64,000 bases of DNA from Camelus ferus (Eukaryota), in contig NC_045714.1 in assembly GCF_009834535.1 (NCBI RefSeq), positions 15,314,001 to 15,378,000 on the forward strand, written 5' to 3'. The notes under the pieces were generated by a model. It had not been told where the DNA came from. It ran no database searches and saw only the letters and a program-made list of their open reading frames with translations. This document shows, piece by piece, positions 1 through 64,000 of the stretch (positions are counted from its first letter, which is position 1; the number at the start of each line of letters is the position of its first letter). A program made the position numbers and the translations under genes.

Positions 1-76
1 CTGTGCATCTCAGGAGACTGTCCTGTGCACGGTTTCTGTCTGGGCCACCCCTCCTCACACCGTCTCTCTGCTTTAG

Positions 77-9861
<9,785 letters not shown>

Positions 9862-9944
9862 CTGCAGGGCCTCGGGGTGCACACGGGGGGAATCTGGTGG
9901 GGAACAGGGGCTGAGGGGCCCTGAGCGGTCCATCCTGGTCTTTA

Positions 9945-9950
9945 ATTAAA
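9945..9950 (+). terminator. PRPF6 polyadenylation signal ATTAAA
   Basis: ATTAAA 84 nt after the stop codon, followed by GT/T-rich sequence. Confidence 0.7.
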
Positions 9951-11189
9951 GGTTTTCTAGGTAGTTGTGGGGTGAGTGACCTGCTGGTTTTCTCTGAGTC
10001 CCATCCCCCCCCCCCCCCCCCGTGTGTGCTTTGGCCACTCCCCAGTGTGGCCTGGGCTGTGCAGGGCTCAGGCTCACTTTCGAGGAGGCATCCTGCAGAC
10101 AGCCTGCGCCCCACGGAGGACGCCCAAGGGAAGAAGGAGCCTCACTGAGGCTTTGTGGAGAAGGTGCTGGGGTCACGTTCTGGGGAGAGGCCGTGCCTTG
10201 GGGGCAGCAGGTGGCTGGCCCTCCTGGCGACTCCAGTCCGTGTCCCCTCCTCCCCCCGTGCGTGTGCTCTCCCCAGGGCGGGCAGAGGGCCCCATATCAC
10301 AGGACTGCAGATGTGGGGGCTTTGCAGCCTCACTGAGAGCAGACAGGCCTGGCTCCCCGCAGTGCTACTGAGGACGTGAGTATGTGGGGAGTGAGTTTCT
10401 CCCATTTGCAGGTGAATTCATTTTTGCTAACTTATAATCAGCAGTTTTACCCTAAAGCACTTGTAACTGCTTCTCTCTAGACTGAAAGTGTATTCGTTAC
10501 TTGGGAGCCTTGAGTGTGTTTTCATCATGTAAGGATGAGACTTTCTTGGGCTCTGGATCCTTGCATGTGTGTTTGGTTGGAAATAGCCAGTTCTCTTGGA
10601 AGGGCTGTGTTGGCCATGGTTGGAGACATGTGGCCAGAGGTCAGAGGTGGTCCAGAGGCTGTGGGCCACGGAGAAGAGGCGTAGATTGTCATGTGTGATA
10701 ACAAGAAGGCCAGCTGGCTGTTGTTCCCACACATTCTCATAAGGAAAGGTCCCAGGGGGGCCCCTTGGTGCCTCATGGTGGGGTGAGCTCTCTCGTGGCG
10801 GCCAAGGTTGGGGTGCATACCTCTCCACGTCAGCACCTGGGGTGTGGGCATCTGTCCGGAGAGTGAGGGCCCTGCTGGGTCCACCTCCGATGTTCTGGCA
10901 GCCCCAAGGACAAGGCCAGCCCAGGACTGGACCAGACCGCCCTGTGTTGGGGTAGGAACTGCTGTTGCCCAGGCAGGCGACCTGGGCTGGGCCCCGCTCA
11001 TATGGGCCGACTCTGGGGGTCCGTCCTGTCCTCACCCAGAGAGGCCAGTCCTGGGGAACCATGCTGGAGGGTCTTAGGTGTTTTCACTGAAACTTGGGAG
11101 TTTCCTTTGATCTCTGGTGGTGGGGGGAGGGATCCCGCCCCTTACACTGAAGAGTGAGCCCTGAAGAGTTTAGAAGCTTGAAAGCCAGC

Positions 11190-11280
11190 CTGTCCCTATC
11201 AGATGTGGAAACTGAGGCCTAGGAAGGGGCAGTGACTTGGCTGCGGCCACAAGGCAGCTGTGCCCTGAGTCGGGTGTGGC
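11190..11280 (+). mobile_element. MIR remnant (similar remnants near 35140-35220, 50850-50900, 52140-52240, 59690-59890, 63880-63985)
   Basis: MIR core-like cagatgtggaaactgaggcctagg...gtgacttg...ccacaaggcag. Boundaries approximate. Confidence 0.55.
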
Positions 11281-12283
11281 TTCTGGGGGCACTTCCTCCA
11301 ACCTCCAGTCAGGTGAGGCCACCCGTGGGGCCTCTGAGAAGTTCCTGAGCATCTGGATTGTCCAGGGAACGTCTCCTTTCTCCTTTGCCTGGGGTGCTTC
11401 CCTCAGCACCTTGAGGTGGCGGTTACATCTCTCTTCTCCCTGGGAAACACCCCTTAGCTTTTCTTCGGCTGCTGCTTTCCAGTCCCAGCTCAAGGCGAGC
11501 AGGTTCCTCTGCTTCCTTGCTCTGAGGCCTGGGGTGGGGAGGTTGGGGGGTTGGCTCCCTGCAAGCCCTTTTGGGCCAGTGGCCATGCCCACCTCCCCAG
11601 TGATAGACCCCTTAGTCCCTGCAGGGGTGAGTAGCAGGAGGCACCTCTGCAGTGCTGGGCCAGCGGGGAGCCTGGGAAGTCCCACGCCTGGGACCTGCTG
11701 GGGCAGGACCCCCCCCCCCCCCGCCCCATGGCAGGGGAGGGAGCTGGGGTTGGGGGGTTAAGTCCTGCTCACCTGGTTCTGCCTGAGGCCAGGTTCCTGG
11801 AAGAGACAGCACCTGCTGACCACTGAGGAAGGCCCCTGCCTCTCCTCCCCTCCCCCAGCAGCGGGGCCCTGCACTGCCCTCTGCTCACCCAACACGCTCC
11901 CCCTCCTCCCCCCTGGGCAGAGCAGATATCCCGGGTCTGATGGCTTAATCCAAGAGCCACTGGGTGGGAAGACAGCCCAGTGGGGCTGGGCTCCAGGGTC
12001 AGGTTAATTGAAGAAGCGATTGGATATGGGGTGGGGAGACGTTGGGGGCAGGGCTGGGATCCTGGGGCCTCCCTCTGCTCCCTCCCTTCTTTGCTCAGAG
12101 GAGCCAACTTCAAAAGCCTTGTCTGCCTGCCGCCCATCTGCACGCTTGTAGCCCGCCAGGGAGCCCTGGTGGCCCGGCTTGGAGCAGGACCTGGAGTGGC
12201 AGCTACACTCCCCACCTGAGGACCCCAGGTCATGTGCGAGGCCCTGTGGTGGGAGTGAGGGAGAGCCTGACCCTGAGAGGCCC

Positions 12284-14532
12284 ATGGTGAGCAGCTGCGG
12301 GCTACTGGGGAGGGGGCTTACTCCGGCCAAGGGGCAGGGAGCCTGTGTGGCTGGGAGAGGCGCCCCACTGGGAAATCCCCCTGGGTTGCTGTCACTGAAG
12401 CCTGGCCCTGGGGGCCCTGGGGGCCCCTGCCTGGCCTTCCCACCACTGTTGAGAAGACTCCCTCCTGGTGCCAGACAGGCCTCCCCAGGACTCCCTGGTC
12501 AACCAGGCTGCCCCACTTGGACAGCACCTCCAGCATCTCCAGCTCTTGTCCTCACTGTGACCTCTGACCCTCAGCAGGCAGAGGGGCGACTCAGGGCGGG
12601 GGTGCGTGGGTTTCAAGACCTGGCCACAGCCAATTGCATCTGCTCTTCTGGGTGCCTCAGGCAGAAGCCCCCCCGCGGACTCCCAGCTCTCGTCCTGTGA
12701 GGTCAGGCTCCCCAGCCAGGGCTGGGAAGCAGAGTCGAGTCCTTGCCTGAGTCCTGAGTCTCACTGGGTTCACATGATTAATTTTCTGGTCACTGTGGAG
12801 TCCAGCCTGGGTGCTGGGAGCCGGGGACACGTGGCTCTTTCTCTTTGATGTTTGGGCTTGTGCTGAGGGTGGGTCTCTTCCCAGAGAGCCAGTTCCCTCC
12901 ATTCTGGGGGAGGGGAGGTCTGCAAGTGGAATGTTTGGTGAGGCGTAACATGGCCCCTTCCGCCCTTAGCCTCGGGCTTTCCCCAGGCCTTCCCCTTCTG
13001 AAGGGGTGTGGCCTTGAGCTCTGAGCCCTCACCCCTGTCCTGGTTGGGTTGGGGGTGCTGCCCAGCGGTAGAAGGGAGCAGGTCTGTTCCGCTCTCCTGC
13101 AGCGAAGGCAGAGCAACAGCCGTGCAGCCACTGCCCAGGGCACCCAAGGCCCCGCAGTGTGCTGAGGATTAGGGTGCTCAGGGCCCAGCTCCGGTGGGGG
13201 TGGGTCAGGGCATGGCCGGGGCGAGGCTGTGCTGAGGGTACTTCCTGCTATGGCTACCCCAGACCTAGCCAGCCCTGCCCTCCACAGGCCTGTGGGCACT
13301 AGAGCCCTCACACCTGTGCAGACCAGAGGTCCAGGTGCTCCTGCCCTGGGAAGCCTGTCTCTTTCCTGACCCCCAGCATTCACCCTGCGATCTCTGCATG
13401 AGTTGAGCTGTCCAGCGTGCAGACATTGTCCATCCTTCCCTAAACCTGCCAGACCCAGACCCACACCCAGAGCATTTGCTGCATGGCATGGTGATATCTC
13501 CATACCAGCTCACAGATTGTTCTGGGGTGGTCGGGGTGGGGTGGCCAAAGCACATTGCCTGGGGTGTTGCAGGAGGGAAGCCCCCTTCCACAGGCCTGGG
13601 TGCCCCACCCTGACCCGGTGTCCCTTGCAGGGGCCCCCCAAGCCTGCACTCTGGGCACTCCTGCTGGTGCTGCTGGGGACCACACAGGGCCGGGCCGGGC
13701 TCCGCACCTGCAGTGTCCCCGACGTGCTCCGCCACTACCGGGCAGTCATCTTCCAAGACCTGCAGGCCGCAGCGAGGTGGGTGGGGCCAGGGGCCGAAGG
13801 GACGGGGCTGGGCTCCAGACACCTCCATTTCGTTCAGAGAAACCTGACTGGAGCTGCGGCCTCCCGACGGCGGGGCCGGGTGGGAGCCTCCTGTGGGGCC
13901 CAGAAGGTATGGAGACACCCCCACCCAAGCCCTCCGTCCCCCTGAGGCCCCTTCACAGGGCTCGTCCTCCAGTTGCTTATTTCCTCCCCTCCCAGGAGCA
14001 CAGCATCCTACTGTCCATCCTGTCCCTGGGTCGGACCCTACGTGGGGCGGTGGCCCGGGGCCGCCGTCGGGCACTGGAGAAAGTGGCATGGACTGTGGCC
14101 ACGCGCACCGAGGCGGTGATGCAGCGCTACTGCTGGACGCTGCGCCAGGTGCGCGTCCCCGAGACCCCCATCCCATTCGCTCCCGCAGCCCCATGGCCTC
14201 ACAGCCTGGGGGCGCGAGTCGGGCCCACACCGTGCTGCGACTCCCCCAAGGGCTGGACTTGAGGGCGGGTGGGCCTGGGGACCCTGCCCACTCCCTGACC
14301 GAAGCGTCTCCGACAACAGAGCTGGCGGCCTCAGACGCGCCCTTCCCGGCGTCGAGGCGGCCGGAGGTGGCTCCTGCTACACGCCCTGGACACCATCGCC
14401 ACCTGCTGGGAGAAGCTCTTCGCACTGCGTGCAGCGGCCACGCAGCAGGGTGAAGAACGAGCGAGGCTGAGAACGAGCCTGACGGGGGCACAACCAACGC
14501 ATCGAAGCCTGTGCTCCCCACAGAGCCCATGA
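12284..14532 (+). CDS. C20orf204: C20orf204 orthologue; predicted secreted four-helix cytokine-like protein (214 aa as assembled)
   Basis: Coding exons 13631-13906, 13996-14148 and 14320-14532 (TGA), all phase 0. The initiator ATG must come from an upstream exon (best candidate ATG|gtgagc at 12284-12286). Spliced protein: M-GPPKPALWALLLVLLGTTQGRAGLRTCSVPDVLRHYRAVIFQDLQAAARW...SCGAQK|EHSILLSILSLGRTLRG...RTEAVMQRYCWTLRQ|SWRPQTRPSRRRGGRRWLLLHALDTIATCWEKLFALRA... It matches recalled human C20orf204 and its position between PRPF6 and SOX18. The ATG exon is inferred. Confidence 0.88.
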
Positions 14533-15730
14533 CCAGGAGACCCGATCCCACCTGGCCATGCTGGTCCCAGAAGGGCCCGCCCCCCTCGCCCCAAGGAGGC
14601 TCCGATAAATTGAGCTGGTGCTGCGGTCTGGTCTTCCCTTTCTTCACCTGCTCCTGTGGGGCCAGGCGGGGCTGGGCCGCCCCAGATCTGCACCTTGGTG
14701 GGGAGCGGGCCCTGGAGCCACCGACACACGTGGCGGGGGCCTGAGGAGACACTTTTCCTCCACACCTGGGCAGGGGCGGGAGCGGGGACAGTGCTCCCAG
14801 GCTCAGGCAGCAGGGGGCAGCTCGGGACCCTGGACGCGACTCCTGCTCAGTCCACGCCTCAGGCTTGGTGGAGGGGGGGGTCCCGCCACCCGGGGACTCC
14901 TGCCGCCCTAAAATGTGGCATATCCGGCCTGCTCCACTCTGGAATGGGGGAAGGGGTGGAAATGGAGGGGAGGGGAAGGCTGAGCTTTGTGCATTCAGAG
15001 CAAAACAACCGGATAAAGGAAATGGGCCTGAAGGGAAGCTGGGCCAGGCCGTTTCCTGCAGCCCCGGGAAGGGTGGCGGCAGCCCCCTCTGTGGGACTGG
15101 ACAGGCTGGCCAGGGACACACTGGCTTGTGTCCTGGGACCCAATGTTTGCTTGGCGGGGTTGGGGGTCGCTAATCCCTGGACTCCCCCACGTGCAGCTGC
15201 ATAGGCCTGGAGGGATGGCCCCCCTGTAATGAAAGCCTCTGGAGGAGGGGAGACAGTTGAGCAAGCAGAGCACCTGGCCAAAGGTGGAGGGCCTGGTGGA
15301 CACAACACCTGTCATCACTCTTCTCCTTGACAGGTGGGCGTACCCCGGAGGCACTCAAGCAGGCCTTCCCTCTGGGCTACCCCGCAGAACGAAGGCAGGC
15401 AGGAGGTGCAGAAAGGTCTTCCTGATGGAGCTGGCACAACTGCCCCGACCCAGCCCTGCTCTGTGTGTCAACATACGCAGTCTGTGCAGCAGGCATGACT
15501 GTTCTACAGACCAGGGAGCTGAGGCTCTGGGAGGTCACAGGACAGCCAGAAAGCTAAGAGCTGGGATGAGAGCCAGGCCCCAGCAGCGCTACACCGCACA
15601 TGTGCCCTGGGCACAAAATGGGGTCCTCAGTGTGATTCAGTGACCTTATAGGCTCCCAGGCCACGAGGTACAGCTCACCTAGGGGGCCATGCTCTCTGAG
15701 TGTGAGGATGACGCCTGTGGTACGTACGTA

Positions 15731-15733
<3 letters not shown>

Positions 15734-15769
<36 letters not shown>
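15734..15769. repeat. (AC)18 microsatellite preceded by short (TACG)n
   Basis: Read directly from the sequence. Confidence 0.95.
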
Positions 15770-15771
<2 letters not shown>

Positions 15772-17019
15772 GCATGGAGCATTCTCACAGCACTTGTGCT
15801 CCGCACACTCCCTGGTGTGGTCAGTGGGCTGTGGGGAAGGGCGCGCTGTGGGGGCTCCAGCTGGGGCTCGAGCACTGTGAGGGGGGAGCTTGGCAGTGCC
15901 CGCCCAGCAGGGTCTAAGCCGAGGAGGGACGTCAGAGGCAGGGTTGAGTCAGATCCCTGTCCCTGCACTGTGCGTGGAGGTGGCGTGTGCAGGGGGCCTG
16001 TGTGGTGAGGTGGGGCTGAAGGAGGTGGGCCTGGACACGAAGGGGTGAGGGGAGGTCCAGCCAGCCCTAAGGTCCTGGCCTCAGACTCCACTTGGGAAAC
16101 CCTGATGAGTGTGGTGAGGGGAGCAGGCCCATGCCTGATGGGCTACTCCCCTCGCTGGGCTCCCGCCAGGCAAGCCTTGGGGTGCAGTCAGGTGTCCAGC
16201 TAGGAGGTAAAAGGCCCACTCTGGTTGGGGCACAAGGCATGGCACAGCTGAGCTGGGCCTGGGGAAGGTCAGTAAGAGTCCACAGGCCTGGGTGCAGGGA
16301 CTGGCTCCTGGCACTTGGGCCTGCCCTAGCCCGAGGGCCTGGGGGGAAGAGCATGCCTCTCCTAACAGCATCTGGATGTGGCTTCCAGGGCCGCCCCTCC
16401 ATCCACCCATGCCTGAAGCAGGTGCAAACCAGCCACAGTTTTGGGGCAGCTGTGGGGAGGGGTGGGGCCTCAGAGTTATGGGTGGACAATCCCCATCTGA
16501 GTCCTGGGCTGCAGACACATGAGTGGACAAGATACTCCTGCACCCTGGCCCCACTGTTCCTTCCTGGGGGCTCCTGCCAGAGCTGCCCTAGAATGTGGAT
16601 GTGAGTGAGTGTGTATGTGGCGTGTACGTGCAGGTGTGTGCAGGTGTGTGTGCTTGTGTGCGTGCACACACGGGTCCAGGCTCCCTGACCTGGCGCAGCC
16701 TCCTGCCTCCCGCCTCCCCTTGCCTGGCCGAGCTTCCCTCTCAGGCAGCCCCTCCTGATTTGTAACCCTGGTCTGCCCTGGGTGTGGGGGCTGGAGGCCT
16801 GTGGCCTGAGCTCTCAGAACCCAGTGTCCCCCACCCCCATCTCACTTCTAAGTTGTTCTCAGCACAACACCCCCCCCCCCAACAGACACAGTGTCCACCT
16901 TCTGCACCTTTTCTTGAGGCCTCAGTGCTGGGCAGAGGCTCTGCACATCTTGCCCAGTCCTGCTTCTGCCAATCCCCAGATGAGGGGCCAGCCTCTGTCC
17001 CCACATCTCAGAAACCATC

Positions 17020-17427
17020 TGCATCAGTCTCCTAGGGCTGCTGTATAACAAGCTGTGTGGCTTAACAATAGAAGTTTCTTCTCTCGAAGTTCTGCAGGCC
17101 AGACGTCCAGAATCAGGATCACTGACCTGAAATCTGGTGTTGCCGGGCTGTGCTCCCTCCAGGGGCTCCAGGGGAGCATCTGCTCTTGCTTCTTGCAGCT
17201 TCTGGTGGCTCCAAGTACTCCCTGGCTCGCAGCTACATTGCTCCGATGTCTGCCTCTTTCTTCTCTCTCTTACGAGCATCTTTGCCACTGGATTTAGGGC
17301 CACCTGGATGATCTCCTCACTTCAAGATCCTTAATCACATCTGTCAGGACCCTTTTTCCAAATAAGATCCTGCTTACAAGTTCTGGGAGGTGGATGTATC
17401 TCTGGGGCCGCCATTCAACCCACTTCA
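17020..17427 (-). mobile_element. MLT1-type (MaLR) solo LTR
   Basis: Begins tgcatcagtctcctagggctgctgtataaca and ends ccattcaacccacttca, with typical internal ggatttagggcc...ccttaatcacatctg...cctttttccaaataag. About 410 bp. Confidence 0.8.
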
Positions 17428-19804
17428 GCATCTTTCTTCATGCAGTTGGGAGCAGGGTGGGCTTCTGGCTTCTGGGACAAAGGTCACTTGTCCAGGCTGG
17501 GGACAGACCCGGTCTGGGGCAGGCGCAGAGCCACACTGAGCTGCTGAGAGACACAGAGACATGGGATGGGGGGGAAGCTGGGGCCGCCCTGCTCAGACCC
17601 CATTAGAGGACTCAGAGGTGCCTGCTCCTCAGACTCCGACACCAGGGCACCCCGTGAGCTGCTCTGATGTTCACTGGCTGAAACTGACCAGAGCCGACAC
17701 AGACTTGGAAGGAGACTAAACCGTAGGGACAGAGCCATTGGCCGTGGGGCCACGCAGGCCAGACTGTGGGGGTTGTGACCTGGTGGGCAGGCCCTGTCTT
17801 TCGAGGAATCGAGGCCTCGAGGCATCTGCCAGGCCTGGGTGCACTGCCCTCCCTGTCAAGAAAGGGGCCCGAGCCTGGTTCTTCCTCCGTAAAACGCTGT
17901 TTTTGGGGCACATGCGTGGTGGGGTTGTCCTAGCCCACACACGTGCCTTCTCAGCTGCTTCCATGGAGGTGGAGGGGTGGGGCCCAGAAGGAGGGGCTGT
18001 GCCAGGGTGGCAGATGGGGCCGCAGGGCACTGGCCAGGGAGCCAGACCCCCCATGTGCAGTGCCGCAGGGAGGGGCCAGGCAGGCTTTGAAGGGTAGTCT
18101 GGGTCCCACGACCTCCCCAGACTGGGAGCCTTTGAAAGAACATCTGGAACACGGGCGACAGGCTAACTAGTCTCTGGATTTGAAAACCAAAAAGTGAATC
18201 CCAACTTTGCCACTTGTGTGTTCCCCGTTCCTCACCCTGCTCCTCTCTCTCCCCACCCCCACCTCCCACCTCCGCCCCTTCCCAGGCTTCCAAGGGGCTG
18301 CAGGGTGGGGTCTGTGCCAGCCCAGAGTGCTGGCCCTTCGGAGGGCTGCAGACTGCCTTTGTCCTGCCCTAGGCCAGCTCCTGGGCTCCCCGGCACCTCC
18401 CCCTCCCCTCCCCCCTCCCCTCCCCCACTGGCCACCACCCTAGCCCCTCTGAGCACCAGGAGGTGGTGGGTGGTGGAGGGAAGGACCTGCCATGCCAGGC
18501 CCTGGAGGCGCACTTCCCATTTTCACGGAGCACGGCTGTGGGACAGGACGTGAGTTAGCCAGGACTTGCATCTGGTGCCGGGTGCTGTGCGGGCCCTGGA
18601 GGAAACACCTGCACCTGACCTAAAAGGGCATCTGGCCCTTGCCTGCGAGCCCGAGTGTGGGGTCCCCCAGCCCCGCAGGCATGCAAGGAGGTGCCTGCCC
18701 CAGCTGTGGCTGACGCAGAAACAAAGAGGCTCCCACTCCAGGAAGCAAAGCAGAGACTCACGGGAGGGGGAATACCAGGTGTTGGAGACCATTGTCCCTG
18801 CCAGTGGCCTGCGGGACCCTGGGGGGCGTCCAGGCTCAGTCCCCATCCTGCCCCCTGCCTAGGAATAGACCCAGCTTTGTAAACACAGAAACAAACAACC
18901 AGTGTGCTCCGCCTCCCCCCCCCCCCCCCAGTTAAAGTTGGGAAGAAGCAGCAGGGATCCTGCACCTGCTGAGTGAAATGAGCCCTTGTCTAGGGGGAAA
19001 TGAGGAGGTCAGGACCTGGAGGCCGGACTCCCTGGGGTTGGGCGCTGGTCCTTGGGTCACCTCCGGCCTGGAGGGGCCCAGCTAGGCCTCCCTCCATGGC
19101 TCAGTTGTGGCTTGGGGGTGAGGCGGCCAGGACGCCCCGCCAGGTGAGCAGGCCTGTCCTCCTCAGCCCCAGCGTCCCCTCCCCTGCCCGGCCTGCGCGG
19201 GGCGCGAGGCCAGGGGTTCGGCTGCGGCCGGAGATAAGCGCCGCACGCACCAGCCGCTGCTTCCTGCGCTTCCTCGCACCGCTGCTGCCGCGGGCCCCTT
19301 CCTGTTTTCTCGCGCGGGCGGGCTGGGGCGTGGGGATGGGGCGGGGTCGTGGGGAACAGGGCGGGGTCCTGTGATACTGGGCAGTGCCGGACTGAGCGCG
19401 GGACTGTGGGGCACACAGGGCGGGGTCGTGGGAGATAAAGCAAGGCTGGGCTTCCCTGGGAGGCTGAGCGCCGGTGCAGAAGTAGAGGGGGTGGGAGGAA
19501 GCTGAGCGGGGCCGTGCTCTGAAACACAAAGGAGGAATCTCAGTGCTCCCCCCTCCCCCCCGCCCAGTTCTGGGCAGGGAACTCGCACACACTTGGCCAA
19601 GACCCTCTGTGGACTGGACTGGAGCCTGCTCCTTGGGGCCCCTCCCCAGTCTGGAGTGAGCTGAGGATTGAGTCTTGGTGTTGGGGGCCTCGCTGGGGTT
19701 AGAGGTCAGCTGCTCTGACTTTCTTGGGTAACTGCTCCAGCATATGGATTTAAGGTACTTAACCTGTTTGCTCAGACTTAGAGATACGGATTTATGTTAC
19801 TTTA

Positions 19805-20270
19805 ATGAAAACACATCCACATAAAACCTTGCACAGGAATGTTCATAGGAACACTAATCACAGCAGCCAAAACGTGGAGACAACCTAACTGTCCTTCAGT
19901 TGACGAGTAGGTAAATGCAATAAGGTTTCTCCACACAATGGAATATAATTCAGCCCTTAAAAGGGACAAAGTAGTGATTTATGCTACAACATGGATGAAC
20001 CTTGAAGACATGATGCTCAGTAAGAGAAACCAGACTCAAAAGGGCGCTTACTGTGTGATTCCATTTATGTGGAACGTCCAGAACAGGCAAATCCACAGAG
20101 ACAGAAAGCAGATTAGTGTTTCCCAGGGGCTGGGAGCAAGGAGGATGAGAACGAACAGCTAATGGAGATGAGTTTCTTTTTGGGCGTGATGGAGAAGCGC
20201 TAAAAACTAGTGGGCATAGTTGTGCAACCCTGTGAATATATTAAAACCTGATGAATTGTCCACTTAGAAG
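19805..20270 (+). mobile_element. Old L1M 3'-end fragment
   Basis: cacacaatggaatataattcagcccttaaaaggg...atggatgaaccttgaagacatgatgctcagtaagagaaaccagactcaaaag...gattccatttat, typical L1M ORF2 end and 3'UTR. Confidence 0.85.
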
Positions 20271-20278
20271 TGTATGTA

Positions 20279-20412
20279 CGGGGAGAATGCAGCTCAGTGG
20301 TAGAGTGGGTGCTTGGCATGTACGAGGTCCTGGGTTCAATCCCCAGCACCTCCATGAAAAAGAACAATAAAAAAGTAAATGAATGAATAAACCTAATTAC
20401 CCCGCCCAAAAC
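20279..20412 (+). mobile_element. tRNA-derived SINE (camelid-type) inserted at the end of the L1M fragment
   Basis: gggagaatgcagctcagtggtagag...ggtcctgggttcaatccccagcacctcc...aataaacctaattaccc. Probable TSD gaagt(g/a)tatgta at 20267-20278 and 20413-20424. Confidence 0.88.
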
Positions 20413-23400
20413 GAAGTATATGTAGGGTTTGTAGGATGTGAGCTGAGTGGCTGGACTGTCCAGTGTTTGTCCAGTTGAGTGGACAGTTGGGTCCCTCCTT
20501 ACCCACCCAGCACAGTGTTACTGGGGTCGGTGTATGAGTGCAGCCTTGGTCCTGGTGTGGTGTGTGGCTGGTTGTGTGTGTGGTATTCCTGAGGGTGTCT
20601 GAAGTGATGACTGTGTCTACTAGGGAGAGAGGTAGACCCTACCTGCTTTCAGCAGCCCCTCCCTGACTTCCTCCTCAGGGTGGCTTGCTGGGGAGGGTTC
20701 AACACCTCAGCTCAGGTCACTCCAGGGCCAGGCTGGGTCCTGGGTGTGGGAGCTGGGGCTCATGCCAGGCAGGGCTGCTAGAACTTCCCGCCAGGAGCTA
20801 GGTCGCCTGGGTCTGTTCCTGGCGGGCCTGACTCAGCGGGAGCTGGGGGTGGGGACTTCCCTTCTCTGACCCTAAGGGAAGCAGGTGGGTGGAGCCAGGA
20901 GGGGGAGGGGGGGTAAGGGGACGCCTGACCCAGGGCTGGAACCAGCCAGGCCCTGGGGCCCTTGGTCCTGCCCAAGAGGGCTGTCCAGTCCAGCAGGGGC
21001 AGAGCCAGGTCCCTTGGGGAGCTCCCCAGGCAGGGTGTCCTGGGAGGGACCTATTGAAAACAGCCACCCTCTGTGAGTGTGCGCACGTGTCCTGGCCTGA
21101 TCCTGCTCCTGGATGCCCCTAGCCCCAAATTGGGCCCCCCTGGGGGAAGGGCTTCTGGAGAGCAAGCCACTCTGCCCCTCCCTACTGGGGCGGTGCGGCC
21201 TGTGCCAGCCTGAGGTACCTTGTGGTCCCCATCCCCCAACCTGAGGGTGGGGTGAGGTGCTCAGAATGATGTTAGAAGATTGACCCACGAGAGACAGACA
21301 GCCACGTCTGCCTGTCTGCTGCCTTTCTCTGGGTGTGTCAGTGGGTGTCTCTGGGCTGGGGGCACAGGTGGGTCCAGGCAGGGAGGCCGTTCACATGGCC
21401 TAGGCTGTAGGAGAGGCTGGGCTGGTCCTCCCTTCCCCTGGCCTTGGCCTGGGGTTGGGTGGGTAGGGTGAGGGGATGGGAGGATCCACACCTGGGGCAG
21501 AGGTTCCTAGACTCTGGCTGTGATGGTCCCATCCTGCAGAGGCTGTCCCCACGGCGGTGGGGGGTGGACCCCCAGGATCCAAGGAGTGGGTCACCCAGCC
21601 CCTCACCAGGGGCTGGCCCAGAGTGGGAGTTGGGGGCCCTGAGCTGGGTGTGTGCACTCTTGAGTGCTGGGGGCCTTCATGCTCGAGTCCAGGACTCAGC
21701 ATTGGTGCCTCAGAGCCCCCCATGACGGATGTGGCTGGATGGACCACCCTCATCCCTTTGTGCCTCATTCCTGCCCCCTCCTGTGGACCAGCCCTGTCCT
21801 TGGTGTCTGTGGGCTGTTTCTGTCTTTCCCTCTGCCCACCCAGGACTGCTCTCTCCACCTCCGAATCCATATCCTGCCCTCCTCAGCTTGGTTGTTTCTG
21901 TCCCTGTATGTGTGTCTTACTGTGTCCCTTTGTCTTTGAGGTTTCTGGGTCCTGCTCACAAAGGGATGGGGGATAGGGGCCCAGGTGCCACTCGCCACTC
22001 TCCCACTCCGCCAGCTGAGGTGTGGGGCTTGTGAGTTAACACAGAGCTGATGTCACCTGGTCTCTGAGAGGCAGGACACCTATAGAAACAGCCCCACACC
22101 CAGTTCACCTCTCCACACGCTCAGGCAGCAGGCCCACGTGCGTGGACATCCAGGCTTACGCACAAGCACCTGCACACCCATGTGCACACACACAGCCTCA
22201 GACACACTCGGTGTCACACGGTCACCCTGATGGCTGGGCATGATGAGTCACACGGTCACACTGTCGCCACAACACAGCCATGCTTGGAGCCTCATGTGCT
22301 CACACGTGTCATCAGATTCAGGCTCACTGCGGGCCCAGAGCAGCACACAGCACCTCCGTGTCTCAGTCACCCAAATCCCAGGGGAAAGCACTGCACATCG
22401 GGGGTGTCAGAGGTCAGCTGGACCCCATATGCTATGGGGGGGTGGGAGCCGGGACTGAGGGACACATGACCCCGCCTCTTGGCTGAGAAGACCTGTCGGG
22501 CCCTGAGACATGTGTGAGTGTGCAGAGGGCTCACTCAGGACCCCGTCCCAGGAAAGAAGAATCGCCCAAGATGATTGTTGTGAACTTCCCCTGTGCCCAT
22601 GGGCTCCCTAGTGAGGGGGACCAAGGAGGCACGTGGAAAGAGGGTGTCCAGTCCTGCTGGGGGGGTGGGGCCAAAGGGCAGTGTGATGTGTTTCAGGGTA
22701 GGAAGCTTGAGATGTGAGGCCTGAGCCCCTTGCTCTGGTCAACGACTCTGTGTCTCTGGGCAGAGCCTGGACAGATCACCCTGGGGAGCATCGTGGGTTT
22801 GTCATGGTGCTGCCCTCTCTGGGGACACTAGGTTGAGACTGATGGATGGGGGCCCTAGGATGTCATGTCTACATACAAGGTCAACCCCTCCAGCCTCCTT
22901 GGGAGAGAAGCACTGTCAGGGCAGTAGGGCAGAGGGGCAGTCGCTGGGCTTGAAGGAAGTTCTAAGGAGGAGACGAGGAGAATGAGACCTGGGTAGGGGG
23001 TGAGACAGGAGGGGAATGAGGGCTGGGAGGGTGCGGGGCGGGGGCCCACAATTCCTGCCTCCCACCCACTCTGTCTAGGGTAGAGTCCTGTAAGGATGGA
23101 GCAGTGCGTGGTCCATGCTGGGAGTTGGGCTCTCTGAGGGAGATCTGGAGGGAAGGACACGTACAGGGCCCTTGGGGGGAGTGTTCCTCCCTCCCTGACA
23201 ACCACAGACACGGGAGTTCAGAGGAAAATGTGGCGCTTTATCGTGGCCGCGCCTGGCCCCAGGGGACCCAACTCCCAGCTCTTGCTTTACAGCAAACGTT
23301 ATTTTAAAAGCCCCGCTACATTGGTGCTTTGGATCACTGAAACCTCTTGGGAGAAAAGGTTTAAAAGTTTAATTAAAAATTAAATATATTGTTTTCTGTA

Positions 23401-23678
23401 TATAAAAAAAGTAAAGTAAAAAATACAGCCTGGTTCTGGAAAATACACTGCAAGAAAAGGATGAGGCGCTTCAAAAACTTAACCTGTCCTAGGCCTGGGC
23501 TTCCTGGGAGAGCCCTGGGACAAGTGGGAGCCACCCCTGTGGGCCGCCCTGGGCGGGTGGCCAAGCACCAACCTCGCTGGTTCCCGCGGGCCTGCTACAA
23601 GCAGCGGCGTTAGACACCTGTGAGAGAGACAGAGTGGTGATGCACGGCGACACCAGAGCGCGCCGGGCGGCCGGCGGC

Positions 23679-24972
23679 CTAGCCGGAGATGCACGCGCTG
23701 TAGTAGACGGCAGAGCTGGCGTCGGACAGCGCAGCGATCAGGCTGCTCTCCTCCGGGCAGGACATGGCGCGCGGGCCCAGCTTGGCCAGCGCCACGTGGT
23801 ACGGGAGCCCGGCGGCATCGGGTCGAGTCCGGCTGCAGTTGAGGTACTGGTCGAACTCGGTGAGGTCCACGTCGGCCCACAGGTCGGCGGTGGGACCCAG
23901 CGGCTCGGCGCCCTCCAGCGGCGGGGCCTCGGGCGGCGGGGACAGCGGGCCGGGGTACGGGCTCGGGCCGGGCGCGCCCAGGGCGCCGTAGTAGAGGCCG
24001 GAGAGCGGCGCGGCGGGGGCGGGCGCGGTCCTGAGCGCCTCGGCCAGGGGCGCCCCGTAGCAGCCGCCCGGGTCCCGGGGCAACTCGGCGGTGGCGTAGG
24101 GCGCGCGGAAGGGTCGCAGCGCGCAGTCCTCGGGCACCGCAGGCGGAGGGAAGAAAGCGGCGTCGCCGGGCTCCAGGCCGTCCAGCGGCGAGCGCTCGGG
24201 CGTGGGCAGCCCCAGGCCGTCGAACTCAGCGCCCAACGGGGGCAGCTCGCGGAAGGCACGGGCTGCGCCAGTCGCCACGGGGAAGGGCTCGGGCGGCGGC
24301 GGCGGCGGCGGCGGCGCCAGGCCCGGGAGCAGGAGGCCGGGCTCCGGCCGCCGGGCCTTGCGCGCCTGCTTCTTGCGGCGCGGCCGGTACTTGTAGTTGG
24401 GGTGGTCGCGCAGGTGTTGCACACGCAGCCGTTCCGCCTCCTCCACGAAGGGCCGCTTCTCCACGGTGCTCAGCTCCTTCCACGCCTTGCCTGCGGGCCA
24501 CCGGCGCGGGTCAGCAGGCTGCCGTCGGGCGGGCGGACGGCCGAGCGCAGCGTGTGCCCTGGCCCACCCCCGCGCGAGGTACCCCCGCCCAGCCTGCCCG
24601 CCCGCGCCACTCACCTAGCATCTTGCTGAGCACCGCGTTGTGCAGGTCCGGGTTCTGCTGTGCCAGCCGCTTGCGCTCGTCCTTCGCCCACACCATGAAG
24701 GCGTTCATGGGCCGCCGGATGCGTGACTCGTCAGCCGCCTGGCGCTCCCCGCGGCCGGCCGGGCTGAGGCCATAGCGCCCCGGCTCAGGGCTGCGCGGCG
24801 GGCTGCGCGGCGGGCTGGGCGGCGAAGCGGGCGCGGCGGGCGCGGCGAGGGCGGCGGGGGCGGCGGGGAGGCCGCGCTGCTCAGCGGCGGCCCCGGATCC
24901 CGGGGCCCATGCACAGTCGCGGCGGGCTGGCGGGTCGTCTTGTGCGCCGTAGCCGGGCGGCGATCTCTGCAT
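23679..24972 (-). CDS. SOX18: SRY-box transcription factor 18 (SoxF), 389 aa
   Basis: Exon 1 CDS 24615-24972 (MQRSPPGYG...HNAVLSKML), 124-bp GT-AG intron 24491-24614 inside the HMG box, exon 2 23679-24490. Contains [28 protein letters not shown], the EFDQYL motif and the C-terminus [12 protein letters not shown]. Confidence 0.98.
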
Positions 24973-25080
24973 TCCAGCTGGGCGCGGCTTGGTCGGAATG
25001 GAGCGCGGGAGCGCGGAGAGTGGGCGGCGGTCGGGGCGGCTGTGGCGACGGCGGTGGCCTCGCGCCGGGTGGGCACCCAG

Positions 25081-25140
25081 ATATAGCGGCGCGGGGCCAA
25101 TAGGCGGTGGGGCGGGCGGGCGGGGCGGGGCGGGCCGGGC
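25081..25140 (-). promoter_or_regulatory. SOX18 proximal promoter: TATA-like TATAT, CCAAT box, GC boxes
   Basis: Minus-strand TATAT at 25081-25085, CCAAT at 25097-25101 and repeated GGGCGG at about 25108-25138, roughly 110 nt upstream of the ATG, inside a CpG island (about 23560-25220). Confidence 0.65.
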
Positions 25141-28100
25141 CTAGGCTGCCCCCTCCTCCTGGGGGCTTCCTTTCTTCTCCGCCCGGTAGGATTCCGCTGT
25201 GGCCTCCTAGGCACGGCGACCCCAGCATCCTCCCCAAAGGAGAGACCCCCGAGTGGGAAAGGGCGGCTGATACGGCCTGAAACTTGGAAGGGGGTATGTT
25301 CATGGGGCTGTCAGACTTTCAGAGACGAGCTGCCCCCCACCCAGAGTCAGACCCCCGACCGGTAACTGGGGGAGGCTGCCTCCCCAATAGAGTCTAACTC
25401 CGAGGGCAGGACGCCTTGGGAAAAGTGCCCTGTGTCCTGGGGGAGCTGCCCTGGGGGAGCTGCCCTGGATAACCCCAGGGCGTCATGCTTCTCCATCCTC
25501 CAGCCACACGTGGAACTTGCAGCACTGGGGGCTTCGAGCCCCCGCAGGCCTGTTCATGGGGTTAAAGGGAAAGATGGTCTTGGCATGCCCCCGCCCCTAC
25601 TCCCGAACTGATGGGAACCAGGTGGGCCACAGCTGAGTACCACTGGGAGGGAGAAGGTAGATGCTCTGGACCCATGCCAGAGCCAGAGGGGAGGGATCTA
25701 GAGTGGGTGGAGCCCCAGGTCCCACCCTCCTCCCCAGGGCCGGTTGGGACCAGTAGCAGCTGGGTTCCCCTGTGCAGCGGGGTTAGCGCTGCTGCAAAAG
25801 AGCAGGACTGGACCCCGGGTTCCGGCAGGTGGGGGGAAAGGGGCCATCAGACGTGGGAGGGTGTCCAGAGGAGCTTCCAGCTTCCTTGCAGTTGCCTCCC
25901 CACCAGGAGTCTGGGCTCCAGAAACTGAAGGGTCTCTCCTGGGGCAGTCTCCTTCCCAGTCCCCTCCTGCTGAGGGTGGTTCTGCTAGAGGTGGGACGAG
26001 TGCCCTCAGCAGCCCTGGGGAGGGATCAGTTTTCCCTCCCGCACATCCATTGGTAGCCTGGGAGGAGCCTCACCCCTCAAGTGCTGGGAGCTCCATGGTG
26101 CGTGGCCACGGGTGTCGGTGACCCTGGGTCTGTGTGGCCAGAGGCTCTCAGTACTCTGTCCCTGGTAGTCCCTTAAGGCCACATACAGTCAGTGCTTGTG
26201 AAGGGGGTGAGTCCCCTGTGGATCCTACAGCTCCCCCCTCCCATATCTGCTCCTGAGCTGTCCTGGGGAGAGGCCAGTGCCCCACAGGGGTTCTCACACG
26301 GACGCTGTTGGGTGTGCGCCCTGTCCCCAGGTCAGGTGTTTCACGTAGGGTTGGTCCCAGACTAGTTTCCAGATCTCCCAGGCCTGAGCGCCTAATTCAC
26401 TGATTCAGCCCACGCTGGTGTACTGGGGCAGTCAAAGTGGCTTCTCTTGGGTCTAGAAGGGAAGACTGACTTTTTCTGGGAGGCAGGCAAGAATGGGGGG
26501 CCCTTGGGGACAGGTGTACAGGCCTCTGCCCCGGGGCCAGCTCCCCTTTGACCGCTGTGGGCGGCTGGGTGGGCCGAGCAGCCTGCAGGGATTGTGGGGA
26601 GACATGAGTGAGGAAGACTCATCACCCAAGGGGCGGGTGCTTAGCAGAGGTTACTTCTCCCTGCAGTCTTCTGGGTGTGGCCTGGGGACGCCAGGGACTG
26701 GTTCAGCCTGGGCAGCAGCTAACCTGGGATGAGGATCACTGGGTTTGGGAAGGAGGCCTCCAGGGTCCTCCACTGCTGCCCCCTACCGTGGGATGGAGTT
26801 TTGGTTCCCCTAGGGGCCCCTGACAGCCCAGAGTTGTTCAAGCTGGGAGCCTAGTGGTGGGCAGTGCCCAGAATTACCTAACCCCAGATGGCTCCAGCCC
26901 TCTTGGCTAAGCTGTGGGACTCAAGGGTCTGGCTGTCACGTCCTGTGGGCTGGGGCTGGGGCTGGGCAAGGCAAGGGCGAGCCTCCTGGGGTAACTCCTC
27001 ATCTCTAGGTCAGGTACCCTCCCCTGTGCGCTGTCTGGCAGGGGTGCTAATGGTGGCTCTAGCCCACTGTCCAGACAGGAGAACGACGGGGTGGGAGCTG
27101 CAGTCAGGGTGGCCCTGACCTGGGAACCTCAGGGCCAAGGGTACTCCCCAGGGCTGCAGGAGGGCTGGCGAGGGTGGGGCCGGCTGTGCCTCAGAGGTGT
27201 GTGTCTGCATCTGCGTGTGGTCTGTGTGTATGTATCTGCCTGGGTGTGAGGGTGAGACTGGTCAGAGTCCCACTAGGAGCAGAATGGAGGCTGTGGCTCT
27301 CAATACCCACCATGGGAGGGTTCCCACGATTTCTCTGGCTGCCAAGCTGTGGCCCCCACTTCATCCACAGTGGAGGTGATTCAGAGTCTGGGGTGTTCCT
27401 ATGTCTTCAGGATCACCTCAGGCTGGCCTGGTCCAGGTCTGTTGCCACCCACCCTTGAGGGGGCCCTGTCTGCAGCCCCCATCTCCCTGGACAGAAGGTG
27501 GTATGGAGGGCAAGCTTGCGCTGTGAGTGAGGGCTGGCCTGGGTGGCCAGTGGACACTGCTTTCCTGGCCCTCTGCCTACTGCCTCCCTCAGCCTAGACC
27601 AGACCCCCAGGCTCCAGGCAAAGCCCACAAAGGATGCTGGGAAATCCCTCAGTGACTCTGGGTGGGGGATTGGCTGGGCTCTGGGGGTGGCGGACCTCCC
27701 AGGCGCTGCCCGGGGCATAGACCTCACAGGATCCCACCCACCCAGCCCCGGCTGCTGCCGGAGTAGCTGGGGCTGGGACCAATTACTGAGTCCCACAGGG
27801 CTAGACCCTCCTGCTCCCAGAGGTGGGGGTGGGGTCCAGGTGGAGAGGACTCTCTGGTCTCCTGACACCTCAGCTCTGGAGCCAGGCTGCCCATTTCAGA
27901 CCCTACCTTGTGGTCCTGGAGGCCAGGGCTCCAGGCCTAGCCTGGGTCCTCCTGCTCATCCTTGAGGCTGCGCCAAGGACTGGAGGAGGGTGGGGTGGGC
28001 ATGAGGATTCTGGGGAGGCTGTCCAAAGGCCTAGAACCAAGCCGACACACGTTTGTGCACAGTGCAGGCATGTCTCACAGGGGCAGGCCTGGTGCAGGTG

Positions 28101-31100
28101 GACCCTGGGGCTCGTGCCTGGGGACAGCGGACTTGCCTGGCCCCATGCCTTCCTGCTCTCAGTCCTGGGCGCTGGGCCTGGTGTGCAGAGAGCCGCTGGG
28201 CTTCCCAAGCACCATGGGCCTCACTCCTGGGAAAGAGCAGCTGGGGTAGAGCTGGAGAAAACTGGCACGGTGCCCACACTTGCCAGGCGGTAGCTCTCAA
28301 GAGTGCTGGGATCAGTGCACAATTTGCCCCTTTCCTGTGACCTGGGGGTCCCAGGCAGGGCTGGGTGTCTGTGTGCTCAGTGGTGGTCAGGCTGTTACTG
28401 TGGGCGTCTTGGCTGCATGGAGAGGACAGCGCAGTTGCAAGTATAGGGGTGTCGTGCAAGGGTGGGGTCTGCCTTTTGTGTTTGGCTAGCAGGACCAAGA
28501 ATGGGGCTTCTCTGGGTGGGAGGGCACAGGGCCTGGTGGGTGTGGAGGCCCTGAACGCAGCATGTGTAAGGAGGCCCCCAGTACGGTGGCCGCAGGGCAG
28601 ATGAGCTGTGGACTGTCCAGTTCAGTCACTTGGGTGGGTCTCAGGTGTCACAGAGGCTGTTTCCAAATGCTGAGGATACTGTGCTGGACAAGAGTTGGGG
28701 TGTCCAGCTATGTGAGCCCCGGGGTGTTGGGGCCATGCGTGTCCTCGGGTGTTGCTGCGTCCTGTGTGGGCTCCGCTCGGTGCTCAGCGGGGGCTCCGTG
28801 GGAACGGGGGGGGGGGGCCCTGGCTGCCCTAGGTTTCCACAGCAACAGCAGGGAGGAGCCAGGAAACACCAGCTCCGGAAGGAAGGCCGCAGCTGTGAGG
28901 AGGGAGCCGAGGGCCAGCCTGGCTGAGCAGGCGCCAGACACTCTGTCTGTCTAGTTGTCCGGCCCGGCTGGTCGGCCAGGCCCAGTGCCCCTGCCCCCAC
29001 TCTGCCCCCCAGGCTCTCAGTCTGGGCTCCGGGGCAGCTGCTGGTGAGCCTGTCTTTATTCAGGTACCAGTGCCCGGGCCTGGGTCTGCAGGGGTCCTGG
29101 TCCCGCTGGAGTTGTGCCCTGGTCCCCCTTGGTGGCTCTTGGTGGAGCAGATGTGGCTCTCTGGGTGCCCTGCCTGGGGCCTGTGTTGACACACTTGGGT
29201 ATCCCAGCCCCTACCCTGCCCATGCTACCCTACCCCTCCCTCTCCTGCCAGGCTCTGCTGACAGTCTGCATGTGCCCTGCAAATCCTGGGAAGAAGGAGC
29301 AGAGACCCCTGGGGGGGGGGGGTTGTCACTGGCCCAAAAGGCCCTGGTGGGCACTGCAGTGTAGGGTTTTTTTGCTGGTGCCCTGGCTTTGGTAACAAAT
29401 GGCTTTGATGACCCAAGCAGTTGGGGCTGCCAGATGGGCTGGGAGGCAGGCCTGTGTTCTTGGGGACCATCTACCCCTTCTCGCTTGGGGACAGGAATCA
29501 TCCATCCTTCTGTCCCTCCGTCCACTGGACACTGACCCACCACGGATTGGGCCCCATTCCAGGAGGTAGGGATTTGGCAGTGAGCAGAACAGACCCGAGT
29601 CCCTGCCCCTGCCCGTGGGAGAGAGACAATTAACAAGTCCGCAAACAGGCCAGGATACTGGGTGCCAGGCTGCTGCCAGCTGTGGGGGAGAGGGGCCGTG
29701 TCAGGGTGCTCACTGCCTGTCCTTTCTTGAGGGGCTTGTGGGCCAACCCTGAAGGAAACATGTGAAAGAGATGAGAAGATACACGGGAAGCGTGTTTTTT
29801 TTGCAGGGGGAGCAGCATGGGCAAAGGTCCTGGGGCAGGGAAGTTTGCAGAAGGGAGGGGACGGCTGAGGGGCTATGTGGGGCCTGGGAGGGTCTTGCTT
29901 TCTGACCTGAGGAAGACTCTGACTCGAGTGGGTTTTGAGCAGAGCAGGGTATTCTCTGACTTAGCTCTCTACAGCTTCAGTACAGCTGCTACGTGGGGAC
30001 CCTGTGCAGGCTGTAAGGGTGGACTCACCAACTCCCTGCCAGGAGAGAAGGGCAGGAGTCTGCTCTGGGATTGAGGCCTGGCCAAGGTGACCTCCCAAGG
30101 TCTGGCTCCTCCTTGGTGATCCGCCTCTCCCAGGAGTTTTCTTTGTCTCCCTCCGGAGGTCAGGGCCGGTGTGCCTGGACCCCTGGGGAGGCACTGCCTT
30201 AGGGACCCCTGTGAGTCAGATCGCCTGCTTTCACCGAAGCCCCTGGCCCTGCTGTCGCCTGGGGGGGGCCCCTGGGGAGGGGGAGGGGAGGGTGGAGTGG
30301 CCGCCAGGCTGGCGGGCTGGCAGGGCAGGGAGGGCGGTGTTTCTGGGAATTGTGCAGGGGGAAGCGCATTGTTAGAGCTGCTGCTGGCCTCAGGGGGACA
30401 GGCCGCCTGCCTCCCGCCCCCAAGCGCTGCCTCTAGGGGAGGGAGCTGGGCCTGGGCCAAGGCTGTAGGCTGGGCTGGGGACTTTCCGAGAGGCTGCCCT
30501 GGGCGGGCCATTCTCCCCATTCTGCAGGCTGGGAGACTGAGGCCCAGAGAGAGGGCTGCTGTGCTGGCACATGGGACAGGGACTCTTGCTGGATCTAGTC
30601 CCCGGGGTCACTGCCCTGCCTGACCTCAGTGGCTGGGATCTGAGAGAGGCCTCAGTGGGGTTGGCTGGGGCCAGAACCCCACAGAGCCTCTGTGGTGGGG
30701 ACCTGCAACCTCAGGGTGGGCTGGAGGGTCTGATGAAACGGGGTGCAGAAACAGCTGGGGGCCTGGGTTGGGGGACAGCTGTCCACGGGGTGGCAGGGGC
30801 TGGGTAGGGGTTTCCAGGGCTGCAAGAGCTCCCTGCCCCTGGGGCCAGGGGAAGAGGGGGTGGGGGCTCCATGTGAGTTTGGCAGCACTGGCCTTCCCAC
30901 TGAGCCCCTTGCCTCAACCAGAAGGGAAGCATGGGTCCGACCTGCTGGGGTCACGGCTGGCTTTGGGCAGGTGAGCAGTCGGGGACACAAACAGAAAAAT
31001 AAATGGCCTGACCTTCCGACATTTCCACGGACTGAGGACTGGGGAGGTGCTCGCCTCTGGGCTAAAGGTGCAGCCAATCCCATGTGTGACGGACCCCGAG

Positions 31101-34100
31101 GGTGTTGTTGGGGTGTCCCCAGGCCCCTGTTGGGGCTTTGTCTGCCCCTTCAGAGCTCCCAGGAACGGGCCAGGTCCCCTGCAGAGTGGGGCTCCTGACA
31201 GCAGCCCCATATATCTCTCTCCGTAAAGGGGTCAAGTATGGAGGACCCTGCGGGAGGGGACACCACCCCTAAGGAGGCGCTGGGGCTGGGCGTCCACCCT
31301 GGGGGGATGGGGGCAGGAGTGGGGCTTCTACCAGTGCTTCTCGGGACCGGTGTGGGAATGGAGGGGGCCCCCTGGCGGTGGGCCTGGGTGTGTCCAGGAG
31401 GGCTTGCTGGCAGAAGGAGACTGGTAGGTCTGGGAAGGTAAACTTGGCTGCCCAACCCCCGCGCCCCTGACGGCTCAGCCCCTGCTCCTTGCTGATCCCT
31501 CTTCACTTCTGACCTCTAATCGGAAGGCCCACCCCCCCACCCACATGCTCATGGCTCAGTCTCCAAACCCAGCCTGGCACCTGGCACCTCCTCATCGGGT
31601 CCACTCGCACCCACTCCTCTGCCTGGGCCCATCTCAGCAGGAGGTGGAGGACCTGGGGGTCCCAGGGAGAGGGCCCTGCCTGGCTCTAGGAGGGTCTGTG
31701 TGTCAGGCGTTTAGCCCAGAGCAGCGAGCGGGCCCTCTCTGGGGATGGGTATGGGGCTCGTCTTTGGGGCTCCCCTACTGGGTGGTGGCCAGTATGTGTT
31801 GGTTCTTTCCAGCTCCACCGCCCCAGTGCCATGTTCCTTCTTTCACCTATTGGGTGTCTGGGGGCCAGAGACACGGCAGAGGAAGGAACACAGGCCCTGT
31901 TCTCCAGGCTGAGCAGTTCGTGGGAGACAAGACACCTCACAGGCAGTCCGTCTGTGTCTGTGTGTGTGATCTGTCCTGTGCCCAGTGTGTGCACACGTGG
32001 GTAGCTTCACGCATCCCCATGTGACTCGGGTTGTATGCTTGTGCACACCTGAGACACAGCAAAGAGGAGGTGGCGTCAAGTCGGGTCTGTGGGTATGGCC
32101 AGGTTCACACAAATGCCCTAGAGGAGAACCCCATGGTTTCATGTCACCCTCCAGGGTGGCATAGGGGGGTCTGTGTGCCCAGGCAGCTTGTTGGGGGGAG
32201 TTCCTTGGAAGAAGTTCCCAGGGTTGGGTGGGGTCCACGAGGGGCCTTGAGTGGGCCATGAGCGTCCTGAGCAAGGTTCCGGGGTCGTGAACTCATGAGG
32301 GGCCCTGGGACCAGGAACTTCTAAGGTGGGAAGTGGGTCAGTCATTGCTTCTCCAGCTTGAGCCCTGGTGAGGGTGGGACCTGCTTACAGCCCCCACAAG
32401 TGAGGACCACTCTCCAGGACTGACCACAGTCCCACTCTGGCTGATTCACGGTTGTGGCCAGAACCAACCGGCCCTCCTGGGAGGAGTGGTGGATGCCTAG
32501 CCGGCAGCCGGTCTGTGGCTCACTCCCACCACCTAGAGGCTTCTGCGCAATGTGGGTACTGCAGGTTGCAAGGCAAGGTCACCCCGCGGGACTCCCACTT
32601 CCCACTCCCCCTGCAAGGGGTCACCTCCCCCCGCCACGGTGGTGGCTTCTATGCAGGACTGCCCTGTATCAGGGTTCAGGGAAGGGCTATGGCTCCTAGG
32701 TCCCCAGCTCAGAAGCACCCTGCCTCCTCTGCCACCCACCCCCACCCAGCCGTCCTGTCCATTTGCTCTGCCCTGTCACCCGTCCTCCCCAAGCTGGGAC
32801 CTCCTCCCACAGGGCCCATTACTCTCGAGGGCCATGGCGTCCCTTTGTCTGCAGCCTCGGGGCTCCAGCCGAGGTCCACTGAGACATGCGAGGCTCCCGG
32901 TGAGCTGTCTCTGTGGCCCTTGCCAGGGACCTCTGAAGTCAAGGCTTCTCCTGAAGGAGGGGGGCCCAAGGTGGGTGGCCTGGATTTCCACTCTGGCTGG
33001 GCAGTGGCAGGGCCTGGTGCCCAGCTGACAGCACCTCCTCGCCTCTGTGTCCTCGCTTTGGTGCCCCATCACGGGGCAGTGCTCAAAGCGAGACTCAGTG
33101 TTACCAGAAGACCAGTTACACGGACACACAGTTATCATATTAGTTCCTAAAACATGTGATGTAGAAACTGAGGTGCCTCTTACCACTGCAGTCCCAGCAG
33201 CACTGAGTGACAGCAGGACGTGGGGGTGTCAGCGGGATGACCACGGCACAAAGTGGCTCGAGTGTGTGCTGGGCTCAGTCCCAGCACTGTTACTGCTTCC
33301 TTTGTAACTGAAGGGACAGTATCCCCCACCTCCCGAGATCAAAGCAAAGGAGACGGAGAGACCTTCCCACTGGGTTTCTTTTCTGATGGGAAGGTTGGTC
33401 CCTGACTCCCTCTCACCCGCCCCAGTCCCCCGCAGTCAGTCCCTGTCCTGCGACTGCCTCTGTCCCTCTCAGCAGCCTGGATACGGGCACAGGGGCTGGG
33501 GTACAGACTCCTGACCACCACTCACCTACCTACCAGCTCTACATTCTCTGCACTCTCAGAACACAGCTCCCAGCCCCCTTAGCCCCCGCCCTCCTCTGGG
33601 TGCCCGATGCTCAGTGCCCAACCAGGTGGCTGGAGGCCTGTGCCTCTGCTTCGTGTGGTCAGAGGACAAAAGCCCCAGGGCCCCACCCCTGGGGATACAG
33701 AAGGCAGGGGGTCTTCCTTGTTAACCAGCTCCCGGGGTCATGTTTGAGAGTCTTTGTGGTTTAAAACACCCAACCCAGCCACACACAGAAGCCTCCCTTC
33801 CTCAAAGCCCTGGCACTGGATGGGGGCAGCCCCTCGCAGGGTGGTCTGCCCAGCACTGGGAGGGGCGAGTTCTCAGGCTGGTTTTCCCAGGTGCCTGCAC
33901 ATCCAGACCTTTCCTGAGCACTTTGTCCTCATCTGTCCTGTGGAAATCAGGTTGGGATTGGCCTCAGGGCTGGCTCCTGAACAGTGACCTGCTCCCGGGG
34001 GCTAAGCTGACCGACCAGACCCTGCCCTAACTGGTGCCTCCACCGGGGCCGGTCATGTGGCTCAAACCCTTCCACAAGCCCCGGTGATGCTTCTGAGAGG

Positions 34101-35856
34101 CCTGTCCTCATCCTCTCCTTTCTGACTCCAATCTTAGGGACTGGAAGCTGTTTGAGGTTTCTCGGACATGTATTTGCCTGCTCCGGAGGGCCAAGGCCAA
34201 GTGTTCTGCTCCATGTGGGTATCCCTCTGCTCCAGCCTTGGTCAGAAGCCATGGCTGAACTCAGCATTTCACAGCGCCCTGTTATGGTGCTAGGGGGTCT
34301 CCCGAGGGGAAATTACCGCCAATCAGTCCTTCAATCAACTTAACCCTGTGTGTCAGGGGGGGCCTAACTGGGCAGCCTCCATGTATACCTGCCTGTGTGG
34401 GGGCTCCTTCCTCTGGCCAGTGGTCCACTTGAGAGCAGGGTTGAAGGGTGTGTGCCTCCCAGCTTCCCTGTGTCCCTGGTGTGGTCAGAACCTCAGAGGC
34501 TGCAAACACTCAGACCAGGGGATTTTGGCTATGGAGACTTGTTTGGTTGGGCTGGGCTAGAGCTATGGCCCCAGTTTACAGTGACGGGCAGGATCAGAGC
34601 TAGTGTGGAAACTGGTGCTGTGTTCACCCATCACAGGTCTTTGCTGCCTATGAGAAATTCCATGATTTTTCTTATGATTACTAAGGAATCTCATAACTGC
34701 CCATGTTTCTCTTCACTTTGGCTGCTGGGAAGCTGTCATGTCTAAATGCCACTTGGAGTCCAAGGCATGGTCATCTGGACATCTCATCTGCCACCTAGTC
34801 TCACAGTTACTTGGCCTGAATTTCAGTGACTGTGGGGCCCACAACACTAGGCATCAGTCCCCTGGCCTCTACCCTCCACCAAAGTTGTGCCCCTTCTGGC
34901 AGACCACCTAGCTTGTGCATCATTGAGGAGGTGGCAGACGTCTGGTGGTTGTGCTGGCCGTGCCCCTCTACCCAGCCTTCCCGAGGCAGGGCCATCCCTC
35001 CAGTTGAGTGCAGTCTTGTCCTTCCCAGGGCCTCCACCAGCAACGGGGATGACAACCCAACTGCTCGTGCTCTGTCCCCTACCCGCTCTCAGTGCACGAC
35101 GTAAATCAGCTCTCATCATCCTGACAGCTGCCCTGTGAGGCAAGCACTACCACCATCCCCGTTTCACAGACGGGGAGGCCGAGGCACAGAGAGCCCGGGA
35201 TTCGCACCTGGTAGCTGACTTCGGAGACAGGGGCCCTGCGCACGCCTCTTCAGGCCCCCCGGCGCCTTCCTAGCCTCAGCCTGGGCGTCTCCCAGACCCA
35301 GCACCCCGCGACTGCCCCCTCCACCTCCCTGTGCACGAGGCCCCGCGGCCAGTATCCAGGCCCGGAGAGAGTAAACGGACTCCAGCGTGCCTCTGAGGCC
35401 CCGCGCAGTCGTACCCGGGCCTTCCCAGCTAGGAGCGCCGGGCCCCGCACCACCGTCCCCAGGCCCCTCTGGACCCCGCGCTGCCGCAGCGCCCTCCGCC
35501 GGCTAAGCTGCCCGCGCGGGGGCTTGTGGGACTGCGAGGCCTCCGGCCTCGGGGGCCTCCGGCGGCCGTCCGTTTCAGGACTACACTTCCCAGGAAGCTG
35601 TGCGCGCTCGCCTGGCCCCTGGGGGTTGTGGTCCGCAAAGGGGAGAGCGCGCGCAGGGTGGTCAGGCGCGGGAACTACGTGTCCCAGGATGCAGCGCGGC
35701 GTCGCGGGGGTCGGGGGTTTGAACGGAGGGTCTCCCGCCCGCGGCAGGGCTGCGTCTGCTGCGGCGGGTGAGGGAGGCGGCGGCGGCCGGGACTGGGGTC
35801 CGGGCCGGGAGGCTGAGGCTGGCGCGGCGGGCGCTGGGGGCGCTGCCCCCGAGGCG

Positions 35857-43359
<7,503 letters not shown>

Positions 43360-43549
43360 GCCCCTGTGCACCTGTGCCTGCAGCCTTGGGCCGAGGCCAG
43401 CACTGGCCACCACCTCCCCCATTCCCTGCCAACAGATGCAGCTTCTCTGGAGACCTGCCCTGTGCCCACCTGGCCTTCCTCAGAAGGCAGCACATCCTGC
43501 CCCACCCCACCACTCGCCTGCAGTGCACCTTGTCTCTTTCCCCCAGATT

Positions 43550-43555
43550 ATTAAA
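43550..43555 (+). terminator. TCEA2 polyadenylation signal ATTAAA
   Basis: ATTAAA about 190 nt after the stop, followed by T/GT-rich sequence. Confidence 0.7.
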
Positions 43556-44993
43556 TGTTTCTTTTTGCCACCGTTTTGTCCCTAGCCCTTGGGTCCTGGT
43601 GGGCCACGCACAGGCTTGGGCTTTGAGCTGGGCCCCCTATCCCCCACATCTGGTCTAACACCCCACCTCCACCTGGGCTGCAGGGGCAGCCCTCCTCCCT
43701 GGGGTCAGGGGTCACTTGGCCTGGTAAGGCAGGGCCTGGGAGGCCCCATGTGAGGCTCATGTGGGAAGGGCCCTGGGCACACACAGGACCCATGGTCTCA
43801 TGACCTCCCCCTACACTGAAGCTCAGGGTCCAGGGATTGTGGGTGGGAGGCCAAGTCTGGGCCCCTTCAGGATCCCCTCCCTGGCTCGTTGAGGCAGTGT
43901 GGATGGGGGTGGACTCCCGACCAGAGTCTCTGGGCCCTGGTTGCAGCTTTGAAGTGCTTCACCGACCTCAAATTAAGGGTCAGGGCGGCAAGCGTGTGCC
44001 TTGTGTGGCCTGTACAAGGCACGGTACAAGTGACAGTGCCTGGCACCCAGGGACGTCACCCCCATCAGTGTCCTGCCCTAGCTGGCCAGCCTCTGATACC
44101 CTGCCCACCCATCGCCTGCCCAGTGCTGCTTGTATCATCAGCCTTGGTGCCTTGGTGTTGAGAGGCTGTGGTGCCCTCGCGTGGGAAGGGGTGAGCACAG
44201 CTGCCCTCTGGGCTCGTTGCTGACAGGTGGGCCTGGGGCAGAGCACGCGGGACCAGGCCCCTTCCCTGAGCAGGGCTGCTCCCCTGCCGGGGGTCTGGGA
44301 CAGCTCGTCCTCTAACCCCCCCACAGCGTGGACAGAGGAGAGACTTTGGTTTAAAAGCATCTTCAATAATAAGATCCTATTTTAGGGGGGAGAGGGGTGG
44401 AGTTAAATATGAAAACAGTTTTCTTTTTTTTTTCATAAAACACACAGTGAGGACCATGTTTCCTGGTTTAAACTCTAAAAACACATAAAAGAGATACTGG
44501 GTCCTGCTCCCTTGAGCCTGGTTCTGAGGTTCTGGTTCTGGGATCCTGGGGTGCAGATGGCACCAGCTGGAGGTCTCATGTCAGAGAACTGGACAGTTCA
44601 GAGGTTCTCTTCCCCACCAGGGCATTTCTTGGGGCCCCCAACTGCCTGGGGAGGAGGACCCAGTGAGGTTTGTGGGTCCAGGGTGTTCCCAGGGAGGGTG
44701 CCTCCTCTTACCACGTGGGACCCCAGCAGGAGCACTCTGCCGGCCAGTGGGGGCTGGTGTGGGAGGGGGCGCTAGGGCCCAGAGGCCCTCACATCTGCCT
44801 CTCAGGAGGACTTTGGGGCACTAGGACCCCTAGGCAGGGAAGGGGGCTTCTGCCCTGCCCTGCACCTGGAGCTCCTACCTGGGACTGCCCCAGGGGTGCT
44901 GGGCCCTGCAGGTGTGCCCGACACCTGCTGACATTCGTGAGAAGTCTCTGCCCACGGGAGAGGGCCCTAGTCTGGGCTGCGAGAGTGGGCAGC

Positions 44994-47172
44994 CTAGGCC
45001 TCGCTGGAAGACGGGGAGCCCCCCCGGAGCAGCAGGGCACGGTAGGCAGGGGAGCTGAGGAAGCGGGGGTAGGAGTCTCGGTGCATGAGTGTGTAAATCT
45101 GCAGTTGTGCGTCGTCGAACGTGTGTGCCGACGGCTCCTGCATCTTCTTGTTGATGCCCTCCCGCACCCGGGAGTCCAGGCTCACCTGTGGGTGGGACAG
45201 GGCACCGCGGTCAGAGGGTCTGGGAGGCCGAGGCCCCCGCCCCCGGCCCCGCGCAGCACACCTCCTTGGGGGACAGGATGGACACGTAGTCCTCATAGAT
45301 GAGCCGCGCCTTCTCATCCACCACGTGCTGGTTGGCCTCAGCCTTGAGCTCCTCGCAGGCCAACCAGAAGAGCATGTTCTCCTCGCTGTACTCCGTGCGC
45401 AGGAACTCCCGGAACACGCTGCGGCCAGCCGGGCTGTGCATCAGCTTGTCGAAGGACCGGGCCCAACTCTGCACCTCCTCGGGGCTTGGTGCGGTGCTGC
45501 GGGCAGCCGCCACCTGGCCAAGTCAGGCCTGGTCCCCTCAGCCCGGTTTGGCCCCCTCCCCGCCCTGGCAGACGTGCACCCCCGGGCCACTCACCAAGCT
45601 TCGCAGCTGGGGAGGGGCTGTAGCCTGCTGTCCCGCGAGGCCCGCCATGCTCGCCGCCGCTCTTCGTTCCTGGTGGCAGAGAGAAGGGTGGCACTGCCGT
45701 CCTCTGCACGTGTGTGAACGCAGGATGTTCAGCACACAGTAACACCAGCACGTGTAAACCCACTGCAGGTGGGCAGCCCTCGGGTCTGCTGCTTTCCCAG
45801 CCCATCTGGTCCCTGGGCCCAAGGCCCGGCCAGCAGCACGACTGCCTGCTCGCCTTTGGGACTTCACGGGGCCCTGATGTGCCCCTCCCTCCCTGGCCTG
45901 GCCACGGCACCCCCCTGCTTTCTCCCAGAGACCCCAGCTGCTGCAGTGGAAGCCCCCAGCCTGTGTCTGACCCCTGACTCTTCCTAGGGGCCCTTCTCAC
46001 TCCCTTGGCTTCTAGTACCCCATCATTGTGGGCTCCCAAATCCATACCTCCAGCCGGACCTCTCTCCAGGGCCACTAGGATGGCTAATAGACAACTCAAA
46101 CCCAAAGGTCCAGACAGAACTCTGTCCCTACCCTACTGCCTGCCAGACCTCATACTGCCCACAGCTAAACTCTCAATGAGTCCTGACTCTTCACAGCCTC
46201 CCGGCTGTACCCCAGGCCACCCCTCTCCTGTTTTAGGCCTGGGCTCAGGCCTCGGTTGCTCGCTGGTCAGCTGACCCCCTCTTTGGGGCCCCTCAGCGCT
46301 GTCTGCTCAACAGCAAAGGCTGGAAGCCTGAAAAGAGCCAGGCCTCCACAATGAACCAAAAACCCACAGGTTCCCGACATGCCTAGAAACCAGTTACCCC
46401 CTAGACACCCCATGCCCACCACCTGTACTGTCCCAGGGCCACATCTCTGCTAGAAGCGACCCCACCTGACACAGTTTGTAGGACGTCCTTCTGTCTACGC
46501 CTGCTGTAGGTTCCCAGAGTCAGCCTGGGCTGGCTTATGCTGCGTGCGCACACGCGCACACGCGCGCACACATGTGCTGGCCAGGTGCCTGCACGTGGAC
46601 ACATCCTTGAACACACCAGGCATGAAAGTCACACACACACAGGGGCCTGGGCACGGGCTGCTGGTCACCAGGATGCTGGATGAATGCTGTGGGTGGCAGG
46701 GTGTCCTACCTGCAGGTGACACCTCAAAAGCCACTTGAGGGGCTGGGAAGTGGGATCCTGGGTCCCAGGTCTGCTCAGCCCACCCCTCCCCACCAGGCAC
46801 CGCATGCATCCCCAGGCCCACGTACCAGGAGCAGCTGCAGCAGCAGCACCAGCACAAGCAGCAAGGGTTGCGTCTTGGGGGAGCCGGGGGGGCCGCATCA
46901 TGACTGGACATTGAGGGGGGCTGGTCCGCCTCCTCTGGTCCTATGTGCTGGGGGAAGATGGGGCTGCCTCAGCCTCCAGGCCAGAATCTGTCGGAACCAC
47001 ACGCCTCTCCCCACCAGACTGCCCGCTGGTGGCGACGCTCGTTCCCAGGGGCATGGCCTTCTGGCCTCCCAGGTGTTTGAGGATCTCCCAACTCCCTGTC
47101 ATGCCCCCTCCAAGTTCCTCCAAGGGGGCAGAGGGGGCGCACCTGCTTCTCAGCCTCATGCGGGGTGGGCAT
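44994..47172 (-). CDS. RGS19: Regulator of G-protein signalling 19 (GAIP), 217 aa
   Basis: Coding exons 47143-47172 (MPTPHEAEKQ), 46826-46947 (cysteine string CCLCWCCCCSCSW), 45595-45669, 45262-45496 and 44994-45185, 654 nt. RGS box FLRTEYSEENMLFWLACEELK and PDZ-binding C-terminus SSEA. Confidence 0.97.
46030..46170. mobile_element. L2 remnant (others likely near 4590-4640, 29760-29940, 38130-38250, 51400-51560, 56330-56580)
   Basis: L2-like ctcccaaatccatacctccagccggacctctctcc...ggatggctaatagacaactcaaac. Boundaries approximate. Confidence 0.45.
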
Positions 47173-49601
47173 GGATGGGAGGAGGTCTTTGGGGCTCCGT
47201 GGTGCCTGCTCCAGGACCCTCACCACAGCCTGGGGGTCTGAGAAGAGAGCGTGGGTTCTCACTGAGAACTGGACACCGGCCCCTGCCAGCCCCCCACCTT
47301 CCAGACCACTCTGCCCAGGCTCCAACCCCCCACCCCAGCCTACACCAGGGCTGTGAGGGGGTGCAGGGTCAGGAAGGAGGGGGCCCCAGACAAGATCTCT
47401 GTAGGAGGTTCTGGGACACCCCCATCTGCTCAGTCCCTGGGAAGCCGGAAGCCTGGGTTCCTCTTTCTTGGTTTCCGGCTCCTGGCCCCTCCCAAGGGGG
47501 CAGGGGGCCTGCAAGAGTCTGGGGCTGTCAGGTTGGTGCACGGGTGATGGTCAGACCTTTAGACACCCCCTAACCCAGCTTCCTCCATCCCAGGTTTTCT
47601 GTGGGTAGGGCTGCCCCTGACCAGGAGGCCAGATTGGCCTGCTGGCCCCAGAGAATTCCCACCTGCTCATGGGGACTCAGCAGGGCAGCGGCCTAGGCCT
47701 GCAGCATGGAGGATTTGACTAGGATGTGGGGCGGGATGTCCTGAGGGGGTGGGAAGTGGAACAGGGCATGGGTGAGGAGGACCAGGAGCTGCCAGGGACT
47801 GCTGGCTTCTTAGTCCCAGACTCCTCCCTTGGTACCCCTACCCTTGGCTGGCATCCTACCGCGCCCAGGGTCTCCCGGCCTCCCTCCCCCCTCCCCCCAC
47901 CAGGCTGCGGAAACCACTGCGGGCCCGAGGCCTCACCGCAGGGCGGGCGCGCCAGGCGGGGAAGCAGGCGGCAGCGGGGGCGGGGGTGCGTCCTGCTCCC
48001 AGGTCTGAGCCGCTGGGTCCCTTCTGCTTGCCGTCTGAGCGCACCTTCCCAGTGGTGCAGGGGTATGGGGGACGCCGAAGTCCCAGCCGGCTGAGCAGCT
48101 CCGGCCTGTAACCCGCAGAACCAAGTGCGCGCGGGCGATGCGCGGGGCGGCCAATCAGTGTCCGGGAGGCAGTTTTGAATACCTCCCCACCTTCGCCTCT
48201 GCCGGCGCCCTCCTCCGCCCAGGTGAGGGCCCACAGGGCCTGGGGCGCCCCCCTGCATGTCTGCAGCACGGGCCTTCCTGAAAACCCGCTGCCGGTCTGG
48301 CAGCCAAGAGATTCACGACTTGGTTTCACTTTATTTTCTCATTTAATTATCATTCTCCCTGCTGACCCGCTATCCCTCTGCTTTTGGCCTTTGAATGTCT
48401 GTTCGGTCCATATTGGCCTCTCGTGGTCTCTGATGGCAGGAGAGGAGGGTGGATGCCCTAGGCAGTCACCAGGCTAGGCAGCGCCTGCGTTCCAGCTCCT
48501 GGCCAGGTGTGGTGCTCAGAGGTGACCGCCCGAGTTATGCACACTGAGGGCACCACTGCCTCCAGAGGCCCCTGCCCTGACCCGAATCTAGGGGCAAGGT
48601 GTAGGGTCCCATGGGGCCTTGGCCCCTCACCACCTGCTTGGCTTCCCCTGAGATCGTGGTGGCGGGACCCTCAAACTGGGTCCCACCAGCTTCCAACAAA
48701 CAGGTGGGGGAAGCAGTAGCCCCACAGCATGCCTTCCCTCAGGGGTCAAGTTTCTAGGGAAAGGAAGGGGTGTGGCAACCTCTGAGGTCTGGCAGCTGTA
48801 CCCCAGACAGGCTGTGACTTCCCCAGGCAGAGCGGCTCTTCCTCCTCTGCACCCCCACCCACTGTGAGTCGGGGCAGGGCCCCAATCCCCTCCCTCACCC
48901 TCTAGCACCCTGAAGACTATACCTCCTCAAGGCTGCCTTCTCCAACTCAGCTCTGAATTGGAGGAGGGACCTGTCTGAGTGCGCAGTGCTGAGGTGCTAG
49001 GGGCCAAGTCTGGGGCGGGGAGGCAGTCCCTTCTGTCCTGGTTACAGGCCCTGGATCTGGTCGCCCATCCCTGGACCCAGCTCCTTGCACCCTCCTCAGG
49101 CTGGTTGGGGCCACCTGTGCCCCCGGGGGCACCTGCTCTCCTTCCTGGTGAAGGTATAGGGTCTGAATTAAGTTTCCTTTCCTCTCATCCTGGCATTCGA
49201 CAGGGGACTCCCTCCCCTTCCCCAGCCCTGAAGTCTGGGATGGGAGAAGCTGGATAGGAGGCAAGTCTGGCCTCTGGGGACAGAGGCTCCCTCGGGAGCG
49301 GCTGCTGCTCTGCTCCACAGAAGGAAAAAGAACGTCCCCGAGCCCGCCCAGTCCAAAAAAAGAATAAGAATATGTGACAATCCCAGGAAAAAATGCCATA
49401 ACCTTTGGGAAGGAGGTTGACAGAGGGGCTCCATTCCTTTCTTCTCATCCGACTCAGTACCTTTTCTATTTGCTGCCCCCCTCATTTGGCTAGTGGGAGA
49501 CTCCCAGCCTGGCTCCTCCAAGGCAGGACAGGTCTTCCCAGCCCTGGTGACCCTCGCCCCAGCCCACCTCTGCAATGGTGGTGGCAACTCACTCCAACTC
49601 A

Positions 49602-49621
49602 CTCTCTCTCTCTCTCTCTCT
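49602..49621. repeat. (CT)10 microsatellite
   Basis: Read directly from the sequence. Confidence 0.85.
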
Positions 49622-50099
49622 GCTGGTAGGGTCTGGCCTGGAGAAGTCTGCCTCCTTCTTCAGGGTCCCTTCCTCCAGCCTTGACGCTCCCACCCCTACC
49701 TCAAGGAACTCCCCACGCGACCCACTCACCAGCGACCCAAAGGCGAGGTGGGGGCGGGAGGGGCCAGGTTCGCTCTGGGCCCCACCCTGGCTCTGCCGAA
49801 GGGGCGTGCACTGCAGCAGCAGGACTCGGGTCAGACGGCAGGAGGTCCTCCTGCACGTTCTAGAGCGAGGCTGGCGCCAGGAGCCCCCAATCGGCTTGGG
49901 CTGGGGGCGCAGCGCCTCCCCTGCGACTCGCAGTGCTGAGCGGCTGCCAGATCCAACGGGGTGGGGGCGGGGGCAGACCCGCTGTCCCGCCTAGGGCCCT
50001 CCCCACCAGGCTGAGGTGGGGGCGGGAGACGCGGAAACCTGGGTTCTTCCGGCCCCCCCCACTTTGAGCAATCACTTCCCCAGGCTTAAAGCTGCAGAA

Positions 50100-50650
50100 A
50101 AAGGGGAACCCTGTTGCAACGCCCCCTCCCCCACGCGCGGGGACTGGCTTCTGTCCCGCCGCGGCCCAGGGTCCACGTGGACCCCGCGGCGGGAGTCCTT
50201 AGGGTGCCGATCCCGGCGCCGGTTTACGAGGCTCCCGCCCCGCGCGGCCCCCGGGCCAGGGGCAGGAGGGACCAGGCCGCCGTCCTCGGCGCCGCGCGCG
50301 CGCACTCACCAGCCGCGCTCCTGAGTCGCTCGCGGCGCAGCCGCCGGCCCGCGCGCTCCGAGGTCCGACCGGATCGTCGGGGAGGGGGCGCAGGGTGCAG
50401 TGCGCAGGCGCCTCGGCCGCACTTCCCCAAAGCGCGGGGCCGGGACTTCCTCGCGCGGGGAGGCGCCCGGCCCGGCCCGCCCTGCCCGGCGCGCCCCGCC
50501 CCGCGCCCGGTCGGCTCCGCGCCCCACACGCCCCCTCCCCATCGCCCTGCGCGGTTCCGCGCGGCGCCTCGGTGCCCACCGCCTCTTAGGGGGGCCTGTG
50601 GAGCTGAGGTGCTAATAATGGGGCCTCTGGCCCCCTGGGCGGCCTGAGCT
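50100..50650. promoter_or_regulatory. CpG island; bidirectional RGS19 / OPRL1 promoter with RGS19 non-coding exon 1 (donor at 50310/50309, minus strand)
   Basis: Very CpG/GC-box dense, with a minus-strand donor CTG|GTGAGT. The head-to-head RGS19-OPRL1 arrangement is established in human and mouse. The exact OPRL1 exon 1 was not resolved. Confidence 0.75.
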
Positions 50651-53384
50651 GGTACCGTGGTAGATGGGGGTGTGGCCATGCCCCCAGCTGTGCTCAGCCT
50701 GGGGCCATTTCAGCTTTGCCTTTACGGTGGGGCGTCCGCGAGACTCCAGCGTCCCCATAGGCTGCTTGCCTACCCCTCTCGAAGAAGGGAGAGACCTCTG
50801 GAAAGGGCTGCCTGGTGGTCATTCGCGGCCCAGCCCTAGCCTTTCTGACCCTGGGTGTCCTCACCTGTAAAATGGGGTTAAAAGCGCGCTCTCACCATGC
50901 TGTAGGAGCCTTCCCGATGAGGGGGGTTCCTGTGCTGCGGTGCCAGTGGATGCTGGGGATTTGAGTTCTTATATCTGGGGTCACCAAATGTCCCTGTGCG
51001 TGGAGCCTGGCTGAGTCCCTTTCAACCCCTCTACTTGCCCCAAGATGTTCTAAAGTTCAAAGTCACACCCTCCCCTTTGCCACGAATGCCTGTCCCTTCT
51101 CTATGGCCAACTCTCCCCAGATTTTACTACGCTGTACAGCTGTGAGTTAAATTCCTTATCCCAGCATGCTTTGGGCCATTGTCTGGGCGGCCCTGACCCT
51201 GCTCTGGAAGTGGTCTGCAGAGTGTCTGAGTCCCCCGGGCCTTGGACCATGTGTAGCTGCTGTCCCCAGTGCAGGCACTCAGCCCTGTCGGCCCTCAGTG
51301 CCTGGGTCCTGCTCACAAAATGCCTTCCAGTCACACGGGTTGTGTGTGCTCACGTTTTTCAGAGCTCTTGGGGGAATGAAGGGAAGTGAAGGATTTATAC
51401 AAACTCTTCGTTCATCTTGTAAATATCCAGGTGTCCCCCGTGTGCCAGGCGGTGGGACGTAGCAGTGACAGGACACAGCAGCCCTGGAGCAGATGAAGTG
51501 GACTTGTAGACTGGGTGAGAGTTGAGGAGGGCTACGGAGAACCAGAGAGCGAGGAGGGAGAGGTGGGAGGTGTTAAGCACAGAGCTGGAGCCAGCAGGGC
51601 AGCAGGACAGGGGCCTAGGGGGTGGAGGCCAGGCTGCAGGAGAGCGAAGGGCAAGTTCAGGGAGTTGGGGGGCCCCTGGAAGCCAGGGTGCCCAGGGGGC
51701 CGGGTGACATGATGAGAGACCTGTCGGGCCGCCATGTTGACAGGCTGGCCAGGACAGGACAGATGCGGGAAACCTGCCCAGAAAGGAGGTGGCTGCTTCT
51801 TATTTAGCTGAAGATAACAGTCCTGGGGCGTGGGGCGTAGGTCATACAACTTCGTCAAGGTCTCAGAGCCATGCTGATCCCATGGTGTGCGATGTGGCAT
51901 CTCCATCCACCTCCTGAGAATTGTGTGTGGCAGCTGGATGTGGGTGGGGGTCAGCACAATTCTCTCCCTCCTTGGGCCACTCTATACTCCCTCCCTCCCC
52001 GCCTTCCATACCCTGTCCTTGCTCTGGCCACTCTCCCACATCCTCGGGCCACTTGGGCCTCTCTATTCCCCTTGCCTCGCCCTCCTGAGTCTTTTGCACC
52101 TCCTCTGGGGAGTCTCTCCCATATTCCACGGGAGGAACAAGGGGACTGGGCAGGGACTCATTCAAGGCTATGCAGCAGGTAATGCTGGAGCTGGGGTTTG
52201 AACCCAGGGTCCTCTGTCCAGAGCATGAGCTCTGGGCCACAGGGACCTACCTGATTCCTCACAGCCCCCAGTGCACTGGGCGGTGGCCCAATGCATTGCT
52301 CTCCCGTAGTAGAAGCCTCCTCCAGCCCCTGCAGATATGTCCCTGGCTACTTTCCCAGGCCTTCTCAGCAGATCTAGGACCCCTCCCTGGGTGGGGACCA
52401 AAGGATGCCCTGTGTGCCAGCCCCACACCCGGTGCAGAGATATCTGTGAGGCCACCGTCCTGCTGGCTTCCTCAGGGCTATGTGTGCCTGTCTCACCCTC
52501 TGTCCTCACGTGTCTGCCTGATGCAGAGTGACACCATCCCCCATGGAGTTCTCACTGTGTGGGGCCGTGGCACCAAGTGAGACCATTGAGACTTCCTTTT
52601 TAAAGATAAAGAAATGGTAGCTCAGAGAAGTGATGAAATGAAATGTGCTTTTACTAAACGGATGAAATCATCCTAGCACTCAGTACGTCCCCAAGAGACA
52701 GAATGCTGGGGTTCAAGTCACATGAGCTTAACCAGGGAGCCAGGGCTGGCTGTCATCCTGTGCTTGTCACGGTTTATGTGCTGCCGCTCCTGGACAGAGG
52801 CACTGCCTCCCTTTCCCTGTCCCTCTGTCCCAGGCCACAGCCACCTTCTCTCCCCCTGTTCCTTGTCTCCTCTCCCTGCCTGAACCTCCGACCACCATCG
52901 AGAGCCTCCCCTCCCTCCTGGAACTGCCCCAGACTCCAGCTCCAGATCCTGGGTGTGGATCAAAGCCAAGGGTGCAATGGCCCAGAAGGGGCGAAGGGTC
53001 TTGTGTGGGGGAGGAGCTTGCTGAGGACACAGAGGGCCCAGGTCCCCATCCAGAGCCTGAGCCTGATCCTGAGGATTCCTTGCTGGACCCTAGCTCTGAC
53101 CTCTACTGGTAGAGGACACACCCCTCTGGGATCAGTTCTCTGCTTTGGGCAGTGACGCTGCAGGAGCCTCCTCGCAGGGGAGTGCCTTGTCTGAGACCCC
53201 CACCTCTGCAGCCTGGTAGATGGGCCGGGAGGGAGGAAAAGGGAGAGGTGGCCAGAAGAAGTTGGGGAGAATAGTAAGTTCTCAAAGGGGAGATCTGTCT
53301 GAAACTCGGGAGGCTCTTCAGAGTCCAGAGGGTTGGCAGGACGTGGGTCTGTCAGAATGGGACAGGGGCAGTGTCTCTCCTGTC

Positions 53385-53412
53385 GTGTGTGTGTGTGTGT
53401 GTGTGTGTGTGT
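53385..53412. repeat. (GT)14 microsatellite
   Basis: Read directly from the sequence. Confidence 0.95.
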
Positions 53413-54051
53413 AGTCTGCTAAGGGGCAAAGGAGGACAATCAGGATGGAAAGGAAAACCAGAGGGTTTCTGTCTGGGTGGCAGGGGCCTGTCTGAGGGGC
53501 TCCCCTTCTCCAGTCTCTCCATCCTCTGGTGGACCTCCTAGGCATGGCTGACTTGCCAAAGGCCAGCTTGGGCTTCTGCAGTCACTCTTCTGCCCAGAGT
53601 ATCACCTTCCTCTCTGACCCCCTGATGGAATGACCTGCTGTCTATGGTCCTATTTGGGTACCACTCTCTCCGAGGCTGCTCGCTCTTCTTGGGGCGTGAC
53701 TATTGCCAGCCCAGGCTCTTGCTCCTGTCACAACCAGACTAGGGGCCCCCATGGATTCACAGGGCACCAGGTTACGTGATGGGAGTAGCATGGGATCTGG
53801 GGGATTAGGAGTGTCCCTGCCCCCTGTTAACCTGACATATGCCAACTTGCACCTTCCTACTTTGTTGGAGGAGCAGCATGCTGTGTACCCCGATGTCAGT
53901 GACTCGCATGTGGGAGAGGCGGCCTCCACACTTCCCCACTTCCCTCCCAGGGGACCTAGAGAGGGAAGCGGAGAGACCAGAAGGGGCTTGGAAAGTGAGA
54001 ACTTTATGTCCGACGGTGGGGAGCGGCCGGCCGGGCACTTCGGGATATCCG

Positions 54052-54849
54052 TCAACGTGGGAAGATGGTGCCGTCGACTGTCTCCTCCAGGATGGTCTCC
54101 ACGCGCCTCCGCTGCAGGGAAGAGGGGCTGGGGCACGACGTGCGGGGAGGCGGGCGGGCGGGCCCCCTCCCCTGCCTGCGGGCACCTCTTGACGGTCCAG
54201 GGGATCCGGGATTCGCGTGGGCTTCAGCTGCCGCGGCAGGAACAGCTCCAGCCGGATGGCGGCGCGCGCGGACTTCTGCCGCAGGATGAGGAGCGAGATT
54301 TCCTCGGCCTGCGGGTCCCGGGGTTGGGGCGTGGGGGGAGGGGGGAGAGATGTTTCAGAGCCAGTGCTACGTGGCAGAGCCCCAAGCCGGGTCGCGACCC
54401 CTCCTGCCCGCCCGGAGCCTCACCCGCATGCGGGCGTAGCGCAGTCGTAAGGCGCGGACTCGTCCTCGGGCCTCGGCTGCTTTGAGGACGCCGAGGAGCC
54501 GGTCCTGGCGCTCCGCCGGCCGCTCGAGGGGCTGCGTCCACGCGCGCGGGTCAGGCATGCGGTACCCCAGCTCCAACGAGTCGCACGGGAAGACGGAAGC
54601 GGCCGCGCCCACGTCCTCAAGCAGGTCGCCGAAGAGCAGGTGGCTGTGGCGTTGCCCGGGGCCCATGGCAGCCAGCCCCTCCAGCGTCAAGGCCCAGCCC
54701 GGCCTGGGGGGCTCCGCCGCGGCCGCCCCTTTGGCGCGCTTCTCACCGGCCCCTGCGCCCTGCGCGCCCTTTCCCGCTCGCCCCCGCGGGCCCCTAGGCC
54801 CGGCCTCCTTCTCCCGCGGCTGCTGCGGCGGCGCCAGCGTTGGTTGCAT
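54052..54849 (-). CDS. LKAAEAR1: LKAAEAR motif containing 1 (C20orf201), 202 aa
   Basis: Exons 54424-54849 (MQPTLAPP...LLGVLKAAEARGRVRALRLRYARMR), 54186-54308 (AEEISLLILRQKSARAAIRLELFL...DPLDRQE) and 54052-54111 (RRRVETILEETVDGTIFPR*). GT-AG introns, all phase 0. Possible CATAAA poly(A) signal at 54003-54008. Confidence 0.94.
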
Positions 54850-57440
54850 TCTCCGAGGGAAGGGGATGTCTGTTGGTGCCCGAGCGGTGTCCGTTGTGCC
54901 CGCTCCTTTGGCCTGACCTGGCCCCACCGCGGGCTTCCAGCTCTGGCCCCTCTGGACTCCCTGCCGCCCGCCTTAGGCCCCGCACCTCTGGCCTCTGCAC
55001 CTTTGCCCAAGCCTAGCACACGTCCTGGTCAACTCAGCTTCCCTGCTCACTCCTGCTGTCAGCTAGAACTTTCTGATCCACTCCCTTTCTGGAAATTCCC
55101 TTCCTGCCCACCAGCTGTTTCTCTGTCCACTGAGAAAATGCTGAGACCCCTGAGCTGACCTCAAGCACTACCCAGGGGTGGAGACTGCTGAGACTGCCCT
55201 GGGTGAGGCTTGGTGGACAATTCCCCACGATGCTGGGACCCTTGCTGTGTTCAGTCCCCCAGGTCTGCATTGGCCCCAGGCCTCTCTGTCTTGATGTGAG
55301 GGGCTGGAGATGGAACGGGTGGGCCTTCATTATATCTTGGGCAGAGAACTCATGCTTTTCTGGGAGGGGTGTGTGTGTGTGTGGGGGGGGTCAGTTTGTA
55401 TGTCTGTGGGAGGTCTCACGTGTGTGTGTGGGGGAAGCTCAGAGCCAAATGGACAGCTGGCTTGCTACAGGGGAGACGTCCTCCTCCTAGCCTGTCCCTG
55501 CTGGGACTAGATTGAGTAAGGGAGAGGGGAGCCCAGGGAGGAGGTGATAGAGGGGAATAGGGCCCACGAGGTGGAAAGGGAAACTGCCCTAGAAGTCCTA
55601 ATTCAGTCCTGCAGGGCTCTTTCCCTCTCCTGGCCCCTTTCCCACAGTATCCCTGACCCCAGACCCTGGGCTGAGTCCTGGCCCACTGTGGGACAGGCAG
55701 AGCCACAGTCTGGGTGTCTGGTAGCATCCACTCCCTCCCCTGCCTCATCCTTGGCTGCAGTGGTCCAAGGGCCCGGCCCTCACCTGCCTTCTGCACACCC
55801 TTCCTACCTTCTTCCTTGCTGGGTCTGAACCTCCAACTCAGCTGGGACTCTCTGGGGCTTGTTGATGTGGTTGCTGGGCAACCAGGAAGCCTGCCCCTCC
55901 CCCAAGCCGGCCGGGGTGGGGCAACCCCTCCGGAGGTACATGGGCAGAGCTGTGCCCAGAAGTCCCAGGCCATATGTCCTGCCAGGGGCATCCCAGGCTG
56001 TCAAGGACTGGGAAGGAGGTGACCAACAACTTACAGCCCGGTATGCTTTTTCCCTTTCTGGGGAGGCCTAAATGCACTCTTCTGTGGGCCCAGCTTCCTG
56101 GCTGGAGAGGTCTTTGGGGGCTAGTTTTGGAGTCAGGGGGCACAATCGTGAGGAGACCTTCATGAGTGAGCCCCTTTCCCCTCTGCATGGCCAAGAGGCC
56201 TCCCACAGCGGAACTCAGGACGCTTCACCTCTTCTGGGGCCAGTTTGGAGTCCCAGGGGTGGTGCAAGACCAGACTTGGGTTTTGATGAGCCCTAAGTCT
56301 CTGGGTATTGGGTCCTAGATTTCTGTAATTGACTTGTGCATTTGTTAGTTAGCTGTAATATTTTATAACGGATTCACTTAGTTAATTCTTTAATTTGTTC
56401 ATGCATTTGTCACTGTACTCTAGATTCGTTAATTCATGTACTGATTCCACAGTTTATGGTAGGCCAGCATTAGTGCATTGAGTGCATTGAATTATTCATG
56501 TACTGGTGGCTCCCACAGTACATACGTTCCACTCCCCTTCGTTAGTGGATGTGCCGGAGGGCCAGTGTGGGCGCTGGGATCCATGGATGGCCTGCTTTGG
56601 GGGTTCAGGGCCTAAGCCCCTGGGAGGATGGACTGTCCTGGCTTTGGGGGTGAGGTCTCTGCTGAGGTTCTGCCTTCTGGACAGAGGCTGTTGAGTGTTC
56701 CCATTGTTTTTGGAAGCTTGTTCTGGCCTCCTGGTGAGAGGGAAAGCTATGACTCTCCGCCCTCCATGTCCCTGGAGTCTGCACGCCATCCCCCTTCCTG
56801 AAGCTGCGTGGAACTGTTCATCCTTCCAGCCCCTAAGCCTTTGCAGGAGCTGCTCCTTCCTGCCCTGCTTGTGCCTTTAGGGTGGGTCTGGGCCTTGAGA
56901 TTTAGCATCAGCCTTGGGGCTTGTTGAAGACAAAGGTCTCTGGGCTCCAGAAGAAGCAGAGAGGGCTTAGGAAGGATGATCTGGCAGGCCACCTCCTTCA
57001 GGCAGGCCTCCTGGATTTACACAGCTCCAGCTGGGGCCACCTCTGACTCTAATTCTGTGCTCCCACATGAGTGAGTTCTACAAGACAGGGATCTGGGCCC
57101 TCCTCTGAGCTTCCCCAGGGCCCAGGACAGGGATAGGCAGTGGGGGAGTGGTTAGGGGGCATTGTCTCCAGGAAGAGGGGACTTGTAACTTTCCCTCTGC
57201 TTCTGTAGGATTGAAAACCTTTGACACCTTCTCCTCCCTAATTCCCAGAGGGCCTGGTGTCCACACAGCTCACATCCCTGGGCTTGGTTTCTTTCTGCTT
57301 CTCCACACACCCCTGGGAGGAAGGTGCTCCCACATGTTTGGGCCCAGCCACTGTGAGACAGCAGGCCACGTCCTTCACCTGTTTCTGTGTCCAGGATTCA
57401 TTTTATTATTTTTTTCTTTCTTTTAAAAAATTTTTTTTTA

Positions 57441-57779
57441 ATTGAAGTGCAGTCAGTTACAGTGTGTCAGTTTCTGGTGTACAGCACAAAGTCCCAGTCA
57501 TGCATACACATACACATATTTGTTTTCATATCCTTTTTCATGAGAGGTTATTACAAGATATTGAATCTGTATTCCCTGTGCTGTGCAGAAGAAACTTTTT
57601 TTTTTTTTAAGGATTCATTTTCGAGGGCTGATGGAAATGCTGAGGTCCAAAAGCACGTTGATCTTGTAATAACCTTTAATGAAAACGAATATGAAAATGA
57701 ATATATGTATGTGTATGCAGGATTGGGACATGATGCTGTACACCAGAAACTGGCACATTGTAATTGATGGTACTTCAAT
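57441..57779. repeat. Inverted pair of L1 3'UTR-derived fragments (arms 57441-57559 and 57661-57779)
   Basis: The reverse complement of arm 1 aligns gap-free to arm 2 over about 119 bp (roughly 85% identity by eye). Both resemble the 3'UTR of the L1 at about 5280-5410. Confidence 0.85.
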
Positions 57780-60413
57780 TACAACAAAATTTTTTTTAAA
57801 AAGCATGTTGATCGATGCCAAAGGCTGAAAATAAAACTTCAAAGTAAAATGAATAAGTTATTAAATGACTGCAAAATTTAACATTATATTGAAAATCTAC
57901 AACTCAGTTCTCTGTCACTGTATTTAAATAAGAAGAAGTTAAAATCACAAGGAAAAAGTAATTTTTTATGAGGAAATCATTTTGCTTTTTAGCAGCGCTG
58001 CTGGCCTGGTGACTGAATACCCTGGTGGATAGATGTCCTGGGTGAGCTGCCTACGACTATGCTTCGACTCCTGTGCCCAGCTCAGAGGTGGTGGAAAGTG
58101 TGGAGACTGAGGGGGGCAGACAGCGGGCCTGCCCCAGGCAGTTAGGGCCAGTGCGAGCCTGCCATCTGGCCCTGATGGGCCCTGAGTCACTGGGTGCAAG
58201 AGTGAGGTGTGTTCTGCGCAGCCTGTGAGTGTAAACGGCCCTCAGGGCCCTGTGTCCTGCCCCAAATGCCTGTGACCTCCAAGTGCAGCCCTTGTGTGGC
58301 TTTCACCGTAATTTGTGGACATGTGCTCTGCCCTGTCATTCCCATAAGCTACGTGTCTTTGGCTGCCCTGGCACCCCACATGCTTTGCTTTGCCTGCATA
58401 TGACATGTGTGTTTGAGGTTGTTTTGCTTTGACACAAGTGCTCACATGTGTTCCCCGCTGACCCGTGTGTAACCCATGTTTTCTGTGTCTTACCCTTCTG
58501 TGCCGGGTGGAGAGAGGCCTGGGCCATTTCCTTGGCCAGCCCCCTTTGTGGGAAATCTCCAGGGTCCAGGACTGGGTGGCTGCCACCCCCAGGGAGTGTA
58601 GTCAGCATCCCGGCCTGACCACCCACTGGCCTAGCCACCCACTGGCCTGTCCTTGGGCTGAGACTGCCTGTGAGCGGCCAGGTGTCTGCCTCTGGGCATC
58701 CTCTGCGCTGGCTTCATCCAGTGCGCCCTCACAGGAGATCTGTCCAGACCAGAACTCATACCCAGCCTCAGAGCAGCCTTCTAGCCCAGGCTTTTCCTCA
58801 GACTGAGGCCTGGGCTAGGAGGCAGCTGAAGGCCATTAGGAAACACAGCTTAGCTCAGTAAGCTGCCCCCAGGCAGCAGGGGCAGGAGGGACTGGGGTTG
58901 GCTGCTCAGACCTTGGGGAGCCAGCCTGGGGAGGCTGGGGGAGGGTGAGCCTCCCTGGGTTGCTGGGCTCCTGAGGTCAAGGCAATGGGGTTTCGATCTT
59001 CACCTGGAGAATGTGGTGCACGTGTGTGTCCCCTGGGTGTCTGAGTCTGCGATCTGTGTGTCTGCCTGCTCTCTCATGCCTGCTACCTGTGTGCCTCACA
59101 TGCACCTAAGTGTGTCTGCATGTGTGTGGCCCATGATTTTGTGCATCCCTTCAAGTGTCTGCATTCCTGAGCATGTACTTTGACTGTGTGTTTATCCTTG
59201 TGCCTGTTTGGGCATCTTTGTGTGTGTCTGCAGTTATGTGAGTCTTTGTGTCCTGAGTGCCTTCTGTGGATGTGCCTCGTGTCTCCCCACGTGTCCCTGA
59301 GTCGACTGCAGTGAAGATGCAGAGATAAGTCCTGGGGGACAGCTTGGGATGCTGAGTCCTAGGGTATCTGCCTGCTCTGTCCTCTCTTGATTTGCCAGGT
59401 ATCCTAGCGACGCTGCTGCCAGTTGCCTAGCAACAATGTCTCCATCCTTGGAGACAGATGCACAGAGCAGGGTCTGGGCTGTGTGGGCAGAGCCCACGTG
59501 CAGGAAGAACGACCCCTTGACTGGGTGGGGCTGGCGATTCAGCTCAGGGGTCACCCACTTGGCATGTGACCCCAGTGCTGGGAAGGAGGCAGCTCTCTGT
59601 TCAGCTGCATGGATGCTGGGGGCCCAGGCTGTAAGGGAATGAGGCTCAGATGTTGTTCTGGGGCAGAGATGTCCCTGGTGTGTCTCAAAGCGACAGAGAG
59701 ACCTGGGTTTGAACCCAGTCTCTGCCACTTTGACATGTGGCTTCACAGCTGTGAGGCTTAATGATCTTGTTGGCGCTGAGGTGATGCTGATGGCAACGGT
59801 GAAGTGTAGTGGGGCTGGATGGGCTTATGCTCAGGATGGGCTTGGCACACAGTAGGCACGTGGGGCACACAGTGGGCACACGGAGTGCACAGGAGAGCCC
59901 AAGCATCCTGCTTGTTTACTGCGAGGCTCTGATCTGCTTAGGGCGGGCTGGGCAGGGGCCCTGCTGTGTGTCCACCCACCCGCTGGCCTGCTGTGGCTCA
60001 GCTTCCCTGGGGCCCAGCCGAGGGGCACTGCTCCGGGCACGGAATGCCAGCTCAGGCAGGTCTGAGTCCGTCCAAGGCTGCGTGTCTGTGTGTGAGATGT
60101 GGCTCCGGTCTGTCTCAGCCTGTCCTGTGTGTATCTCTCTGAGTCCCTGTCCCATGTCTTTGTGTGTTTCTGTGTGTCCCTGTGTGAGTGTCTGTGTCCA
60201 CATGTCTGAGTCCCTGTGAGCATCTGTGTCCCTGTGTCCGGGCTCTGTGGGTCCAAGCCTGTCTCTGTTCTTCTCTAAGTGTGTGCCCTGGTCCTCGTGT
60301 GTGTCCGCATGCCGCCTGAGGACTGGCGCCCCGTCCCTGCTGCCCCCTCCTCCAGCCTGCTTGGCCCCTCCCCCTCTGGAGCTGCAGCCTCCTCCCCCTC
60401 CCCCGTGCACCAG

Positions 60414-60581
60414 GCTGCGGCGTCTGGCCTGGTGTCTACTGAGGAGGAGCAGCTGCCGCTGCAGCCGCAGTCCCCAGTCCCGTCAGACCCGGTGCTGAGT
60501 CGGGGAGGGGCTCCCCGGCCTGCTGGCCAGCCAGCCGTGGGTTCGGGTTCCCCGGTCTCCGCTCCCACGGAGGTGACTGAG
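60414..60581 (+). other. OPRL1: Probable non-coding 5'UTR exon of OPRL1
   Basis: Pyrimidine tract plus CAG acceptor at 60411-60413 and a strong donor GAG|GTAAGG. No ATG. Resembles the recalled human OPRL1 5'UTR. Confidence 0.55.
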
Positions 60582-61153
60582 GTAAGGCTGGAGCTGCTGG
60601 GGTGGGTGTGGAGGTGACCCAGGATGGGCTGCAGCGGCCGGGCAGGGCTGGGGAGGCACGGGGGGTTGCCGGGTGTCCTGGGTTCCAGGTGTTTCTGGGT
60701 ATGCGTTGGTTGGTCCTTTTCGTGCCTGCATGTGCATGAGGGCAGGTTTGGGCATCCGTGTGTGTGTGTGTGTATGTATGTGCACGGCTGTGTGTCCACG
60801 AGTCCCCGTGGGTGGACACGTGTCCTGGTATGTGACTACATCTACACAGCCCATGTGGGAGCCTGCAAGCTGAAGGGGACTGTATCCCTGTGTGTGCACA
60901 TATGCCTCTGTGTTTGTGTGTCTCTGTCTGGATATATGTATCTGCTTGTCTCCATGGCCCCAGCATGTGTGTGTGTACCTGTGTGTGCACAGGTATGCGC
61001 CTGTGTCCCTGTGCACGTGGCGGTCTGGGGGTGCGTGTGCCTCCGGGCCATGCACACTGAGCTTGGAGGCCGGGGCTGGTGGGTGTTGGGCACTGTGCTC
61101 ACATGTCCCTGTGCCTTCCCAGGTACAGGTGGCTCTGCACGTCAAGCGGTGGC

Positions 61154-61386
61154 ATGGAGTCCCTCTTCCCTGCCCCGTTCTGGGAGGTCCTCTACAGCAG
61201 CCACCTGCAGGGAAACCTGTCCCTCCTGAGCCCCAACCACAGCCTACTGCCCCCACACCTGCTGCTCAATACCAGCCACGGCGCCTTCCTGCCCCTCGGA
61301 CTCAAGGTCACCATCGTGGGGCTCTACCTGGCTGTGTGCATCGGGGGGCTGCTGGGGAACTGTCTCGTCATGTACGTCATCCTCAG
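61154..61386 (+). CDS. OPRL1: Nociceptin/orphanin FQ receptor, first coding exon (N-terminus plus TM1); remainder lies beyond the window
   Basis: Acceptor at 61121-61122, ATG 61154. [78 protein letters not shown], then a phase-2 donor AG|GTAGG. Confidence 0.96.
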
Positions 61387-61899
61387 GTAGGCTGGCCCCC
61401 AGCTACAGGGGGAATGGAAGCAAGACACAGGGGCCATTCTGGGCAACCTGGCGCTGGGCAGGGTCAGGCCCGAAGCCCTGGCTGCTCAGCTCCTCAGGGT
61501 GGGGCACTTGGTTGGGGGAGGGGCCATCCTGTCCCAGATGGAGCGTCACCCTGACTGCTGACAGATGACGTTCAGTCTGAGCCGTGGGCCAGGCTCCCCG
61601 CCAAGCTGCCGCATGGTTATCTGACTGGTCCCACAGCGACCCCGAGAGGCAGCTCTTGTCAGTCTGTCCAGGGCTGGTGCCAGGGCAGGTCCCCTTCCCT
61701 CCAGCTCCAGGACTCGTGCTCTCTGCTAATAACCTGGGCTGATTCCAGCATTTGCTGTTGCTCAGAATAGGAGTGCTTGTGGGGTTGAGGAGGGCAGCCA
61801 GGCTGTTGGGGGGAACATTATAGGGGAGCAGTGTGGGTTAGTGTGGGGACACCTTGGGGGACAGAGGGGAGACAGCGTGGTAAGACAGCATGGGGAGAG

Positions 61900-62360
61900 A
61901 GTGGGGACATGCATGTGTGTGCAGGCATGTGCAGGTATGTGTGTGCACTATGTGAGCATGTGCATATTTGTGTGTACACAAATGTGTGCGTGCACACGTG
62001 TGAATGTGCACATGGATGTGTTCACACATGTGGGAGTGTGTGCACGTATGGGTGTGTACATACACGTGAGTGTGCACTGCACCTTGAACAGGCCTGTGTG
62101 TGCATGCATACAATGCATGGAGTATGTGCATGTTTGTACACATATATGAGTGTGTACACGAATGTGTGAGCATGAACACGTATGTGCGCACATGGGCACA
62201 TGTGTTCATGCCCGTGTGTGCACTGTGGGCATGTAAGTGCGTACTGCACAGTGTACATATATGTGTGCATGTACACACGCACTTGTGTCTGTGTATGTGT
62301 CTGTACACGTGTGAGCATGCACTTGTCTGTGTGTATGTGTTGGTGTGTATTATGTATGTG
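61900..62360. repeat. Degenerate TG/CA-rich low-complexity tract
   Basis: Imperfect (TG)n/(CATG)n. Similar tracts lie at about 59000-59260 and 60100-61020. Confidence 0.8.
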
Positions 62361-62751
62361 TTTGGACAAGGGGCTGGAAGGAGCAGCTGCCGCTTCCCCA
62401 GTGCTGACCCCCAGGGGACTAGATTCATGTGCCCCTTTGTGGTTGGAGGGTGTGTTGTGGGTGAGAAACACAGCAACTGGGGGTGGTTCTGTTCATCCTT
62501 CCTGCTGTTAGAGCTTCTCTGTGTCTCTCTTCTGCCCTGGGGCATCAGAACTGGCAGGGTCACGTCTTGGATCAGAGCAGACAGGGAGGTGGTCTTGTCC
62601 ACAAGTGGTCCCCAGAGAGCACAATGCGCAGCAGCCGCTGGGACCACACTGGCCTGAGAGGCAGCACAGTGTATTCCGAGCCAGTGGACTGGGGTGGGCT
62701 GCCTCATGCACCAGAAACACCCAAGTTCCAAGCCCTGCTCTTGTTTAAAGA

Positions 62752-63850
62752 CTGTTTTTTTTTTTTTTTTTTTAAAGAGCAGTTTTAGGTTCACAGCAAA
62801 ATTGAGGGGAAGGTACAGAGGTTTCCCATTTGCCGCCTGCCCCCCACCTTCCACAGTCTTCCCCATGATCAATCTTCCCACCAGAACAGGACATGTTTTA
62901 CAGTTGATGAACCTACACTGACTGTCACAGCCACCCCAAGTCCATAGTTTACATCAGGGTTTCCTCTTGGTGTTGTACATTCTGTGGGTTTTGACAACTG
63001 TATAATGACACGTACCCACAATTACAACATCACACAGAGCAGTTTCACTGCCCTGAAGATCCCCTGTGCTCTGCCTGCGCACACTTCCCCACCTCCCAGG
63101 CCCTGGCAAACAGTGATCTTTTTTCTGTCTGCATAATTTTGCCTTTTCCAGAATGTCATGTAGTTGGAGTCACACAATCTAGCCTTTTCAGGCTGGCTTC
63201 TCTCACTTAGTTAAATTTTTTTTTATCGTTGAGTAATAGTCCATTTTCTGGATGGAAAGTTTATCCATCCACCTACTGGAGGACATCTTGGTTGTTGCCG
63301 GGTTTTGGCNNNNNNNNNNNNNNNNNNNNNNNNNNNNNNNNNNNNNNNNNNNNNNNNNNNNNNNNNNNNNNNNNNNNNNNNNNNNNNNNNNNNNNNNNNN
63401 NNNNNNNNNNNNNNNNNNNNNNNNNNNNNNNNNNNNNNNNNNNNNNNNNNNNNNNNNNNNNNNNNNNNNNNNNNNNNNNNNNNNNNNNNNNNNNNNGCTT
63501 GCTGCTCCCCCTCCTCACCAGTGTTTGGTGCTGTCAGGGTTCTGGATTTTGGCCATTCTAGTAAGTGTGTAGTGGTGTCTCGTTGTTGTTTTCATTTGCG
63601 TTTCCCCGATGCTGCATGATGTGGAGCATCTTTTCATGTACTTACTTGCCGTCTCTGTATCTTCTTTGGTGATGGGTCTGTTAAGGTCTTTGGCCCATTT
63701 TTAACCAGGCTGTTTGTTTCCTTGTTGAGTAGTAGGAGTTCTTCGTGTGTTCTAGGTGGCAGTCCTGTGTCCGATGTGTGTTTGGCAAATCTCTTCTCCC
63801 ATCTGTGGCTGGTCTTCTGGTTCTCTTGAGCCACTCACTCTGCTTTTTGC
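62752..63850 (-). mobile_element. Old L1M 3' fragment (ORF2 end plus 3'UTR), with N-gap 63310-63496
   Basis: Poly-T then agcagttttaggttcacagcaaaattgag.... The minus frame gives WEKRFAKHTSDTGL...HEELLLLNKETNSLVKNGPKTL, a degenerate L1 ORF2. Confidence 0.85.
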
Positions 63851-64000
63851 TCGCTCTACGGCCCTGAGAAGGCCACTTAGATCCTCTGAGCTTGAGTGTC
63901 CTCCTACATGGAATGGGGATCAAAATAGCGTTTTTGAAATCTTAAATGAGATAAAATCCAAGTGAAGAGCTTGGCACAGGTATCTGCCACTGTCACCGCC

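What the first reader, a model, noticed from the sequence alone, without database searches (positions are those of the whole stretch)
13631..14453. C20orf204 product looks like an unrecognised third member of the IL-7/TSLP cytokine family
Seen in sequence: the spliced protein has a signal peptide (ALWALLLVLLG), an N-glycosylation sequon NLT (13841-13849), four amphipathic segments and four core cysteines (13709, 13892, 14131, 14404). Against IL-7 and TSLP recalled from memory, all four segments align. Helix A: CSVPDVLRHYRAVIFQDL vs TSLP CDFEKIKAAYLSTISKDL (C, Y, I and DL in register). AB loop and helix B: HLHFVQR...CGAQKEHSIL...GRTLR vs IL-7 EFNFFKR..CDANKEGMFL...ARKLR. Helix C: ATRTEAVMQRYC vs TSLP AMKTKAALAIWC. 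Helix D: LLLHALDTIATCWEKLF vs IL-7 FLKRLLQEIKTCWNKIL (7/17 identical, including TCWxK). The four cysteines correspond to IL-7 mature C2, C47, C92 and C141; the C34/C129 pair is absent. Inference: a secreted short-chain four-helix cytokine paralogous to IL-7/TSLP. I recall this gene only as uncharacterised, or as a tumour-associated nuclear protein from a former lncRNA locus. I cannot check whether the relationship has already been published.
Basis: partly seen in the sequence, partly recalled or inferred. Interest (0 to 1): 0.92.

Follow-up and report, generated by a model that had tools for sequence, protein, structure and literature searches.

The report
Overlooked IL-7-like cytokine gene (C20orf204)
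This camel gene, known only as an uncharacterised or "nucleolar tumour" protein, encodes a conserved vertebrate protein that looks like a secreted four-helix cytokine whose only detectable relative of known structure is interleukin-7, so it may be a missing signalling molecule of the immune system.

Summary
The window, from a camelid, carries C20orf204 as an ATG-only exon (12284-12286) plus exons 13631-13906, 13996-14148 and 14320-14532. The signal-peptide-like start, the NLT sequon and all four cysteine codons are at the stated coordinates.

The family is not a young lncRNA product. Orthologues run from skate and sturgeon to mammals, with the four Cys and the CW-K-L motif invariant.

- **Sequence:** a taxonomically balanced family profile searched against all PDB sequences hits only interleukin-7 (E=4e-5, nearly full length; next hit E=1.3). 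Two other profiles also put IL-7 first (E=0.0077 and 0.043). In per-sequence Pfam scans, TSLP (7 of 67 members, best E=3e-4) and IL7 (3 of 67) are the only cytokine families that appear, both below the curated cut-offs.
- **Structure:** AlphaFold gives four long helices (pTM 0.68). Foldseek finds only non-significant matches to long-chain cytokines such as G-CSF and IL-6, and no IL-7 or TSLP in the top 50.
- **Literature:** published work shows EndoH-sensitive glycoforms and partial ER localisation of the human protein, so part of it enters the ER. PROST (2023) already called it interleukin- or growth-hormone-like.

Verdict: probably a secreted helical cytokine homologous to IL-7. Receptor and secretion remain untested.

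The parts
12284..12286 (+). Initiator ATG, the only coding bases of the first coding exon (ATG|GTGAGC)
   Evidence: The sequence context is identical to the annotated start of the alpaca gene (L002 position 3001) and is one of three ATG|GT candidates. The crane orthologue has the same ATG-only exon, ATG|GTGAGT. No RNA evidence was obtained for the camel.
13631..13906 (+). Coding exon 2 (92 codons, phase 0): rest of the signal peptide, helix A, AB loop and first turns of helix B
   Evidence: AG acceptor, GT donor. It is 99% identical to alpaca P0001.
13646..13678 (+). Hydrophobic core of the signal peptide (ALWALLLVLLG). The predicted signal covers residues 1-23, ending G-R-A
   Evidence: A hydrophobic N-terminal stretch is present in orthologues from skate to mammals that have a complete N-terminus. 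The cleavage site is inferred from the -3/-1 rule, not computed with SignalP.
13709..13711 (+). Cys28 (C1), just before helix A. It sits at a position equivalent to IL-7 Cys2 and TSLP Cys34
   Evidence: Invariant in A4. The C-to-Y spacing of 9 is the same as in TSLP and is 10 in IL-7 (from memory of the IL-7 N-terminus; the HMMER alignment starts at chain position 12, so Cys2 is not shown).
13715..13780 (+). Helix A (residues 30-51)
   Evidence: AlphaFold model m13bf97052ba2, helix 8-29, pLDDT about 80-90. Mapping.
13766..13837 (+). Placental-only 24-residue piece of the AB loop, probably an exonised intron
   Evidence: Absent in platypus, marsupial, bird, reptile, amphibian and fish orthologues. 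It sits where the crane gene has an intron. It still shows AG|GTGGGT near its 5' side and TTCGTTCAG at its 3' end. Low pLDDT.
13841..13849 (+). N-glycosylation sequon N-L-T
   Evidence: The Asn is invariant in placentals, and an N-x-S/T sequon is kept in most placentals and in birds, turtles, platypus, sturgeon and skate. The human protein has EndoH-sensitive glycoforms (PMC7969625).
13892..13894 (+). Cys89 (C2), at the start of helix B in the motif C-x-x-x-K|E. HMMER aligns it to IL-7 Cys47
13996..14148 (+). Coding exon 3 (51 codons, phase 0): helix B, short BC loop, helix C
   Evidence: The crane has an exon of the same 51 codons. Helices 66-91 and 97-123 of the model.
14131..14133 (+). Cys139 (C3), at the end of helix C, two residues from IL-7 Cys92 in the HMMER alignments
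14320..14532 (+). Last coding exon: CD loop, helix D, camelid-specific C-terminal extension and stop TGA (14530-14532)
   Evidence: The translation is identical to the C-terminus of Camelus ferus P0060.
14338..14367 (+). Polybasic cassette (R-P-S-R-R-R-G-G-R-R) at the end of the CD loop
   Evidence: A basic run before helix D is present in all lineages. It is comparable to the basic, furin-site cassette in the TSLP CD loop (PMC5382266).
14401..14418 (+). T-C-W-E-K-L in helix D, containing Cys173 (C4, 14404-14406). It aligns to IL-7 T-C-W-N-K-I (Cys141 and the buried Trp)
   Evidence: C, W, K and L are invariant in A4.
14455..14529 (+). Camelid read-through tail (25 residues, with a fifth Cys) beyond the point where other mammals stop

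Best explanation
C20orf204 encodes a secretory, N-glycosylated, disulfide-stabilised four-helix-bundle cytokine. It belongs to an ancient jawed-vertebrate family that shares ancestry with interleukin-7 and, more distantly, TSLP.

**Proposed mechanism.**
1. The N-terminal signal peptide takes the chain into the ER.
2. Asn72 is glycosylated there.
3. Cys28-Cys139 tie the N-terminus to the end of helix C, and Cys89-Cys173 tie the start of helix B to helix D, as the Cys2-Cys92 and Cys47-Cys141 bridges do in IL-7.
4. The invariant helix-D Trp packs in the core, as in IL-7.
5. The released protein engages a pair of type I cytokine receptor chains and signals through JAK/STAT. An IL-7R-alpha-containing receptor is the first candidate.
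6. The polybasic CD loop may serve for protease processing or glycosaminoglycan binding, as proposed for TSLP and IL-7.

**Shown here:** gene structure, conservation, four predicted helices, and profile similarity to IL-7.

**Shown by others, for the human protein:** EndoH-sensitive glycoforms and partial ER localisation.

**Inferred:** signal-peptide cleavage, disulfide pairing, up-up-down-down topology, secretion, and receptor class.
For: **Family age and conservation.**
- An exhaustive profile search found 79 relatives, all of this one family.
- Named members include skate, sturgeon, lungfish, newt, caecilian, turtles, alligator, birds, platypus and opossum.
- C28, Y37, C139 and C-W-x-K-L are invariant and C89 nearly so (at least 90%) in 67 sequences.
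- Helices are more conserved than loops.

**Homology to IL-7.** hmmsearch of family profiles against all PDB sequences gave:
- Alignment A3: IL-7 3di2_A at E=4e-5, 26.4 bits, profile 34-163 against IL-7 12-149; next hit E=1.3.
- Alignment A5: IL-7 at E=0.0077; next hit 0.24.
- Alignment A4: IL-7 is the only hit below E=10, at 0.043.
- The alignments put Y on Y12, C2 on Cys47 with K-E following, L-K-V in helix C, C3 two residues from Cys92, and TCWEKL on TCWNKI.

**Pfam.** Of 24,736 models, the only cytokine families hit by the 67 members are TSLP (7 members, best E=3.2e-4, collinear matches in rodents, a bird and sturgeon) and IL7 (3 members).

**Structure.**
- AlphaFold on the 67-sequence alignment gives pLDDT 74.6 and pTM 0.68.
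- It has helices 8-29, 66-91, 97-123 and 135-168, a 36-residue AB loop and a 5-residue BC loop.
- The best TM matches are all up-up-down-down cytokines.
- Language-model neighbours are all helical cytokine clusters for both a mammal and a turtle query.

**Gene structure.**
- The crane has ATG / signal plus helix A / 21-codon AB loop / 51-codon helices B plus C / helix D, all phase 0.
- From my own knowledge, this is the layout of IL-2/IL-4/IL-7-type genes.

**Entry into the ER.**
- Human C20orf204-Myc gives 22, 24 and 26 kDa bands.
- The upper two bands are removed by EndoH, and part of the protein co-stains with KDEL (PMC7969625).
Against: - Foldseek against the PDB gave no match with E<=0.001, and neither IL-7 nor TSLP was in the top 50. 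The best superpositions are long-chain cytokines at TM 0.50-0.53.
- The Pfam hits are below the curated cut-offs: TSLP 21.1 bits against 27, and IL7 12.9 bits for the one member seen in detail against 26.8.
- The placental-only profile, a rodent profile, a single rat sequence and each half of the profile alone all fail to find IL-7 or TSLP. The signal therefore needs the full length and taxonomic breadth.
- TSLP chains in the PDB are never hit.
- The IL-7 Cys34-Cys129 bridge is absent.
- The mature protein is extremely basic (pI 11.8 in camel, 9.7-11.1 in the non-placental orthologues computed), which is unusual for a cytokine.
- The only functional paper places the human protein mainly in nucleoli, bound to nucleolin.
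- Secretion was never assayed.
- No RNA evidence was obtained for the camel gene.
- No model coordinates were available, so S-S distances and topology could not be measured.
Confidence: 0.62

Rival explanations
1. It is a secreted helical cytokine, but it is not specifically related to IL-7/TSLP. It would belong with, or converge on, the long-chain group (G-CSF/IL-6/EPO/GH-like) or form an independent lineage.
For: - Foldseek's best TM scores are G-CSF at 0.50-0.53, followed by prolactin, IL-6, CLCF1, IL-27p28 and IL-11.
- The predicted helices are 22-34 residues long.
- The nearest ESM Atlas clusters are EPO/TPO, the IL-10 family and IFN-lambda.
- PROST aligned it to somatotropin.
Against: - All Foldseek E-values are at least 0.48, so none is significant.
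- No long-chain or class II cytokine family appears in Pfam or PDB sequence searches, whereas IL-7 is significant and TSLP and IL7 recur.
- Helices B and C share one exon. From my own knowledge this is typical of short-chain genes and not of IL-6/G-CSF/GH genes.
- Language-model features only say 'vertebrate helical cytokine' and change family with the query.
Confidence: 0.18
2. Its physiological role is intracellular. It would be an arginine-rich nucleolar protein that binds nucleolin and rRNA and promotes proliferation, as published, and the cytokine likeness would be irrelevant or vestigial.
For: - PMC7969625 reports nucleolar staining, nucleolin pull-down, rRNA binding and a growth effect on overexpression.
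- The protein has 32 Arg and a pI near 11.8.
Against: - A hydrophobic signal-like N-terminus, four invariant Cys and a conserved N-x-S/T sequon have been kept since the common ancestor of jawed vertebrates. This makes little sense for a nuclear protein.
- The same paper shows EndoH-sensitive glycoforms and KDEL co-staining, which require ER translocation.
- The medium was not examined.
- An overexpressed basic protein that fails to translocate would be expected to collect in nucleoli and to bind acidic nucleolin and RNA non-specifically (my inference).
Confidence: 0.15
3. It is not a functional coding gene but a fortuitous ORF in the former LINC00176 lncRNA locus.
For: The locus was historically annotated as a lncRNA, many gene models are poor or mislabelled, and no camel RNA evidence was obtained.
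Against: - Orthologous ORFs with conserved exon structure exist in skate, sturgeon, lungfish, amphibians, reptiles, birds and mammals.
- The helix B plus C exon is exactly 51 codons in both camel and crane.
- Cys and Trp are invariant.
- The protein was detected with peptide antibodies in human cells.
Confidence: 0.02

Closest known systems
Interleukin-7 (Pfam PF01415; PDB 3DI2/3DI3)
   Same: - It is the only significant PDB sequence match of the family profile, and the match covers nearly the full length.
- The Cys positions are equivalent to IL-7 Cys2, Cys47, Cys92 and Cys141.
- The C-x-x-x-K-E motif opens helix B.
- T-C-W-x-K sits in helix D, with the Trp that is buried in the IL-7 core (PMC7396566).
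- It is a basic, glycosylated protein with a signal peptide and long AB and CD loops.
- The exon layout has helices B and C in one phase-0 exon.
   Different: - It lacks the Cys34-Cys129 bridge.
- It falls below the Pfam IL7 cut-off.
- The predicted helices are longer.
- It is much more arginine-rich.
- It is not a Foldseek top hit.
- It lies at a different locus, next to PRPF6 and SOX18 (human 20q13.33), whereas IL7 is on 8q21 (my own knowledge).
- Receptor use is unknown.
Thymic stromal lymphopoietin (Pfam PF15216; PDB 5J11, 4NN5)
   Same: - Helix A is in register: C, then Y nine residues later, then I and D-L.
- Helix C ends in a Cys.
- A polybasic cassette sits in a long CD loop.
- Sub-threshold collinear Pfam hits occur in 7 of 67 members from three lineages.
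- TSLP and IL-7 themselves show only 'marginal sequence similarity' to each other (PMC5382266).
   Different: - No PDB TSLP chain is hit by any profile.
- The helix D motif differs, because TSLP has its Cys at the start of helix D and no TCW.
- The TSLP Cys69-Cys75 loop bridge is absent.
- The match is below the gathering score.
Long-chain four-helix cytokines (G-CSF, IL-6, IL-11, CLCF1, IL-27p28, prolactin, GH, EPO/TPO)
   Same: - They give the best structural superpositions (TM 0.43-0.53 over about 165-180 columns).
- The helix lengths are similar.
- They are the language-model neighbours.
- PROST aligned the protein to somatotropin.
   Different: - No sequence or profile signal was found.
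- The Foldseek E-values are non-significant.
- The exon organisation is different (my own knowledge).
- The disulfide pattern is not that of G-CSF, IL-6 or GH.
C20orf204-189AA as published (nucleolin-binding nucleolar protein of hepatocellular carcinoma)
   Same: It is the same gene product. The human orthologue is about 70% identical over exon 2 to primate sequences. The N-glycosylation site at residues 72-74 is the same.
   Different: The published model ignores the signal peptide and the cysteines. Its own EndoH and KDEL data point to the secretory pathway.

Membership tests
Helical type I cytokines (four-helix bundle) | N-terminal signal peptide and secretory routing | tested here: met
   A basic n-region, an 11-residue hydrophobic core and a small-residue c-region (G-R-A) are present. 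This arrangement is kept from skate to mammals. The human protein has EndoH-sensitive glycoforms and KDEL co-staining (PMC7969625). SignalP was not available and release into medium has never been assayed.
Helical type I cytokines (four-helix bundle) | Four amphipathic helices with long AB and CD connections and a short BC hairpin | tested here: met
   The AlphaFold model has pTM 0.68. It has helices 8-29, 66-91, 97-123 and 135-168, an AB loop of 36 residues and a BC loop of 5 residues.
Helical type I cytokines (four-helix bundle) | [quoted passage not shown] | tested here: inconclusive
   The best TM scores (0.50-0.53) are to G-CSF and other up-up-down-down cytokines, but all Foldseek E-values are at least 0.48.
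Interleukin-7 family | Significant sequence or profile similarity to IL-7 | tested here: met
   hmmsearch against PDB sequences gave E=4e-5, 0.0077 and 0.043. IL-7 is the top or only hit each time and the alignment is collinear from helix A to helix D. It is not found with the placental-only profile or with half profiles.
Interleukin-7 family | Pfam PF01415 gathering score (26.8 bits) | tested here: not met
   Three of 67 members hit, with best E=0.045. The one seen in detail scored 12.9 bits.
Interleukin-7 family | Cysteines of the Cys2-Cys92 and Cys47-Cys141 bridges | tested here: met
   C2 aligns to Cys47 and C4 to Cys141 exactly. C3 lies two residues from Cys92. C1 precedes the conserved Tyr by 9 residues, against 10 in IL-7 (my recollection of the IL-7 N-terminus). 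All four are conserved across the family (three invariant, C89 in at least 90% of sequences). The actual pairing was not tested.
Interleukin-7 family | Third bridge Cys34-Cys129 | tested here: not met
   Amniote sequences have no Cys at either position. Anamniotes have a different extra pair, at the end of helix B and in the CD loop.
Interleukin-7 family | Single buried Trp in helix D next to the Cys (T-C-W) | tested here: met
   C-W is invariant in 67 sequences. It aligns to IL-7 C141-W142. The role of the Trp in IL-7 is described in PMC7396566.
Interleukin-7 family | Binding to IL-7R-alpha plus the common gamma chain, and the pi-helical turn in helix A | not testable with these tools
   No complex prediction, no coordinates and no binding assay were available.
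TSLP family | Pfam PF15216 gathering score (27 bits) | tested here: not met
   Seven of 67 members hit. The best is rat at 21.1 bits, E=3.2e-4. The sturgeon match spans profile positions 4-124 of 125. No PDB TSLP chain was hit by any profile.
TSLP family | Basic cassette in a long, flexible CD loop | tested here: met
   A polybasic run lies before helix D in every lineage, with low pLDDT around it. The TSLP feature is described in PMC5382266.
TSLP family | Binding to TSLPR (CRLF2) and then IL-7R-alpha | not testable with these tools
   This needs binding or signalling assays, or complex modelling.
Long-chain cytokines (IL-6/G-CSF/GH/EPO) | Sequence or profile similarity to any member family | tested here: not met
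   No such family appeared among the Pfam hits of the 67 members at E<=10 or among the PDB hits.
Long-chain cytokines (IL-6/G-CSF/GH/EPO) | Structural similarity | tested here: inconclusive
   TM is 0.43-0.53 but the E-values are 0.5-2.4.

The most novel reading that the evidence does not exclude
C20orf204 is a third natural ligand of an IL-7R-alpha-containing receptor, paired with the common gamma chain, CRLF2 or an unassigned chain. It would also be a 2R ohnologue of IL7. It would then account for IL-7-independent but IL-7R-dependent lymphocyte development in humans (PMC11444196). It would also be a candidate relative of the unidentified il7r/crlf2 ligand inferred genetically in zebrafish (PMC6936713).
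Probability: 0.15. Interest if true: 0.95.

Novelty: new member of a known kind. Interest (0 to 1): 0.8.

Why it matters
New vertebrate-wide helical cytokines are almost never found any more, and IL-7 and TSLP are both drug targets or drugs. If the reading is right, several things follow.

- **A well-studied locus is misfiled.** LINC00176/C20orf204 is cited in many reviews as a lncRNA-encoded nucleolar micropeptide. It would actually be an ancient secreted signalling protein.
- **Two open questions become testable with a named gene.**
  - Human IL-7 deficiency is milder than IL-7R deficiency.
  - Zebrafish need an unidentified cytokine acting through il7r/crlf2.
- **The proliferative effect reported in hepatocellular carcinoma cells might be autocrine cytokine signalling** rather than a nucleolar function.

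Even if the receptor is not IL-7R-alpha, an orphan cytokine conserved across jawed vertebrates, from cartilaginous fishes to mammals, implies an unassigned receptor pairing.

Tried and rejected
1. AlphaFold with placental sequences only gave a poor model (pLDDT 50, pTM 0.28). I discarded it. The 67-sequence vertebrate alignment was needed.
2. The placental-only profile against the PDB and single proteins against Pfam showed nothing related to cytokines. This would have wrongly refuted the idea.
3. The N-terminal half profile, the C-terminal half profile, a muroid-rodent profile and the rat sequence alone did not find IL-7 or TSLP. The match is therefore distributed and weak per segment, and the polybasic loop alone attracts BTF3 rather than cytokines.
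4. ESM Atlas look-alikes give the class (helical cytokine) but not the family.
6. A phmmer word search with sturgeon found only sturgeons. The exhaustive profile search found no ray-finned fish other than sturgeon. Absence from teleosts is not proven.
7. Literature searches for the 8q/20q paralogon and for IL7 exon boundaries returned nothing usable. Those arguments stay as recollection.
8. Profile-profile comparison (hhalign) with IL-7 and TSLP alignments was not run. No tool returned those proteins as referable ids, and I did not type long sequences.
9. Model coordinates are not exposed, so I could not compute Cys-Cys distances or superpose directly on 3DI2 or 5J11.
10. I considered whether the placental insert (13766-13837) is still an intron.
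   - The GT at 13777 to the AG at 13837 gives 61 nt, which shifts the frame into a stop.
   - An in-frame 57-nt option (13781-13837) would be unusually short.
   - I therefore treated the insert as coding.
Full report
**What is in the window.** The window is camelid DNA.
- An 8.3-kb alpaca locus aligns to window 9304-17637 at 95.5% identity.
- The last-exon translation is identical to a Camelus ferus protein.
- Translation of the stated region gives three coding exons on the + strand, with canonical AG/GT boundaries at the three introns and all in phase 0:
  - 13631-13906 (92 codons)
  - 13996-14148 (51 codons)
  - 14320-14532, including the stop
- The protein begins M-G-P-P-K-P. The ATG is a one-codon coding exon at 12284-12286 (ATG|GTGAGC), in the same sequence context as the annotated alpaca start.
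In camelids the frame continues for 25 more residues to TGA 14530-14532.
- Flanking genes are the PRPF6 3' end (about 9.86 kb), SOX18 on the minus strand (23679-24969), a TCEA2 exon (about 42.4 kb) and an RGS19 exon (about 45.36 kb). From memory, this is the order of human 20q13.33.

**The family is old and constrained.**
- A word-indexed search found 65 mammalian orthologues, all labelled 'uncharacterized protein C20orf204 homolog' and without any Pfam domain.
- An exhaustive HMMER search of 1.84 billion cluster representatives with a placental profile found 79 proteins, all of this family.
- Source names place the distant members in platypus, opossum, owl, turtles, alligator, caecilian, newt, lungfish, sturgeon and skate.
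- In a 67-sequence alignment of mature regions, C28, Y37, I97, C139 and C-W-x-K-L are invariant, and C89 is kept in at least 90% of sequences. Helices are better conserved than loops.
- The N-x-S/T sequon is kept in most lineages.
- No ray-finned fish other than sturgeon was found. This is absence of evidence only.

**Gene structure.** In the crane locus L001 the gene lies directly downstream of PRPF6. Its coding exons, all phase 0, are:

| Exon | Content | Size |
|---|---|---|
| 1 | ATG only (ATG\|GTGAGT) | 1 codon |
| 2 | signal peptide plus helix A | 45 codons |
| 3 | AB loop, ending C-R-S-D-K | 21 codons |
| 4 | helices B and C | 51 codons |
| 5 | CD loop plus helix D | last exon |

- The helix B plus C exon has exactly 51 codons in both camel and crane.
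- Camel exon 2 equals crane exons 2 and 3 joined by 24-26 extra codons (window 13766-13837), placed exactly at the position of the bird intron.
- That extra piece still carries AG|GTGGGT near its 5' side and TTCGTTCAG at its 3' end. It is present in placentals only, so it looks like an exonised intron.
- The layout 'helix A / small AB-loop exon / helices B and C together / helix D, all phase 0' is, from my own knowledge, the layout of IL-2/IL-4/IL-7-type genes and not of IL-6/G-CSF/GH-type genes.

**Sequence tests of the IL-7/TSLP idea.**
- Single proteins and the placental-only profile gave nothing.
- With taxonomic breadth the picture changed:

| Profile | Members | Result against 177,635 distinct PDB sequences |
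|---|---|---|
| A4 | 67 sequences | IL-7 (3di2_A) is the only hit below E=10, at E=0.043 |
| A5 | 22 non-placental sequences | IL-7 at E=0.0077; next hit 0.24 |
| A3 | 13 sequences, skate to mammals | IL-7 at E=4e-5, 26.4 bits, profile 34-163 on IL-7 12-149; next hit E=1.3 |

- The alignments are collinear from helix A to helix D. They superpose:
  - Q-Y in helix A
  - C-x-x-x-K-E at the start of helix B (IL-7 Cys47)
  - L-K-V in helix C
  - the helix-C Cys, two residues from Cys92
  - T-C-W-E-K-L on T-C-W-N-K-I (Cys141 and the buried Trp)
- In the reverse direction, each of the 67 members was scanned against all 24,736 Pfam models. The only cytokine families to appear are:
  - TSLP: 7 members, best E=3.2e-4 in rat; a near full-length collinear match in sturgeon and a partial one (profile 5-100 of 125) in a manakin
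  - IL7: 3 members, best E=0.045
- All of these fall below the curated cut-offs.
- Half profiles, a rodent profile and a single rat sequence fail. The similarity is therefore real by E-value, but it is spread thinly over the whole chain.
- IL-7 and TSLP themselves share only 'marginal sequence similarity' (PMC5382266). A third paralogue would therefore not be expected to pass either family's threshold.

**Structure.**
- AlphaFold2 on the 67-sequence alignment gave mean pLDDT 74.6 and pTM 0.68.
- It has helices 8-29, 66-91, 97-123 and 135-168 of the mature chain, a low-confidence 36-residue AB loop, a 5-residue BC turn and a short basic CD loop.
- Foldseek against the PDB gave no significant hit. 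The best TM scores (0.43-0.53) are G-CSF, prolactin, IL-6, CLCF1, IL-27p28 and IL-11. IL-7 and TSLP are not in the top 50.
- ESM Atlas neighbours of a peccary and a turtle orthologue are all helical-cytokine clusters (EPO/TPO, IL-10 family, IFN-lambda, IL-34, IFN-gamma), and again not IL-7 or TSLP.
- So fold and learned features say 'helical cytokine', and only sequence profiles say 'IL-7'.
- The Cys positions fit an up-up-down-down bundle. C1 at the start of helix A and C3 at the end of helix C lie at the same pole, as do C2 at the start of helix B and C4 in the second half of helix D. This is an inference, because the coordinates could not be read.

**Literature.**
- The only functional study calls the human protein nucleolar and nucleolin-binding (PMC7969625). 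The same paper reports 22, 24 and 26 kDa species whose upper bands disappear with EndoH, and partial KDEL co-staining.
- N-glycans are added in the ER lumen, so part of the protein is translocated. The medium was not examined.
[quoted passage not shown] Cytokine likeness has therefore been noted in print.
- Nine papers in the searchable library mention both the gene and 'interleukin'. Of these, only PROST links it to cytokines, and none links it to IL-7 or TSLP. Searches for 'IL-7-like' found only TSLP.
- Reviews up to 2026 still list it as a lncRNA-encoded nucleolar micropeptide.

**Interpretation.**
- The best reading (about 0.6) is a secreted, glycosylated, two-disulfide, four-helix cytokine that shares ancestry with IL-7 and, less clearly, TSLP. 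It would act through type I cytokine receptors.
- I keep 'works like a cytokine' apart from 'is a member of the IL-7 or TSLP families'.
- It fails both Pfam thresholds and lacks one IL-7 bridge. I therefore file it as a new, related family and not as a member of either.
- Receptor identity is open. IL-7R-alpha is the obvious first test, with a probability of about 0.15 that it is a true ligand.
- The alternatives are a helical cytokine of another lineage (0.18), a genuinely intracellular nucleolar protein (0.15) and a non-functional ORF (0.02).
- Two further leads rest on my memory only and were not verified here:
  - the coincidence of the phase-0 intron after C-x-x-x-K with the start of human IL7 exon 4
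  - the location of IL7 (8q21.13) and C20orf204 (20q13.33) in the same 2R paralogon (STMN2/STMN3, TPD52/TPD52L2, ZBTB10/ZBTB46, SOX17/SOX18, TCEA1/TCEA2, RGS20/RGS19, OPRK1/OPRL1)

**Relevance.**
- Human IL-7 deficiency is milder than IL-7R deficiency, which suggests 'other IL-7R-binding cytokines' (PMC11444196).
- Zebrafish genetics predict an unidentified il7r/crlf2 ligand (PMC6936713).
- A conserved IL-7-like orphan makes both questions directly testable.

Noticed in passing
window 13766-13837 (compare L001 13181-13409): The 24-residue AB-loop piece found only in placentals sits exactly where the crane gene has a phase-0 intron. It still shows AG|GTGGGT near its 5' side and TTCGTTCAG at its 3' end, so it looks like an exonised, shrunken intron. 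Platypus and marsupial predictions lack it. One marsupial-like prediction (P0081) reads through a similar 20-residue piece.
   Followed up: partly
window 14449-14532: Camelids read past the point where other mammals stop. The camel adds 25 residues, including a fifth Cys, and ends at TGA 14530-14532. The alpaca runs to 243 aa.
   Followed up: yes
window 14310-14322; L002: The alpaca has a NAGNAG acceptor (CAGCAG) before the last exon, which gives an extra Gln. The camel has AACAG and only the distal site.
   Followed up: yes
window 12284-12286; L001 10001-10003: The first coding exon contributes only the ATG (ATG|GTGAG) in camel, alpaca and crane. This unusual arrangement has been conserved for more than 300 million years. 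It probably explains why many automatic gene models start at wrong upstream ATGs and give proteins of 215-330 aa.
   Followed up: partly
P0115, P0128, P0129, P0133 (caecilian, sturgeon, newt, skate): Anamniote orthologues carry an extra Cys pair, one at the end of helix B and one in the CD loop. This suggests a third disulfide that amniotes lost. The skate has 13 Cys in the mature region.
   Followed up: no
window 23679-24969 (-), about 42415 (+), about 45360 (-), and up to about 9860 (+): The neighbouring genes are SOX18 (HMG box plus Sox17/18 central domain), a TCEA2 exon, an RGS19 RGS-domain exon and the PRPF6 3' end. PRPF6 adjacency is also seen in the crane (L001).
   Followed up: partly
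P0013, P0140: Some orthologues are mislabelled after their neighbours in public records: hyena 'PRP6 factor, partial' and turtle 'transcription elongation factor A (SII), 2'.
   Followed up: no
window 13265-15121 (-): A 618-aa open frame (GTG start) lies antisense to the whole gene. It is most likely a by-product of 65% G+C and was not examined further.
   Followed up: no
   Followed up: no
literature (PMC10628470): The bovine orthologue C13H20orf204 is listed among the most up-regulated genes in WC1.1+ gamma-delta T cells of cattle infected with Mycobacterium bovis. This hints at expression in immune cells. The log2 fold change of 22.6 looks like an on/off artefact.
   Followed up: no
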